A stretch of DNA of 61,344 bases from Minisyncoccia bacterium. GTDB taxonomy: Bacteria; Patescibacteriota; Minisyncoccia; Moranbacterales; GCA-2747515. Below, piece after piece: positions 1 to 61,344 of the stretch. The translations under genes were made by a program, and so were the position numbers. Every line of letters starts with the position of its first letter. The first letter of the stretch is position 1. The DNA is taken from NCBI GenBank assembly GCA_041738235.1, contig JBGSQF010000013.1, positions 1-61,344 of the forward strand, given 5' to 3'. The notes beneath the pieces are model-generated. The model was not told the DNA's origin. It searched no databases and was given only the letters and a program-made list of their open reading frames with translations.

Positions 1-2
1 CT

Positions 3-122
3 TTTTCCATGTCGTCGCTCAATGACGGCAAGAGCCATGAGTATCGACTCTATGCGATCAACTATCCCAGCGGAGACAATCCGCAGCTTACCAACGGGAA
101 GTTCTCGCAGACATGCAGATGA
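3..122 (+). CDS. possible 3' end of a gene entering from upstream (frame 3: ...SLNDGKSHEYRLYAINYPSGDNPQLTNGKFSQTCR*)
   Basis: Open from the window edge to TGA 120-122. More protein-like than the R/S/T-rich frame-1 track ORF 22..204. No family recognised. Segment is GC-richer than the following genes. Confidence 0.2.
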   Translation, partial: FSMSSLNDGKSHEYRLYAINYPSGDNPQLTNGKFSQTCR

Positions 123-196
123 CCCACACCGCCACTCCCAATACCGTTTGAGAGAGCAAGGATGCTCGACGGAGGTGACTATGTGGCAAACGACGA

Positions 197-232
197 CGAC
201 CTAGGAGTGCAATGCTCCTGGGTCGTTTTTTT
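197..232 (+). terminator. rho-independent terminator
   Basis: 11-bp stem (197-207 pairs with 215-225, one G-U), 7-nt loop, then a T7 run at 226-232. Confidence 0.7.
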
Positions 233-317
233 ATGGGGAAAACTTGTGTTTCTTTTTTTGGATTGGTATAATATAGAAAGTTAGCAAAAAATCTTTTTAA
301 AAAATAAAAGCATCTTC

Positions 318-944
318 GTGAATAGTAAAAATAAAAAAAATTGGCTGTTCTTTGGGGGGATGGCTTTGTTGATCGTCCTCTCTGTGGGAGCTACCTACTA
401 TCGATATGTTGTTGCGCGAGATTATTTTGTGACTTTTGAGGCGCCCTGCGATCCAGAAGTGGAGTCGTGTTTTTTGTATGAATGTGACCCAGAGGCAGTG
501 GATGCTGAATGTTCCGGAGATCCGGCAGAGGATACATATTATTATAAAAACATGCAAAAGAAGGCTTATGCTTTACGGAATTGTGTAGGGGATCCGGGAG
601 GTTGTGTCGAGGCCACCTGTGCAGAGGGAGAAGAGGATTGTATGGAGATACAATGTGGCTCTTTGAATGCGAATTCGGATGGTGAATGTTACGGCCCGGG
701 ACTTATAGGGGAAGACGCAACCATGGATGATGATACAGCTACCGATGACAGTGAAGAGGTGACCGATCAGGATACCGCAGTTGGAGATGGGGTGGTGGAT
801 GAGGAGGATGAGGGTATGGTAGAGGATGGTAATATGGATGAGGATACGGATAAAAGGGAAGACGTGATTGATGGGAGTGGAGATGGGAGCGCCTCAATCC
901 AAGATAATCAGCAAAGTACTGGAAATGATGGAAATACTTTATAA
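318..944 (+). CDS. membrane-anchored Cys-rich protein with acidic low-complexity tail (hypothetical)
   Basis: GTG 318 (alternative ATG 360). N-terminal TM helix WLFFGGMALLIVLSVGATYY, an 11-Cys region, then a D/E-rich tail. No family recognised. Confidence 0.6.
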   Translation: MNSKNKKNWLFFGGMALLIVLSVGATYYRYVVARDYFVTFEAPCDPEVESCFLYECDPEAVDAECSGDPAEDTYYYKNMQKKAYALRNCVGDPGGCVEATCAEGEEDCMEIQCGSLNANSDGECYGPGLIGEDATMDDDTATDDSEEVTDQDTAVGDGVVDEEDEGMVEDGNMDEDTDKREDVIDGSGDGSASIQDNQQSTGNDGNTL

Positions 945-1078
945 TAGGGGACAATATTTAGGTAGCGGCATTGATAGTAAGGATTTTTGACACTCTTTTC
1001 ATTCGTGAGGGGAGTTTTTCAGGTTCTTACAGGGTAAGGTTTACAACGAGGAATCCTTAGACTTCCTGTTTTGAGTTC

Positions 1079-1107
1079 TTGACAAAAGCATTAAAACATT
1101 GTATAAT
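1079..1107 (+). promoter_or_regulatory. consensus sigma70-type promoter
   Basis: TTGACA (1079-1084), 17 nt spacer, TATAAT (1102-1107), 57 nt upstream of ATG 1165. Confidence 0.55.
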
Positions 1108-1164
1108 CAATGGTTTGGTTGATTGGGGATCATAACGTTTCTCTTAATTGGTAATGTTTTTGAA

Positions 1165-2469
1165 ATGAACATTCTTTTTATTTCTGAGGATATGTCGGGC
1201 GGAGATCTTGCATATCGTCTAAAAAAGGAAGGAAATAAAGTGCGTCTCTTTGTTCGTAACCAGAGCCAGGCTCATGCTTTAGATGGAATGATCACCAAGG
1301 TTGGTGACTGGAAGAAAGAGCTTTCATGGGTAGGTGAGAAAGGCCTTATCGTATTTGATAGTACTGGATTTGGAAGAACCCAAGATGAGCTTCGTCAGGC
1401 GGGATACTCAGTCGTTGGAGGGTGTGCCTTGGGTGACAAAATAGAGGACGATCGCCATTTTGGGAAAAATATAATGGATCAATGTGGGATCAAGACGATC
1501 CAGTCACACGCATTTCATTCAATTCGAGATGCTGTTAAGTTTGTTTCAAAAGAAAGGGGGGAGTGGGTCATTAAGCAAAATGGGCACACTTCGAAGATCT
1601 ATAATTACGTTGGGCAGATGCCTGATGCGAGTGACGTGGTAGATGTTTTAAAATCGTATGGGAAAAATAATAAGAAGGACTCTGCGTATATTGAACTCCA
1701 GCGATGTGTTCGAGGGGTGGAAATAGGAGTTGGACGTTATTTTAATGGAAATGATTGGGTTGGACCGTTAGAGATGAATGTTGAGCATAAAAGTCTCTTT
1801 CCAAATGGTATTGGTCCGAAAACGTATGAAATGGGTACGTTAATGTGGTATGACGATAACGTAGAAGAGAACAAGATCTTTCGGGAAACTTTAGCAAAGA
1901 TGAAAGACTATCTTCGTGAAATCGGTTTTCATGGGGATATTGATATTAATTGTATTGTTAATGAGGCAGGCATTTATCCTTTGGAGCTTACTGCTCGATT
2001 TGGTTTTCCAGCTACTCAGTTGCAGAGCATTATTCATGTTTCTCCGTGGGGAGAGTTTTTAAAGGCTGTCGCAGATGGGGATGCTTATACCTTAAAATAT
2101 AGAAAGGGTTTTGGTGTTACCGTGGTTGTTGCAACGCCGCCATTTCCATATGAAGCTGTTTCAAAGCGATATTCCATGGAGGGAACTCATATATTTTTTA
2201 AGTCTCCCCTTACGAAGGAAGAGAGAAACAGGATCCACTTCGAAGAAGTTTCTATGAGCAAAGACGGGTCGTTCTATTTATCTAATCGAAATGGTTTTGT
2301 TTTACATGCGAGCGGTATGGGAACAACTATTCAAGATGCACAAGACCAGGTATATGCTTTGATCGATAAGATCGTTATTCCTAAGAAGTTTTATCGTAAT
2401 GATATTGGAAAGAAATTTGCAGAGGTTGAAATGGATCTTTTGAGGTCATGGGGATATTGTCACGCTTAA
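1165..2469 (+). CDS. PurD-like (phosphoribosylamine-glycine ligase-like) ATP-grasp protein, divergent
   Basis: ATG 1165 preferred over TTG 1123. PurD-like N-terminus (MNILFIS..SGGDLAYRLKKEG). GIGPKTYEMGT resembles the PurD GPNTGGMG loop. ATP-grasp length. No other pur genes nearby. Confidence 0.7.
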   Translation: MNILFISEDMSGGDLAYRLKKEGNKVRLFVRNQSQAHALDGMITKVGDWKKELSWVGEKGLIVFDSTGFGRTQDELRQAGYSVVGGCALGDKIEDDRHFGKNIMDQCGIKTIQSHAFHSIRDAVKFVSKERGEWVIKQNGHTSKIYNYVGQMPDASDVVDVLKSYGKNNKKDSAYIELQRCVRGVEIGVGRYFNGNDWVGPLEMNVEHKSLFPNGIGPKTYEMGTLMWYDDNVEENKIFRETLAKMKDYLREIGFHGDIDINCIVNEAGIYPLELTARFGFPATQLQSIIHVSPWGEFLKAVADGDAYTLKYRKGFGVTVVVATPPFPYEAVSKRYSMEGTHIFFKSPLTKEERNRIHFEEVSMSKDGSFYLSNRNGFVLHASGMGTTIQDAQDQVYALIDKIVIPKKFYRNDIGKKFAEVEMDLLRSWGYCHA

Positions 2470-2478
2470 GATCGCTAT

Positions 2479-3411
2479 ATGATGAGCGCATGGTTCATTT
2501 TTGCTATCCTGAGCACAGTTGTTAGTGCTGTAGTTCAGGTCATCGATGTATATCTTCGTGAAGATAGGATATTTGTTGATCCTATAGAGCCAACAGTAGT
2601 TTCCGGTTTGATGCAAGCAATGCTTTGGATCGTCATTCCGTTTGTTGGCTTTCAGCTTCCTGGGAATACCTGGATCGTTTTTCTGGCGATCTTTGGTGGA
2701 ATACTTCATATCTTGTCACTCTTTTTTTACTTTAGGGCGGTTTTTTCTTTTGGGGACATTTCTCTTATTGCTATTCTATGGAATTTACTATTGGCAGTGG
2801 TCCCATTGTTAGCCTATCTCTTTCTTGGAGAGTTATTGACCATTGGAGAATATGTTGGAATAGTGATGCTATTTGCGGGCGCGTTCTTTATCACATATTC
2901 TAAAGATACGGATAATCGGATCTTCTTTCGCGTCGCAGGGTTAATGCTTGTTGCTGTTGTATTAATGTCGATTTCCATCGTGTGTTTAAAGAACGTGTAT
3001 GAATATACAAGTTATTGGAATGGCTATTTGCTGTATAACTTTGGGATCGTTGGGGGCACCGCGTTGGGGTGCTTATTATTCTTGGGTAAAAAAACAGGGA
3101 GACGTCTAAGGAAAACCACGCAGAAATTTCTCTATTTTTTTATTTTTGTAGAGTTTCTGCAACTTGTTGGAGACTCTCTTTCGAATAGGGCAACCAGCCT
3201 TGGTCCAGCGTCGTTAGTGACAGCTATTGAAAGTACCCAGTCCTTTTTTGTTATCGTTGTGAGCGTTATCGTTGCTTTTTTTGTTCGCCTTTTCTTTAGA
3301 AAAAAAGAGTTACTGGTAAAGAGTATCCAGGCAATGCAATTTCAGGCATTGCCTATGAAGATAGTTGCTTTGATTTTTATGTTTATTGGGGCGTATCTTG
3401 TGAGTGGTTAA
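2479..3411 (+). CDS. polytopic membrane protein, DMT/EamA-like transporter (tentative)
   Basis: About 10 hydrophobic helices arranged as two halves. Family call by topology only. Confidence 0.55.
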   Translation: MMSAWFIFAILSTVVSAVVQVIDVYLREDRIFVDPIEPTVVSGLMQAMLWIVIPFVGFQLPGNTWIVFLAIFGGILHILSLFFYFRAVFSFGDISLIAILWNLLLAVVPLLAYLFLGELLTIGEYVGIVMLFAGAFFITYSKDTDNRIFFRVAGLMLVAVVLMSISIVCLKNVYEYTSYWNGYLLYNFGIVGGTALGCLLFLGKKTGRRLRKTTQKFLYFFIFVEFLQLVGDSLSNRATSLGPASLVTAIESTQSFFVIVVSVIVAFFVRLFFRKKELLVKSIQAMQFQALPMKIVALIFMFIGAYLVSG

Positions 3412-3418
3412 GTTATTG

Positions 3419-3964
3419 ATGAAAAAAAATATTCTTATGAAACAGAAAAACGTATTTCAAGTAAAAAATAAACCAGACTCAAAGTCTCTCTCTGCTATTT
3501 TGGAGTTGGAGAAAGTTTGTTTCCCTGTTGAGTGGCAATATCCAGATGCTCGAGAGTATTATCAGGAGATGCTAGAAAAGCCATCTGCCATACATTTGTT
3601 TCTTGAGTCAGAGGGTAAATGTGTGGGTTATCTTTTGGCCGTTCCCCAAGATGACGTGCATGAAGATCTTGTAGTACATGATCCTGAATTTACCAAGGAC
3701 AAAAATTGCTACTATTTGGAGACGATCGGTGTTCATCCGGAGTATCTGGGGCAAGGTGGTGGAAAGATGCTCGTTTCGGCACTGGTAGACGAGGTTCGAA
3801 GAAGAGGAGACATGGATAAAATATCAGCACATGCCCGAACATTGAATGGCTTTAGTTTGAGCATACGGAAGAGTTTTTCCAAAGACATCATTGAAATTCG
3901 AGACATTGATCATTGGCATTTTGGAGGTGGAGAACCATACGAATATATCAAATGGAAAATTTGA
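3419..3964 (+). CDS. GNAT family N-acetyltransferase
   Basis: GNAT motif A: IGVHPEYLGQGGGKMLVSALVDEVRRRG. ATG 3419 lies inside the ORF that opens at GTG 3404. Confidence 0.75.
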   Translation: MKKNILMKQKNVFQVKNKPDSKSLSAILELEKVCFPVEWQYPDAREYYQEMLEKPSAIHLFLESEGKCVGYLLAVPQDDVHEDLVVHDPEFTKDKNCYYLETIGVHPEYLGQGGGKMLVSALVDEVRRRGDMDKISAHARTLNGFSLSIRKSFSKDIIEIRDIDHWHFGGGEPYEYIKWKI

Positions 3965-4034
3965 TCCTTTGATATGGCACATTCGGTAGAAAAATGGTAT
4001 AGTTCTCGTATATATAAAATAAAAAAAATATTTT

Positions 4035-5756
4035 ATGATCTGCTCCGGATTTCCTGACCCACAATTACTCTTTTTTGTTGAGGGCGCTCCTCCTTTGCTA
4101 TATTACTCCCATATACCTGTAATGATCATTTCTTTATTGTTGGGTTTTTACGTGTATTTTGTGGGACAGAAGACAGTGGCTAGCAGGATACTTCTTACAA
4201 TATCTATTGTTTTTTCGTTGTGGGTTTTGTGCAACTTGATAACTTGGACAAGTAATGATAGTACGATAATATTCTTTGTCTGGGCATTTTTTGGAATATT
4301 ATTTGCGCTGGTATCTTTGTTGAGCGTATATTTCGTATATGTTTTTTCAGACAAAAAAGACATCTCACTTTTTAAGAAATTGATCTTTGGACTGATTCTT
4401 TTACCGATCATTGTGCTGACCCCGACACGGCACAATATTGAAGTGTTCGATCTTGGTGTGTGTGGTATACCAAATGGTGGGACCTACTTTAATGCCTACT
4501 ATTATGTTGTGGGGTTGCTCTCTTTTATTTGGATCCTGGGGATTTTGGTGTCTCGTATAAGGTCCAAGGGGGTTCCCAGGGAAATGAAGAAACAGATCCT
4601 ATTATTAGGTATTGGCGTTGAGTTTTTCTTATTTTCATTCTTTTTAGCGGGTGCTTTGGCGAGTTATTTTGTGGATATGGGTTATGTGGCAGACTTCGGT
4701 TTGGAATTTTATGGGCTTTTTGGAATGCCTATTTTTATGGCTTTTCTTACTTACATTATTGTTCGGTACAAGGCGATGAATGTGAAACTCTTGGGTGCCC
4801 AAGTTCTCGTTATGGCGATGACGATCCTTATTGGATCGCAATTCTTTTTTGTTAAGAGTTCTATTAACAAGGTTCTCACGGCGATCACATTTGTTCTGGT
4901 TATCGGTTTTGGATATATTCTGATTCGTTCTATTCAGCGAGAGTTGGAAAGAAGAGAAGAATTGCAAATGATGACAGAGCGGCTATCGCAAGCAAATGAA
5001 CGACTGAAAAAATTAGATCGTGCAAAGTCTGACTTTATTTCCATCGCATCGCATCAACTTCGTACGCCACTTACGGCGATCAAAGGATTTATATCGCTTA
5101 TCTTAGAGGGGAGCTATGGTTCCGTGACCGGGGATGTGCAGAACGCTCTCAATAAAGTATATCTTTCTAATGAACGATTGATCCATCTTGTAGAAGATCT
5201 GTTGAACATCTCGCGTATAGAATCTGGAAAATTGCAATTTCGCATGGAGAGTTGTGATCTCACCGCGCTTCTTCGTGATGTAACGGATATGTTTGTGTTG
5301 CGAGCAAAAGAAAAGGGTCTCAAGCTCACTTTGGATATTCCTTCGGGTACATTACCTTTGATTATGACAGATGGCCAAAAGGTGAGGGAAGTAATCTCTA
5401 ACCTTATTGATAACGCGATCAAATATTCTGAGACGGGAGAGGTAAAAATTCAGGTAATAAGTATGAACGAGGGAGTTCGCGTTTTGGTAAAAGATACCGG
5501 TATGGGAATCGAGCAAGAGGACCTTCCTTATCTTTTTCAAAAGTTTTCGCGAGGAAAGGACATTGGACGTGTACATGCTAACGGTACGGGGTTGGGTTTG
5601 TATGTGGGAAAAAATCTTATGGAGGCTCTTGGTGGTTCTATTGCAGTGGAATCCGATGGTCCGGGGAAGGGGGCGACATTTTCGATCGTACTACCCGCTA
5701 CACTTCCTGATACTATATTAAGGCGCACTGAACAGCAGGTATTCGAACAGGTGTAG
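4035..5756 (+). CDS. sensor histidine kinase with multi-TM N-terminal domain
   Basis: About 8 N-terminal TM helices. H-box SIASHQLRTPLTAIKGF. HATPase_c boxes NLIDNAIKYS, DTGMGI, GTGLGL. Confidence 0.9.
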   Translation: MICSGFPDPQLLFFVEGAPPLLYYSHIPVMIISLLLGFYVYFVGQKTVASRILLTISIVFSLWVLCNLITWTSNDSTIIFFVWAFFGILFALVSLLSVYFVYVFSDKKDISLFKKLIFGLILLPIIVLTPTRHNIEVFDLGVCGIPNGGTYFNAYYYVVGLLSFIWILGILVSRIRSKGVPREMKKQILLLGIGVEFFLFSFFLAGALASYFVDMGYVADFGLEFYGLFGMPIFMAFLTYIIVRYKAMNVKLLGAQVLVMAMTILIGSQFFFVKSSINKVLTAITFVLVIGFGYILIRSIQRELERREELQMMTERLSQANERLKKLDRAKSDFISIASHQLRTPLTAIKGFISLILEGSYGSVTGDVQNALNKVYLSNERLIHLVEDLLNISRIESGKLQFRMESCDLTALLRDVTDMFVLRAKEKGLKLTLDIPSGTLPLIMTDGQKVREVISNLIDNAIKYSETGEVKIQVISMNEGVRVLVKDTGMGIEQEDLPYLFQKFSRGKDIGRVHANGTGLGLYVGKNLMEALGGSIAVESDGPGKGATFSIVLPATLPDTILRRTEQQVFEQV

Positions 5757-5886
5757 AGGGCTGAGTCCGTATGCGCGATCTATTGACTATTTTACTCACC
5801 TGGCGACCTACATCCCCAGGTTTTTTATGGGAAGTTATTGTGAGAGGATGATAAATAGTGTATGATTGAGGTGTAAACTCTTAAAT

Positions 5887-6738
5887 ATGACGAATATGAC
5901 CAGGATCCTTTTAGTGGAGGATGATCCAATGATCGCCGAAATATATCAAAAAAAGTTTCTCTCTTCCGGGTTTGAGGTTGATGTGGCAGCGACAGCAACC
6001 GAAGTGTTCCAAAAAGTCCAGGAAAAGGGATATGACCTTATGCTGCTCGATCTGGTACTTCCAGAGATGAATGGAATAGAGATACTCCGGAAGCTCAAGA
6101 ATGATACGCAGTTGCGTGATCCGAATTTGAAGGTTTTGATATTTAGTAACCTTAATGATCAGGAAAATCAGGAAAAGGCATTGGAATTGGGGGCTATTGG
6201 CTTTATAGAGAAGTCGATGTATAACCCGGCGGAGTTGGTGGAGGAGGTCCAAAGAATATTGCATGAATCTTCCGAGAGGGAAAAGAACGCGGAAAGAAGG
6301 ATGGAAACCTCTTTTGGAGAACAGCGGTCGGAAGCATCGCTCAAGAAAAGGATCCTCTTTATAGAGGATGAGGAAGTTTTTCGAGAAATGTTTGGTGGTA
6401 AGTTGAGAGATGAAGGATATGAAGTCGATGTGGTAAGTAACGGAATGGCTGGAGCGCAAATGGCTCTTGAGGGAAATTATGATCTGGTGATCACTGATAT
6501 GATGATCCCAGGTTTAAGGGGAGATGAGGTAGTGCAACAAATACGCGCCACAGAAAGGGTCAAAGACGTTCCCATTCTTGTGATCTCTGCTTCTGCCACA
6601 GATGATGAAATAGAGCATGTTAAAAGCTTGGGCATACAGGAGTTTTATTTAAAAACGAGCATAACCCCGACCATTCTTTTTGAAAAGGTTCAGGGTGTTT
6701 TTGCAGAAGGTGATCATACTGGTGGATCGACAGAGTGA
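5887..6738 (+). CDS. response regulator with two tandem receiver domains and no output domain
   Basis: REC1 is ILLVEDD...DLMLLDLVLPEMNG. REC2 is ILFIEDE...DLVITDMMIPGLRG. They are joined by a charged linker. ATG 5887 lies inside the ORF that opens at 5866. Confidence 0.85.
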   Translation: MTNMTRILLVEDDPMIAEIYQKKFLSSGFEVDVAATATEVFQKVQEKGYDLMLLDLVLPEMNGIEILRKLKNDTQLRDPNLKVLIFSNLNDQENQEKALELGAIGFIEKSMYNPAELVEEVQRILHESSEREKNAERRMETSFGEQRSEASLKKRILFIEDEEVFREMFGGKLRDEGYEVDVVSNGMAGAQMALEGNYDLVITDMMIPGLRGDEVVQQIRATERVKDVPILVISASATDDEIEHVKSLGIQEFYLKTSITPTILFEKVQGVFAEGDHTGGSTE

Positions 6739-6790
6739 TGTTTGGTGGTAAAGTATTTTTTAACGAAGGGTTGGTCGGACAATAAATACC

Positions 6791-7987
6791 ATGAAACTAT
6801 TTTCGGCGTACAATGCACATATTAAAACCCTCTTTGCTATGACGGGCATTTTTGGTTTTTCTATGGCGATCCTTACATTCACGATGGCGCCGTACTTACA
6901 AAGAGCTCTTGGAACCAATAACATAAGTGTGGTCTATTTGATCCCAGAGGTGATAGTTCTAATTTGCTTTTCTTGGTTTTTGGGAAGGGTGGGACGGGCT
7001 GGAAAAATGGTTGTCTTTTTCTTTCTTGTTTTTTTTCAGATCCTTCTTCTCTCGGCGGTCATTTCTTTTGAGGGAACAAGGATGAGCACATTCTTTATTG
7101 TGATCCACTTAGCGATCCTACCTTTTTTGATGATATTACTGGATATGCTTTTGGAAGCACATTCACGAGACGAGGATACAGGCAGAGTACGTGGTATGTA
7201 TATATTTTTTGCAAGTTTTGGGTTTTTGATCGCTCCTGTGATAGCAGGATCTTTGGTGGATCGATACGGATTCTCTTCCTTGTTTTTTGTAGCGATCTTG
7301 TGCTACGTCGTAATGTTTTTATTGGCTCTTTCGAGATATCTTTCTGAAGGAACTCCGGAAATCTTGAACAAGATCTCTCTTTTAGAGATCGCACAGAGAT
7401 TGCTCAGAGACGGGGACATTGGACGTATTTATATCATTTCTCTTTTGTTGGAGGGTTTCTATGTTATGAGTGTTATCACATTTCCGTTGTATCTCATTAA
7501 GATGGGGCTTACACTTTCGCAGTCAGGTCTTATCTTTACCGTTATGCTTCTCCCTTTCATACTGTTTGCTTATCCGGCGGGTCGACTTGCGGACATTCGG
7601 TGGGGAGAAAAAGAAATATTGGTAAGTGCGATGATATTTCTGGGCATTGTGCTTTTGGTTATCTCTAGGGTGGAAACGGGGAGCATGTATGTGTGGATGG
7701 CTCTTTTCTTTTCTACAAGAATTGGCGCTTCTCTCATGGAGACTATGCGTGATTCCTACTTTTTTAGAAAGGTGGGGGGTGAAGATGTGGAACTTATTTC
7801 TTTTTTTCGCACTGCGCGATCTATTGGAATTCTGATAGCGGCTGGTATAACTTTTATATTTTTGTACTTTGGGGAGTTCTACGATAAACTCTTTGTGTTT
7901 TCTGCGGTATGTATTTTCTTGGGGGCTTTAGTGGCGCTTCAACTACGAGATTCAGAACCGAATGGATCGAAAGTGGGCAACGCATAA
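6791..7987 (+). CDS. MFS-type transporter (substrate unknown)
   Basis: 398 aa with about 12 hydrophobic segments, 6+6 with a central loop. Confidence 0.65.
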   Translation: MKLFSAYNAHIKTLFAMTGIFGFSMAILTFTMAPYLQRALGTNNISVVYLIPEVIVLICFSWFLGRVGRAGKMVVFFFLVFFQILLLSAVISFEGTRMSTFFIVIHLAILPFLMILLDMLLEAHSRDEDTGRVRGMYIFFASFGFLIAPVIAGSLVDRYGFSSLFFVAILCYVVMFLLALSRYLSEGTPEILNKISLLEIAQRLLRDGDIGRIYIISLLLEGFYVMSVITFPLYLIKMGLTLSQSGLIFTVMLLPFILFAYPAGRLADIRWGEKEILVSAMIFLGIVLLVISRVETGSMYVWMALFFSTRIGASLMETMRDSYFFRKVGGEDVELISFFRTARSIGILIAAGITFIFLYFGEFYDKLFVFSAVCIFLGALVALQLRDSEPNGSKVGNA

Positions 7988-8001
7988 TATCATGTATTTG
8001 T

Positions 8002-8721
8002 ATGTATAGTATAAAGTTGGAACAATTCGAAGGACCCATGGATCTACTCCTGCAACTGATAGAGAAGAATGAGTTAGATATCACACGAGTGAGTTTGGCG
8101 CGAGTAGCAGATCAATTCATTGAGTACATGGAGAGTAACCATAATCTTCCGTTGGAACAAATGGCTGACTTTCTAGATACTGCTGCGAGGTTACTGTTGC
8201 TCAAATCAAAGGCGTTACTTCCAGTTTTGCAGTTTACTGAGGAAGAGGAGGAGGAGATCGTGGACTTAGAGGAAAGACTGAGGTTATACGCCTTGTTCAA
8301 GGAAAAAGCGATGCTGTTGGGAGGAATGGCGGAGGAGCAAAGATATATGTTCTCGCGTGAGGCGTTTGTGGGTCTGGATAAGATGTTTCTTCCTGATCCT
8401 TCGATGCTGCGGGTGCTCTCTTCAGATCTTGAGAGCGCGCTTAAAAAACTTCTCGATACTATTCCTGACCCAGAGAAGCTGAAAGAAAAGATATTGAGAA
8501 GAACTATACGACTAGAGGAAAAGATCAAACGACTCAAAGAGCTTATTTTGCAGAGGACAAAATTTACTTTTTTTGAGATCATACGAGATAGGCGTGACCA
8601 TGGTGAGATCGTTGTTTCATTTCTTGCAATATTGGAACTGGTACGTCAGAAACATATGACCGTTCGGCAAGAGGACAATTTTGGAGATATGTATGTGGAA
8701 AAAATAGTAGAGGGTAAGTAA
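8002..8721 (+). CDS. scpA: segregation and condensation protein A
   Basis: Signature LEQFEGPMDLLLQLIEKNELDITRVSLARVADQFIEYM. ATG 8002 chosen because the ORF opening at 7909 overlaps the MFS gene. Confidence 0.85.
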   Translation: MYSIKLEQFEGPMDLLLQLIEKNELDITRVSLARVADQFIEYMESNHNLPLEQMADFLDTAARLLLLKSKALLPVLQFTEEEEEEIVDLEERLRLYALFKEKAMLLGGMAEEQRYMFSREAFVGLDKMFLPDPSMLRVLSSDLESALKKLLDTIPDPEKLKEKILRRTIRLEEKIKRLKELILQRTKFTFFEIIRDRRDHGEIVVSFLAILELVRQKHMTVRQEDNFGDMYVEKIVEGK

Positions 8722-8756
8722 GGTATGGAAGCAAATAAGGTACAGTTTTATGATTA

Positions 8757-9323
8757 ATGTTTAGAGATACACATATGGAAATAGGATCTAAGATAGAGTC
8801 AATTCTGTTAGCATATGGAGAGCCGATAGCACTTTCAAAATTGGCAAAGGTTTTAGGGGAGCAAGAGGATGTGATTAGGGAGACTGTTGAAAAGTTGGAC
8901 GCTGAATATTTGGAACAACGGCGAGGATTTGCTATACTAAGAAAAGAGAATTTTGTTCAGTTGGTTTCACATCCTGATTGCGCCGAATCTATACGGAAAC
9001 TGAAGCGTATTGAGGATGAAACCACTCTTTCTCCAGCCACTCTTGAGGTGCTGTCGATCATTGCTTATCGTTCGCCGATCACTCGATCGGAGATCGAGAT
9101 GATACGAGGGGTGAATTGTAGTTCGATCCTACGATCCTTATCCATACGTGGTTTGGTGGACAGAATAGAGGAGAGTGGGGATGGTCGGTCTTATACGTAT
9201 TCCCCGTCATTTTCATTACTGAAGATACTTGGAGTTAAAACATTAGAAGATTTACCCGAATATGCCAATCTTTCAAGAAACGGAAAACTCTATCCAGATC
9301 AAAAAGAGTCCGTTTCCGCGTAG
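8757..9323 (+). CDS. scpB: segregation and condensation protein B
   Basis: ScpB winged-helix signature EVLSIIAYRSPITRSEIEMIRGVNCSSILRSLSIRGLV. Directly follows scpA. Alternative start ATG 8775. Confidence 0.85.
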   Translation: MFRDTHMEIGSKIESILLAYGEPIALSKLAKVLGEQEDVIRETVEKLDAEYLEQRRGFAILRKENFVQLVSHPDCAESIRKLKRIEDETTLSPATLEVLSIIAYRSPITRSEIEMIRGVNCSSILRSLSIRGLVDRIEESGDGRSYTYSPSFSLLKILGVKTLEDLPEYANLSRNGKLYPDQKESVSA

Positions 9324-10341
9324 TCTATTTCTTATTTCTTTTGCTGCTATGTCGGTCGTTTTTTGGTTTTCTGGAGGAATATTGGCAGAACATCTTGCTC
9401 AAGGAAAGGAGAAAGGTCAACCCGCTATACCCCAAATTGAAACAGTTCGGGGAGCGCAGGATTTTAAAAAAGAGGTGAACCGTGTTTATCTAGAAGATCT
9501 TTTTCCCGTAGAAAAAAGTATACCTGTGCGTCAAATGGCCTATGGGGACATCGCAATTCCAAATGCACATTCTTCGTTGATACTTGACGCTCAATCAGGG
9601 GCCATCTTATATCATGAAAATGGGACAGTGCATCGACAAATTGCATCGCTTACGAAAATGATGACCGCACTTTTAGTGATGGAAAATATCAAATCACTTG
9701 ATGAGGTGGTTACTATTACCGACGATGTATATGGGATCGAGGGAACGGTGGTGGGGTGTCCTCGAACAGGATATTGTACGAGTAATAAATTGGTTGCTGG
9801 AGAGCAGTTGACCGTGAGGGATCTGTTGCGAGCGATGCTGATGAATAGTACCAACGATGCGGCCTTGGCGCTCGGGATCCATATTTCAGGAAGTGAGGAG
9901 GCATTTGTCGCCAAGATGAACGCCCGTGCACAGGAATTAGGGCTTCGAGATACACATTTTTGTACGCCGTCGGGACTCGAACCGGATGGAATGGAAAATT
10001 CTTGTTATTCTACGGCGTATGATATTGCTCGCATTGCGGCACAGGCGCTCCCGTACGAAGATGTCTGGAAGATATTACAAAGTCCGCCTATGACGATATA
10101 TTCCGTTGATGGAAAGCGATCACATGAGATCCTTAACACTGATCAAATACTTGGATCATACCCAAATATTATGGGCGCTAAGACCGGATTTACACCAGCG
10201 GCGGGACGTTCTCTTTTGGCGGTGGCGCATGATGGGAAAGGAAATAATCCCGTCGTAGCGGTACTTTTGGATGATCCGTATCGATGGGATGATATCAAAC
10301 AAATGCTGTCTTGGGCGTATAGCGCTTATCGGTGGGAGTAA
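9262..10341 (+). CDS. D-alanyl-D-alanine carboxypeptidase (serine peptidase S11, low-MW PBP)
   Basis: Motifs SLTK (SxxK), NSTND (SxN), KTGFT (KTG). N-terminal TM anchor. The real start may be ATG 9349, because the ORF 5' end overlaps scpB. Confidence 0.85.
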   Translation: MPIFQETENSIQIKKSPFPRSLFLISFAAMSVVFWFSGGILAEHLAQGKEKGQPAIPQIETVRGAQDFKKEVNRVYLEDLFPVEKSIPVRQMAYGDIAIPNAHSSLILDAQSGAILYHENGTVHRQIASLTKMMTALLVMENIKSLDEVVTITDDVYGIEGTVVGCPRTGYCTSNKLVAGEQLTVRDLLRAMLMNSTNDAALALGIHISGSEEAFVAKMNARAQELGLRDTHFCTPSGLEPDGMENSCYSTAYDIARIAAQALPYEDVWKILQSPPMTIYSVDGKRSHEILNTDQILGSYPNIMGAKTGFTPAAGRSLLAVAHDGKGNNPVVAVLLDDPYRWDDIKQMLSWAYSAYRWE

Positions 10342-10367
10342 TATTTTTTGAGAATAGATACAAGTTC

Positions 10368-10404
10368 AAAGGCCCCGGGCGATGTTGCGCGATCGGGGCC
10401 TTTT
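10368..10404. terminator. bidirectional hairpin terminator between convergent genes
   Basis: aaaggccccg (10368-10377) pairs with cggggccttt (10394-10403), flanked by A and T runs. Confidence 0.6.
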
Positions 10405-10437
10405 GGTTGAGGTTGCGGGAGAGTGTCTTTGAAACTC

Positions 10438-11259
10438 CTATGTCAGGGGGCTGTCGGAGATCACCCAAAGGGCTTCATTCCTTTGTGGGCCCAACTTTGC
10501 CACCAGCCAGCCAGTGTTATCGAGCAAAAATACCTGGGGATCTGTCCGGAGGATACTTCTGTGAAAGTAGGCATCTTCGGATATCTGGTTCAGGAGATTT
10601 CGGTAGCTTTGCACGAGGATCTCGGCGAACTTTCGATCCCTTTTGGCATAAGTCCCTAGCCAGAGCATATCTCCATTCGAGAAGAACATCTCTACTCGTA
10701 GAGATCTCCAGTAGGAGTTTATTCTGATGACCGGTTTCCCTGCTGGCATAAAGGAAGCGAGCCACCTCTGTAGCTCTTCGAGGAAGGTTTCTGATAAACT
10801 CTCCGTAGCCAATAAGCTGTTACTGGGAACCCTCAGATCTCTGAGTTTTGCAATGAATCTTGCCTGGTCTCCGCGTCGAGCCGCTTCCACGAGGCGGATG
10901 ATCTTTTTCCATACTGGATTAGCGGGGTTTTCTTCTGTTGCCTCCTGGTGCAGGTGGAGCATTTTAAGAAATGCGGTAAAGATCGCCTTGTCGGTGGGAG
11001 CACCTGGTAGGGAGTAATCCCTTCCATCCCATACCATCCAGCAGGCTTGAACTGCTTCTGGGTAGCGGACGATCCCATCTCGGGCAATGATCCGGAGAAG
11101 GTTAAGGGATCGGTGAAATTGGTTGATACCCAACCATTCCCATTCTCGGTTGATCCAAAGGCGCAGCCAGATGACGACTGCGACCAAAGGGTTGCGTTTT
11201 ACTTCTATTGTCGGCACTGTTAATCTCCTTGCTGGCTGAGGGTAGTTTGACCAAAACAT
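10438..11259 (-). CDS. orphan Trp-rich hypothetical protein (273 aa), compositionally atypical
   Basis: Only the 3' 822 nt of track ORF 10438..11895 is retained (ATG at 11259). The rest is antisense to mraY. Visibly GC-richer than neighbours. No family recognised. Confidence 0.5.
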   Translation of the reverse strand: MFWSNYPQPARRLTVPTIEVKRNPLVAVVIWLRLWINREWEWLGINQFHRSLNLLRIIARDGIVRYPEAVQACWMVWDGRDYSLPGAPTDKAIFTAFLKMLHLHQEATEENPANPVWKKIIRLVEAARRGDQARFIAKLRDLRVPSNSLLATESLSETFLEELQRWLASFMPAGKPVIRINSYWRSLRVEMFFSNGDMLWLGTYAKRDRKFAEILVQSYRNLLNQISEDAYFHRSILRTDPQVFLLDNTGWLVAKLGPQRNEALWVISDSPLT

Positions 11260-11352
11260 TGTTCGAGTTTTATGTGTCGAACGATCTATGATAGCACGGT
11301 TCCCTCGTGCGTCAATCTCGACTTGAAGTAGTGGATATGCTAGAATAACTCT

Positions 11353-12462
11353 ATGGAAATTGCCAGTATACAAAATATTCCCGAGGTGGTGAATGTCCTC
11401 AAAGTACTTTCGACCGGAGTGATCGCTTTCTTTCTGGCATTTTTTTTGACGCCTATTTGGACCAATATCCTTTTTAAATATAAGATTGGTATTAAGATCA
11501 AGGACTGTTCGGTGCAAGGGGAAAAATTGACCTACGTGAGTTCGCTCCATAAATGTAAGAACGGCACACCGACGATGGGTGGAGTGATCGTATGGGTTTC
11601 GGTGGTCATACTTGCATTTCTTTCGGAGTGGCTTTTTCCGTTGATGGCAGTTTGGACAAACACAAACTTTATTGCTCGGTTGGATTTTCTTAATCGGGCA
11701 CAAACATGGCTTCCACTGTTTGCGTTGGGTATGGGTGGTCTTTTGGGACTTTTGGATGATTATATGAGTGTGCGTGGGATCGGGAAGAACAAAGGAGGGG
11801 GAATGCGATTTCTGATGCGTTTTTATTGGCTTGTTATCATTGCGGGCGTAGGAGCCTGGTGGTTTTATGATAAGCTTGGATGGGACAAGATCCACATTCC
11901 GGCCATGGGGGATTTCTCTATCGGATTGTGGTATATTCCCGTGTTTATATTTGTGATCCTTTTTACGGCGATCTCCTCTAACGAAACGGATGGGCTTGAT
12001 GGTTTGAATGGTGGAGTACTTCTTATGGCATTTGCGGCATTTTCCGTGATTGCTGCTACACAGAACAGAATGGACTTGGCAAGTTTTTGTGCAGCAGTGT
12101 CGGGAGCGCTCCTGGCCTTTTTGTGGTTTAATGTCTATCCAGCTCGATTTTTTATGGGAGATACGGGGGCGATGTCACTGGGAATCACATTGGGTGTAGT
12201 GGCCATGCTGACAAATTCCGTGGTTGTGCTTTTTATCATCGCTTTCCTCTATGTTCTCGAGTCGGGATCGGTGGCAATACAACTCACCTCCAAACGTTGG
12301 TTTCATCGGAAGGTGTTTCTTGCGGCGCCCCTGCACCATCACTTTGAGGCAAAAGGTTGGCCGGAACCAAAAGTAGTGATGCGCGCCTGGATATTTACGA
12401 TGTTTTCTACGATCATTGGAGTGATCATTGCGATCCTCGGAGGCGGAAAAGGATTATTATGA
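11353..12462 (+). CDS. mraY: phospho-N-acetylmuramoyl-pentapeptide transferase
   Basis: MraY signatures HKCKNGTPTMGG and NETDGLDGL. About 10 TM helices, 369 aa. Confidence 0.92.
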   Translation: MEIASIQNIPEVVNVLKVLSTGVIAFFLAFFLTPIWTNILFKYKIGIKIKDCSVQGEKLTYVSSLHKCKNGTPTMGGVIVWVSVVILAFLSEWLFPLMAVWTNTNFIARLDFLNRAQTWLPLFALGMGGLLGLLDDYMSVRGIGKNKGGGMRFLMRFYWLVIIAGVGAWWFYDKLGWDKIHIPAMGDFSIGLWYIPVFIFVILFTAISSNETDGLDGLNGGVLLMAFAAFSVIAATQNRMDLASFCAAVSGALLAFLWFNVYPARFFMGDTGAMSLGITLGVVAMLTNSVVVLFIIAFLYVLESGSVAIQLTSKRWFHRKVFLAAPLHHHFEAKGWPEPKVVMRAWIFTMFSTIIGVIIAILGGGKGLL

Positions 12463-12549
12463 AAAATTTGGAAAGTTGGAGTGACGTAGATAAGAGTTGA
12501 GCAGTTTGGTATTGAAGATTACGTACAACCTGCTAATGAGTAACTTGCT

Positions 12550-13737
12550 ATGAAGCTTTGGTTCATAAAATTTGGTAAGGCTTTGTCAGCGCTTAAAAGG
12601 GAAGGGCTCATTCGAGGAGGAAGACGCATTCTCACCTCTTTTTTTGCATTATTTCGAAAAGTAGGGAGCGGAGATATTCTATTTATTACCGGAGGACTGG
12701 GGGATAGTGCATTGTATCGATCGTGGCACGTGGCGGAGGAGCTGGAGTTGCAGGGTTTCAAGTGCGCTGTAACAGTTCAGGACAATCCTTTTTTACTTCG
12801 GTACGTTGAACGGTTTTCGGTGTTTATCTTTCATCGAGTCATGGTGACGCCATCGGTAAGAAAGATGATCGAAGATATTAAGGTTCAACACAAAACGATC
12901 ATATTTGAGACGGATGACCTGGTATACGATGCAGAGTATCTGAAACATATGGATATGATGCGGAATATGAACGCATTCGAGAAGATGCAATATCAGGGTG
13001 GCGTGGGGGCGGAGATCCTTGCCGATCCATATGTTTCTGTATGCACCACCACGACCACATATCTTGCTGATAAACTTCGCGATCGGGGTAAGAAGGTGTT
13101 TATTGTACCTAATCGACTTACCAAAGAAGATGTTCATATGGCATCTCAGATCACTCCTCATTACTCATTGCCACATTCAGATACGGTGGCCATTGGTTAC
13201 TTTTCTGGTACCAAGAGTCATGACAAGGATTTTGCGGTGGCTGCCCCGGCATTGCGAGATATTTTGGAGAAATATCCCCAAACACGACTTCTTCTTGCGG
13301 GGCCATTAGAGTCTGGAAGTATCTTAGCCTCATTTACTGATCGTATCGAGGCGATCCCATATGTACCAAGGGAGGAACATTTCAAAAATGTCGCTCGCGT
13401 TGATATTAATATTGCTCCACTGGAAATAGGGAACCCTTTTTGTGAATCAAAGTCGGAACTGAAGTTCTTTGAGGCGGGCATTGTGGGGGTTCCGACGGTA
13501 GCGAGTGCTACACAAACATTTCGTGACGCGATCGCTGACGGTGTAGATGGATGTTTGGCCAGTACGGGGGAGGAATGGTATGATAGAATCTCTCGTTTAG
13601 TGGAAAATGAAAACTTTCGGAAGAATATGGGAGAACTAGCGCAACGCACCACGCTGCTTCGGTATACTACAAAGAGTGCGAGGAATGAGGAATATTATCA
13701 ATTTTTAAGGAGACATATTAAGCATGTAAAAATATAA
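12550..13737 (+). CDS. GT-B glycosyltransferase (family 1/4-like)
   Basis: C-terminal GT-B signature ESKSELKFFEAGIVGVPTVAS...DGVDG. Confidence 0.8.
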   Translation: MKLWFIKFGKALSALKREGLIRGGRRILTSFFALFRKVGSGDILFITGGLGDSALYRSWHVAEELELQGFKCAVTVQDNPFLLRYVERFSVFIFHRVMVTPSVRKMIEDIKVQHKTIIFETDDLVYDAEYLKHMDMMRNMNAFEKMQYQGGVGAEILADPYVSVCTTTTTYLADKLRDRGKKVFIVPNRLTKEDVHMASQITPHYSLPHSDTVAIGYFSGTKSHDKDFAVAAPALRDILEKYPQTRLLLAGPLESGSILASFTDRIEAIPYVPREEHFKNVARVDINIAPLEIGNPFCESKSELKFFEAGIVGVPTVASATQTFRDAIADGVDGCLASTGEEWYDRISRLVENENFRKNMGELAQRTTLLRYTTKSARNEEYYQFLRRHIKHVKI

Positions 13738-13757
13738 GCATGTAAACATAGGGAAAT

Positions 13758-14109
13758 ATGAATGAGTTTCAGAAAACGCTTGAGAGGAAGATGGATGAGT
13801 TTGTGCATGCGTGCTATGCTATAACAAAAGTCTTTCCAAGGGAGGAGTTGTTTGGATCTTCTTCTCAGCTTCGTAGAGCATCATTATCAGTTATTCTTAA
13901 TTTTCTGGAAGGATTTGGTCGACAAAGAACTGCAGTAAAGAAAAATTTTTGGGAAATATCGTATGGGTCTCTGAAAGAATCAATGTATCTTTTAAGGTTT
14001 TGTAAGGACGAGATTTTGTTCTGAGCGTCAAGCAAGCAAGGCGATCGCCTTGGGGGAGGAAATAGGTGCTATGCTGTGGAAGATGATCCGATCTCTTGAT
14101 AAAAAATGA
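13758..14109 (+). pseudogene. four-helix-bundle protein (23S rRNA intervening-sequence protein family), frameshifted
   Basis: Family signature FPREELFGSSSQLRRASLSVILNFLEG. Frame 0 stops at 14022-14024. The family-typical C-terminus ERQASKAIALGEEIGAMLWKMIRSLDKK* continues in the +1 frame to 14109. Confidence 0.6.
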
Positions 14110-14159
14110 TCATTCTCATTTGCTGATATGTCCCCATGCTGAAATGTTTAAATGTTTAA

Positions 14160-14945
14160 ATGCTTATGGCCCGTCATCACGAAAACTATTTTGAGCTTAT
14201 TTGGATGCTTGCCAAGACCGATTTTAAGCTTCGTTATCAGGGGTCGGCTTTGGGGTATGTTTGGGCTCTGCTTAAACCGCTACTTATGTTCCTTATATTG
14301 AATTTTGTATTTTCGTCGCTTTTTAACGCTCGCGGGAGTGGGATAGAACACTACTCCCTTCAGCTTTTAGTGGCTATCATGATGTTTAACTTTTTTGGCG
14401 AGGGATCAAGCGCTGGAATGCAGTCGCTTCTCAATAAATCTCAGTTGGTTACAAAGATCTATGTACCGAGATGGACGATAATTTTTGCTGCAACACTCAA
14501 TAGTGCAATGATATTTTTGATGAATCTTGTGGTGATCGTATTGTTTTTTTCTTGGTATCAATATCTTCCCAGTTTGGCCTCGATCGCGATGTTCTTTGTT
14601 TCATCAATATCCATCTTTGTTCTTGTGGTGTCGTTTGCTTTTTTTACAGCGCCGCTTTTTGTTCGCTTTCGCGATCTCTCGCTGATTTGGGAGGTGATCA
14701 TTTCACTTTTATTCTATATGACTCCAATTTTTTATCCGCTTCAGATGCTTCCCGCAAATGTTCAACAACTTCTTCTTCTCAATCCTATGGCATTTATTAT
14801 CCACTTTACAAAAGAATCCCTTGTTTCTAATCATTTTGCTGAGCTCTGGCAGTACGGGATGTTCTTCTTGATTCTTGCTTCAGGATTTGCATTAAGTATC
14901 TGGTTATATAATAAACTTGCTCCTAGAATTGCTGAGGAAATGTAG
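14160..14945 (+). CDS. ABC-2 type polysaccharide/teichoic-acid exporter permease (Wzm/TagG-like)
   Basis: FKLRYQGSALGYVWALLKPLLMFLILNFVF signature. Six TM helices, 261 aa. Confidence 0.85.
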   Translation: MLMARHHENYFELIWMLAKTDFKLRYQGSALGYVWALLKPLLMFLILNFVFSSLFNARGSGIEHYSLQLLVAIMMFNFFGEGSSAGMQSLLNKSQLVTKIYVPRWTIIFAATLNSAMIFLMNLVVIVLFFSWYQYLPSLASIAMFFVSSISIFVLVVSFAFFTAPLFVRFRDLSLIWEVIISLLFYMTPIFYPLQMLPANVQQLLLLNPMAFIIHFTKESLVSNHFAELWQYGMFFLILASGFALSIWLYNKLAPRIAEEM

Positions 14946-14973
14946 GGGTTATGTAGATCAGTTGAGAAAAAGC

Positions 14974-15711
14974 ATGCTAGGTCAACTTCCAACGGTATCC
15001 ATTATCACGCCAACATACAATTCTGAAAAATATATTGAGAATTGTATTTTGAGCGTAGCGAGTCAGGATTATAAGAACAAAGAGCATATTATTATTGATG
15101 GAGCATCAAAAGATGCTACAGTTGAAATAGTAAAGATCTTTTCCGCTAAATATTCACACATTAGGTGGGTATCGGAAGACGATCTGGGTATTTACGATGC
15201 GATGAATAAGGGGATCAATAAAAGTACGGGGGAATGGCTATATTTTATGGGAAGTGATGATGTTTTTGTAAAAAATACCGTACTTTCATCAATCTTTAAA
15301 AAGAGATATACCTCTCATGTTGATATGCTTTATGGGGATGTGTTTATTGGAGAGGGGGATCATGTCTTTGGGGGTGAGTTTAATTTTGACCGAGTATCAA
15401 AACAAAATATTTCTCATCAGGCTATTTTTTATTCTAGGAGTTTATTTAATAGATTTGGTGGATATGATCTACGTTATTCATCTTGGTCTGATTGGGATTT
15501 TAATTTTCGTTGTTTTCTTGATCGAGATGTGCGAAAAGAATATCTACCTTTGGTCATTGCTCGGTTTGCTTTAGGTGGATATTCTTCAAAGCATAAGGAT
15601 CTTAAGCTTTATGCTGATAGATTGAAGATGTTTCGTGAATACCTTTCTGAAGAGTGTTGTGGTGTATATAAAGAAGCGTTAGAAACCGCTGGGATAAATC
15701 ATGACTTTTAG
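14974..15711 (+). CDS. family 2 glycosyltransferase (GT-A)
   Basis: VSIITPTYNSEKYIENCILSVASQDY...IIIDGASKD and a GSDD motif. ATG 14974 lies inside the ORF that opens at 14917. Confidence 0.85.
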   Translation: MLGQLPTVSIITPTYNSEKYIENCILSVASQDYKNKEHIIIDGASKDATVEIVKIFSAKYSHIRWVSEDDLGIYDAMNKGINKSTGEWLYFMGSDDVFVKNTVLSSIFKKRYTSHVDMLYGDVFIGEGDHVFGGEFNFDRVSKQNISHQAIFYSRSLFNRFGGYDLRYSSWSDWDFNFRCFLDRDVRKEYLPLVIARFALGGYSSKHKDLKLYADRLKMFREYLSEECCGVYKEALETAGINHDF

Positions 15712-15753
15712 TTTGTGATCGCCAAGATACTATAATTGACTATTGAGGAGTTA

Positions 15754-16812
15754 ATGATTGTTATAAAAATTGCGTTTGCTTTTGATCATAACTTTTATAG
15801 ACAGGCTGGTGTGGCTATCAGCAGTCTTCTTGATTTTGCTGACAGTGCAGTAACTTATGAGATCTACTGCTTATGCTCTTATGATGTGAAGGAGTCTGAC
15901 AAAAGAGAATTGGCAAATGTGGTGAAGGAAAGATCAAGAAGCATTAAGATACATTTTAAAATGATGGATTGTGTTTTTGATGAATCTTATGAGGTGAGAG
16001 GCATCACAAAGGCAACTTATTTTAGACTTCTTCTACATCGGTTGTTGCCGGATGTTGATAAGATTATATACTCGGATGTTGATGTATTGTTTAAGGGGAA
16101 TTTGTTAGAGGTTTGGGAGCAAGAATTAGGAGATAACTTGCTTGGGGTAGTCAAGGGACCAATAGTAAATAGGACAGAGAACTTCAAAGAGTATGTAGAG
16201 AGATTTGACTATTTTAAAAGATATTTATGGACAGCAAGAGGAACCTACTTTAATGCCGGTTTTCTTTTGATGAATCTGGAAGGGATAAGAAGGGAGAATC
16301 TTGAAGAGCGGTGGATTCAGATGACGAGGAAAAATTATAACTTTCAGGATCAGGATATTTTAAATATTACTTGTTCGGGGCGAGTCACTTTTCTTCCTCC
16401 GAAATTTAACGTTTTGATTCACGTTATTGAATCCACAAATTATTATAAGGATCTTGTTGATGAAAAGGTGTTTTGTGCACAGGAGGTAGAGGATATATAT
16501 AACCATCCTGTGGTTATACATTTTGCAATTCAAAAGCCATGGGATTTTAGGGGCTTGGAACGCTTCGATGAGTGGTGGGAGTATACAAGGAACAGAACTC
16601 CCTTCTTTGATTATTTTTTTATGAGAAGTGAATGTATTGAAATGCAGAAAGAGTTGTCTTTGCTTTTTAAATGTGCAAAAATGGACGTAAGTAGAAATCT
16701 ATTGATTTCAGCTTGCTTCACCCGCGCCTTAATAGTGTTAAAGAGGGGTTTTAAGATATTTAGGGGATTGTGTCGCCAATGCGTTAGGGGTGTAGTATCT
16801 TTTGGGAGGTAG
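15754..16812 (+). CDS. family 8 glycosyltransferase (RfaJ/LgtC-like)
   Basis: GT8 motifs IAFAFDHNF, YFRLLL..LLP, SDVDV (DxD), NAGFLLMNL, QDQDILN. Confidence 0.8.
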   Translation: MIVIKIAFAFDHNFYRQAGVAISSLLDFADSAVTYEIYCLCSYDVKESDKRELANVVKERSRSIKIHFKMMDCVFDESYEVRGITKATYFRLLLHRLLPDVDKIIYSDVDVLFKGNLLEVWEQELGDNLLGVVKGPIVNRTENFKEYVERFDYFKRYLWTARGTYFNAGFLLMNLEGIRRENLEERWIQMTRKNYNFQDQDILNITCSGRVTFLPPKFNVLIHVIESTNYYKDLVDEKVFCAQEVEDIYNHPVVIHFAIQKPWDFRGLERFDEWWEYTRNRTPFFDYFFMRSECIEMQKELSLLFKCAKMDVSRNLLISACFTRALIVLKRGFKIFRGLCRQCVRGVVSFGR

Positions 16813-16942
16813 CTTGATAGTACGGTTTTAGTATAGAAGTTCTGATGATTATTTCAAAATAATCATCGAGTTGGGTTATGTTTGTAAAAAGATTGAAAAA
16901 AGTGTTGAGACATTGGCGAAGTAATATGCAAGATATGAACAT

Positions 16943-17467
16943 ATGAAAAAAGGAGTTACGATTTGGCTTACGGGTCTGCCTTGTAGTGGTAAGACTACCA
17001 TAGCCCTTGAGATCGAGAGGTATTTTAAGAAGAATAATCTTCCCGTTCAGCGCTTGGACGGAGATGTTGTTCGTGGGACTCTTAGTAAAGACCTTGGTTT
17101 TTCCAAGGAAGACCGCGATAAGAATATTGAGCGCATTTCTTATGTTGCTCAGATGCTTGTGAATAATGGTGTGAATGTTGTAGTGGCATTTGTTTCACCG
17201 TATAGAAAGATGCGTGACTTTGCTCGAAGTGTTTGTCTAAATTTCTGCGAAGTCTATGTGAAATGCGATGTGGAAGAATGTATGAAACGAGATGTGAAAG
17301 GAATGTATAAAAAAGCTCTTAGTGGAGAGATCAAGGATTTTACTGGAGTGCAGGATCCTTACGAGGAACCGGAACACCCTGATGTTATTGTGGATACAAG
17401 GAAACACTCCCTGAAGGATTGTGTAAAACAGATAATTGTGGACTTGGAAGAGAGAAAAGACGAATAG
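16943..17467 (+). CDS. cysC: adenylylsulfate (APS) kinase
   Basis: P-loop GLPCSGKTT, LDGDVVR, and the 174-aa length typical of CysC. Confidence 0.9.
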   Translation: MKKGVTIWLTGLPCSGKTTIALEIERYFKKNNLPVQRLDGDVVRGTLSKDLGFSKEDRDKNIERISYVAQMLVNNGVNVVVAFVSPYRKMRDFARSVCLNFCEVYVKCDVEECMKRDVKGMYKKALSGEIKDFTGVQDPYEEPEHPDVIVDTRKHSLKDCVKQIIVDLEERKDE

Positions 17468-17492
17468 TTTTTGACGCCTTAGAGGATGAGAT

Positions 17493-18350
17493 ATGACGTA
17501 TTCTATTGTCAAAACATTTAAGAAATTTTTTAAGAAAAGACCGTTTCACATAGTGGCTCTTTTGTCTGTGCGTAATGAAGAACAATATATGGAGAGATGT
17601 CTCAGGCATCTTATTCAACAGGGGATCGATGTATATATTATTGATAATGACTCTGAGGATAACACACGAGAAATTGCTGAGAAATTTCTCGGCCATGGGG
17701 TGATGCATATTGAACGTTTTCCTTATAATGGATACTTTGACCATGTTGGGATTCTTCAGAGGAAGGAGGGGTTGTCGCGGGAAATTGATGCTGACTGGTT
17801 TATCCATCATGATGCTGATGAAATTCGTGAGGCCCCCTTGCCGTATAAGACTCTTTATGAAGCTATATATGATGTCGATAAACAAGGGTATAATGTTATC
17901 AACTTTGATGAATTTGTTTTTACTTCAACAGATCCCGAAGAATCTTTTGAGGGAAAGGATTATGTGTCTGAGATGGGATATTACTATTTTTTTGAACCAG
18001 GAATAATGAGGCGCATGAATGCTTGGAAGAAAAATCGGAGCGTTTCAATAGTGGAGAGTGGTGGGCACAGTATTGAATCTTCAAATTTGAGAGTGTTTCC
18101 GGTGAATTTTATATTGCGACATTATATTTATCTGAGTAAGGCTTACGCGGAGAAGAAATATACTGAGAGAAAGTTTTCTGAGAAAGAGATCGAGGAAAGA
18201 GGTTGGCATGGAAGAAGGGCTGTGATTAAACCTGGTGAAGTGATGGTTCCTTCAAAGGAGATTTTAAAGAGATGCAGGAACGATGGAATATGGGACAGGT
18301 CCGATCCATGGAAAAAGCACTACTTCTTGCATAATGGTGAGCGGTACTAA
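17493..18350 (+). CDS. GT-A glycosyltransferase (Glyco_tranf_2_4 / PF13704-like)
   Basis: LSVRNEEQYMERCLRHLIQQGIDVYIIDNDSEDNT ... DADWFIHHDADE. Confidence 0.6.
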   Translation: MTYSIVKTFKKFFKKRPFHIVALLSVRNEEQYMERCLRHLIQQGIDVYIIDNDSEDNTREIAEKFLGHGVMHIERFPYNGYFDHVGILQRKEGLSREIDADWFIHHDADEIREAPLPYKTLYEAIYDVDKQGYNVINFDEFVFTSTDPEESFEGKDYVSEMGYYYFFEPGIMRRMNAWKKNRSVSIVESGGHSIESSNLRVFPVNFILRHYIYLSKAYAEKKYTERKFSEKEIEERGWHGRRAVIKPGEVMVPSKEILKRCRNDGIWDRSDPWKKHYFLHNGERY

Positions 18351-18358
18351 ATAAATAT

Positions 18359-19168
18359 ATGTTTGGTGGTTTTACAGGCACATTATTGAATAGGCCAACT
18401 CCAATTATAATTGGGGGTTTTTATCGTTCAGGAACAAGTTTAGTGCGAAGGATCTTAGATTCCCATTCGGATATCCACTGTCCTTCTGAGATCAAGTTTT
18501 TTAAAGATTTCTATGGAGATTATCCTGCTGATCCTCTTGCTCATGTGAGGTTCTTCTCTACTGTGAAGAATGTGGGTCTTTCGGAAAGTGAGATACTGAA
18601 CGAAAGTCTCAAGTTTTTTGTAAAGCTCCATGAATTAGCAGCGAAGAAGAAGGGAAAAAGAAGGTGGGCTGATAAAAATCCAGATAATCTTCTTTATCTT
18701 GATCACTGGATGCAAGCTCTTAAAGAGATGCAGTTTGTTTTTGTTGTTAGAAATCCGCTTGATGTGATGGCCTCTTTGCTTGAAGTTAAATTTGAGAAAA
18801 CCATACCAGAAGCATTTGAAGAAAAGATCGAAATATACTCCCAGTTTCTTTTACGTGGGATCGATTTTTTTGAGAAAAATAAAGATTTAGCATTTGTTTT
18901 AAAATATGAAAATCTTGTGCAGAACACTGATGATGAATTACAAAAACTCTTTAGCTTTCTTGGTGAAAGGTTTGAGCCAAAAGTTAAGGCAGATTTTGCA
19001 AGTAGTGAAAGGGGTTCTGGTATAGAGGATCCGAAGGTAGGAAATAGAAAAAATATTCATACAGATAGTATAGACCGATGGAAAAGAGATCTCACATCAA
19101 AGCAAGTCGATCTAACCATCAAGAGGATCACTCCATTGATGAAGAGGGTGGGTTGCTCGTGGTCGTAA
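18359..19168 (+). CDS. PAPS-dependent sulfotransferase
   Basis: 5'-phosphosulfate-binding loop GGFYRSGTSLVRR and 3'-phosphate-binding-like VVRNPLDVMAS. Confidence 0.8.
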   Translation: MFGGFTGTLLNRPTPIIIGGFYRSGTSLVRRILDSHSDIHCPSEIKFFKDFYGDYPADPLAHVRFFSTVKNVGLSESEILNESLKFFVKLHELAAKKKGKRRWADKNPDNLLYLDHWMQALKEMQFVFVVRNPLDVMASLLEVKFEKTIPEAFEEKIEIYSQFLLRGIDFFEKNKDLAFVLKYENLVQNTDDELQKLFSFLGERFEPKVKADFASSERGSGIEDPKVGNRKNIHTDSIDRWKRDLTSKQVDLTIKRITPLMKRVGCSWS

Positions 19169-19220
19169 GGATGTTGACCTTTTTGTGCTGTTCGGTTGCA
19201 AGATCTTATTTTAGAAACAT

Positions 19221-20024
19221 ATGAAGGTAGACAAACAACATCGTGAAAGTTTATTCAAAATTATCCGAGGAGCTGGAAAGATGATGATGGATTCTTACCA
19301 TGCCAAGCATATTATTTACAAGAAGAGGGATAGAACTTTGGTTACGGAAGTGGATAGAAATGTTGATAAGAGAATATGTGATGGATTACAAAAACTTTTT
19401 CCCAAAATACCAGTTCTCAGCGAAGAGCGAAAGGATTTGCGGGAAAGATTGAAGGGTGAATGTGTCTGGATCCTCGATCCGCTTGACGGAACTCTTGATT
19501 TTATTGATAAAACGCGGGAATTTAGTGTTATGCTTGGTCTTGTTGTTGAAAACGAGCCAATCTTTGGAATAGTTTATCTTCCAGTGACTAGAGAACTTTT
19601 CTGGTCACATCGGAGAGAAGGATCATTTATATGTATTGATGGGAGGGAGGAAAGTATACGGGTAAGTTCTCGAAATATAAACCATGCAAGACTGCTTGTC
19701 AGTCGTTCTCATTTGGGACAACTTGAAAGTAGGTTGGCGAGAAAGTACTTTGGTAAATCAATAGAAATGGGGTCATCTGGGGTAAAAATGGTTCGAATTG
19801 CCCAAGGAAAAGCTGAAGCCTACATAAATTCCAGTGACAAAAGTTCGGAATGGGATACCTGTGGAGCTACTGTTATTCTTCAGGAGGCTGGTGGGAACAT
19901 CAGTGACATGGATGGTAATATCATTCGGTATAACGGCATAGATTCTCGTCACAGACATGGTTATGTTGCCACCAATGGAGTATGTCACAATGACATTTTG
20001 GAAGCTATTAGGTCTAATAAATAA
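19221..20024 (+). CDS. cysQ: 3'(2'),5'-bisphosphate nucleotidase, IMPase family (CysQ-like)
   Basis: IMPase motifs SEERKD, WILDPLDGTLDF, WDTCGATVILQEAGG. Sits between sulfotransferase and sat. Confidence 0.75.
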   Translation: MKVDKQHRESLFKIIRGAGKMMMDSYHAKHIIYKKRDRTLVTEVDRNVDKRICDGLQKLFPKIPVLSEERKDLRERLKGECVWILDPLDGTLDFIDKTREFSVMLGLVVENEPIFGIVYLPVTRELFWSHRREGSFICIDGREESIRVSSRNINHARLLVSRSHLGQLESRLARKYFGKSIEMGSSGVKMVRIAQGKAEAYINSSDKSSEWDTCGATVILQEAGGNISDMDGNIIRYNGIDSRHRHGYVATNGVCHNDILEAIRSNK

Positions 20025-20029
20025 AAAGT

Positions 20030-21112
20030 ATGGGAACGGTGATCGTACAAGTAAGTGATGAAGTTATTCAGGAGGCAGATAATATTGCTGATAACGTATA
20101 CGCACCACTTCGTGGATTTCTCCATGAGAAAGACTTTTGGTCGGTCTTAAACACATATCGTCTTACTAGTGGAGATGTCTGGGCGATGCCAATATTTTTT
20201 GATATTGGTGATGATCAGTATGAGTTGATCCGTAATAAGAGCGAATGTATTATTTTGGGACGTCAGGGTCAGCGGTTCCGGATGAGTGAATTATCAATCT
20301 ATGAGGTGGATAAAGGCAAGGCTTCCAAAAAAATATTTGGAACAAGTGATACAGCACATCCTGGTGTTGAAAAATTTTTCAGAACGGGAAAGAGATTTGT
20401 TGGGGGGATTGTGGAAAGAATATCTTCTGGCGCGAAAGATAAGTCGTTGCATTATCGCACGCCTGGAGAATTAAAAGAGTTATTTCAAAAAAATAGTTGG
20501 GAGGATGTCGTGGCTTTCCAGACGCGAAATCCCCCCCATCGATCACATGAGTTTTTGCAAAAGCAAGCCCTTGTACGGGCGGACGCTTTACTCGTCCAGC
20601 CAGTCATAGGACCCAAAAAGTCGGGCGATGTTGCGGACGAGTATATTATTGGAGCATATGAGATTCTTTTTGAGAAGTATTATCCAGATCGGAATGCGTT
20701 GTTAAGCACCTTTCATACGTTTATGCGCTATGCAGGACCGCGTGAGGCTGTTTTTCATGCCCTTGTTCGGAAAAACTTTGGGTGCGCTCGTATGATTGTG
20801 GGACGGGATCATGCTGGAGTGGGGAGTTACTATGATTCATATGCGGCACATCATATATTTGATCAGTTTGAGGCTGGGGAGATTGGGATTTCTGTGCTAA
20901 AATATCAAAATGCTTCGTTTTGCACCTCTTGTTTGGATATTCTTTTTGAAGGGGGGTGTAAATGTGCCGTTGAGAATCGTTTGAACATCTCTGGAACCAG
21001 ATTGCGTGAAATGCTCAAGAATGGAGAAGATATTCCTGAAGGTTTTATGCGAAAAGAAGTTTCGCAATATCTCATTCAGAATAATAAGGACCTTTTTTGT
21101 TTGTCCAGATGA
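20030..21112 (+). CDS. sat: sulfate adenylyltransferase (ATP sulfurylase)
   Basis: QTRNPPHRSHE and GRDHAGVG motifs, 360 aa. Confidence 0.9.
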   Translation: MGTVIVQVSDEVIQEADNIADNVYAPLRGFLHEKDFWSVLNTYRLTSGDVWAMPIFFDIGDDQYELIRNKSECIILGRQGQRFRMSELSIYEVDKGKASKKIFGTSDTAHPGVEKFFRTGKRFVGGIVERISSGAKDKSLHYRTPGELKELFQKNSWEDVVAFQTRNPPHRSHEFLQKQALVRADALLVQPVIGPKKSGDVADEYIIGAYEILFEKYYPDRNALLSTFHTFMRYAGPREAVFHALVRKNFGCARMIVGRDHAGVGSYYDSYAAHHIFDQFEAGEIGISVLKYQNASFCTSCLDILFEGGCKCAVENRLNISGTRLREMLKNGEDIPEGFMRKEVSQYLIQNNKDLFCLSR

Positions 21113-22083
21113 AGGAGAAAAGATTGAAAAAAGAAGTTATCTGTATTCTTGGAATGCATCGTAGTGGGACATCAATGATTTCTCGTCTTTTAAATATCTG
21201 TGGACTGTATCTTGGGGAAAAGGAGGAACTAATGGTCGAGCTTGATCTAAGAAGTAACAGAAAGGGACACTGGGAACATAGAGAAATCCTTGCGATTAAC
21301 GATGAAATTCTCAGTATTTTTGGCGGATCATGGGATGATCCCCCAACATTCCCTGATGGTTGGGAAAATGATCCAAGACTTGATACTCTCTTCGTTCAAG
21401 CAAATGTTTTAGTAAAGAGAATGAGCGATCGCTCTTTGGTGTGGGGTTTTAAGGAACCGCGAACCTGTTTAACGCTTCCTTTTTGGAAAAGAGTGATTCC
21501 AGGAATGACCTATGTCATCCCCATTCGGAGCATGTTTGAGATCGCCCAGTCTCTTTACAAGCGAGATAATTTTGCGTTGGCGCGCGGAATCTTTTTGTGT
21601 GTCATCTATTGGGAAAGTATATTAAAGAATACAAACGGCGAAAGACGGATATTTACTTTACAAAGGGACTATTTCGTTGATTGGAGCCGTGAATTGGGGA
21701 GAGTTTTGGATTTCATAGGTTGCAAAGATTTTTCTTTTTTGGGAAAGGAAGGGTTGGTTGGGGAATTCATATCCCCAGATCTTTTTCATAATAGGGCGGA
21801 GAATCTGGTAAGTTTTCAGGAGGCGAGGAATATCCTACCGAAAGTTGTGAAGGAAAACATAATCCTTAGAAAAGAGCTTGAGGAAAGATATCTAGAGATC
21901 AAAGCAAAAGATTCAACAATCGAAGCGAGAGATCTAGAGATCAAAGCAAAAGATTCAACAATCGAAGCGAGAGATTTGGAGATAAAGGAAGTAAAAGAGG
22001 AAGTGCAATTGGTAAAATCCTCAAAATTTTGGAAGTTACGGGAACAGTACACGACACTAAAAAGTCGATTATTTGGATTGTGA
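21109..22083 (+). CDS. sulfotransferase with C-terminal coiled coil and SSKFWKLR tail
   Basis: PSB loop LGMHRSGTSMISRLL and IPIRSMFEIAQS. Heptad-rich C-terminus ending KSSKFWKLREQYTTLKSRLFGL*. ATG 21109 overlaps the sat stop (ATGA). Confidence 0.8.
   Translation: MKEKRLKKEVICILGMHRSGTSMISRLLNICGLYLGEKEELMVELDLRSNRKGHWEHREILAINDEILSIFGGSWDDPPTFPDGWENDPRLDTLFVQANVLVKRMSDRSLVWGFKEPRTCLTLPFWKRVIPGMTYVIPIRSMFEIAQSLYKRDNFALARGIFLCVIYWESILKNTNGERRIFTLQRDYFVDWSRELGRVLDFIGCKDFSFLGKEGLVGEFISPDLFHNRAENLVSFQEARNILPKVVKENIILRKELEERYLEIKAKDSTIEARDLEIKAKDSTIEARDLEIKEVKEEVQLVKSSKFWKLREQYTTLKSRLFGL
21891..21974 (+). repeat. perfect 2 x 42-bp in-frame tandem duplication (LEIKAKDSTIEARD x2)
   Basis: 21891-21932 is identical to 21933-21974. 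A degenerate partial third copy follows. Confidence 0.95.
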
Positions 22084-22266
22084 TCAATGTGAAACTCGAT
22101 TCTTTTAAAGCGATCATCCATACTTGGTACAAGAGAAACATAAAACGTTTTATTCCACGTGGTTTTTTTGTTCTTGTGGGAGACACTTTTCGGGGGACTA
22201 CAAGTATCACGTCTCATATAAAAGGTCAAGAAAAAATACTGATAACTTCCATTAAGAAAGGATCTG

Positions 22267-23420
22267 ATGTTTTGGAAAAAAAGATATCCTTCCGGGATTT
22301 TTTGGTTGTGAGATAAGAGCGCGGTCAATTCTCATTGTTGAACCGAATAAATTTCATGGAGAAACGCTTCCCGGTTTTACAAAATATTTTCAGGATCTGG
22401 GGTACCATGTAGATATCTTTATGCGTATGCGAACATTTGAGGAGAATCCTTTTTCCCGATATCCTCAAACTCTTTATCCGAATATATATAGGGGAAGTTC
22501 GATAGAAATAAAGAACACTCTTGCACTTCGCAAGATTTCTGATTATGACTATATATTCTTTAGTACTAATTTTTATTACTATTACAATAAGGCATATGTG
22601 TCTTATTTGGGATTTTTCCCACAGGCAAGGATCGGTTCTTTATTTGTAGAGCACGGTTTATATTTTTTGCATCATAGTATGTGCAACGCGCTTCATAAAC
22701 AAGGGAGAGTTTTTTCGTTAACGGGTGAGTTGGGAAATGAGGTAGGAATAAAAATGCTCAACCCTCATTACTTTGGTAATGTTCAGATTACTGGGAGGTC
22801 ATCGGATGTGACTCAGTTCATAGTGGTTGGTATTAATGCCGGCAGGAGAAATATGGATTTGCTTGTCAAAGCTGTGGGAGTGCTAATTAAAGAGGGTATT
22901 GAAAATTTTTATGTTACTTGTATAGGCAAGGGGGGGTGTCGACGTGCCTGAGCAGTTAAAAAGGAAGTTTGGTTTTTTCGGTAGACAGCCATTTTCCGTG
23001 CTGTATTAGGAAGTTGAAAAATCGGATTTCGTACTTGCCTTACTAGATCCTTTAGCTGAAGAGCATAGAAAATATCTTAATGGACAGGCAAGTGGGACCA
23101 CTCAATTAAGTCTTGGTTTCGAAAAACCAATGGTACTTGAGAAGAGTTTTGCCCAAATGTATGGTTTTGACAATACAAATGGCCTGATATATGAAGGAGC
23201 GGGACTGGCAGACTGTATGAAATATGCCATAAAAATGGGTCAAGACACGTACAATGCTCTCCAGACTGCCATAGGGGAAAAGTCAGAAAATATAAGATCG
23301 CAGTCACTCAATAACCTTAAAGAATCCCTGAAAAAAATTGAAGAAACGGATCCTAGCTTAAGGCACTCCGCTGAATCTACTGAGCTAAGCTCCTATTTTC
23401 CTGATCAGAGCATTGTTTAA
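22267..23420 (+). pseudogene. disrupted paralogue of the 25574..26875 glycosyltransferase-like gene
   Basis: Readable against the paralogue across three frames. ATG 22267, then a shift in A7 (22276-22282), a shift in G7 (22930-22936), and an in-frame TAG at 23007-23009. Track fragments are 22421..22951 and 23130..23420. Confidence 0.75.
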
Positions 23421-23535
23421 TCTTATAAATCAATATATGATTAGTCTGGATGGTTCTTGCGTGTTTGAACTTAAAGGGAGAGCAAAGGCATGGTTTAAAA
23501 ATGGAGCATATAATTTCTAATCTACAGAAAAAGAG

Positions 23536-24645
23536 ATGAGGCCCAAGAAGGATCCAAAATTAATCATGACACTTTTTGTAAAAGATGAGGTGGATATTAT
23601 TCGCTATAATATAGAATTTCACCTTGCTCATGGAGTGGATTTTATAATTGCAACTGATAACGCTTCTATTGATGGCACAAGGGATATTCTTTTGGAGTAT
23701 CAAAATAAGGGACAGCTATTCTTGATCGATGCTCCGGAGGGAAGTTTTCCCCAGGCGGAATATAATAATAAGATGGCACAGATGGCAATGGAGGAATATG
23801 GCGCGGATGTGATATTTCATTGTGACGCGGATGAGTTTTGGTATCCTAAATATGGGGATCTCAAAACCGAGATATGGGAATCCTTGGAGGATGTTATGAT
23901 TGTAGAGCTTGCCAATGTTCTTTTGGCAGCAAGAAATGGCAATGAGTCTTTTCCCAAGGACGCAAAATACGCTGTAGTGAACCCTATACAGGCTGTTGAT
24001 TACATGAAAGAGACGGAAACAAAAAATCTTTATTTTTTTCGATATCCTCCGAAGGTGATGTTTAAGACAGGAAAGGGGTGTCTTTTGGTGGATCATGGAA
24101 ACCACCATATAATGAATGCAGCTGGGAATTTTGTACAAAGGAATTCTAAAAATATCACTATCTATCATTTTCCCATGAGAAGTAAGGAGAGATTTTTTCA
24201 AAAGGTGATCAAATGCGGTCGAGCAACTGAGAAAAGTAAGGCGTTGGATACAAATCAGAATTTTCACATTCGTCGGTGGTTCGCTGCATACAAAACAGGA
24301 AGGTTGGATGATGAATATGTCCATCTCACGGTGCAAGTGGATGAGGCTAAACAACTTAAGAATCAGGGTTTGCTTGTCGATTTCAGTTTTGAGCATATGA
24401 ATGATGTTGGGCTAGGAAGAGATTTTTCTCCTTTTAGGGAGATTGGGATCTTGGAGAGGGCATTTCAAGATAAAACGCAAGAGCTTCAGGATACAAAGGC
24501 CACGCTTCTTGGATTAACTCACGAGCTTCAGGATACAAAGGCCACGCTTCTTGGATTAACTCACGAGCTTGGGCATTTGAAGTCTTCAAAATTTTGGAAA
24601 TTACGGACAAAGTATATGTCATTAAAAAGCCGATTATTCGGGTGA
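23536..24645 (+). CDS. GT-A glycosyltransferase (PF13704-like) with C-terminal coiled coil and SSKFWKLR tail
   Basis: LFVKDEVDIIRYNIEFHLAHGVDFIIATDNASIDGT ... IFHCDADEFW. Tail KSSKFWKLRTKYMSLKSRLFG*. Confidence 0.65.
   Translation: MRPKKDPKLIMTLFVKDEVDIIRYNIEFHLAHGVDFIIATDNASIDGTRDILLEYQNKGQLFLIDAPEGSFPQAEYNNKMAQMAMEEYGADVIFHCDADEFWYPKYGDLKTEIWESLEDVMIVELANVLLAARNGNESFPKDAKYAVVNPIQAVDYMKETETKNLYFFRYPPKVMFKTGKGCLLVDHGNHHIMNAAGNFVQRNSKNITIYHFPMRSKERFFQKVIKCGRATEKSKALDTNQNFHIRRWFAAYKTGRLDDEYVHLTVQVDEAKQLKNQGLLVDFSFEHMNDVGLGRDFSPFREIGILERAFQDKTQELQDTKATLLGLTHELQDTKATLLGLTHELGHLKSSKFWKLRTKYMSLKSRLFG
24481..24570 (+). repeat. perfect 2 x 42-bp in-frame tandem duplication (ELQDTKATLLGLTH x2) plus 6 nt of a third copy
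   Basis: 24481-24522 is identical to 24523-24564. 24565-24570 repeats the first 6 nt. Confidence 0.95.
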
Positions 24646-24656
24646 TAAATAACCTC

Positions 24657-25403
24657 ATGAATGAGAACATTGCTATTTCTGTAGAAAATGTAAGTAAATC
24701 TTTCCGCATTCCTCATGAGAAAATATCTTCAGTGCGTGGGGTGTTTGTGAATGCTCTTCGTCCCGGCAGGACAACTTACGAAGAGTTTAAAGCTCTCGAC
24801 AATGTGTCCTTTGAGGTAAAGAAGGGTGAATTTTTTGGTATTATCGGGCGTAACGGTAGTGGGAAATCGACACTTCTTAAGATCCTTGCAAATATCTATC
24901 AACCGGATAAAGGAAAAGTTTTTATAGATGGGATGGTCTCACCGTTTCTTGAACTGGGTATAGGATTTAACCCCGAACTTTCCGGACGAGACAACGTGTA
25001 TCTTAATGCTACTGTATTAGGACTTACCAAGAAGCAAATTGATGAGAAATTCGACTCCATCATCGCCTTCTCCGAACTCGATCGGTTTATTGATCAAAAA
25101 CTCAAGAATTATTCTAGTGGGATGCAGGTGCGACTTGCCTTCTCCGTTTCCATATATGCCAATAGAGAGATACTTCTTATGGACGAGGTGTTGGCTGTGG
25201 GGGATGCAAATTTTCACAAAAAGTGTCTTGATCATTTTGAATCTATAAAAGGGAATAAAACCGTTCTACTTGTAACGCACGATCTTGAAACCGCAGAAGA
25301 ATTTTGTGACCGAATAGCAGTTATTGATCAAAGTAAACTTCAATTTGTGGGTTCTCCAAGGGAGTCGGTAAGTATCTATAAAGATCGCATGAAAGAAAAA
25401 TAA
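24657..25403 (+). CDS. ABC exporter ATP-binding protein (Wzt/TagH-like), short form
   Basis: Walker A GRNGSGKSTL, signature YSSGMQVRL, Walker B LLMDEVLAVGD. 248 aa with no C-terminal extension. ATG 24657 lies inside the ORF that opens at 24594. Confidence 0.9.
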   Translation: MNENIAISVENVSKSFRIPHEKISSVRGVFVNALRPGRTTYEEFKALDNVSFEVKKGEFFGIIGRNGSGKSTLLKILANIYQPDKGKVFIDGMVSPFLELGIGFNPELSGRDNVYLNATVLGLTKKQIDEKFDSIIAFSELDRFIDQKLKNYSSGMQVRLAFSVSIYANREILLMDEVLAVGDANFHKKCLDHFESIKGNKTVLLVTHDLETAEEFCDRIAVIDQSKLQFVGSPRESVSIYKDRMKEK

Positions 25404-25573
25404 TCGGGGATAACTTATAAATTTTGCTTCTGAAAGGTTCAAGATAGGTTATCTTCCAGTGTATTTGCTGAGAATCCTTTAAGTCTTACCGGTTTCGTTT
25501 TATGGAAACTATAGGTACGACTTACTAGAACGTAAGAAGAAAATGTTTTATTACCGGATGCTTTAAGAAAAAT

Positions 25574-26875
25574 ATGGATACTTCAAAGAAACAGATTCTT
25601 TTAGAATTTCGTGAACATGGGATCAGGGACAAATCGGTTCTTATTGTAGAGCCAAATGAGTGTCATGGAGAAACGCTTCCCGGCTTTACAAAATATTTTC
25701 AAGATCTGGGATATTGTGTAGATATCTTTATGCGAACGGGAACATTTAATGAGAATCCATTTTCGCGATATCCGCAGAGTCTTTATCCAAATATATACAA
25801 GGGTTGTTCGACAGAGATCAAAAATACTCTCGCATCTCCAGAAATCCTTGAATATGACTATGTGTTTTTCAATAGTAATTGGGAGTATGCTCACGGAAAA
25901 ACATACACGGCATATTTGGGTTTTTTCCCACAAGCAAAGTTTGGGTCGATGTTTGTAGAACATGGTGCTTATTTCTTCCAGAAAAATGAATGTAACTGCC
26001 TATATGGACAAGAAAGGGTTTTTGCATTGACAGATGCATTGGGAGGTGAAATGGGAATAAAGACGCTTAGCCCTCACTATTTTGGGGATGTTCGCATAAC
26101 AAAGAAATCATCGGATGAAGTGAGATTTGCAGTTGTTGGGGTCAGCCCTGATAGAAGAAATGTGGATTTACTTTTAGATGCGGTAGATACACTGACAAAA
26201 GGGGGTGTTGAGAATTTTCGTATTACCTGTATTGGAGATGGAAGGAGGAGTGTTCCTAAAGGGTTGGGAGGAGTGCTTAACTTCTTGGGGAGACAGTCTT
26301 TCTCCGTCCTATATGAAGAGGTGGAGAAAGCGGATTTTATCCTTGCTTTATTGGATCCTTCAAGTGAAAATCATAGGAATTATTTACGTGGGAAAGCAAG
26401 CGGTACTGTTCAGCTAAGTCTTGGATTTGGGAAACCAATGATTATCGAGGAACATTTTGCCGAGGTGTATGGATTTAACAATGAAAATTGCTTGCTGTAC
26501 CGGGGAAATGAATTAGCGTCTACAATGAAAAATGCAATAGAAATGAGTCAAGGTGAGTATTGTAATATCCAGCACGGTCTCAAAGATAAGAAAGACGATT
26601 TGGGCATGAAATCGATAAATAATTTAAGAAGATTCCTAGTCAGGGTGAAAGAACTTGATTTAAGGACAAAGAGATGTGCAGAGCTCATTGACTCTGAAAT
26701 GAATAATATAAGAGATGATATAAACCGGATGAATAGGGTCGTTTATGATCTGAATCGGGAAATAACCTTCATGCGATCATCTAGATTTTGGAAGATGCGA
26801 TGCTTGTGGAATAATGTAAAGGTTTTTGTGTCTTCTCCAGCTAAATTTATAAGAAAGTACTTTAAGATTGTATAA
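25574..26875 (+). CDS. GT-B-like glycosyltransferase-like protein with coiled coil and SSRFWKMR tail
   Basis: C-terminal half is GT-B-like (FAVVGVSPDRRNVDLL..., GKASGTVQLSLGFGKPMII). Ends ...MRSSRFWKMRCLWNNVK...*. Family uncertain. Confidence 0.6.
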   Translation: MDTSKKQILLEFREHGIRDKSVLIVEPNECHGETLPGFTKYFQDLGYCVDIFMRTGTFNENPFSRYPQSLYPNIYKGCSTEIKNTLASPEILEYDYVFFNSNWEYAHGKTYTAYLGFFPQAKFGSMFVEHGAYFFQKNECNCLYGQERVFALTDALGGEMGIKTLSPHYFGDVRITKKSSDEVRFAVVGVSPDRRNVDLLLDAVDTLTKGGVENFRITCIGDGRRSVPKGLGGVLNFLGRQSFSVLYEEVEKADFILALLDPSSENHRNYLRGKASGTVQLSLGFGKPMIIEEHFAEVYGFNNENCLLYRGNELASTMKNAIEMSQGEYCNIQHGLKDKKDDLGMKSINNLRRFLVRVKELDLRTKRCAELIDSEMNNIRDDINRMNRVVYDLNREITFMRSSRFWKMRCLWNNVKVFVSSPAKFIRKYFKIV

Positions 26876-26889
26876 TTTTGTTTAATCCC

Positions 26890-27756
26890 ATGAACGTTGC
26901 TTTCTCTGTTATACTTCCAACGTACAATCGCAAGCTATGTATAGGGCGTGCGATAGATTCTTTGCTATCCCAATCATTTAATAGATTCGAGCTTATTGTT
27001 ATTGATGACGGATCCTCTGATGGTACAAAAGACTTCTTGGAGGATAAATATAACAAAGAGTTGAACGATCGAAAAATCCGATATATTAAACTAGAGGAAA
27101 ATAAGGGGGTTTCTTTTGCTCGAAATGAGGGATTGAAGAGGTCACAATATGAGTGGGTTGCTTACCTTGACTCTGACAATCAAATGAGGCCAGATTTTTT
27201 AGGAACATTTTCTAATTATATTATTCGATACCCTGAGAAAAAGGCATTTTATGCTCAAGCAAGAAAGGTTAATTCAGGAGAAATTGTGGGACATGAGTTT
27301 GATTTTAATCGCTTGATACACGGGAATTATATAGATCTTGGGGTTTTTGTTCATGCTCGTAAATTATATGAGACATTCGGTGGATTTGACATTGGTCTGA
27401 GGAGATTAGTAGATTGGGATTTGATTATTCGGTATTCGGAGGAGTATAGTCTTAAGTTTATAGAGGAGGTGCTATTGGATTATTATGACGGATCGGATTT
27501 CTCAAGGATCACAAACTGTGCCTCCCTTGGAGAAAATTATAAGAAAATAGTTTTAGAGCATTACCAGAGAGTGCCATCGGAGTTTTTTATGGAGCAATAC
27601 AATACATATTATAAGATGTATATGGAACTGGAAGAGAGGATGGCAATACTAGAAAAGAATCTTCAACAAAAAAATCAGCAAATCAAACTTATAGAAGCAT
27701 CAAAATTTTGGAAGCTGAGGGAATTTTTGTTAAAGAATATGAGAAGGAAGATATGA
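26890..27756 (+). CDS. family 2 glycosyltransferase with coiled coil and ASKFWKLR tail
   Basis: FSVILPTYNRKLCIGRAIDSLLSQSF..ELIVIDDGSSDGT and LDSDN. Tail EASKFWKLREFLLKNMRRKI*. Confidence 0.85.
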   Translation: MNVAFSVILPTYNRKLCIGRAIDSLLSQSFNRFELIVIDDGSSDGTKDFLEDKYNKELNDRKIRYIKLEENKGVSFARNEGLKRSQYEWVAYLDSDNQMRPDFLGTFSNYIIRYPEKKAFYAQARKVNSGEIVGHEFDFNRLIHGNYIDLGVFVHARKLYETFGGFDIGLRRLVDWDLIIRYSEEYSLKFIEEVLLDYYDGSDFSRITNCASLGENYKKIVLEHYQRVPSEFFMEQYNTYYKMYMELEERMAILEKNLQQKNQQIKLIEASKFWKLREFLLKNMRRKI

Positions 27757-28739
27757 AAAGTGACGTTTCAATCATAATTGTTAATTATGCCTCAAAGGAG
27801 GATACATTTAAGTGTATCCAAAAGATCAAAGAATATACATCTAAAATCTCCTATGAGATCATTGTTGTTGATAATGCTTCAAGGGAGGACATTGGTACGG
27901 AACTGGTCAAAAAGTATCCAGATGTGATTTTTCTCCAAATGTCTTACAATGCAGGATTTGCTCGGGCAAACAATAGAGGTATTGAGATTTCAGGAGGGAG
28001 GTATGTTTTGCTGCTCAATCCAGACGCATTTATTACTGCAAATTCTGTGGACAGATGTGTCCAAAAGATGGATGCCTATCCCGATATTGTTGCGTCCGGT
28101 TGTCAGCTATTAAATTTGGATGGCAGTAAGCAGTTCTCTGGTGGCTATTTTGAACGAGGGAGACGCTGGATTGTGGAGGTTCCATATTGGAGAAGAGTTG
28201 CCAAGCCGGTGTTTGATCTATTTATAAAGGAGAAACAGCTTGATCCGGATCGTGTAGATTGGATAATAGGGGCTTTTCTTTTGGTCAGAAAGGACCCCCT
28301 GAAAAGAGTTGGGTTATTTGATGAAGATTTCTTTCTCTATGCTGAAGAAATTGAGTTATGTTCTCGTCTTAAGAAGTTTGGTAGGGTGGTTATATTTCGA
28401 GATGTCCAAGTATATCACGTTATGGGCGGATCTTCGAGCTATGCATTTGGGACTGATTGTGTTAATCTATGGGACAGGCGTGAGCGGCAACGTATTCTTT
28501 CTGTTCTTGTTTGGCTTAGAAAACAGTACGGCGTTCCATGGTTTTTGATCTCGCTTAGTTGTTTTATTTTTGCTATTCCATTCTATGCATGTGGAAACAT
28601 TCTTGATGTTCTAAGGGGCAGGCAGACTATTTCCCGGGCATTGTATAAAACTGGTAACTATATCTTAAATTGTTTTGTTTGGCTCTCTTATCTGAGGAGA
28701 ATTATTTCCAATAAACCTTATTTCTATAAAACATTATGA
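27753..28739 (+). CDS. family 2 glycosyltransferase with C-terminal TM helices
   Basis: VSIIIVNYASKEDTFKCI...IIVVDNASRED and LLNPDA. ATG 27753 overlaps the preceding stop (ATGA). Confidence 0.85.
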   Translation: MKSDVSIIIVNYASKEDTFKCIQKIKEYTSKISYEIIVVDNASREDIGTELVKKYPDVIFLQMSYNAGFARANNRGIEISGGRYVLLLNPDAFITANSVDRCVQKMDAYPDIVASGCQLLNLDGSKQFSGGYFERGRRWIVEVPYWRRVAKPVFDLFIKEKQLDPDRVDWIIGAFLLVRKDPLKRVGLFDEDFFLYAEEIELCSRLKKFGRVVIFRDVQVYHVMGGSSSYAFGTDCVNLWDRRERQRILSVLVWLRKQYGVPWFLISLSCFIFAIPFYACGNILDVLRGRQTISRALYKTGNYILNCFVWLSYLRRIISNKPYFYKTL

Positions 28740-30019
28740 GCGATGAAGTTAAACTTATAGCTTTTTATCTGCCACAATTTCATACAATCCCTGAAAATGA
28801 TAAATGGTGGGGAGAAGGGTTTACGGAATGGACGAATGTTCGAAAGGCAAAACCTCTTTTTGATGGTCATTATCAACCTCATGTTCCACACAGTGATATT
28901 GGATATTATAACCTTCGTAACATTGAGACTCAGAAACAGCAGGCAAAAACTGCTCAAAAGTATGGCATTTATGGTTTTTGTTACTATCACTATTGGTTTG
29001 GCGGCAAGAAACTTCTTGAAACGCCATTACAAAATGTCTTACAGCATCCAGAGATCGATCTCCCATTCTGTATATGTTGGGCAAATGAGAATTGGACTAG
29101 GAAATGGGATGGGGCTGAAAAGAAGATTCTCATTGCGCAAAAGCACAGCCCTGAAGATGACTTGGCATTTATTAAGGACGTTATGCCAGCATTAAAAGAT
29201 AGTCGATATATTTTCGTGGATGGCAAGCCTCTTCTTGTGGTTTATCGTCCAGCTTTATTTCCTGATTTCAAGGAAACCGCGAAAATTTGGAGGGCAGAAG
29301 TAAAAAAGAATGGTTTTCCGGGTTTGCATATTGCCCGAGTTGAAAATTTTGATAATGGCGTAGCCCCAGAAAAATTTGGATGTGATATTAATATAGACTT
29401 TTCTCCCGATTTTGATCTTGGTGAGTCGATAAGGTCAAAAAAACCCGCTACTTTTTCCTATGATGATTTGGTGGTGCGGAAGTTATCAAAAATTCGTCCA
29501 TACTCGTTTGTACAGAGTGTTTGTCCTTCCTGGGATAACGCTGCAAGGCGTCAGGATGGGGGTGGTTTTACCTTTGTTCACTCTTCACCAGAAAAATATG
29601 AGTATTGGTTGAAGCATTCAATTAAAAAAACACTTATTGAGGGTGGGCGCTCGGATCATAATATGATTTTTATCAATGCTTGGAATGAGTGGGGGGAGGG
29701 TGCACATTTGGAGCCAGACGAGAAGTATGGCTATGCTTATTTAGAAGCAACAAAAAAAGCTATCCATGATGCTCAAATGGAGGTAAAATCGGGTTTTGTT
29801 TTAGAACAAAAGATATTTAAAGAATTTGGTTCTTTGCTTTTAGAGCGAGGAAAGAATCTCGATGAAATAGCAAGATTAAGTTATGTATTGGAACAAAGAG
29901 AGCAGGAATTAAACCTGATGCGATCGTCGAAGTTTTGGAAAATGCGTGAGGCATGGGAGGGTGTAAAATGGCTGGTGAGAAATCCCCTGAAGTGGACAAA
30001 AAAACATATTCTAAAATAG
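28736..30019 (+). CDS. WbsX-like glycosyltransferase/GH99-like protein with coiled coil and SSKFWKMR tail
   Basis: LIAFYLPQFHTIPENDKWWGEGFTEWTNV is the family signature (PF14307-like). Tail RSSKFWKMREAWEGVKW...*. ATGA overlap with the upstream gene. Confidence 0.8.
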   Translation: MSDEVKLIAFYLPQFHTIPENDKWWGEGFTEWTNVRKAKPLFDGHYQPHVPHSDIGYYNLRNIETQKQQAKTAQKYGIYGFCYYHYWFGGKKLLETPLQNVLQHPEIDLPFCICWANENWTRKWDGAEKKILIAQKHSPEDDLAFIKDVMPALKDSRYIFVDGKPLLVVYRPALFPDFKETAKIWRAEVKKNGFPGLHIARVENFDNGVAPEKFGCDINIDFSPDFDLGESIRSKKPATFSYDDLVVRKLSKIRPYSFVQSVCPSWDNAARRQDGGGFTFVHSSPEKYEYWLKHSIKKTLIEGGRSDHNMIFINAWNEWGEGAHLEPDEKYGYAYLEATKKAIHDAQMEVKSGFVLEQKIFKEFGSLLLERGKNLDEIARLSYVLEQREQELNLMRSSKFWKMREAWEGVKWLVRNPLKWTKKHILK

Positions 30020-30168
30020 TCATGAAATTGATCGATCGATGTTTCTTACATTATACTTGCGCATATTGAAGTTGTGTGGGAGTTGTTGTGAAAAGGTGGA
30101 GAAGTTATAATTTTTTTGGGTTGTTAGTTGTATTACCTCCCTGACCTGATAGTAGGTTATGAAGATCT

Positions 30169-30197
30169 TATTTTGGGAATTTTCATTGTGCTATAAT
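30169..30197 (+). promoter_or_regulatory. possible extended -10 promoter inside the island
   Basis: TGcTATAAT at 30189-30197 with a poor -35. 15 nt upstream of TTG 30212, implying a very short leader. Confidence 0.35.
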
Positions 30198-30211
30198 AAA
30201 AAAGGTTACTA

Positions 30212-32428
30212 TTGGATAAAGAAATAGCTGTGTTAAAGGTTATACAGAAAGTGCGATATATCGTACGGTCGTCTTGGGCAACATTCCAGAATGAAGGAAT
30301 AATAAGACTTTTTCTTCGTGCGTTCTCTTTCCTTGTTTATGGAAAGGGTGTTTTAAATGTGCGAGAATATGAAAAAAGAAGGAAAGACTTCGATGCATTG
30401 CATGGGATTACTTTGTCGGATGCCATACATTGTCTTAGTGGCGCTGAGGGGGAGGACTACACTAAAGAAAGGTGGAAATTTAGGATGGTTGATATTGTTA
30501 TTCCAATTTACAATGGAATGCAATTTCTGCCTGCTTTATTTGAGAGTGTACTAAAAAATTCCGATATTCCCCATAGGCTAATAGTTGTAGATGATGCAAG
30601 TTCTGATGTTAATGTTTGGCCGTTTTTAGAGGAGATGAAGGAAAAATTTGGTGAGGAAAGAATGATCCTGCTAAAAAATAAAAAAAATTTAGGCTTTGTT
30701 GAAACTGTCAATAAGGCGGTTGGTTATACCAAAAACCATTTTGTTCTACTCAATTCTGATACAGAAGTTCCGAGAGAGTGGCTCTCTCGTTTAATGTTGC
30801 CCATTTTTGAAAATAAAAATATAGCGAGCGTTACACCGTTTTCTAATTCGGCAACTATTTTCAGTTTTCCTATCCCCCAACAGGATAATGATCTATTAAC
30901 TGGGTATTCTTTGAGTGAGATCGATGCGGCTTTTCGTCTCGTGTCAGGTTCGAGGAATAGAATAGCCGTCCCAACTGGGATGGGCTTTTGTATGGGGATA
31001 AACAAAGAAGTAGCTAACGAAATAGGAATGTTCGATGCTGAGAAATTTGGTAGGGGATTTGCTGAAGAAAACGATTGGTGTCAGAGAGCTATCAAGAGGG
31101 GATATAGAAATATAGTAGCGCCAAATGTTTTTGTTTATCACAAACATTGCGCTTCTTTCGATAGTGAAGAAAAGAAACAACTGATCGAAAAAAATCTAAA
31201 GACACTGACGGAAACGTATCCTGGTTATCATAAAGATGTACATGACTTTATAGTAAAAGATCCATTTAAGAAGATACGGGATATTGTTTTGTTTCTCATC
31301 TTGGCAAATCCGAAAAATGAACCAGATCGTCCCATATTGGTCTTTAACCATCTTTTAGGAGGAGGATCAGCTGATTTTATGACAAGAGATATGCAGAATC
31401 GGGTTCAGAGGGGTGCTCAAATATTGGAAGTTTCTTATGATGCACGCAGAAGTGAATATTTTCTCGCTTTTTATTCGGGACCCCATACGATTCGTTATAG
31501 GTTTTCTGATTGGAAAGAATTCGATGATCTTTTTCAGTATTTTGCAATTCAGAAGGTGGAAGTAAACCATATTATTTCATTTAAATATCCCTTGGAGACA
31601 ATCTCCTGGATCGATAGGGTTCGTAGAAATAGAGGTGTTCCTGTAAAATTATACTTACATGACTACTATGCGATATGTCCGAATTACACCTTGGTAAATG
31701 AACTTGGTTCTTACTGTGGTATACCGAATCTTCCAAATGAGCTATCAAGATGTACCACGTGTTTATCTAAGACAAGAACACAGTACACTTTATATACCCC
31801 AGGGAAGGTAGATATCATGCAATGGCGCAAGACTTGGGGACATTTTCTGCTCAATCTGGATGAAATAGTTTGTTTTTCTGAGTCATCAAAAAATATCTTA
31901 TTACGAGCGTATCCGCAACTTACCTCTCGGAGTCTCATAGTTCGCCCACATGAAGTGAATTATCTTGATGAGATTTGGAAGGGACCACGTCGTAGAAATT
32001 CGAATGAACCTTTGAACGTGGGTGTTTTGGGGGGGATCAACTTTGTGAAAGGAGCATCTCTGTTGAAGGAACTTGCTTTAATTATCAAGAAGGGAGAAAT
32101 AAACATGCAAATAGTCATTATTGGAGAATATGTGGAAAAACAGAAGCACAAAAATATTACGGTAACGGGGAAATTTCAACTTAAGGACATTGCTCATCTT
32201 ACAAAAAAATACAAGATTGATATTTTCTTTATTCCTTCGATCTGGCCTGAAACATTTTCTTTTACTGCAGAAGAGGTTATGCAGATGGGATATCCTTTAA
32301 TCGTATTTGATATTGGTGCCCCAGCCGAGAGAGTAAGAAGATATAAAAGGGGGATCATTGTCTCTGAGGTTAGTGCTCAGTTGGCCTATAAGGCACTTCA
32401 AAAATATAATGAAAAGTTAAAAATATGA
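30212..32428 (+). CDS. two-domain glycosyltransferase (N-terminal GT2 plus C-terminal GT-B/GT4-like)
   Basis: GT2 part: VDIVIPIYNGMQFL...LIVVDDASSD, NSDTEV. GT-B part: VGVLGGINFVKGASLL..., PSIWPETFSFTAEEVMQMGYPLIVFDIGA. TTG start, 738 aa. Confidence 0.8.
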   Translation: MDKEIAVLKVIQKVRYIVRSSWATFQNEGIIRLFLRAFSFLVYGKGVLNVREYEKRRKDFDALHGITLSDAIHCLSGAEGEDYTKERWKFRMVDIVIPIYNGMQFLPALFESVLKNSDIPHRLIVVDDASSDVNVWPFLEEMKEKFGEERMILLKNKKNLGFVETVNKAVGYTKNHFVLLNSDTEVPREWLSRLMLPIFENKNIASVTPFSNSATIFSFPIPQQDNDLLTGYSLSEIDAAFRLVSGSRNRIAVPTGMGFCMGINKEVANEIGMFDAEKFGRGFAEENDWCQRAIKRGYRNIVAPNVFVYHKHCASFDSEEKKQLIEKNLKTLTETYPGYHKDVHDFIVKDPFKKIRDIVLFLILANPKNEPDRPILVFNHLLGGGSADFMTRDMQNRVQRGAQILEVSYDARRSEYFLAFYSGPHTIRYRFSDWKEFDDLFQYFAIQKVEVNHIISFKYPLETISWIDRVRRNRGVPVKLYLHDYYAICPNYTLVNELGSYCGIPNLPNELSRCTTCLSKTRTQYTLYTPGKVDIMQWRKTWGHFLLNLDEIVCFSESSKNILLRAYPQLTSRSLIVRPHEVNYLDEIWKGPRRRNSNEPLNVGVLGGINFVKGASLLKELALIIKKGEINMQIVIIGEYVEKQKHKNITVTGKFQLKDIAHLTKKYKIDIFFIPSIWPETFSFTAEEVMQMGYPLIVFDIGAPAERVRRYKRGIIVSEVSAQLAYKALQKYNEKLKI

Positions 32429-34515
32429 CGAAAAAAATGACGTTTCTCCTTTTTATAGCGATGTTCTTTTTTCCGGTAAAGGCGTTTGCTTTGACTTTGG
32501 AAGTGCCTTCTCAGTACGGTTCTATCAAGGATGCGGTGAAAGCGGCTTCGGTTGGTGATCGGATAGAGGTTGCTCCTGGGACGTACTATGGGAACATTGA
32601 AATAAGAAAGAACATCGAGTTGGTCTCTACTGGGGGCTCATCTCAGACGATCCTCGATGGTCAAAATTCCGGTTCGGTAGTTCGTTTTGCTAATGCGCAG
32701 TTCGATGGCGTAACTGTTCCAAGAATTGCAGGGTTCACGATTCGTGGGGGAAACAGTGTCGAGGGACAAGGGGGAGGGATCACATTACAGACTACTGATG
32801 TGATTATTGAGGATAATATTATAACAAGCAATAACTCTAAGATGGATGGTGGTGGGATATTGATAAATCAGGATTCCCAAGCTATCCTTCGACGTAATTC
32901 AATAGTGTCAAATACCGCTAAGCGGTTTGGTGGTGGAATCTTCATCGTGGGTGCTTCACATCCTCTCTTGTATGAAAATACGATCTCAAATAACAGCGCT
33001 CAGGGAGCGGTGGTTTCGGCTGGCGGACCAAGTGGAGGGGGTATATTCGTTGACGGAAATTCTTCTCCACAGATCGTGAATAATCTTATTGAGGACAATG
33101 AAGCGGAATTTGCTGGTGGAGGAATTTCTTTGCGAGTCGGATCAGCTTCTGTTGTTGAAGGGAATACTATCTCTAGGAACAAGTCAGCGTATGGTGGAGG
33201 GTTGCATATAGAAACGGAAGGCACTGGTCCAAAGATCACTTCAAACACGATAACAAATAATCAGGCAAATTTGATCCCCAAATATTCTGGATCGGGATAT
33301 GGTGGGGGTATTTCCATTTACAATAGATCTACCCCAATAATATCTGATAACACAATATCAGAGAACTTTGCTGCGCAAGGAGGTGGTGGAATAGTAAGTA
33401 GTGAAAATGCAGACTCTGTTGTTACAGGGAACACTATTTCTAATAATTCAACGACAACATCTTCCGGTTACTATGAAGGGGGTGGTATTTATGTGGCAAG
33501 TTCCACCATGAGAATCAATAATAATGCAATTTATCTTAATGGGGCGAGGTTGGGGGGTGGAGTCGCGCTTTTAGACGGTGCAATTGTTACAATACAAAAC
33601 AATACCATTGTGAAGAATATCTCCCCGTATACCCCAGAAAGACCTTCGGGAGGGGGTATATTTGTTCGGAGTCTTGCGACGAGTGCGAATATAGTGAACA
33701 ACATTATAACGCAGAATCAAGAGTATCAGATCTTTGAAGAAACAAAGCGAGCATCTTTTCGTTTTAATATGGTCAATAATGATAGTCGCGGAATATATTA
33801 TAATTGGAACTCAGGAGCTATAACCAATATTGCCAATCTAGATGCTAGTAGTTTGATTGATGCATCGGATAACTTTAGTGGGATTGAATCATTTCAAAAT
33901 CCTACTGGGAATGATTTCCGTCTTACAATGTTGTCTGAAGCTATTGATAAATCGGGTATTGCCACTCTTTCTAGCTATGACCGTAGAGGATTCTTTCGTA
34001 CGGGAACCAAGCCTGATGTCGGAGCGTATGAATATACTACGGCATCCAGTAGTCCATCATTGGTATATCGTTTCTGGAGTGATACGTATAAGCACCATTT
34101 TTTTACCATATCAAAAAGTGAGAGAGATCAGATAATGAGTACCTATAAAAATAAAGAATGGAGATATGAAGGGATAGCTTTTCGTGCGTATACACTAACT
34201 GATTGTTCTTCTGAGAGAGTATATCGTTTTTGGAGTGATACATACCGTGGGCATTTCTATACTATATCTTCAGCCGAAAAGAACTTAGTTATAAGCTCTT
34301 ACCCTGATAATGTATGGCGTTACGAAGGAGAGGCTTATTGTGCAAAATCTTCAAGTTCTGTAAATGCAGTGCCTCTATATCGTTTTTGGAGTGACACGTA
34401 CAATGGACACTTCTACACCGCGAGCTCTGCGGAAAAGAATTTTATAATCCAGAACTATCCTAGTAATATTTGGCGGTATGAACAAGTCGGATATTATGTT
34501 TATCCAGAGGTATAA
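32425..34515 (+). CDS. secreted right-handed parallel beta-helix (PbH1) repeat protein with three C-terminal YRFWSDTY..HFYT modules
   Basis: Signal peptide MTKKMTFLLFIAMFFFPVKAFA. Many ~22-aa turns with GGGI and N..I..N. ATGA overlap with the upstream GT. Confidence 0.8.
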   Translation: MTKKMTFLLFIAMFFFPVKAFALTLEVPSQYGSIKDAVKAASVGDRIEVAPGTYYGNIEIRKNIELVSTGGSSQTILDGQNSGSVVRFANAQFDGVTVPRIAGFTIRGGNSVEGQGGGITLQTTDVIIEDNIITSNNSKMDGGGILINQDSQAILRRNSIVSNTAKRFGGGIFIVGASHPLLYENTISNNSAQGAVVSAGGPSGGGIFVDGNSSPQIVNNLIEDNEAEFAGGGISLRVGSASVVEGNTISRNKSAYGGGLHIETEGTGPKITSNTITNNQANLIPKYSGSGYGGGISIYNRSTPIISDNTISENFAAQGGGGIVSSENADSVVTGNTISNNSTTTSSGYYEGGGIYVASSTMRINNNAIYLNGARLGGGVALLDGAIVTIQNNTIVKNISPYTPERPSGGGIFVRSLATSANIVNNIITQNQEYQIFEETKRASFRFNMVNNDSRGIYYNWNSGAITNIANLDASSLIDASDNFSGIESFQNPTGNDFRLTMLSEAIDKSGIATLSSYDRRGFFRTGTKPDVGAYEYTTASSSPSLVYRFWSDTYKHHFFTISKSERDQIMSTYKNKEWRYEGIAFRAYTLTDCSSERVYRFWSDTYRGHFYTISSAEKNLVISSYPDNVWRYEGEAYCAKSSSSVNAVPLYRFWSDTYNGHFYTASSAEKNFIIQNYPSNIWRYEQVGYYVYPEV
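34060..34512 (+). repeat. three tandem ~47-50 aa protein modules (DUF5648-like)
   Basis: The three modules are LVYRFWSDTYKHHFFTISKSE..WRYEGIAF, RVYRFWSDTYRGHFYTISSAE..WRYEGEAY and PLYRFWSDTYNGHFYTASSAE..WRYEQVGY. Confidence 0.7.
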
Positions 34516-34658
34516 GCGAAGTTTTCGTGGATCTAGCTGAGCTGTCAATGCAAAAGGGTTCGCAGTCAATAATGATGTCGTTTTGGGACTGTTGTACCCA
34601 TCTCGTTCTGTAGGAGTACCCTGTACAAATCAAGGTGCAGAGATGATGTAATAGAATT

Positions 34659-36026
34659 ATGAAGAAGAATGTGAACAGGGAATCTTTATTTTCGCAACTA
34701 ATTTTATTTTTGAGGAGGGCTGACCTTTTTTATTTTTCTGTCTTAGGAGTTCTTTTTTTTGTTATTTTTAGGGCAAATATTTTGGTACCGCTTGTCAATG
34801 AGGACTTTGATCTCAACGCATTCGGTAAAACGACAACTCAGCTATTTGATGCTTGTGTTCACCAGTATCTTGGGTGGAATGCTAGAATTGGGGATATTTT
34901 ATCCTTGATTCTGAGTACTATCCCAATCGATATTTACAATACTTTTAATGCAGTTGCTACGTTGCTTTTTATATTGGTAATGGTATATATCGCAAAGATT
35001 CCTTTGAACAGGGTTTCAAAAATAGCTCGGGTAAATGCGGTGATCACAGCTTTCTTTTTGCTTGTATTTCTTGTGTATAGACCTGGGGAAGTTTTTTTGT
35101 GGAGAACGGGTTCTGCAAATTATTTCTATCCAGCTCTTTTTATCTTACTTTTTTCTATACCGTGGGTTCATTTGTTTTTTAACGGGAGGGATGTCTTTTC
35201 TGAAATAAAGACACGTTTATTAAGGAATGCGGGATCTTTACTATATATTGTTACGGGTATTGTTATTGGTCACGCAAATGAGAATAGCTCGCCTGTCATA
35301 GCTTTATTTTTGGTGATAAATCTAACCGTTCAGTTTTTGAGGCGTGAAAAAATTAGGTTTTGGATGATCGGGTCGTTTGTTAGTCTTTCTATTGGAGTAA
35401 TTCTTTTATTATTTGGACCCAGTACGCAACATCGTATAGAATTTTACTCGAACGTATTTGGTGTTTCATCCTCACCGGTAAGTCTATTTCTTGATAATGT
35501 TATCAGTGTTACATACTCGTTCTTGCACTTTGGGGTCTATGTTTTTGTACTCATGGTGTTTACATATTTTTTGGTAAAATCAAAATCGAAAAAAATCTTT
35601 TTGCGGTTTTCCATTCTTTATTTTCTTCTGGCTTTATTTTGTGCATTTATTCTGGCTGCAGCGCCTTACCAGGAGCCTAGAGCATACTTTATATCTTCTG
35701 TATTTCTTATATTGGGCGTGATCCATTGTTTGTATTATTTGCAGGATTATGAAAAAGAAGTGTTATTTTTAACGGGTATTGTTATTATTTTTTATTCCCC
35801 ATTCCTTTTGGGTGAATATGGAAATATGCAAAAGAGGCATTATTGGCAATTAGAGCGAATTCGTGTTATTGAGGAATCATTGGATGATACTGGAAATATA
35901 CTGATCCCTAAAATGCCAATGACCTCATCACAGCTGGTTCTTGTGGGTGGGACTGAAGATGAGTCCATAAGAATGAGTCGTTACTTTCACCTATCTCAGG
36001 ACAGAAGGGTGTTAATTGAAAAATAA
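34659..36026 (+). CDS. polytopic membrane protein (about 12 TM), candidate GT-C-type transferase, polymerase or ligase
   Basis: 455 aa, hydrophobic throughout with one larger loop. Last gene of the glycan island. No family recognised with confidence. Confidence 0.55.
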   Translation: MKKNVNRESLFSQLILFLRRADLFYFSVLGVLFFVIFRANILVPLVNEDFDLNAFGKTTTQLFDACVHQYLGWNARIGDILSLILSTIPIDIYNTFNAVATLLFILVMVYIAKIPLNRVSKIARVNAVITAFFLLVFLVYRPGEVFLWRTGSANYFYPALFILLFSIPWVHLFFNGRDVFSEIKTRLLRNAGSLLYIVTGIVIGHANENSSPVIALFLVINLTVQFLRREKIRFWMIGSFVSLSIGVILLLFGPSTQHRIEFYSNVFGVSSSPVSLFLDNVISVTYSFLHFGVYVFVLMVFTYFLVKSKSKKIFLRFSILYFLLALFCAFILAAAPYQEPRAYFISSVFLILGVIHCLYYLQDYEKEVLFLTGIVIIFYSPFLLGEYGNMQKRHYWQLERIRVIEESLDDTGNILIPKMPMTSSQLVLVGGTEDESIRMSRYFHLSQDRRVLIEK

Positions 36027-36224
36027 GCGTTAACAAGATAGGACGATTCGCATTATTATTTTATTGTATAACCGTATATAATTTTTTTTAATAGTCTATT
36101 TTGAGCTTCTTTCAAACGGTTCTTCTAAAAAGGATTATTTTAATTTTAGTAGGTTTCTGGGATGTCTAAAGTGCTTGCCTTACTCTTTTTTCGTGGTATA
36201 CTGGGGAAATTGAAGGTTATAGGG

Positions 36225-38012
36225 ATGTCGAAACGAACTCATAAGAAAAATCTGAGAAACAATATGCAAAAGAAAGGAACTTGGTGGGCGCTTGGGGGGA
36301 TACTGCTTTTGACGGTCATAACGGTTGTTTTTGTTTTTCCACAATTAGTGTCATTTATTCCGCCGGCAAAGGCGGCGATCGATAAATTGAACATCAAATT
36401 GGGGTTGGATCTTCAGGGAGGTGCACGTCTGGAATATGAGGCAAAAACGGATAGTCTTGCGAGTGACCAGGTACAAAGTGCTCTTGATGCCGTGCAAGGG
36501 GTAGTAGAACGTCGTGTAAATGCTATTGGTGTAGGAGAGCCAAAGGTACAACAAGCAACTTCGGGAACTTCACATCGTATTATTGTGGAGATCCCGGGAG
36601 TGAGTGATGTCCGTGATGCAAAAGATAAGATAAAAGATGCGCCACTTCTTGAATTTCGAGAAATGCCCGCAGAAAATCCCGAAGGACAAAAGATCATTGA
36701 TCAATTGAATGCAAGTTCCAAAAAGAACGCGGAGGATACTCTTCAGAAGGCTCTTGCCGGAGATGATTTTTCGGAGTTGATCAAGTCTTCAAGTCCTGAT
36801 CCAAATGCAGTTGAGGCTACTGCTGGGGATCTGGGATTTGTTTCAAAGGGGAAACTCTTACCAGAATTCGATGCTGTGCTTTTTGAAAAGGACCTGGCGG
36901 TCGGTGCTGTCTACCCAGAATTGGTGGAAACGGATTCTGGATGGTTTATTCTCAAGAAGGAAGAAGAGCGTTTTGTAAAGTCTGGGACAGAAGAAGTGGT
37001 TGATGGTCCTGGTGATGGAATAGAAAAACAGGTTCACGCAAAATATATTCCTTTTCGCAAGATGCAACTTTCTGATATTCCGGAGTTGGCATATACAAAG
37101 ACAGGACTTACAGGGCAATATCTTAAGTCGGCAACGGCAAACTTTGCTCAACAACAATATGGACTTTCTGAACCGATGGTGTCGATGCAATTCAATGACG
37201 AGGGAGCAAAAATGTTTGAAGAGGTCACACGTCGCAATGTCGGAAAGCCATTGGCGATATTTATTGATGGAGAACTGGTGACGGCTCCGACCGTGAATGA
37301 TGTGATCGCGGGTGGGCAAGCTCAGATCACTGGAAAATATACACTTGACCAAGCCAAGGAGTTGGCAAGGCGTCTCAACGAAGGAGCATTACCGGTTCCT
37401 TTGGAGCTCGTGGGGGAGGATATCATTAGTCCTTCTTTGGGTCATGAGGAGTTGGTCGCGAGTGTTAAGGCAGGCCTTATGGGGCTTATAGCGGTAATAC
37501 TTTTTGTGATGGTATACTATCGCCTTCCGGGAGTGATCGCAGGATTTGCCTTGGTGTTATACTCACTTTTTATTATCACATTGTTCAAACTTACAGGACT
37601 GGGTGGGGCGCAAACACAGATCACACTGACCCTTTCTGGAATAGCGGGATTTATTTTGTCTGTGGGAATGGCTATTGACGCCAATATTTTGATCTTTGAG
37701 CGAATGAAAGAAGAGTTGCAATCAGGGAAAGGAATTCGGCAGTCGACGCAAGAAGGGTTCAAGCGGGCATGGACGAGCATTCGAGATAGTAACCTTTCAA
37801 CAATTCTTACTTCCCTTATCCTGATCGGCGTGGGCACTGGATTTGTTCAAGGATTTGCTTTGGTCTTGATGTTGGGAGTGATCGTGTCGATGTTCTCGGC
37901 AATGTTCGTGACGCGCGTTATTCTTCTAGCGCTACCACTGGAAAAGTTGGAGAAATTTACATTTCTTTTTCTGGGAAAGGGAGTTCAGGATCGAGAAGTT
38001 AAGAATCGATAA
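36225..38012 (+). CDS. secD: protein translocase subunit SecD with parvulin-like insertion
   Basis: LGLDLQGG, P1-base region LTGQYL...GKPLAIFIDGELVTAPTVN...GALPVPLE, and a C-terminal 6-TM bundle (GIAGFILSVGMAIDANILIFERMKEE). ATG 36225 preferred over 36162. Confidence 0.9.
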   Translation: MSKRTHKKNLRNNMQKKGTWWALGGILLLTVITVVFVFPQLVSFIPPAKAAIDKLNIKLGLDLQGGARLEYEAKTDSLASDQVQSALDAVQGVVERRVNAIGVGEPKVQQATSGTSHRIIVEIPGVSDVRDAKDKIKDAPLLEFREMPAENPEGQKIIDQLNASSKKNAEDTLQKALAGDDFSELIKSSSPDPNAVEATAGDLGFVSKGKLLPEFDAVLFEKDLAVGAVYPELVETDSGWFILKKEEERFVKSGTEEVVDGPGDGIEKQVHAKYIPFRKMQLSDIPELAYTKTGLTGQYLKSATANFAQQQYGLSEPMVSMQFNDEGAKMFEEVTRRNVGKPLAIFIDGELVTAPTVNDVIAGGQAQITGKYTLDQAKELARRLNEGALPVPLELVGEDIISPSLGHEELVASVKAGLMGLIAVILFVMVYYRLPGVIAGFALVLYSLFIITLFKLTGLGGAQTQITLTLSGIAGFILSVGMAIDANILIFERMKEELQSGKGIRQSTQEGFKRAWTSIRDSNLSTILTSLILIGVGTGFVQGFALVLMLGVIVSMFSAMFVTRVILLALPLEKLEKFTFLFLGKGVQDREVKNR

Positions 38013-38026
38013 AGTCTGAAGCTTAT

Positions 38027-38923
38027 ATGAAAAACATCATTCAAAATCGGATCTATACGTATATATTTTCCGGAACATTGGTCCTAGTGAGCGTTGTGGC
38101 TCTTTTTGTGTGGGGGCTTCGTTTTGGTATTGACTTTCAGGGAGGAACGACGCTGGAAGTGAGCGCTTCAAAAGAAGGGGTTGTTTCTATTGATAAACTG
38201 CGCGAGGATCTTACAGCTAAGAATTTTCCAGGACTTTCAATTCAGACATTGAAGAGTGGAAACATTCTTGTCCAATATGGTGTGGTAGAGGGAGGAGGAA
38301 GTGATACGGTATTGGACGCATTGCAGTCGCAGGACCAGGGGGCCCAGATCGTTGATACCAAAACAGTTGGTGGAGTGATCTCTGGGGAAATGCGCAGTAA
38401 ATCAATGCAAGCGGTGATCGCGGCTGTCATTGGTATCGCGCTGTATATTGCATGGTCGTTTCGAAAGGTTTCTCGACCTGTTTCTTCGTGGTTGTATGGT
38501 GCTGGAGCGCTAGTGGCTTTAGTTCACGATATTGCCATTACATTGGGAGTCTTTGCGGTTCTTGGACATTTTTGGGGAGTGGAGGTGGATGTGCCATTTA
38601 TTGCGGCCCTCCTCACTATTTTGGGGTATTCGATCAATGATACGATCGTCGTCTATGATCGTGTTCGAGAGAATATTTTTAGACATGGGCGACAAGAGGA
38701 TTTTGAGATGGTGGTCAATCGATCCGTCAATGAGACCTTGGCGCGATCCTTAAATACTTCTATGACCGTGTTAGTGGTTCTCTTGGCGATTATTCTTTTT
38801 GGTGGTCCAAGTATATTTTATTTTTCACTCGCGCTCTTTGTGGGAATTATCGCTGGAACGTATTCCTCGATATTCATTGCTTCAGCCTTGTTGGTAACAA
38901 TAGAAAAGAGATTCATAAAATAA
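38027..38923 (+). CDS. secF: protein translocase subunit SecF
   Basis: GIDFQGGT, INDTIVVYDRVREN, 6 TM helices. Follows secD. Confidence 0.9.
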   Translation: MKNIIQNRIYTYIFSGTLVLVSVVALFVWGLRFGIDFQGGTTLEVSASKEGVVSIDKLREDLTAKNFPGLSIQTLKSGNILVQYGVVEGGGSDTVLDALQSQDQGAQIVDTKTVGGVISGEMRSKSMQAVIAAVIGIALYIAWSFRKVSRPVSSWLYGAGALVALVHDIAITLGVFAVLGHFWGVEVDVPFIAALLTILGYSINDTIVVYDRVRENIFRHGRQEDFEMVVNRSVNETLARSLNTSMTVLVVLLAIILFGGPSIFYFSLALFVGIIAGTYSSIFIASALLVTIEKRFIK

Positions 38924-38928
38924 ATTGT

Positions 38929-39894
38929 ATGCGCGTATTGGTAACGGGTGGATGTGGGTTCATTGGATCTAATTTCATTCATTATATCCTTGAACGTCAT
39001 TTAGAATGGGACGTGGTGAATTTGGACTTACTGACGTATGCTGGAAATTCAGCGAATGTTTCAAAATGGGAAGGGAATGCGCATTATACTTTTGTTCATG
39101 GAGATATCTGTGATCGTGAGAGGGTAAAAGGTGTGATGCAGGGAGTGGATATGGTAGTGCATTTTGCTGCCGAATCACACGTGGACCGTTCGATCGCTGA
39201 TCCGGGTGCATTTGTTCGTACAAATGTATTGGGCACGCAAATCCTTCTTGATGAGGCTCGCGAGGCAGGCGTGAAGCGTTTTCATCATGTTTCAACTGAT
39301 GAAGTTTTTGGGGCGCTTAAACCTGGGGATAAGGCATTTGATGAACATACCCCGTATGCTCCACATAGTCCCTATTCAGCATCAAAGGCAGGATCGGACC
39401 ATCTTGTTCGGGCATATCGTGATACATATGGATTTCCTGTTACTATTTCGAATTGTTCGAACAATTATGGGCCGTATCATTTTCCAGAGAAGCTTATTCC
39501 ATTGGCGATCACGAATGTTCTTCGTGAAAGAAAGGTTCCAGTATATGGAAAAGGAGAGCAGATTCGCGATTGGTTGTATGTTACGGATCACTGTCGGGCT
39601 ATTGATATGATACTCGAGAAAGGGATGGTTGGCGAAACCTATTGCGTGGGAGGGGATAATCAACCAACAAACCTTGAGATTGTCAGAATAATTCTGGATC
39701 GTCTTGGAAAAGGTGAGGAAATGATCGAGTTTGTGAAAGATCGACCGGGACATGATTTTCGATATGATATTGATTACACCAAAATAAAGAGTAAGCTCGG
39801 GTGGAAGCCGAGCGTCACCCTTTCAGAGGGGTTGGATCAAACGATCAGTTGGTACTTGGAGAATCGATCATGGTGGGAACCACTTATAAAATAG
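38929..39894 (+). CDS. rfbB: dTDP-glucose 4,6-dehydratase
   Basis: GGCGFIGSNF Rossmann motif, catalytic YSASKAGSDHLVRAY, 321 aa. Confidence 0.92.
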   Translation: MRVLVTGGCGFIGSNFIHYILERHLEWDVVNLDLLTYAGNSANVSKWEGNAHYTFVHGDICDRERVKGVMQGVDMVVHFAAESHVDRSIADPGAFVRTNVLGTQILLDEAREAGVKRFHHVSTDEVFGALKPGDKAFDEHTPYAPHSPYSASKAGSDHLVRAYRDTYGFPVTISNCSNNYGPYHFPEKLIPLAITNVLRERKVPVYGKGEQIRDWLYVTDHCRAIDMILEKGMVGETYCVGGDNQPTNLEIVRIILDRLGKGEEMIEFVKDRPGHDFRYDIDYTKIKSKLGWKPSVTLSEGLDQTISWYLENRSWWEPLIK

Positions 39895-40003
39895 GTTGGA
39901 ATCATAATACGGAGAGCTTCCACAATTTCAAGATCAACTGTTTTTATCCAGGAGAGATTACCCAAAATACAAAGTAGCGTTTTGTTTAAAGATCTCAGTT
40001 CTT

Positions 40004-41251
40004 ATGTTCAATCGCCTCTTTATTATCCTACGGCTTGCCGCTCAAAATCTATTTTCCTCGAAAGGAAGAACTTTCTTGACCATCCTGGGTATTATCATTG
40101 GGATCGCCTCGGTCATTATTGTCATGTCGGTAGGAAATAGTGTCCAGTCATTGATCTTGGATCAAGTGAGAAATGTTGGATCAAATCTTGTGGTGGTTAT
40201 CCCTGGAGCCTCTAAGGAAGATGGGCCTCCAGCGGTAGCATTTGGTATTGTAACAACGACACTCATAAATGATGATCTTTTGGCGATACGAAAGAAGAGC
40301 AATGTTCCACATTTGGATTATGCGGCAGGATATTCTCAGGGAAGTGCATTAGTCCGTTATCGCGATCAGAGTTATCAAACTACGGTCATAGGAGTGAGTG
40401 CCGATATGATCAATGTAGAGAATGCTCAAGTTGAAAGTGGGCGTTTCTTTTCTTCTGAAGAGGATGCTGGGCAGAGCAGGATTGCGGTGTTGGGAAGTAC
40501 GCGTGCCAAGGACCTATTTGGATCAGTGAATCCTATTGGTAAAACTGTGCGGATCAAAGACCTGAATTTTAGGGTGATCGGAGTGATGAAAGAGCGTGGA
40601 TCGGCTGCTTTTTCCAACCCTGATGTAAATGTATTCGTTCCTTTGCTTACAGCACAGAATGTGCTATTTGGGAAAAACTATCTGACGTATATTCGAAGTA
40701 AGGTGGATGATGAAAAGAATCTCACGCAAACGAAAGAAGATATCCGAGCACTTTTACGTGACCGTCATGATATTGCGTATGATAGCGAAGAAGATTTTAG
40801 TGTGCGAAGTTTTGATACTGCTTTAGGTATTTTAACAAATGTTACGGATATTTTAAAATATTTTTTGGTTTCGGTTGCATCAATTTCGTTGGTAGTGGGA
40901 GGGATCGGTATCATGAATATCATGTTCATCTCTCTACAGCGGCGTATTCGTGAGATCGGGCTTCGAAAGGCGATCGGGGCTATGAATAGAGATATTGTAT
41001 TTCAAGTGATCGCCGAATCCGTCTTTGTCTCTTTGGTGGGGTCTTTCTTTGGCATTGTATTTGGTATTGCGATAACCTTTTTGACAGCAATTATTATTCA
41101 GCATCTCGGGTATACGTGGACGTTTCTGATCACGCCAACTTCTCTGATGATCGCCGTTGGTATTTCCATCTTGATCGGTATTCTCGCAGGACTCTATCCG
41201 GCACGTTTTGGTGCTCGTATCAGTCCAACAGAGGCTCTTCGGTATGAATGA
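40004..41251 (+). CDS. ABC transporter permease, MacB/FtsX-like
   Basis: N-terminal TM helix, MacB-type periplasmic domain, and a C-terminal FtsX 3-TM with GGIGIMNIMFISLQRRIREIGLRKAIGA. Confidence 0.85.
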   Translation: MFNRLFIILRLAAQNLFSSKGRTFLTILGIIIGIASVIIVMSVGNSVQSLILDQVRNVGSNLVVVIPGASKEDGPPAVAFGIVTTTLINDDLLAIRKKSNVPHLDYAAGYSQGSALVRYRDQSYQTTVIGVSADMINVENAQVESGRFFSSEEDAGQSRIAVLGSTRAKDLFGSVNPIGKTVRIKDLNFRVIGVMKERGSAAFSNPDVNVFVPLLTAQNVLFGKNYLTYIRSKVDDEKNLTQTKEDIRALLRDRHDIAYDSEEDFSVRSFDTALGILTNVTDILKYFLVSVASISLVVGGIGIMNIMFISLQRRIREIGLRKAIGAMNRDIVFQVIAESVFVSLVGSFFGIVFGIAITFLTAIIIQHLGYTWTFLITPTSLMIAVGISILIGILAGLYPARFGARISPTEALRYE

Positions 41252-41306
41252 GTTTACAAGGTTACAAGATCAAAAGTCTATAAAATAAATTGGGTATAAA
41301 TTTGTT

Positions 41307-42560
41307 ATGCGATCCATCTTTCTTGCTATACAACTTTCTTTTCGGAATTTGAGAACGAACTTTGTTCGGACACTTGTGACGCTTATCGGAATTGTGATTT
41401 CCATTGCGGCGATCATTATTGTACTTAGTGCGGGAGGGAGTGTGAAGGAATATGTGCTTGATGAAGTGGGAAGTTACGGTTCGAATACGATCCAGGTGGA
41501 GGTGCGGGTCCCATCAGGAACATCAGCCAAGGACAGGAGTACCAATCAAGCAATTGGTATGGGGGACGTTACGACCATGAAGGTGCGTGATGCAGAACGT
41601 ATTGCTCAGTTATCAAATGTTTCGGCATACTATGCAAGTGTTATTGGACAGGCACTGATGCAGCGTGAGAGTGAGCGAAAACAGGTGATGATATGGGGGG
41701 CTACTCCTGGAATTACGGATGTGGATAAAAATGTCAAGATAGCAGAGGGGGTCTTTTATTCGGCAGAGGATGAAGATGGTGCGGCACGAAAGATCGTACT
41801 CGGATCTGAGGTCAAAGAGACTTTCTTTGGGGATAGGCGGGCAGTGGGAGAAAAGGTCAAGATCAAAGGTCAGAGCTATACGGTGATTGGCGTTCTGGAG
41901 AAACGAGGGAGCTCATTAGGTTTTAACTTTGATGATATGATCTATATGCCACTCAAGACCACGCAAAGTATGATCTTGGGTATTGATCATCTTATTGCGA
42001 TCACGGTAGCTGTTAAAGATGAAGCAAAGATCAACGATACGGCAGAGAGCATTCGCCATATTTTGCGCGATGAACATAATATTGATGACCCAAACTTTGA
42101 TGATTTTGAAGTTATGACGATACAGGAGGCGCAAGATCTTATTAAACAAGTGTTCAATGCTGTTAATATTTTGCTTCTTTCTGTAGCGTCAATTTCGTTG
42201 ATCGTAGGTGGAGTGGGGATCATGAATGTTATGTTCGTGGCTCTTGAAGAGCGACTTTCAGAAATTGGCCTTCGAAAGGCGCTTGGAGCTAGACCACAAG
42301 ATATTATGAAACAGTTCTTGATCGAATCGATCGTGATCTCGGGATTTGGAGGGTTGATCGGTATTGCCTTGGGGGTACTTATTCTCTTCGGACTTCTATT
42401 TGTGGCAGGTCAATTCGGTTTTGTGCTTCCGTCTGGAATTACGCTGCAGACGATCGGCATTGCTGTGGCATTTTCTGTGGGGACAGGTCTTTTCTTTGGA
42501 GTGTACCCCGCGTGGCGGGCTTCGAAGATCGAACCGGTCGTGGCAATGAGACAAGAGTGA
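41307..42560 (+). CDS. ABC transporter permease, MacB/FtsX-like (paralogue)
   Basis: Same architecture as 40004..41251, with GGVGIMNVMFVALEERLSEIGLRKALGA. Confidence 0.85.
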   Translation: MRSIFLAIQLSFRNLRTNFVRTLVTLIGIVISIAAIIIVLSAGGSVKEYVLDEVGSYGSNTIQVEVRVPSGTSAKDRSTNQAIGMGDVTTMKVRDAERIAQLSNVSAYYASVIGQALMQRESERKQVMIWGATPGITDVDKNVKIAEGVFYSAEDEDGAARKIVLGSEVKETFFGDRRAVGEKVKIKGQSYTVIGVLEKRGSSLGFNFDDMIYMPLKTTQSMILGIDHLIAITVAVKDEAKINDTAESIRHILRDEHNIDDPNFDDFEVMTIQEAQDLIKQVFNAVNILLLSVASISLIVGGVGIMNVMFVALEERLSEIGLRKALGARPQDIMKQFLIESIVISGFGGLIGIALGVLILFGLLFVAGQFGFVLPSGITLQTIGIAVAFSVGTGLFFGVYPAWRASKIEPVVAMRQE

Positions 42561-42634
42561 GAAGATCGAGTAAAACTTGCTTGGCATTTTTTTCCATACA
42601 GAAAGGGGGTTGATGACTCTTTATTTCTACCTCT

Positions 42635-42663
42635 TTGACCTTTAACCTTCTTTCCTGTAAGAT
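42635..42663 (+). promoter_or_regulatory. candidate promoter of the mreBCD-mrdA operon
   Basis: TTGACC (42635-42640), 17 nt spacer, TAAGAT (42658-42663), 27 nt upstream of ATG 42691. Confidence 0.4.
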
Positions 42664-42690
42664 GAAAAAGCTCGTATAAACAGAAAAACA

Positions 42691-43776
42691 ATGATAAATC
42701 TTTCTAAAAACCTGTTCCGAAAGGTAACAGGGGCATTTTTTGGTAATCTTTCTAAAGATATTGGAATTGACCTAGGAACGGCCAACACTCTTGTGTATGT
42801 AAAAGGACGAGGGATCGTTATTAATGAACCTTCGGTGGTCGCTGTAAACAAACGTACCGGACAGATCTTGGCTATTGGAAAAGAAGCAAAAAAGATGGTT
42901 GGGAAAACCCCGAGTCATATTGTGGCTACGCGTCCATTGGTGGATGGTGTGATCAGTGATTTTGAGGTTACGGAACAGATGCTTCGATATTTTATTGAAA
43001 AGGTGCACGCTGAATCATTTTCTCTTTTACCTCGTCCACGTGTTCTTATTGGAATTCCTTCAGGTGTGACAGAGGTGGAAAAGCGTGCGGTGATCGATGC
43101 TGCTGTGAGTGCGGGTGCTCGAGAAGCTTATTTGATCGATGAGCCAATGGCAGCAGCTATTGGAGCAAAACTCCCTGTTACTGACCCCGCAGGGAACATG
43201 ATCGTGGATATTGGAGGAGGTACTTCGGAGATCGCTGTTATTTCCTTGGGAGGAGTTGTAGTTGCTCGGTCGCTTCGTATCGCCGGAGATGAAATGAATG
43301 AAGATATTATTCGCTATATGCGTGATGAATTTAACTTATTAATTGGAGAAAAAACAGCTGAAGACGTAAAGATCATGATCGGGAGCGCGCATCCTTTAAA
43401 ACAGGTTCTTGAGATGCCGGTTCGTGGTCGGGACCTGGTAACGGGGATACCAAAAGAAGTGCATGTGACCGATACACAGATCCGTGAGGCGTTATCTCAT
43501 TCGATCAGGATCATTGTTAATAATATCAGGACCATTATTGAGGAAACTCCACCAGAACTTCTTGCTGATATCATGCAGAAAGGCATCATTCTTGCGGGCG
43601 GAGGGAGTTTGGTGCGAGGATTGGATAAGCATGTTGCGAACGAAACAGAAATACCAGTGCGAATGATGGAGGATCCATTGACCGCAGTAGTGCGTGGTAC
43701 GGGGGTGGTTTTAGAAAATTTGGATACTCTTCGAGATGTGCTTGTTGAGAATGAGATCGAGAAGTCGCTTTTGTAG
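42691..43776 (+). CDS. mreB: rod shape-determining protein MreB
   Basis: Actin-fold motifs DLGTANTLVY, DEPMAAAIGA, DIGGGTSE. Confidence 0.95.
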   Translation: MINLSKNLFRKVTGAFFGNLSKDIGIDLGTANTLVYVKGRGIVINEPSVVAVNKRTGQILAIGKEAKKMVGKTPSHIVATRPLVDGVISDFEVTEQMLRYFIEKVHAESFSLLPRPRVLIGIPSGVTEVEKRAVIDAAVSAGAREAYLIDEPMAAAIGAKLPVTDPAGNMIVDIGGGTSEIAVISLGGVVVARSLRIAGDEMNEDIIRYMRDEFNLLIGEKTAEDVKIMIGSAHPLKQVLEMPVRGRDLVTGIPKEVHVTDTQIREALSHSIRIIVNNIRTIIEETPPELLADIMQKGIILAGGGSLVRGLDKHVANETEIPVRMMEDPLTAVVRGTGVVLENLDTLRDVLVENEIEKSLL

Positions 43777-43782
43777 GTGTTT

Positions 43783-44586
43783 ATGCAACCTTCTTTTTGG
43801 AAAAGAAAGATAATAGAGGCTGGAAGTGTTGTGCTTCTTTGTGCGTTTTTGTTGTGGTGGAACCCATCAAGATTATTGACCCCGGTTCGAGATATTTTAT
43901 GGGTCGCTGTTGAGCCAATAGCCATTGTCTTTCAGTACTTACGCGTGGTGCTTTCTGATGTCGGGCATTCGGTGGTCAGTATTGGATCTCTCAAGCAGGA
44001 GAACGCCCGATTAACCTCAGAAGCGATCCGTTTGCAAAGTCGTGTGGCAGAACTTGAGGACATGCAGAAGGAAAACGACCAACTTCGTCAAGAGATCGGT
44101 GTCGCCTTGCGTCATCCAGATCATGTGGCAACAGCTTTGGTGGTGGGGTATGATTCTCGAGGAGTAGGAGATTGGCTTATTATCAATAAGGGTAGTCGTG
44201 ATGGGATCGCATCAGGGATGACCGTCGTTTCCGGGGAGAACGTGCTTGTAGGCATGGTTGAAGAGGTGTTGACATCAACGTCACGAGTGAGTCTTATTAC
44301 GCATCCAAAAAGTGTTTTTAATGTACATACTGTTGAAACACAAGCGAGAGGCGTGGTTCGTGGGAAGTTTGGTTTGGGTATTCTTCTAGACTCTGTTCTT
44401 CAGACGGAAAGCATTCGTAAGGGCGATACGGTAGTTACTTCAGAATGGGGTGAGCAATATCCTCCCGGACTTCTTGTTGGGACTATTAGTGAAGTGGGAA
44501 CATCTCCTGACGGTTTGTTTCAGCAGGCAACGATCCTTTCGCCGATAGATTTCTTTGCTATTCGAACTGTTTCTATTATTCGTTGA
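43783..44586 (+). CDS. mreC: rod shape-determining protein MreC
   Basis: N-terminal TM helix, coiled coil (LKQENARLTSEAIRLQSRVAELEDMQKEN), then beta domains. Position after mreB. Alternative GTG start at 43777. Confidence 0.85.
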   Translation: MQPSFWKRKIIEAGSVVLLCAFLLWWNPSRLLTPVRDILWVAVEPIAIVFQYLRVVLSDVGHSVVSIGSLKQENARLTSEAIRLQSRVAELEDMQKENDQLRQEIGVALRHPDHVATALVVGYDSRGVGDWLIINKGSRDGIASGMTVVSGENVLVGMVEEVLTSTSRVSLITHPKSVFNVHTVETQARGVVRGKFGLGILLDSVLQTESIRKGDTVVTSEWGEQYPPGLLVGTISEVGTSPDGLFQQATILSPIDFFAIRTVSIIR

Positions 44587-44596
44587 GGCATGTGCT

Positions 44597-45139
44597 ATGG
44601 GTGTATTTCTTCGGATAGGCATCATTACGATAGCGATATGTTTGGATATGGTTCTCTCCGGATATTTTGGGGGGTCGCTCATATCACCTAATGTTACTCT
44701 CATGCTTGTTGTGGCGTGGTCACTCTTGCTGGGATTTACGGAATCGATCGGTTGGGTGATGCTTGCAGGTGTTCTTGCTGATATGGTGCTTTTTCGTCCC
44801 TTGGGTTTTTCTATTTTCATGTTCGTAGTGGCTGCATATGCGTCAAGTTTTCTGTCTAAGCGATTTTTTATAAGGCATCCGCTCTGGATATTGGTGCCAT
44901 TTTTTGGTGTTGTAATATTCTCTGTTTGTATGGAAATTCTTGCAGTGGTATTATTTTGGGGAGTGAAGGAGGGGGGGTCACTCATTATGACTTGGATAAT
45001 GCATGGAAGTGTCGTTATGCAAGGACTTCTTATCCTTGTGAACGCCGCGTTATTCTTTTTGAGTTATCGTGTTTTGGATGGCGTTGAAACATTCTTGTCT
45101 TACTATAAACGTAGGGTTCAACCAAAGAAATATGTTTAG
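44597..45139 (+). CDS. mreD: rod shape-determining protein MreD (by position and topology)
   Basis: About 5 TM helices and small size. Sits between mreC and PBP2. ATG 44597 follows the mreC stop. Confidence 0.6.
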   Translation: MGVFLRIGIITIAICLDMVLSGYFGGSLISPNVTLMLVVAWSLLLGFTESIGWVMLAGVLADMVLFRPLGFSIFMFVVAAYASSFLSKRFFIRHPLWILVPFFGVVIFSVCMEILAVVLFWGVKEGGSLIMTWIMHGSVVMQGLLILVNAALFFLSYRVLDGVETFLSYYKRRVQPKKYV

Positions 45140-47009
45140 AAAATATCGTGTTCACATTCAGGATGGGTCAGAGATCGATGATGGCCTTCTCACACTTGGA
45201 GAAAAAGAAGCTTCACGACTCCGTCCTGCTCTGAATAGGAGTAATACAAAGATCGCCTGGGGGATCGTTTTTGTGCTGTTTTTAGTGTTTGTTGGGAAGC
45301 TCTACGATCTTAACGTTGTTCATGGAAAGTATTATGTAGAAAAGGCGATGAACAATAAAACAAGAGAGTACGCCCTTCCGGCACCTCGTGGAAAGATATA
45401 TGACCGATCGGGAAAAGTTTTGGCTCAAAATGTGCCCTCGACCGATATTGTTGCCATAGCATCGTACCTTCCGTCGGAAAGTGGTGCGCTTGGTAGTTTG
45501 GTTCAAGAGACATCCTCGCTATTTTCCATTTCAGAGGAGGATATTCGCGGATCATTTGATGATATGAAGAAGAGTCGTCAGCCACAAGTGGTCCTCAAGA
45601 AAAATGCTTCACGAGAAGAAGTTCTGCGCTTTCTAGAAAGACAGGATCATTTTCCGGGCATTTTTGTGCAGCAGTCGGTGAAAAGACAGTACGAGGAAAG
45701 TGCTATATTCTCGCATATTATTGGGTATGAGGGAAGAATCAGTGTTGATGAATTGGAACAACACCCAACATACACACTTAACGATTCGATCGGACGACAG
45801 GGTCTGGAGCGATCCTACGAGGATGGTCTTCGTGGAACACCTGGTGCAAGACGATTAGAGGTAGACGCTTTCGGTCGGGTTCAGAAAGAGATCTCCTCGC
45901 TTGAACCTATCCCGGGGGATGACCTTGTATTGAGCATTGACGGAGGGTTACAGAAAAAATTATTTGATGCAATGTCTCAAGAGTTAGAGAAATCAGATCT
46001 TCATAGTGGTGCCGCGGTAGCGCTTGACCCGAGAAATGGGGAGGTTTTGGCTTTAGTAAGTTTTCCATCTTTTGATAACAACGTATTTGCGAACGGAGTC
46101 GACCGAGAAGGTTATTCGCTTATTACGGGTGATCCTCATAGACCAATGTTCAATCGTGCCATTTCTGGGGTCTATCCACCCGGATCGACCATAAAACCAA
46201 TTGTGGCGGTGGCGGCATTGGACGAGAACATTATCTCGGAAAATAAACAGATCGAAAGTCGTGGAGGAATCAGTGTTGGAAGCTTCGCATTTGGTGATTG
46301 GAAAGCCCATGGATTCACGGATATTCGTCATGCCATAGCTGTATCGAGCGATGTATTTTTTTATACGATTGGGGGGGGATATGGTGATGTTGCCGGTCTC
46401 GGAATGGATCTTATGAAAAAATATGATGATCTTTTTGGATTGGGGGAAAAAACAGGTATAGATCTTCCCTCGGAGGCATCGGGAGTTGTGCCAGATGAGG
46501 CATGGAAAAAAGAGACGATAGGCGAACAATGGTATGTGGGGGACAGTTATCATGCCGCTATTGGGCAGGGATTTGTGTTGGCAACTCCGCTTCAAATGGC
46601 TTCGGCGATGGCAGTTATTGCTAATGGTGGAACTTTATATCAACCGAAGATCGTGTCACAAATGCGGGATGCGTCAGGGAGCGTGGAGTCTTTTCCTTCC
46701 AAGGTCCGTCGGGAGAATTTTGTTTCTGCCCATGCACTTGGGGTGGTTCGAGAGGGAATGCGCTTGACGGTGACGGAGGGGACAGCACAGCAGTTGAAAG
46801 ATCTGCCAGTGGAAGTTGCGGGGAAGACAGGAACGGCACAGTTCGGTACGGAGGAAAAAACTCACGGTTGGTTTGAATCATTTGCTCCCTATCAGGATGC
46901 GAAGATCGTTTTGGTGGTTATGATAGAGGGTCAAGCCAAAGAAGATACGTATAATGCCGTCCCTATTACGCATGAGGTTCTTGATTGGTATTTCTCACAG
47001 GATAAGTAG
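45132..47009 (+). CDS. mrdA: penicillin-binding protein 2 (class B transpeptidase)
   Basis: STIKP (SxxK), SSD, KTGTA. N-terminal TM anchor plus a dimerisation domain. ATG 45132 overlaps the end of mreD. Confidence 0.9.
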   Translation: MFRKYRVHIQDGSEIDDGLLTLGEKEASRLRPALNRSNTKIAWGIVFVLFLVFVGKLYDLNVVHGKYYVEKAMNNKTREYALPAPRGKIYDRSGKVLAQNVPSTDIVAIASYLPSESGALGSLVQETSSLFSISEEDIRGSFDDMKKSRQPQVVLKKNASREEVLRFLERQDHFPGIFVQQSVKRQYEESAIFSHIIGYEGRISVDELEQHPTYTLNDSIGRQGLERSYEDGLRGTPGARRLEVDAFGRVQKEISSLEPIPGDDLVLSIDGGLQKKLFDAMSQELEKSDLHSGAAVALDPRNGEVLALVSFPSFDNNVFANGVDREGYSLITGDPHRPMFNRAISGVYPPGSTIKPIVAVAALDENIISENKQIESRGGISVGSFAFGDWKAHGFTDIRHAIAVSSDVFFYTIGGGYGDVAGLGMDLMKKYDDLFGLGEKTGIDLPSEASGVVPDEAWKKETIGEQWYVGDSYHAAIGQGFVLATPLQMASAMAVIANGGTLYQPKIVSQMRDASGSVESFPSKVRRENFVSAHALGVVREGMRLTVTEGTAQQLKDLPVEVAGKTGTAQFGTEEKTHGWFESFAPYQDAKIVLVVMIEGQAKEDTYNAVPITHEVLDWYFSQDK

Positions 47010-47106
47010 GGGGTGATTGACAGATCGTTCATTTAGGAGTAGTATTCTCTTTATTGTGAGAAAAAATGGGGTTATATGTGAATTTATTGCTCTAAAATCA
47101 GAAAAT

Positions 47107-47562
47107 ATGGTAACATGGCTTACAGAGGACGGGCTTAAAAAGATCCAGGAGGAACTAGAGTCCCGAAGAACGACAGTGCGACAAGAGATCGCGCATGCTA
47201 TAAAGGAGGCAAAGGAACAGGGGGATCTGAGTGAGAACGCTGAATATTCTGCTGCGCGGCAGCGACAAGGAGAAAACGAATCACGCATTACCGAATTGGA
47301 GATCCTTGTGAAGAACGCTCGTGTGGCGGAAAAAAAAGGAGGATCGAACAAAGTGCAATTTGGATCTTGTGTTTCTATACGAACAGGAAATAACGTCATG
47401 AAATTTGAGATCGTTGGGACGAATGAGGTAGACCCTGCCAAGGGGAAGATATCCGATCAATCTCCTATGGGGCGTGCGTTTATGGGGAAGGAGAAAGGGG
47501 ATAACGTGATCGTAGAGACACCTTCAGGGAAAACGGATTTTGAGATCCTTGAGATCGAATAA
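47107..47562 (+). CDS. greA: transcription elongation factor GreA
   Basis: LTEDGLKKIQEELE...QGDLSENAEYSAARQRQ coiled coil plus a C-terminal FKBP-like domain. ATG 47107 lies inside the ORF that opens at 47017. Confidence 0.9.
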   Translation: MVTWLTEDGLKKIQEELESRRTTVRQEIAHAIKEAKEQGDLSENAEYSAARQRQGENESRITELEILVKNARVAEKKGGSNKVQFGSCVSIRTGNNVMKFEIVGTNEVDPAKGKISDQSPMGRAFMGKEKGDNVIVETPSGKTDFEILEIE

Positions 47563-47669
47563 AGTAACTGTTATGGATGGTTTTATACAAAATAGTTGGT
47601 GGCGCAATGATATTCTCATGAGAGGATGTTTTGTTGCGTCTTGAGTTGGTTGTGTATTCTACGACTTTA

Positions 47670-47705
47670 CAAAACACCCTCTCAGCGAGAGGGTGTTTTG
47701 CTTTT
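47670..47705 (+). terminator. rho-independent terminator after greA
   Basis: acaccctctc (47674-47683) pairs with gagagggtgt (47687-47696), followed by tttgctttt. Confidence 0.7.
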
Positions 47706-47733
47706 ATCGTCACCGATGATGTGGAGGAAGGCA

Positions 47734-47826
47734 ATGAAGAAGTGTGAATGGATGGACTCTTGGCCACGCAAGAAACAACCAAGAGAACCGGAGCCTCAGC
47801 CTCAACCGAGGCCAAAGGATCCATAA
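47734..47826 (+). CDS. possible 30-aa basic, Pro-rich peptide (MKKCEWMDSWPRKKQPREPEPQPQPRPKDP)
   Basis: GGAGGAAGG lies 3 nt upstream of ATG 47734. Isolated between two terminators. No homology recognised. Confidence 0.25.
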   Translation: MKKCEWMDSWPRKKQPREPEPQPQPRPKDP

Positions 47827-47854
47827 GGGCGTCTATTGCGGAGGTGCTCATTTC

Positions 47855-47897
47855 AAAAAATAGGCGAGGGGAATCTTCCCCCTCGCCATCTTTTTTA
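47855..47897. terminator. bidirectional terminator
   Basis: ggcgagggg (47863-47871) pairs with cccctcgcc (47879-47887), flanked by A6 on one side and T6 on the other. Confidence 0.75.
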
Positions 47898-47918
47898 GAA
47901 TATCCTATGGTTTTGTGA

Positions 47919-48299
47919 CTATTCCTCTTCTGCTTCGATCTTTTTTGCCCCAGTCTTTTTAAAGGTGACGGAGAACTGTGGTTCGTAGAGGGTATTGTAT
48001 TCGTCGGAGATCTCGATCGATTCTCCTTTCATGAGTGTGGTCATAGCGATATCGGAGATCATTTGTTTGAGGTCGGTGATCTCGTCTCGTAGCTCTTCGA
48101 ATCGATGGTAGCGTGTTCCCATTTGTTCCTGTGCGTGTGTTTCGATGAGTTTTTTTTGTTCACGCTTTTCTTGCATCTCTTCTATGAGTTTTTGGTATTC
48201 TGAATCGTGAGCGAGGAAATCTTTATATTCTTTTCGGATCGAGCGTTGTTCGGTATTGAGTTCTTGCATTCTGGAAAACAGCGATTGGAGATCTTGCAT
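47919..48299 (-). CDS. coiled-coil hypothetical protein (126 aa)
   Basis: Charged heptad-rich sequence, clean ATG, and a terminator downstream on the minus strand. No family recognised. Confidence 0.6.
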   Translation of the reverse strand: MQDLQSLFSRMQELNTEQRSIRKEYKDFLAHDSEYQKLIEEMQEKREQKKLIETHAQEQMGTRYHRFEELRDEITDLKQMISDIAMTTLMKGESIEISDEYNTLYEPQFSVTFKKTGAKKIEAEEE

Positions 48300-48407
48300 A
48301 TTTTTATATTAAGAAATAAGTAAGAGGAAGTATATCATGATTTCTTGTTTGTGGGAAAGTTATAAAAAGGGTATTATGAGAGAGAATTGATATGTTTATC
48401 TTTTAAT

Positions 48408-49535
48408 ATGCGAATTGGTATTGATGCACGGTTTTATGGGACTCTTGGGAAAGGGTTAGGCCGGTACACACAACAATTGATCACTCATTTGGAAAAGATG
48501 GATACAGAGAATACGTATTTCATTTTTTTGCGTTCTGAAAATTTTGATGTGTATAACCCCCAGAATCCAAATTTTCACAAGGTTCTCGCAGATGTTCCTT
48601 GGTATTCATGGAAAGAGCAACTGCTTTTTCCTCGAATCTTATTGAAATATCGCTGTGATGTAGTACATTTTACTCATTTTAATGTCCCACTTTTTTATAC
48701 TAGGTCATTTGTACTTACCGTGCATGATCTTATTCTTTTTCATTTTCCGACGATCCGATCTACAACACGATCCGTTCTTGGTTATTGGATGAAGTATCTT
48801 ATGTATCGGATCATCTTGTGGAGCGCCTTGAGTCGTGCAAGACGTATCATTACGGTGTCTCAATATACTCGGGATGACATATCAAGTAACTTCCATATAG
48901 AAAAAGAAAAGATGATCGTGACGTATCAAGCAGCAACGGATATCCGAGAGAAAGGGAATGTAGAAAATACGAAATATGATCCTCGCCCATTCGTCTCAGA
49001 ATATGGTATACTAAGTAAGTATTTTCTTTATGTGGGGAATGCATACCCGCATAAGAACCTGGAACGACTTCTTGAGGCGTTTCAGAGGATCAACGATACA
49101 CAAATAATACTGGTTTTAGTTGGGAAAAAAGATTATTTCTATGAGCGACTCCAGCGTTATGTAGAGAGACGATCGATCCAGCGTGTTATTTTTACGGGAG
49201 AAGTTTCTGATGGGGATCTTGAATGTTTATACCGAGGGGCGATGGCGTATGTGTTTCCTTCTCTTTACGAGGGATTTGGTTTACCTCCATTTGAGGCGAT
49301 GGCCTTGGGTACACCAGTGGTGGCTGCTTCGAGAGCCGCTCTTCCGGAAGTTTTGGGTTCTGCGGCATTGTATTTTGATCCAGAGGATATTGAAGATATG
49401 ACCAAAAAGCTTGTTTTGCTTTCGGGTGATGAGAAGCTTCGTGCAGATCTGGTGGAGAAGGGATACCGTCGTGTGAAAGAATTTTCATGGACAAGACTTG
49501 CTCAGGATACCCAGGAAGTCTACCAGTCTGTATAG
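48408..49535 (+). CDS. GT-B glycosyltransferase (family 4-like)
   Basis: [18 protein letters not shown] N-terminus. C-terminal [25 protein letters not shown] (EX7E). Confidence 0.85.
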   Translation: [375 protein letters not shown]

Positions 49536-49594
49536 AAGTACTGCTGTTGAATCTGGATAAAAGCTATTTTTTCAAAGAATAAAAACTTGTTTTA

Positions 49595-52534
49595 ATGAGA
49601 TCAAAGAAAAACACAACGCCAATAAATGAATTTGATGGGGTCCAGGACGATCTTTCTTCGCAGGAGAAGTTGGTTTTTTTTGGTGTTTCTGAAGAAGATG
49701 AGGAAGATGAATCTCGTTATTTTGGCTCTCCTTATGGTGAGGACACAGATCAGATAGTTCCTCCCGCTGAAAGACGAGTGGACGCTCAGATCAGATCAGG
49801 GGAAACTAACACTGTCGAGAAACAAGACCGTTCGGAATTTGTAGAAGAGGTTTCTTTCTCGAGAGCATCTCGACCGTTTGTTCGTCAAGAACGAGAAAGG
49901 CCAGAAGTTCCTTCTTGGATGTTGAAAAAGGATCGATCGCATCTAAATTTTTCGGACATTCGGCCGCCACGTCCGATGGCGGATCAGAGGGAGTCAATAA
50001 AAACATTCCGTGAGGAGATTGTTCCGGTCAATGTGAACAGAGTTCCCACTCCCCAAGTAGAGGAAATAAAAGAACAGGTGTCGACACAAGAACAAGAGTT
50101 GCCATATCTCGAGAACAAAAAAGAAGTCCCACTATCGTTTCAAGAGGTTATCCAGCCAGCTATAGCAGACAAGGAAAATGTTACTTTTCCAAAGCAATGG
50201 GATCTGGAAAAGGATATAACGCCTGTTGTTGAGAACGAGAGCACTTTGTCGTCGTACGTGCAAGAGCTCGTACCTTCTGAGGAGGTTCTTCCACAGTCCG
50301 TTGAACAGTATGTTCCAGTTGAGGAGGATCGGGCGACTGAGAGAGTTGACGTGGTTGAAGTTCCTGAGGCACTCACAGAAGAGGCGGGGGTCCCTGAACC
50401 AAGGGTCTTTGCGGAAAGTCAGGAGCTGTTGGAATTACAGCACAGAGATGATTCTATTGGGAGTTTACAATGGGACAGCAGCCAAGATCAACTCACTTTC
50501 CCCAAAAATGCTCCTCAGGGGAATAGGGGCGTTTCCTCCCTATTTGGAAAGGCACTCTCTCTGAAATGGTTTCACTTCCCAAAATTTGCATATACGTATG
50601 CAATGTTAGGAGGTATGCTGTTATTGGGATTTGGTACACTGTCTTATGTGATGCGCGGTATTGATTTGCAGGGGTCGGTATTGGGCGTGAGCGACCAGGG
50701 TATGAGTGGGACCCTTTCGGCAATTGATTCTTTGAAAAAACAGGATTTTTCTGCATCGAGTCAGCAATTCGAACAGGCATCAGAGTTGTTTGGATCCGCT
50801 TCTCATGAGATATCTTCATGGGCTGGACTTCTTTCCGATATTCCAGCACCTATACCTATTCTTTCTAAGATATCATCTGGAAAAAATGCCTTGCAAGCCG
50901 GTGAGCATCTTGCGCTTGCCGGAAAATATATGACAGAGATCGTTGAGACCGCATCGACCGTGAGAGATTCTTCAGTAGAGAAACTTTCTCTTCTGGATTT
51001 ATTTAAAAGAAGCGTTGACCTCTCAAATCAGGCACGTGATGAACTTATGGCGGCCCAAGAGGCATTGCAGAAGGTGCGTCTTTCAGATATCCCGGAAGAT
51101 AAAAGAGATCGCTTTGCACAACTCAAACAAACACTTCCAGTACTTCTCGCAGGATTGGATGTTGTTCACGCCAACGCCCCCGCATTTACTGATGTTTTGG
51201 GAGGAAATGGTCCGAGGAAGTACCTCTTTCTTTTTCAGAACAATCAAGAGGCTCGTGCTACAGGGGGATTTATTGGAAGTTATGGGATATTGGATATGAA
51301 AGATGGTGAAATACGGAAATTCTTTATTAATGGGATATTTGATCCTGACGGACAGTTGAAGGTGGATATCGTCCCTCCGCAACCTATTCGCAAGGTGAGT
51401 GCAGCATGGAGCCTACATGATAGTAATTGGTTTGCGGACTTCCCAACTTCAGCGGAAAAAGCAATATTCTTTTACGAAAAAACAGGTGGTCCAACAGTAG
51501 ATGGTGTTATCACCATCACGCCAGTGGTTTTGCAACGGTTGCTAGAGGCCACTGGTCCGGTATATCTTCCGGAATACGACGTAACTATAAACGCAGATAA
51601 TGTTATAGAAAAACTTCAATATAAGGTGGAGGTAGATTACGACAAAGAGGAGAATAAACCAAAGAAGATTCTGGGTGACCTTGCTCCAATCCTGCTGGAC
51701 AGAATAATGAACATGAAAGATCCGGAGTTGGTGGCGCATATTGTTGAGGCATTACATTCTTCTCTCAGTGAGAAACATATTTTGTTGTACTCTCGAAATG
51801 AGGCATTACAAAAGATGTATAAGGATCTTGGCTGGTCGGGCGAGCTTAAAGAAACTTCTAACGATTTTTTGAGCGTTGTAAATAGTAACGTCAATGGATT
51901 TAAAACGGACGGCGTTATTGAGCAGACAGTTCGACACCATGCGGATATACAAGAGGATGGTTCTGTTGTTGATACAGTGACCGTGACGCGAAAACATAAT
52001 GGTGGGGATACACCGTATGAGTGGTGGAATGCAGTAAATGCTGATTATATGCGGTTGTATGTCCCAAAAGGATCGCAACTTATTTCGGTCAAGGGACAGA
52101 CACGGGAAGTCGTAAAAGATCCGCTTGACTACAATGCTCTGGGATTTCAGCACGATGAGCTAGTGGATCAGATCGAATCAACGCTTCATATCGATCAGAA
52201 CAGTGGTACACAAATATTCGAAGAGTCTGGAAAAACGGTTTTTGGTAATTGGGTATATGTGAGTCCGAAGGAGTCGGTTACTGTCGAATATGTGTATAGG
52301 CTCCCATTTCAGGTGATGCAGCAGAAAGATCAAAAGGAGATCCCATATTCTCTGCTTACGCAGAAGCAGTCGGGTTCTTTGCCGAGTAATTTCTTTGCCA
52401 CAATATCGTATCCAAAATACTGGAAGATCAATTGGCTATCTCCCTCAAGTGTGGAAACGAGTTCGGGGTCTACATCGTACGAGGGGTTACTGGCAACGGA
52501 TCTCTTTCAGGGATATGTGTTCGACACGGAGTAA
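49595..52534 (+). CDS. large DUF4012-like membrane-anchored extracytoplasmic protein
   Basis: About 330 aa of acidic low-complexity N-terminus, one TM helix (YAMLGGMLLLGFGTLSYVM), and a core with FQNNQEARATGGFIGSYG. Confidence 0.75.
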   Translation: MRSKKNTTPINEFDGVQDDLSSQEKLVFFGVSEEDEEDESRYFGSPYGEDTDQIVPPAERRVDAQIRSGETNTVEKQDRSEFVEEVSFSRASRPFVRQERERPEVPSWMLKKDRSHLNFSDIRPPRPMADQRESIKTFREEIVPVNVNRVPTPQVEEIKEQVSTQEQELPYLENKKEVPLSFQEVIQPAIADKENVTFPKQWDLEKDITPVVENESTLSSYVQELVPSEEVLPQSVEQYVPVEEDRATERVDVVEVPEALTEEAGVPEPRVFAESQELLELQHRDDSIGSLQWDSSQDQLTFPKNAPQGNRGVSSLFGKALSLKWFHFPKFAYTYAMLGGMLLLGFGTLSYVMRGIDLQGSVLGVSDQGMSGTLSAIDSLKKQDFSASSQQFEQASELFGSASHEISSWAGLLSDIPAPIPILSKISSGKNALQAGEHLALAGKYMTEIVETASTVRDSSVEKLSLLDLFKRSVDLSNQARDELMAAQEALQKVRLSDIPEDKRDRFAQLKQTLPVLLAGLDVVHANAPAFTDVLGGNGPRKYLFLFQNNQEARATGGFIGSYGILDMKDGEIRKFFINGIFDPDGQLKVDIVPPQPIRKVSAAWSLHDSNWFADFPTSAEKAIFFYEKTGGPTVDGVITITPVVLQRLLEATGPVYLPEYDVTINADNVIEKLQYKVEVDYDKEENKPKKILGDLAPILLDRIMNMKDPELVAHIVEALHSSLSEKHILLYSRNEALQKMYKDLGWSGELKETSNDFLSVVNSNVNGFKTDGVIEQTVRHHADIQEDGSVVDTVTVTRKHNGGDTPYEWWNAVNADYMRLYVPKGSQLISVKGQTREVVKDPLDYNALGFQHDELVDQIESTLHIDQNSGTQIFEESGKTVFGNWVYVSPKESVTVEYVYRLPFQVMQQKDQKEIPYSLLTQKQSGSLPSNFFATISYPKYWKINWLSPSSVETSSGSTSYEGLLATDLFQGYVFDTE

Positions 52535-52691
52535 TGATTGATGCTTGCGGAGTATTTTGTTTACAGCATGTGGTGGGGAATTTGATTGACGGAAGAACCT
52601 TTTTCTTGTAGTATTTTAATGCGATTCTGAATGAGCTGACCGTGATCTTTTTCGAAGGAATTTTTATTTTTTTCAACTACTTCTTACTATA

Positions 52692-54317
52692 ATGTACAAA
52701 GCGCTTCTTGCCGTTTTTTCTTTTGTTCGGAGAAAAATACAATCGAGAAATAGCCCCATGGAATCAGTAGCGGGAGCGGCATTCGTTCTGGCTATTTTTG
52801 GCATAGCGAGCCGTTTGTTGGGTTTGGTGCGCGATAGGATCCTTGCATCACAATTTGGTGCGGGGGACGTTTTGGATGTGTATTATGCAGCTTTCCGAGT
52901 GCCAGACCTTTTGTATAGTTTACTGGTTCTAGGCGCGCTCAGCGCTGCGTTCATACCCGTATTTACTGAGGTGATGGAGCGTTCCGACGAGAAACGTGCA
53001 TGGGAGCTGGCATCCTCAGTGCTTACTCTTTTAGTAGTGGCGATGCTTATTCTTTCCGTATTTGGTATCGTGTTCCTACCATGGATCGTCCCGCTTATTG
53101 CGCCTGGGTTTGACGCCGGTAAGCAACAAATGGTCGTGGAGTTTGCGCGTATTATGTTTTTGAGTCCTTTATTCCTTGGAGCGAGTGCGGTATTGGGTGG
53201 AGTGCTTGTGTCGCGAAGATGCTTTTGGGCATATTCGGTTGCGCCACTTTTTTACAATGTGGGTATTATTCTTGGAGCAACGGTGGGAGTGCAATTTTGG
53301 GGGATCAAGGGTTTGGCGTGGGGCGTTGCCATCGGATCGGTGATGCATTTTATGGCACAGATGGTCTCAGCAAGAAACATCGGTTTTACTTTTTTTTGGC
53401 AAAAGTTTTCATTCTGGAAGGATGAATCGGTCCGAAGGATCGTTGGTCTTATGATTCCCCGTACGCTTACAGTTGCTGCCAATCAGATCAATTTGTTTGT
53501 AATAACTATCTTTGCTTCAACACTGACTGCCGGAAGTTTAGCGATCTTTAACTTCGCCAATAATTTACAGAGCATTCCATTGGCGCTTTTTGGAATATCA
53601 TTTGCTACGGCTGTATTTCCGCGACTCAGTACATTGTCGGCCAAGAAGGATCACGATGGATTTTCTCACACCTTCTATCGGACGCTCCGGCGAATCCTCT
53701 TTTTTGTGATCCCGATCACAGTGCTTATGCTTGTTCTTCGTGCACAGATCGTTCGAGTGGTACTAGGATCAGGACATTTCGACTGGGAAGACACCGTTCT
53801 TACTTTTGGAGTGTTGGGGATCCTCGCAGTAAGTTTGTTTGCGCAAAGCTTGTTGCCTCTTTTGGCAAGATCCTTTTACTCTCTGCAAAACACTAAAACG
53901 CCATTCTTCATATCTCTGTTCTCGGAGGGGGTGAATGTATTTCTGGCTCTTGCGCTTATTAGAGAGTACGGTGTGTATGGTCTTGCTATCGCATTCACGG
54001 TTGCCGCGATCGTGCAGATGTCTCTCATGATGTTCTTTTTAAGAAAATGGGTGAGTTATTCGAGTCGAGAAAATATCGTACAATTTCTCTTGAGGCTCTC
54101 GGCAGCTTCATTGGTAGCGGGTCTGGTGGCACAAGGCATGAAGAGCTTTTGGGGGACGGTGACCAACTTAAGTACCTTTTGGGAGGTCTTTGCTCAGTTG
54201 GTATTTTCTGGTGGTGCCGGTGTAGGTATCTTTATTTTAATGGCAATGTACCTTCATATCGATGAATTCGAGGATTTTAAAAAGAATATCATGAAAAAGG
54301 TTTTTGGTGTTGTTTAA
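52692..54317 (+). CDS. murJ: lipid II flippase MurJ (MviN)
   Basis: SRLLGLVRDRILASQFGAGDVLDVYYAAFRVPDLLY and about 14 TM helices. Confidence 0.9.
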   Translation: MYKALLAVFSFVRRKIQSRNSPMESVAGAAFVLAIFGIASRLLGLVRDRILASQFGAGDVLDVYYAAFRVPDLLYSLLVLGALSAAFIPVFTEVMERSDEKRAWELASSVLTLLVVAMLILSVFGIVFLPWIVPLIAPGFDAGKQQMVVEFARIMFLSPLFLGASAVLGGVLVSRRCFWAYSVAPLFYNVGIILGATVGVQFWGIKGLAWGVAIGSVMHFMAQMVSARNIGFTFFWQKFSFWKDESVRRIVGLMIPRTLTVAANQINLFVITIFASTLTAGSLAIFNFANNLQSIPLALFGISFATAVFPRLSTLSAKKDHDGFSHTFYRTLRRILFFVIPITVLMLVLRAQIVRVVLGSGHFDWEDTVLTFGVLGILAVSLFAQSLLPLLARSFYSLQNTKTPFFISLFSEGVNVFLALALIREYGVYGLAIAFTVAAIVQMSLMMFFLRKWVSYSSRENIVQFLLRLSAASLVAGLVAQGMKSFWGTVTNLSTFWEVFAQLVFSGGAGVGIFILMAMYLHIDEFEDFKKNIMKKVFGVV

Positions 54318-54346
54318 TGGGAAGGACTAAAAAATAAAATATCTGT

Positions 54347-54694
54347 ATGAACATCTTCTTTCGTTGGATCTTGATGGCGCTAGCGTTCTATCTAATAGCC
54401 TATTTTGTTCCGGGCATAGCGATCGCTAGTGGAGTGACGGCACTCATACTGGCTTTCTTCTGGGGCGTGGTCAATGTTTTGCTCAAGCCTATCCTTATTC
54501 TTTTGACGCTTCCTATTACACTGCTCACCCTAGGACTCTTTACGTTGGTGATAAATGGATTTATGTTTTGGGTTCTTTCGCTTTTTGTGAAAGGATTCTA
54601 TGTGCAGGATTTCTGGTCGGCCATGGTAGGAGCTTTGCTGCTCTCGGTTGCTTCTTGGGCGATAGAAAAGATGGGAGAGAAGCAGGGGGAATAG
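54347..54694 (+). CDS. DUF360 / phage holin 4 family small membrane protein
   Basis: 115 aa with 4 TM helices. VNVLLKPILILLTLPITLLTLGLFTLVINGFMFWVLS. Confidence 0.7.
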   Translation: MNIFFRWILMALAFYLIAYFVPGIAIASGVTALILAFFWGVVNVLLKPILILLTLPITLLTLGLFTLVINGFMFWVLSLFVKGFYVQDFWSAMVGALLLSVASWAIEKMGEKQGE

Positions 54695-54721
54695 ACTACT
54701 TCAGGATAATAAGGATCGTTT

Positions 54722-54746
54722 AAAAGGCGGGAAGACCCGCTTTTTT
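54722..54746 (+). terminator. rho-independent terminator
   Basis: ggcggg (54726-54731) pairs with cccgc (54736-40), followed by a T6 run. Confidence 0.65.
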
Positions 54747-54761
54747 GGTGCGAATAGAGTA

Positions 54762-54790
54762 TTGACAATAACACTCATTTGTGATATAAT
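54762..54790 (+). promoter_or_regulatory. perfect consensus sigma70 promoter with extended -10
   Basis: TTGACA (54762-54767), 17 nt spacer, TGaTATAAT (54782-54790). Confidence 0.6.
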
Positions 54791-54825
54791 AGAAGGTCAA
54801 AATAGAACTTTAACAATGTGGATCT

Positions 54826-54908
54826 GAGGGCGTTTTTTGGGAAAAGGAGTATTCTTCTGAATCCAAAAAGCGCTCTCACAAGCGCCTAAGTTCGCCCATC
54901 CCTGGGCG
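54826..54908 (+). promoter_or_regulatory. structured 5' leader (two hairpins) of the GC-rich lipoprotein gene
   Basis: A 15-bp stem (54826-54840 pairs with 54863-54877, two G-U pairs) has a 22-nt loop containing AAGGAG. A second 6-bp hairpin is at 54893-54908. Confidence 0.35.
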
Positions 54909-54938
54909 TAAGGTAAATCCACAACATTGGAGCATGCG

Positions 54939-55421
54939 ATGAACAAGTCCTTTTCTTTTTCTTTGATTTCTCTGATCCTGGTCGCCACCCTGTTGAACGG
55001 GTGCGCGACTGATTATGCTCAGCAACGCGCTGGGCAGGCGGGGATCGGCGCTTTGGTGGGTGCCGCGGGCGGAGCCCTCGTGGGGTCCGTCTTAGGAGGA
55101 TCTGGGGGTGCCAGGGACGGCGCTAAGATCGGTGCCGTCCTTGGTGCCGGGGCGGGGTGGAACAGTCCGCCTCCGGGATCCGTCCCTCAAGGAGGAGTCG
55201 CCTATGCACCCTATGGAGGGGTGGGAGACGCCTGCTGGACGGCGTACCCGTACGACACTCGGCGTAGACTTATATGCGCTGAGAACGCTCGGGACGAGGC
55301 GTTCCGGCAGCAGCAGGCTGCGGAACGTCAGGCTGACCGGGAGGCGGTGGAGATCGGACGTCAGTCCGAATCCTACCGCTATGGTGGCGGAGGAAGATAT
55401 CTCCGCCGATACGGCTGGTAG
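54939..55421 (+). CDS. glycine-zipper lipoprotein (17-kDa antigen / SlyB-like), very GC-rich
   Basis: Signal peptide plus lipobox-like LLNGC. GIGALVGAAGGALVGSVLGGSGG...IGAVLGAGAG. GGAG lies 7 nt upstream of ATG 54939. Confidence 0.75.
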   Translation: MNKSFSFSLISLILVATLLNGCATDYAQQRAGQAGIGALVGAAGGALVGSVLGGSGGARDGAKIGAVLGAGAGWNSPPPGSVPQGGVAYAPYGGVGDACWTAYPYDTRRRLICAENARDEAFRQQQAAERQADREAVEIGRQSESYRYGGGGRYLRRYGW

Positions 55422-55442
55422 GAACCCTGCGCAGGGACGCGC

Positions 55443-55498
55443 AAAAAAACGGGAGGTGTAGTACCGAGGCAATTGCCTTTGTGACACCCCCGTTTTTT
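55443..55498 (+). terminator. long hairpin terminator
   Basis: aaaaaaacgggaggtgt pairs with acacccccgtttttt. An inner hairpin aggcaattgcct sits in the loop. Followed by a T6 run. Confidence 0.6.
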
Positions 55499-55519
55499 AA
55501 ATGGTTGTAAAAGATCTAT

Positions 55520-55546
55520 TTAGCACTCTTGACTATACTCTGCTAA
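55520..55546 (+). promoter_or_regulatory. degenerate CIRCE-like element overlapping a candidate groES promoter
   Basis: TTAGCACTC-N9-CTCTGCTAA: the left arm is perfect and the right arm matches 6/9. TTGACT (55529-55534), 17 nt spacer, TATACT (55552-55557). Confidence 0.45.
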
Positions 55547-55598
55547 TTTTTTATACTGGGAGCACAGTGCGTAAAGATTAATTTGTAAAGAAACGAAT

Positions 55599-55883
55599 AT
55601 GGCAAAAATAGGAATTCGTCCCATTGGGGACTATGTGCTTGTTGAGCAAAAAAAGGTCGAAAAGAAAACTGAAACGGGGCTTTACCTTCCTGACAGCGCT
55701 TCGCAGGAACGGGCCAAACAGGGAAAGGTTGTTGCGATTGGAGAAGGGAAGAAGGTCTTGGTAAAGAAGGGTGAGACGATCATTTACAAAGGGTATTACG
55801 GTGAGGATGATATTATCAAGGAAGGAAAGAAGGAGTATCTTTTGGTGAAAGCGGAAGATGTGATCGCTGTAGTGGAGGAATAA
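55599..55883 (+). CDS. groES: co-chaperonin GroES
   Basis: IRPIGDYVLVEQ...ETGLYLPDSA...GKVVAIGEG, 94 aa. Confidence 0.95.
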   Translation: MAKIGIRPIGDYVLVEQKKVEKKTETGLYLPDSASQERAKQGKVVAIGEGKKVLVKKGETIIYKGYYGEDDIIKEGKKEYLLVKAEDVIAVVEE

Positions 55884-55908
55884 TGATCCTTGATGAGCGT
55901 TGGAAATG

Positions 55909-55930
55909 AAAACCCCCGAAAGGGGGTTTT
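55909..55930 (+). terminator. rho-independent terminator directly after groES
   Basis: aaaaccccc GAAA gggggtttt (9-bp stem with a GNRA-type loop). Confidence 0.8.
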
Positions 55931-56005
55931 AGAGTGGTCAGATAATGATATTGGATGGTCCCACGTAGAAGATGTTCTTTGTGGGACCAATGGGGAAGAT
56001 ATTCC

Positions 56006-56158
56006 TTAGAGTCTTTTCTTTCGCGCGGGGAAAGAAAGCGGCAAAAAGGCTACTCCGATGGCAAGGAAGATCGTTCCGGTTATTGGGCCATGGATAAGAA
56101 AACCCATGATACTGGAAGCAATGCAACCTGTTCCAATAAACAGGGAGAGTAGTTTCAT
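56006..56158 (-). CDS. possible 50-aa small membrane protein
   Basis: MKLLSLFIGTGCIASSIMGFLIHGPITGTIFLAIGVAFLPLSFPRAKEKTL*. Below the track length cut-off. A hairpin at 55957-55988 lies downstream. Confidence 0.3.
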   Translation of the reverse strand: MKLLSLFIGTGCIASSIMGFLIHGPITGTIFLAIGVAFLPLSFPARKKRL

Positions 56159-56190
56159 AAGGACGTTCTCTCTTGGACTGGAAAAGAATG

Positions 56191-56263
56191 TGCGCTCGGC
56201 AGGAATCGGACCTGCGACCTTCTGGACCGCAACCAGACGCTCTATCCACTGAGCTACGAGCGC
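56191..56263 (-). tRNA. tRNA-Arg (anticodon GCG), CCA not encoded
   Basis: Hand-folded cloverleaf: GCGCTCG/CGAGCGC acceptor, GCTC..GAGC D arm, TCTGG-TTGCGGT-CCAGA anticodon arm, GCAGG-TCCGATT-CCTGC T arm. 73 nt. Confidence 0.85.
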
Positions 56264-56281
56264 GAATATGACAAATGTAGA

Positions 56282-56740
56282 CTAGAAGAGATCCCCCAAT
56301 ATGTCAATGATGCCCTCTTCGTGTTTTTTTTCTGGGAGACTTTTGAGAAGTTGCTCTCGAATGATGACCGGGTCCATGTCTCCGAGAGGTATCTTCACAT
56401 ACGGCAGGATCTCTGCTTGGGTGTGGAGGCTGATATATTGCTTTCCTCCCGGTTCATAGAAGATCCAAAAGGAGTTGATGTTTTCGTAGGGGTAGAGCTC
56501 ATTTCCCACGCGGATGCCATCTTCGGTTATCATGAATGTCATCAGGGGAGGATCTTTCTCGATCAGAAGGTAACCAACAACGCCTATAAGGATAAAGGTT
56601 ATTGCCATTATGGGGCTGTTTGTAAAAAGGGCGTAGAAAATGATGACAGCCAAAAACAGCATTGCTATGAGGTACCAGCGTTTTGTTTTTTCTTTTTTTG
56701 AATACTCTTTTGTTTCCCAGTGGAAGAAGACGCGAGTCAT
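56282..56740 (-). CDS. membrane protein with two TM helices and a small C-terminal soluble domain (hypothetical)
   Basis: WYLIAMLFLAVIIFYALF and IMAITFILIGVVGYLLI helices. No family recognised. Confidence 0.6.
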   Translation of the reverse strand: MTRVFFHWETKEYSKKEKTKRWYLIAMLFLAVIIFYALFTNSPIMAITFILIGVVGYLLIEKDPPLMTFMITEDGIRVGNELYPYENINSFWIFYEPGGKQYISLHTQAEILPYVKIPLGDMDPVIIREQLLKSLPEKKHEEGIIDILGDLF

Positions 56741-56867
56741 AGAAATAAAAATAGGGGACTGTGCGTATGTATTGTCAAACGGAGTGTCACAGTATAGAAT
56801 AGAGTGATACTGTTTGCAGTGATCTTATAAGTACAGTATAAGCAATTTTATTCATAAAGACAAATGT

Positions 56868-58112
56868 ATGTTTGGAAAAGATGAGCTCAATATGTGTCAG
56901 AAATGTAATTTATGGTTGGAGAAAGTAAAGCAATTGAAATCACTAAGTTCCAAGGACCTTTTTATTCTCAAAAATCCTCGAAGGGTAACGGCAGTAAATT
57001 ATCCTGTGCGTATGGATAATGGATCGATCCGCTTGGTGAGCGCTTTTCGTGTGCAATATAACGACGCCATTGGACCAACAAAAGGAGGAATACGGATGCA
57101 TGAATCGGTGGATCAGGAAGAGGTGAGCGAATTGGCATTTCTTATGTCACTCAAAACCGCTCTTATGGGTCTTCCTTATGGGGGAGCTAAAGGAGGTATC
57201 AAGATCGACCCAACCAATCTGAGTGAAGGGGAACTTGAGCGTGTTTCACGTGGATATGTTAAGGAAATGCGTAATATCTTTGGACCCGAAAAAGACATTC
57301 CAGCTCCGGATGTGAACACCGACGCGCGAGTGATGGCGTGGATGTTGGACGAATATGAACAGATCGTTGGACACAGTGCCCCAGGAATGATCACGGGGAA
57401 GCCGATCATTTTGGGAGGAAGTCTTGGGCGTGATACGTCCACGGCGCGTGGTGCCTTTTTTATCATCAATGAAATGTTTGGTGACATAAAGGGAGCAACT
57501 GTGGCTATTCAAGGATTTGGGAACGCTGGGGGAAATCTTGCTAAATTCTTACATCAAGCGGGATTCCGTGTGGTGGCGGTGAGCGATGCTTCTGGTGGTA
57601 TTTATAATGAGAAGGGACTCAATATAGAAGCCATCGTTGCGAATAAAGGCACGAAATCCGGCTTTGAGAAGGTCGTTTCTGAGGGAAGTATGATCACCAA
57701 TGAAGAACTTTTGGCTCTTGATGTCGATCTGTTGGTTCCTGCTGCTTTGGGAGGGGTGATCACCAAGGAAAATGCTGGTCGTGTGAAGGCCAAGAAGATC
57801 CTTGAGGTAGCAAATGCGCCTGTTATGAGTGATGCGGAAGAGATATTAGACAAGAAAGGTATTGAGATCATTCCTGACATTTTGGCCAATGCGGGAGGGG
57901 TGATCGTGAGCTATTTTGAGTGGGCGCAGAACATGCAAAACTTTTATTGGACGGAACAAGAGGTGGATGATCGCTTGAGAGAGAAGATGGTATCGGTCTA
58001 CACTGCGATCAAAAAAGTTCAGCAAGAGGAAAAGATCTCTGTTCGTTCCGCAAGCTATGTGCTGGCCATTGCCAGGATCTTGCAGGCGGAAAAGCTTAGA
58101 GGAAGACTCTAA
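56868..58112 (+). CDS. gdhA: glutamate dehydrogenase (Glu/Leu/Phe/Val dehydrogenase family)
   Basis: GPTKGGIRMH, GLPYGGAKGGI, Rossmann GFGNAGG, 414 aa. Confidence 0.9.
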   Translation: MFGKDELNMCQKCNLWLEKVKQLKSLSSKDLFILKNPRRVTAVNYPVRMDNGSIRLVSAFRVQYNDAIGPTKGGIRMHESVDQEEVSELAFLMSLKTALMGLPYGGAKGGIKIDPTNLSEGELERVSRGYVKEMRNIFGPEKDIPAPDVNTDARVMAWMLDEYEQIVGHSAPGMITGKPIILGGSLGRDTSTARGAFFIINEMFGDIKGATVAIQGFGNAGGNLAKFLHQAGFRVVAVSDASGGIYNEKGLNIEAIVANKGTKSGFEKVVSEGSMITNEELLALDVDLLVPAALGGVITKENAGRVKAKKILEVANAPVMSDAEEILDKKGIEIIPDILANAGGVIVSYFEWAQNMQNFYWTEQEVDDRLREKMVSVYTAIKKVQQEEKISVRSASYVLAIARILQAEKLRGRL

Positions 58113-58145
58113 TGGAGTAGGTAAGTGGTGATTTGAATGAATAAC

Positions 58146-58180
58146 AAAAGGACAGGGTTTATTCCCTGTCCTTTTGTTTC
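58146..58180. terminator. bidirectional terminator after gdh
   Basis: aaaaggacaggg (58146-58157) pairs with ccctgtcctttt (58164-58175). Confidence 0.75.
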
Positions 58181-58262
58181 TATAAATGACGAAGGTCGAA
58201 ATGTGCGCGGGCATTTCGACCTATTTCCTTGTCGTATGTGAGTCTTCTCCTTATATCGGTGT

Positions 58263-58448
58263 TTATTGGGTGTTCTCGTGGATGATGGCAGTTATGACGC
58301 TACCTCCAGCGAAGAAGACCACCATGATCCATGTCCCACCAAGGAGCGGTGGGACGAATTGCGCCACGGCAAGGAGTAAACTTGCTCCAAGCCAGACAGG
58401 TATTCCGTTTCTGGGAATGGTCCTCCGGGGGACCCGATTCTTTTTCAA
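58263..58448 (-). CDS. small two-TM membrane protein (61 aa from TTG 58448)
   Basis: GGAGG lies 5 nt upstream of TTG 58448. IPVWLGASLLLAVAQFV and TWIMVVFFAGGSVITAII helices. The track ORF extends to 58544 without support. Confidence 0.4.
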   Translation of the reverse strand: MKKNRVPRRTIPRNGIPVWLGASLLLAVAQFVPPLLGGTWIMVVFFAGGSVITAIIHENTQ

Positions 58449-58611
58449 GACGTCCTCCAGCGGACTATTCCGCAGTTGGTAGTAAAAAGCACATAAAGTG
58501 TAGCATAGAAATTGTCGATTGTGAAGTTTTTGGTATTTTTTCAAATGACAAAACCGGCTCGTGTTGCGATAGCCGGTTTATTCCGTGTCTTTCTCGGATG
58601 TGAGCGATGTT

Positions 58612-59187
58612 TTATCGCCCTATGCGTGGCAGAGGAGGTTTTATTTGTTTGGGGCAGAGTAGGATCCCCAGGATCGTCAGAAGCAGTCCTCCAAGGATGA
58701 AGCCATAGATGAGACCCATCCAACACCCCATAGCTCCAAGGTAAGCCGGGAATGCGCCTTTTGGGTTTGGATGTGGTGACCCCATTTCCCCAACCACCAT
58801 CCCTGTAGTGGCGATAATGAGGCAAAGTAGCCAATACCCCCAGTTGGACCGGACTTCTTCTTCCGAGATCCTCTTGACCACGGTAGAAGATCCTTCGATC
58901 GTGATCTCCAAAACATCTCTCGAGATGTTTTCGGAGAAGCTAACCGACCAAGGGATTGGGATTGCGTTTTCTGCAAGGACGCATCTCGAGGATCCATTCT
59001 CTTCAGCCTCTTTGAAGCATTCATCGGGGATCACGCCTTCATATTTGGCTTTGTATGTGGTGGGATAGCAGAGAAATATCCCATGACTCATGAATGGTTT
59101 CCCCGGACAGAGAGGTATCTCCGCAGTGGCAACATTGGCGAAGCTGGTTGCCAAGAAAAGCAAGAACCCAACGATTCGTGCTGACAT
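58612..59187 (-). CDS. secreted or membrane protein with signal peptide, Cys-containing ectodomain and C-terminal TM helices (hypothetical)
   Basis: GGAGG lies 7 nt upstream of ATG 59187. Signal peptide MSARIVGFLLFLATSFANVATA. GC-richer than the flanks. Confidence 0.6.
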   Translation of the reverse strand: MSARIVGFLLFLATSFANVATAEIPLCPGKPFMSHGIFLCYPTTYKAKYEGVIPDECFKEAEENGSSRCVLAENAIPIPWSVSFSENISRDVLEITIEGSSTVVKRISEEEVRSNWGYWLLCLIIATTGMVVGEMGSPHPNPKGAFPAYLGAMGCWMGLIYGFILGGLLLTILGILLCPKQIKPPLPRIGR

Positions 59188-59372
59188 GGAAAATCCTCCG
59201 GTGTTTGTAGGGATTCTGTGATCCGTGCAGTTGCAACGGATTCTTTATGATGTCGAGAATAACAAAGACTGTCAAGTTTGTGGTTTTATGGAAGAACTGA
59301 CGGTGAATCTGTATGTAGGGGGACTTTCTATAAGTGAAAGAAAATCTCTTAATATAAGTAGTAATTGGTAGA

Positions 59373-59399
59373 GTTAGCACTCGGACTTGACGAGTGCTA
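59373..59399 (+). promoter_or_regulatory. CIRCE operator (HrcA binding site), perfect consensus
   Basis: TTAGCACTC-GGACTTGAC-GAGTGCTAA, 76 nt upstream of the hrcA ATG. Confidence 0.9.
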
Positions 59400-59474
59400 A
59401 AAGTGGAATTATAATGAGTGTGTAATGATCGAGGTGCGGGATATAATAACTCAATTTTCAATCTTGACCACGTT

Positions 59475-60245
59475 ATGAATGAGCGACAGAAACACATTCT
59501 TGCGGCAGTAGTGAAGGAATACACGGAAACAGCTTTGCCGGTAGGGTCTGGGGTTTTGGTGCAGAAATATCTTCCGGACGTCAGTAGTGCCACGATCCGA
59601 AATGACATGGCTGAGCTGGAGGATGAAGGGTATCTTTATCAACCCCATATCAGCTCAGGACGTATTCCGACGGACGAGGGGTATCGATACTTTGTGGAAG
59701 AGGTGATGGAGGATCGGGAGCTTTCTCTGGATGAGCAACAATCCCTTCAGAAGGAACTTTTGCAGCTTCGGGCTAAGAATGTACGACTTGCACGAACGAC
59801 GGCGAAACTCCTTTCTGCACTATCGGGCGGTGTTGGACTTTCTGGTGTGGTGTCGAAGAACAAAGAAGAGTTTTATGAGTTTGGGCTTCCTCATCTGCTT
59901 GAGCAGGCGACAGAACGAGGGGATATTGATGAAGTATGTCGATTGGCGGAGGTGTTGGATCTTATTGATGAAAAATTGGATGTATTGCTTGATAGGGTGA
60001 AGGATGGGGAAACGCGGATATTTATCGGAAAGGAGAATCCTATTAGCGAGATATCGGGGTATTCAATGGTGGTGTCGCCGTACACATCCAAGGGGGGTGA
60101 TCGCGGAGTGATAGCCCTTATTGGCCCAAAGCGTATGGAGTATGCGAAGAACAAATCATTGATCGATTACGTAAAGCGGTTACTGAGTTCTTCCGGGGTT
60201 GTCATAGTGATACTTTCTAGCGGGGCGGTAGTACTAATTTCGTAA
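59475..60245 (+). CDS. hrcA: heat-inducible transcription repressor HrcA (short form)
   Basis: N-terminal wHTH QKHILAAVVKEYTETALPVGSGVLVQKY...SATIRNDMAELEDEGYL. ATG 59475 lies inside the ORF that opens at 59418. Confidence 0.88.
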   Translation: MNERQKHILAAVVKEYTETALPVGSGVLVQKYLPDVSSATIRNDMAELEDEGYLYQPHISSGRIPTDEGYRYFVEEVMEDRELSLDEQQSLQKELLQLRAKNVRLARTTAKLLSALSGGVGLSGVVSKNKEEFYEFGLPHLLEQATERGDIDEVCRLAEVLDLIDEKLDVLLDRVKDGETRIFIGKENPISEISGYSMVVSPYTSKGGDRGVIALIGPKRMEYAKNKSLIDYVKRLLSSSGVVIVILSSGAVVLIS

Positions 60246-60255
60246 TATTAGTGAC

Positions 60256-61206
60256 ATGGAAAAAAAGAAAATGAGCCATGAGCATCGTCGAAACTTTGCC
60301 GAGGTACAGATATTTTCTGGGGGCATCATTGTGAACAAAGATGATAAGATATTTCTCGCCAAGGGACAGAAATTTGGCAATAAATATATTTTTCCGGGGG
60401 GGAAGGTTGAAGCGAATGAAAGCATTGAAGAGGCAGCCATTCGGGAAATAAGAGAAGAAACAGGGATGCAGGTAGAGATCGAGTCCCAGCTGCACTTCAG
60501 TGAGTTTCGTGATCGTCCGGAGGCGGCATATAAAAATAAACGGTTTGTTCTTTGCGATCTGGTTCTGAGGTATTCTGGTGATGAAAGTGAAATAGAGCTG
60601 AATGATGAATATGACGGTGATCACGGATGGTTTTCGGTCGGTGAGGCCCTTGCGCTCGACCTTGGAGGTAATGTTCGTGAAACAGTCCTTGCTTATCGAG
60701 AGTATGTGGAACGAAAGAGTTCGATGGATAACTGGAAGCGTGCGGTAGCGGAGTTTGAGAATTACAAGAAAAGCAAGATGAATTTGGAGCGAGATATGGC
60801 AGGGCGGGCGGTGGAGGATTTTGCCTATCGATTACTTCCTGTGGTAGATAATTTCCACGCTTCGACCGATCACATCCCGGATGACCAGAAGGAAAGCGGT
60901 TGGGTACAGGGGATCATGTATATTCAAAAACAGTTGGAGCAAGTTCTGCAAGAAATGGGCATTGAGGAGATCGTGACGAAAGAGGGGGACACATTCGATC
61001 CACGTGTGCATGAAGCAGTAGCTGAAACAAACAAAGACCAGAAAGTGGCAGGTGATGAGGAGGAGAAAGATGAGGATGAGGATGACGAGCAACAGGAAAT
61101 AGCGGATAAGGAAAAGAATAATGCGGAGAAGATAAAGCAGGTTCTGGTGAAGGGATACAAACGAGGAGAACGGGTGGTTCGAGCGGCGAGAGTGATAGTT
61201 GTGTAG
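60256..61206 (+). CDS. grpE: Nudix hydrolase - GrpE fusion protein
   Basis: Perfect Nudix box GKVEANESIEEAAIREIREETGM (aa 49-71). GrpE core AEFENYKKS...LLPVVDNF...GDTFDPRVHEAV...VKGYKRGERVVRAARVIV. One continuous ORF. Confidence 0.85.
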   Translation: MEKKKMSHEHRRNFAEVQIFSGGIIVNKDDKIFLAKGQKFGNKYIFPGGKVEANESIEEAAIREIREETGMQVEIESQLHFSEFRDRPEAAYKNKRFVLCDLVLRYSGDESEIELNDEYDGDHGWFSVGEALALDLGGNVRETVLAYREYVERKSSMDNWKRAVAEFENYKKSKMNLERDMAGRAVEDFAYRLLPVVDNFHASTDHIPDDQKESGWVQGIMYIQKQLEQVLQEMGIEEIVTKEGDTFDPRVHEAVAETNKDQKVAGDEEEKDEDEDDEQQEIADKEKNNAEKIKQVLVKGYKRGERVVRAARVIVV

Positions 61207-61268
61207 AGAGGAATTTTGATCGTAAAGTTGGGTAAAAAGTTAATTTATTGAGAAAGGGGGTGACAAAT

Positions 61269-61344
61269 ATGCGCAGAGGACTTATGCAATGGCATCCTAT
61301 GTTGGATGTCGACCAATTCTTCGACAACGACTTCCTGAGCGGGG
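61269..61344 (+). CDS. possible small heat-shock protein (Hsp20-like) N-terminus, truncated by window end
   Basis: AAAGGGGG lies 8 nt upstream of ATG 61269. MRRGLMQWHPMLDVDQFFDNDF resembles sHSP N-termini. Only 25 codons are visible. Confidence 0.35.
   Translation, partial: MRRGLMQWHPMLDVDQFFDNDFLSG

Follow-up and report, generated by a model that had tools for sequence, protein, structure and literature searches.

The DNA examined belongs to the Minisyncoccia bacterium assembly GCA_041738235.1 (contig JBGSQF010000013.1, positions 1 to 61,344 of the forward strand), and this whole stretch of 61,344 nucleotides is referred to here as the window. The host is an uncultured ultra-small bacterium of the Patescibacteria. 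Three forward-strand genes are arranged at the end of the window in the order hrcA, nudix-grpE and hsp20, with the position of dnaK falling past the window end. The first, hrcA (59475..60245, + strand), encodes the heat-inducible repressor. Its likely start is the ATG at 59475, within a mechanically called open reading frame of 59418-60245; the product scores 216.4 bits against TIGR00331 (cut-off 197.2) and is 79-84% identical to its counterparts in the related loci L001-L003. Directly upstream of hrcA lies a CIRCE operator, the predicted HrcA site, which reads TTAGCACTC-N9-GAGTGCTAA (59374..59400, + strand) with zero mismatches, against 0 such matches expected in 100 shuffles. The operator overlaps the -35 hexamer of a sigma-70-type promoter (TTGACG-17-TATAAT, 59387..59415, + strand) that agrees with the consensus at 11 of 12 positions, and no terminator-like site is found from this promoter to the window end. 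The hsp20 gene, for a small heat-shock protein (61269..61344, + strand), is cut by the window end; its MRRGLMQWHPMLDVDQFFDNDFLSG corresponds to the N-terminal end encoded by the Pfam HSP20 genes located 3' of grpE in L001-L003. In seven related loci dnaK lies 0.4-2 kb downstream. At every fusion locus examined the fusion stands in the place of grpE within an hrcA-grpE-(hsp20)-dnaK operon, and the hrcA-fusion-(hsp20)-dnaK arrangement is seen in L002, L003, L004/L005, L086, L087 and L088. The perfect CIRCE at the promoter, together with an hrcA above the TIGR00331 cut-off, supports the prediction that the fusion gene is under HrcA/CIRCE heat-shock control.

The nudix-grpE gene (60256..61206, + strand) encodes a protein of 316 residues whose assignment is based on Pfam domains and homologues. 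The start codon is slightly ambiguous, being either the ATG at 60256 (316 residues) or that at 60271 (311 residues), and the former is favoured because homologues start with MEKKKK. The N-terminal part forms a Nudix fold (aa 18-136; 60307..60663, + strand), as judged from the Pfam NUDIX match (61.4 bits against a gathering cut-off of 21.1, E 1e-16, aa 23-136), a pLDDT above 90 and Foldseek. The Nudix box GKVEANESIEEAAIREIREETGM (aa 49-71; 60400..60468, + strand) is read directly from the sequence, is conserved among homologues and fits GX5EX7REUXEEXGU exactly; an earlier note on this DNA had described a single open reading frame with a perfect box, and the frame is indeed free of internal stops. 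The box, the profile score and the predicted α/β/α sandwich place the domain in the Nudix superfamily (PF00293). The GrpE domain (aa 152-315; 60709..61200, + strand) comprises the stalk, the helix bundle and the C-terminal β-domain and matches Pfam GrpE (PF01025) over profile positions 26-163 of 165 with 104.7 bits (cut-off 25.8, E 5e-30). Both halves thus reach profile significance, the check that the earlier note had proposed. Sequence matches in the PDB include many Nudix enzymes for the first half and, for the second, 3a6m, 4ani, 1dkg, 8gb3 and 9blt, a set of GrpE proteins spanning T. thermophilus, G. kaustophilus, E. coli, M. tuberculosis and human GrpEL1. NUDIX and GrpE are therefore bona fide domains of one gene. 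The NCBIfam GrpE equivalog models (PRK141xx) reach no more than 70.2 bits (cut-off 176); they are lineage-tuned and full-length, and the query is divergent, fused and interrupted by an insert. The protein is therefore a divergent GrpE. No second GrpE or other Nudix gene is found in the 61-kb window, the part of the genome that was searched.

The AlphaFold2 model of the fusion protein (mean pLDDT 86) is that of a monomer, with dimer geometry and DnaK placement extrapolated from the M. tuberculosis complex. It consists of a Nudix sandwich (aa 18-132), a single long helix (aa 140-205; 60673..60870, + strand, from DSSP), a second helix (aa 215-233) and a series of β-strands (aa 236-315). The long helix is predicted to run from the C-terminal helix of the Nudix domain through the stalk helix of GrpE into the first helix of the bundle. 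The stalk helix, bundle and C-terminal β-sheet domain laid out in this way are those of GrpE, with a pLDDT of ~90 outside the insert. Residues W160, K161, R162, F167, E168, N169, K171 and K172 are kept in at least 90% of homologues, and the WKR..FENYKK stretch to which they belong aligns with the DnaK-contacting stalk of M. tuberculosis GrpE (Arg64-Arg86). The invariant G219 lines up with G122 of E. coli GrpE, the grpE280 site. Residue 157 aligns with position 59 of E. coli GrpE and residue 159 with position 61 of the M. tuberculosis protein, so that two-thirds of the stalk helix, the conserved part that contacts DnaK, is retained. The suggestion that the long GrpE helix is largely replaced is therefore overstated: it holds for the disordered tail at the N-terminus and roughly the first 20-25 residues of the helix but not for the remainder. 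By homology with the M. tuberculosis DnaK-GrpE complex (PMC10803776), the Nudix domain would be placed at the end of the stalk near the DnaK substrate-binding domain (SBD), opposite the nucleotide cleft.

The C-terminal β-domain carries an acidic, disordered and hypervariable β-hairpin loop (aa 260-291; 61033..61128, + strand), recognized from its pLDDT, length variation, dN/dS and a micro-repeat. Half of its residues (16 of 32) are Asp or Glu and it is ~25 residues longer than the hairpin loop of E. coli GrpE. The pLDDT falls below 50 over aa 259-287, and a GATGAG micro-repeat (x2.8) is found within the loop at 61069-61085. Across the clade the loop varies from 17 to 69 residues and from negative to positive net charge. 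The acidic insert described earlier in the β-domain is thus a real D/E/K-rich segment, but one that forms a variable hairpin tip; it is not specific to the fusion because unfused relatives also bear an expanded loop. A conserved functional element was considered and rejected, as length, charge and sequence vary freely, the segment is predicted to be disordered and its evolution is nearly neutral. The insert is best explained as a slippage-prone, disordered surface loop without a conserved role.

The fusion is not confined to this contig. The survey of relatives called for by the earlier note turned up 119 distinct Nudix-GrpE fused proteins from independent Patescibacteria samples (NCBI, JGI, ENA and Logan assemblies), all annotated as "GrpE" only. 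Those with a named source are all from Patescibacteria (Moranbacteria, Parcubacteria and Pacebacteria). The same two-domain layout, with a length of 286-331 residues, is seen in 73 of the 120 best homologues, again from many independent samples, and a scan of GTDB genomes gave at least four full-length fusions among the 80 loci listed. The fusion is real and widespread in Patescibacteria. No published description of a Nudix-GrpE fusion was found in our literature searches.

The module at the N-terminus turns over among close relatives, which is a new finding. There GrpE carries another type of Nudix domain, two Nudix domains, no added domain or a Pol-β nucleotidyltransferase. In relatives that share 79-84% identity in HrcA and 74-86% in the GrpE core, the Nudix domain is 58% identical, 31% identical or absent. 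Pairwise identities of the Nudix and GrpE halves correlate only weakly (Spearman 0.22) and a single GrpE cluster (at least 70% identity) is found with four Nudix clusters, two observations on which a single ancient fusion followed by strictly vertical descent of both halves was rejected. The spacing from the invariant Trp of the Nudix domain to the WKR motif is nearly constant, at 35-40 residues, across different Nudix types. The best explanation is that the N-terminal module is accessory and exchangeable and not integral to nucleotide exchange. The enzymes seen at the GrpE N-terminus are Nudix, tandem Nudix and the Pol-β nucleotidyltransferase.

Within the Nudix domain, G48, G49, E55, R63, E64, E67 and E68 are retained in 61-65 of 65 homologues (G49, R63, E64, E67 and E68 in 63-65), E118 in 63 and W125 in all 65. 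The box is fully intact in 111 of the 119 fused proteins (93%). A few homologues have a degenerate box, for example P0022 with RLVVGD, and Nudix activity would therefore be dispensable in some lineages. The GrpE core has a dN/dS of 0.03-0.08, the Nudix half one of 0.08-0.17 and the hairpin loop one of 0.19-0.63; the Nudix domain is under purifying selection. Pyrophosphohydrolase activity is predicted because the catalytic residues are conserved and the dN/dS is low, and on these grounds the domain is probably catalytically active.

The substrate is less clearly indicated. In Foldseek the top match to the Nudix domain is T. thermophilus Ndx1 (1vc8; TM 0.84, rmsd 2.2 Å) and all of the top 50 are Nudix enzymes. 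The closest solved folds are those of an Ap6A hydrolase (1vc8) and an Ap4A hydrolase (3i7u), with CTPase, NudI, MutT1 and RppH scoring almost as high, so that the modelled likeness to Ndx1 and the Aquifex Ap4A hydrolase may serve as a substrate lead only. By sequence, the nearest matches resemble MutT/8-oxo-dGTPase. No Nudix subfamily model reaches its cut-off (MutT, YtkD and PRK08999 all fall short), the MutT equivalogs TIGR00586 and PRK10776 scoring 47.3 bits (cut-off 97.9) and 45.7 bits (cut-off 148), respectively. Nudix subfamilies are marked by a Tyr (ApnA) or a Pro (ADP-ribose) ~15-18 residues past the box. Neither is conserved there in the 65-sequence consensus, which likewise contains no SQPWPFPxS-type marker; the query has R, P and E at +16 to +18. 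Assignment of a substrate from subfamily models or markers was dropped as undecidable, given that no model passes and no marker is conserved. The nearest standalone Nudix sequences are only ~33-40% identical to the fused domain. A Nudix-only search of a word-indexed protein database, which returned 59 candidates with nine weak standalone matches and missed even fused homologues, was uninformative and gave way to an exhaustive representative search.

Taken together, the fusion protein is probably the operon's GrpE exchange factor with an added Nudix pyrophosphohydrolase, and most likely bifunctional. Its last 160 residues make up an ordinary GrpE core, which would dimerize and free ADP from DnaK. 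A Nudix domain that looks catalytically competent takes the place of the disordered N-tail and the distal stalk. Because its C-terminal helix runs into the stalk, a pair of these domains would be rigidly fixed at the tip of the stalk in the GrpE dimer, beside the substrate-binding domain of DnaK. During stress the Nudix half would cleave a nucleoside-diphosphate-X compound. A dinucleoside polyphosphate (Ap4A, for example) is one of the best guesses for this substrate, and a (d)NTP, whether damaged or ordinary, is the other.

How the two activities relate to each other can be read in several ways. The halves may be independent, a housecleaning Nudix enzyme (for instance a MutT-like sanitizer of oxidized nucleotides) having been fused in streamlined genomes for the sake of shared heat-shock regulation. 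This has a substantial chance of being right, although short of even. It is consistent with the MutT/8-oxo-dGTPase-like nearest sequences, with tandem Nudix-Nudix and standalone Nudix proteins that are equally close relatives, with module turnover or loss that leaves the GrpE core unchanged, and with a dN/dS in the Nudix domain 2-3 times more relaxed than in the core. Adjacency in an operon, however, already suffices for co-regulation. Moreover, the Nudix domain is grafted rigidly onto the stalk via a continuous predicted helix with a nearly constant Trp-to-WKR spacing, and the recurrence of different Nudix types at one site suggests selection for a physical link.

A second reading is that the Nudix domain clears or senses a stress nucleotide acting on DnaK (Ap4A, related NpnN or an ADP derivative), which would physically join the turnover of alarmones to the Hsp70 cycle on one complex. 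It is put forward tentatively and is, on balance, rather unlikely. The fusion gene appears to be heat-shock regulated, the Nudix active site is conserved, the nearest solved folds belong to Ap6A and Ap4A hydrolases and the fusion has been kept with a constant junction over deep divergence (HrcA identity down to 60%); a second nucleotide-handling fold, the Pol-β nucleotidyltransferase, sits at the equivalent position in sister GrpEs. Ap4A can be photo-cross-linked to DnaK, GroEL and ClpB, and heat sensitivity is seen in apaH mutants (PMC10148737); the DnaK cross-link bears out the statement in the earlier note that ApnA had been reported to bind DnaK. On the other hand, CTPase, NudI, MutT1 and RppH have nearly equal structural scores and no specificity motif is conserved. 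The Nudix domain would lie at the SBD end of the stalk, distant from the nucleotide cleft, and this placement at opposite ends does not favour a direct capture of ADP upon its release. That close relatives swap or lose the module speaks against a coupling with DnaK that is intimate and co-evolved. The proposal that the fusion couples clearance of alarmones or ADP derivatives to the DnaK cycle therefore gains from the conserved Nudix domain, the heat-shock control and the Ap6A/Ap4A hydrolase folds, and loses by the missing specificity marker, the distant cleft and the module swapping; the alarmone idea is plausible but unproven.

An improbable alternative is that the Nudix domain is a non-catalytic cap that stabilizes the coiled-coil stalk, alters thermosensing or replaces the substrate-release tail. 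Exactly the N-tail and distal stalk helix are replaced, the parts implicated in substrate release and thermosensing (PMC12915176; PMC10803776), and some members have degenerate boxes. Against this, an intact box is seen in 93% of the fused proteins, the metal-ligand glutamates and E118 hardly vary in a domain that otherwise averages 35% identity, and the dN/dS is well under 1. An artefact, in which adjacent nudix and grpE genes were joined because sequencing introduced a frameshift or missed a stop codon, found no support, although an in-frame ATG (M157, nt 60724) is present at the domain boundary. It is effectively refuted, its chance being practically nil, by the identical continuous layout in 119 proteins from independent assemblies, the Leu or Ile of homologues at M157, the confidently predicted continuous helix at the junction and the lack of a nearby Nudix gene in the unfused relative L001. 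Internal initiation at M157 was rejected on account of the same Leu/Ile substitution and junction helix.

GrpE is, to our knowledge, held to be a pure, enzyme-free exchange factor and thermosensor. A conserved lineage whose GrpE bears a competent-looking hydrolase, or in sister lineages a nucleotidyltransferase, where the substrate-release tail normally sits would represent a new type of Hsp70 co-chaperone, and the label "nucleotide exchange factor GrpE" conceals a second predicted activity in many genomes of the Patescibacteria, organisms with very few stress-response genes. Such a protein would also offer a concrete, testable handle on the old question of the link between dinucleoside-polyphosphate "alarmones" and heat-shock chaperones. 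More speculatively, and we consider this unlikely, the GrpE N-terminus in Moranbacteria-like Patescibacteria may be a docking site that brings exchangeable nucleotide-processing enzymes to the SBD/linker of DnaK, linking Hsp70 to a nucleotide signal or modification. Were this so, local destruction of DnaK-inhibiting Ap4A/NpnN, or the writing and erasing of a nucleotide-derived mark on DnaK or its clients, would be possible, a mode of regulating chaperones for which no bacterial precedent is known to us. If the halves are independent, the fusion would still provide a clean case of rapid module turnover at one junction.

Compared with canonical GrpE (1DKG, 3A6M, 4ANI and 8GB3), the fusion protein shares the Pfam domain, the stalk motif and the bundle Gly, retains the FDPxxHEA, KGY and RxARV motifs of the C-terminal β-domain and is likewise encoded behind hrcA in a CIRCE-controlled operon, which in syntenic relatives continues to dnaK. 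It differs in having a 135-residue Nudix domain instead of the disordered N-tail and ~20-25 stalk residues, a hairpin loop ~25 acidic residues longer, and NCBIfam equivalog scores far lower than the cut-offs. In E. coli GrpE the replaced N-tail contains an SBD-binding IIM motif.

The unfused P0015 (L001) is 86% identical in the GrpE core (72% over the whole GrpE half), lies in the same operon and has an expanded hydrophilic hairpin loop of the same kind, but unfused Patescibacteria GrpEs have a 40-55-residue K/E-rich N-terminal tail where the fusion has its Nudix domain. In the Moranbacteria NTase-GrpE proteins (P0279-P0289), also encoded in the hrcA-grpE-dnaK operon, a nucleotide-handling fold of ~150 residues is grafted at the same stalk point. 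This fold is instead of the Pol-β nucleotidyltransferase type, with an invariant GSLGL...DxD motif and with LnuA, ANT(2'')-Ia and MenT1 as structural neighbours. With Ndx1 (1VC8), 3I7U, MutT (1MUT) and the B. thuringiensis protein 3ID9, the fused Nudix domain has in common a complete Nudix box, a similar size and the α/β/α sandwich (TM 0.78-0.84, target-normalized; 24-27% identity). Unlike these single-domain hydrolases, its C-terminal helix is predicted to be prolonged into a coiled-coil stalk.

The nudix-grpE gene (60256-61206, + strand) is a single ORF encoding 316 amino acids with no internal stops. Pfam places NUDIX at residues 23-136 (61.4 bits against a cut-off of 21.1, E 1e-16) and GrpE at residues 152-315 (104.7 bits against 25.8, E 5e-30), and the Nudix box, GKVEANESIEEAAIREIREETGM (residues 49-71), fits GX5EX7REUXEEXGU exactly. 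The uninterrupted fusion, the perfect box and the two domains described in the earlier note are thus borne out. Many NCBIfam GrpE equivalog models match the protein, all under their curated cut-offs (best 70 vs 176 bits), as do MutT models (47 vs 98 bits); these scores mark the GrpE half as divergent and leave the Nudix half outside any recognised subfamily. In PDB sequence searches the C-terminal half matches GrpE of T. thermophilus (3a6m, E 4e-10), G. kaustophilus (4ani), E. coli (1dkg), M. tuberculosis (8gb3) and human GrpEL1, and the N-terminal half matches many small Nudix enzymes. An in-frame ATG at 60724 (M157), preceded by GAAAGAG, lies exactly at the Nudix/GrpE boundary. This residue is not conserved, being Leu or Ile in homologues; in the window organism a separate GrpE-only product is in principle conceivable.

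Directly upstream lies hrcA (likely start 59475, + strand; TIGR00331 216 bits, above cut-off), itself preceded by a perfect CIRCE element, TTAGCACTC-N9-GAGTGCTAA (59374-59400; 0 expected by chance), which overlaps a promoter match, TTGACG-17-TATAAT (59387-59415). No terminator-like site was found from this promoter to the window end, where hsp20 (from 61269) is cut. The order hrcA, nudix-grpE, (hsp20), dnaK recurs in seven related loci (L002, L003, L004/L005 and L086-L088), with hsp20 present in six of the seven; L003 also shares with the window an upstream glutamate dehydrogenase gene. The fusion is therefore the GrpE of its operon, under predicted HrcA heat-shock control. No second GrpE or Nudix gene was found within the 61-kb window (42% GC).

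An AlphaFold2 model built with 65 homologues (mean pLDDT 86) contains a Nudix sandwich (residues 18-132), one uninterrupted helix (140-205), a second helix (215-233) and the β-domain (236-315), with pLDDT below 50 over residues 259-287. The single long helix suggests that the GrpE stalk is a direct continuation of the Nudix C-terminal helix. Residue 157 aligns with E. coli GrpE residue 59, and 159 with M. tuberculosis GrpE residue 61. W160, K161, R162, F167, E168, N169, K171 and K172 are kept in at least 90% of the fusion family, and G219 is invariant, aligning with E. coli G122, which we take to be the grpE280 site. A cryo-EM structure of the M. tuberculosis DnaK-GrpE complex shows stalk residues Arg64-Arg86 touching the nucleotide-binding domain (NBD-IA) and the substrate-binding domain (SBD) of DnaK, and the disordered GrpE N-tail is required for substrate release (PMC10803776); in E. 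coli an IIM motif of the tail binds the SBD groove (PMC12915176). The alignment and conserved residues argue that the DnaK-binding stalk is retained. The earlier note overstates matters in calling the long GrpE helix largely replaced: the part lost is the tail and roughly the first 20-25 helix residues. By homology with the known complex, the Nudix domains would sit at the SBD end, opposite the nucleotide cleft opened by the β-domain.

Sequence comparison among close relatives points to turnover of the N-terminal module, which is a new finding. P0015, the GrpE of locus L001, lacks a Nudix domain and starts with a K/E-rich tail; that locus has no Nudix gene nearby, and its HrcA and GrpE core are 84% and 86% identical to those of the window. 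At L002 (protein P0013) HrcA and GrpE core are 81% and 82% identical and the Nudix domain only 31%; at L003 (P0004) the values are 79%, 74% and 58%. In the homologue P0006 Nudix is 56% and GrpE core 49% identical. Across protein pairs, identity in one half is only weakly related to identity in the other (Spearman 0.22), and four Nudix clusters fall within one GrpE cluster (at least 70% identity). When the Nudix domain was searched exhaustively with HMMER against 1.84 billion representatives, only 3 matches reached E <1e-30, all fused; they were followed at ~30-38% identity by a mixture of standalone, tandem Nudix-Nudix and other fused proteins. Among the closest relatives of the window's Nudix domain that lack GrpE, many are Nudix-Nudix tandems about 270-310 residues long. 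In two proteins, P0131 (449 residues) and P0187 (450), GrpE is preceded by a tandem pair of Nudix domains. Yet the junction hardly varies: across different Nudix types, the invariant Trp and the WKR motif lie 35-40 residues apart. Two explanations offer themselves: very rapid divergence of the Nudix half together with recombination, or repeated insertion of different Nudix paralogues at one site.

In Moranbacteria/Patescibacteria, a sister family of extended GrpEs has another kind of N-terminal domain, roughly 160 residues long, as at the GTDB Moranbacteria locus L012 (3612-4142). It comprises at least 11 clusters (P0279-P0289; 47-61% identity over full coverage) with an invariant GSLGL...G...DxD motif. 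No Pfam family scores above threshold on this domain, nucleotidyltransferase matches being sub-threshold; the non-GrpE Foldseek neighbours of its AlphaFold2 model (pLDDT 79) are LnuA, ANT(2'')-Ia and MenT1, each of which is a nucleotidyltransferase with the Pol-beta fold. This NTase domain joins GrpE at the same stalk position as Nudix, and at locus L089 the gene (899-1864) lies between hrcA and dnaK. A standalone NUDIX gene encoding 190 residues (5858-6430) lies three genes downstream of that dnaK. The protein P0314 (490 residues) combines an NTase-like N-terminus, 59% identical to P0279 over 162 residues, with an HhH-GPD base-excision-repair domain, so the NTase module appears to be mobile between partners. 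Together, the Nudix and NTase fusions make the GrpE N-terminus in these Patescibacteria a repeated carrier of nucleotide-handling enzymes.

Average pairwise identity of the Nudix domain among fused homologues is only 35%. G48, G49, E55, R63, E64, E67 and E68 are unchanged in 61-65 of 65 of them, E118 in 63 and W125 in all. For three closely related loci (L086-L088), Nei-Gojobori dN/dS is 0.08-0.17 for the Nudix half, 0.03-0.08 for the GrpE core, 0.02-0.07 for hrcA and 0.02-0.03 for dnaK. These values suggest a Nudix domain under selection, its catalytic motif intact, though somewhat less constrained than the GrpE core. The nearest Foldseek neighbours are the T. thermophilus Ndx1 Ap6A hydrolase (TM 0.84, rmsd 2.2 Å) and the Aquifex Ap4A hydrolase, with CTPase, NudI, MutT1 and RppH close behind; no specificity marker after the Nudix box is conserved among fused homologues.

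The fusion is probably a bifunctional heat-shock protein: a working GrpE in which a catalytically competent Nudix hydrolase, itself exchangeable, stands in for the tail and is fixed rigidly to the tip of the stalk. Two sub-models lie within this reading. In one, held at less than even odds but somewhat the likelier, the Nudix enzyme is simply expressed along with the heat-shock operon. In the other, the alarmone link proposed in the earlier note, the target of the enzyme matters to DnaK. The rigid graft, the recurrent use of one fusion site, the sister NTase fusion, the resemblance of the structural neighbours to ApnA hydrolases and a report that Ap4A cross-links to DnaK (PMC10148737) speak for such coupling; it is nevertheless doubtful, as the predicted Nudix position is far from the nucleotide cleft, the module is easily swapped and lost, and no substrate assignment was obtained. 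A pseudo-enzyme cap, a Nudix fold without catalysis, is unlikely; the box is fully intact in 111 of 119 fused proteins. An assembly artefact can be dismissed, since the two-domain protein recurs in NCBI, JGI, ENA and Logan assemblies.

Relatives do carry the fusion: a search of a 5.8-billion-protein collection gave 456 matches, and 73 of the best 120, those examined, have both Pfam domains (286-331 residues). Named homologues are called "nucleotide exchange factor GrpE" of Patescibacteria, Moranbacteria, Parcubacteria or Pacebacteria, and both domains occur together in 119 distinct clusters or representatives retrieved. A full fusion with a Patescibacteria-type junction, ALDGWKRCLADFENYKK, also lies at L008, a short contig (DATMYW010000001.1, 7.9 kb) whose 54% GC is well above that of the other loci, in a MAG labelled 'Candidatus Fimivivens sp.', presumably a non-Patescibacteria name; contamination during binning, or transfer of the fusion outside Patescibacteria, could explain it. 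Both domain families are known, and public databases already contain the proteins under the name GrpE alone; our literature search found no paper on the fusion, its conservation, module turnover or the NTase sister family. An enzyme-bearing GrpE, from uncultured hosts, would surprise a chaperone specialist and offers a concrete way to test the Ap4A-chaperone link.

Elsewhere in the window, a putative GroES-like ORF (MAKIGIRPIGDYVLVEQ..., 94 residues; 55599-55883, + strand) follows a degenerate CIRCE with 3 mismatches (55520-55546, +). No groEL follows it, the next feature being a tRNA-Arg (anticodon GCG; 56190-56263, - strand); groES appears to lie apart from groEL in this genome. ARAGORN and Rfam detected no other RNA gene anywhere in the window. 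A cell-envelope cluster (45069-54694, +) encodes a PBP2-type transpeptidase (45069-47009), GreA (47017-47562), a GT4 glycosyltransferase (48387-49535), a DUF4012 protein of 979 residues (49595-52534), MurJ (52692-54317) and a Phage_holin_4_2 family membrane protein (54347-54694), all on the + strand.

The acidic insert noted in the GrpE β-domain is present as a hairpin loop of 32 residues (260-291), 16 of them D/E. As a functional element of the fusion it was rejected, and it is regarded as a tolerated surface loop: the stretch from HEAV to KGY that includes it varies from 17 to 69 residues across the clade, with variable charge; it is expanded just as much in the unfused P0015, P0021, P0028 and P0031; and it is predicted to be disordered and evolves near-neutrally (dN/dS 0.19-0.63, L086-L088). 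A GATGAG x2.8 micro-repeat in its coding stretch suggests replication slippage. In many Moranbacteria GrpEs, fused and unfused, this loop is Cys-rich (e.g. CCHDEKCQDGKC, ECKGCKTKDY, HCDNCGDCGCEKK; P0034-P0036, P0040, P0043, P0047-P0054, P0076, P0078, P0081, P0083 and others), and some have Cys/Gly-rich N-termini (P0067, P0079 and P0107; CCGGGCCGG). Such elements might bind metal or sense redox state.

The corresponding loop of E. coli GrpE, which we take to be S162-G168 with the PDB alignment as anchor, has 7 residues against 32 in the fusion, and alignments with T. thermophilus and G. kaustophilus GrpE likewise break exactly here.
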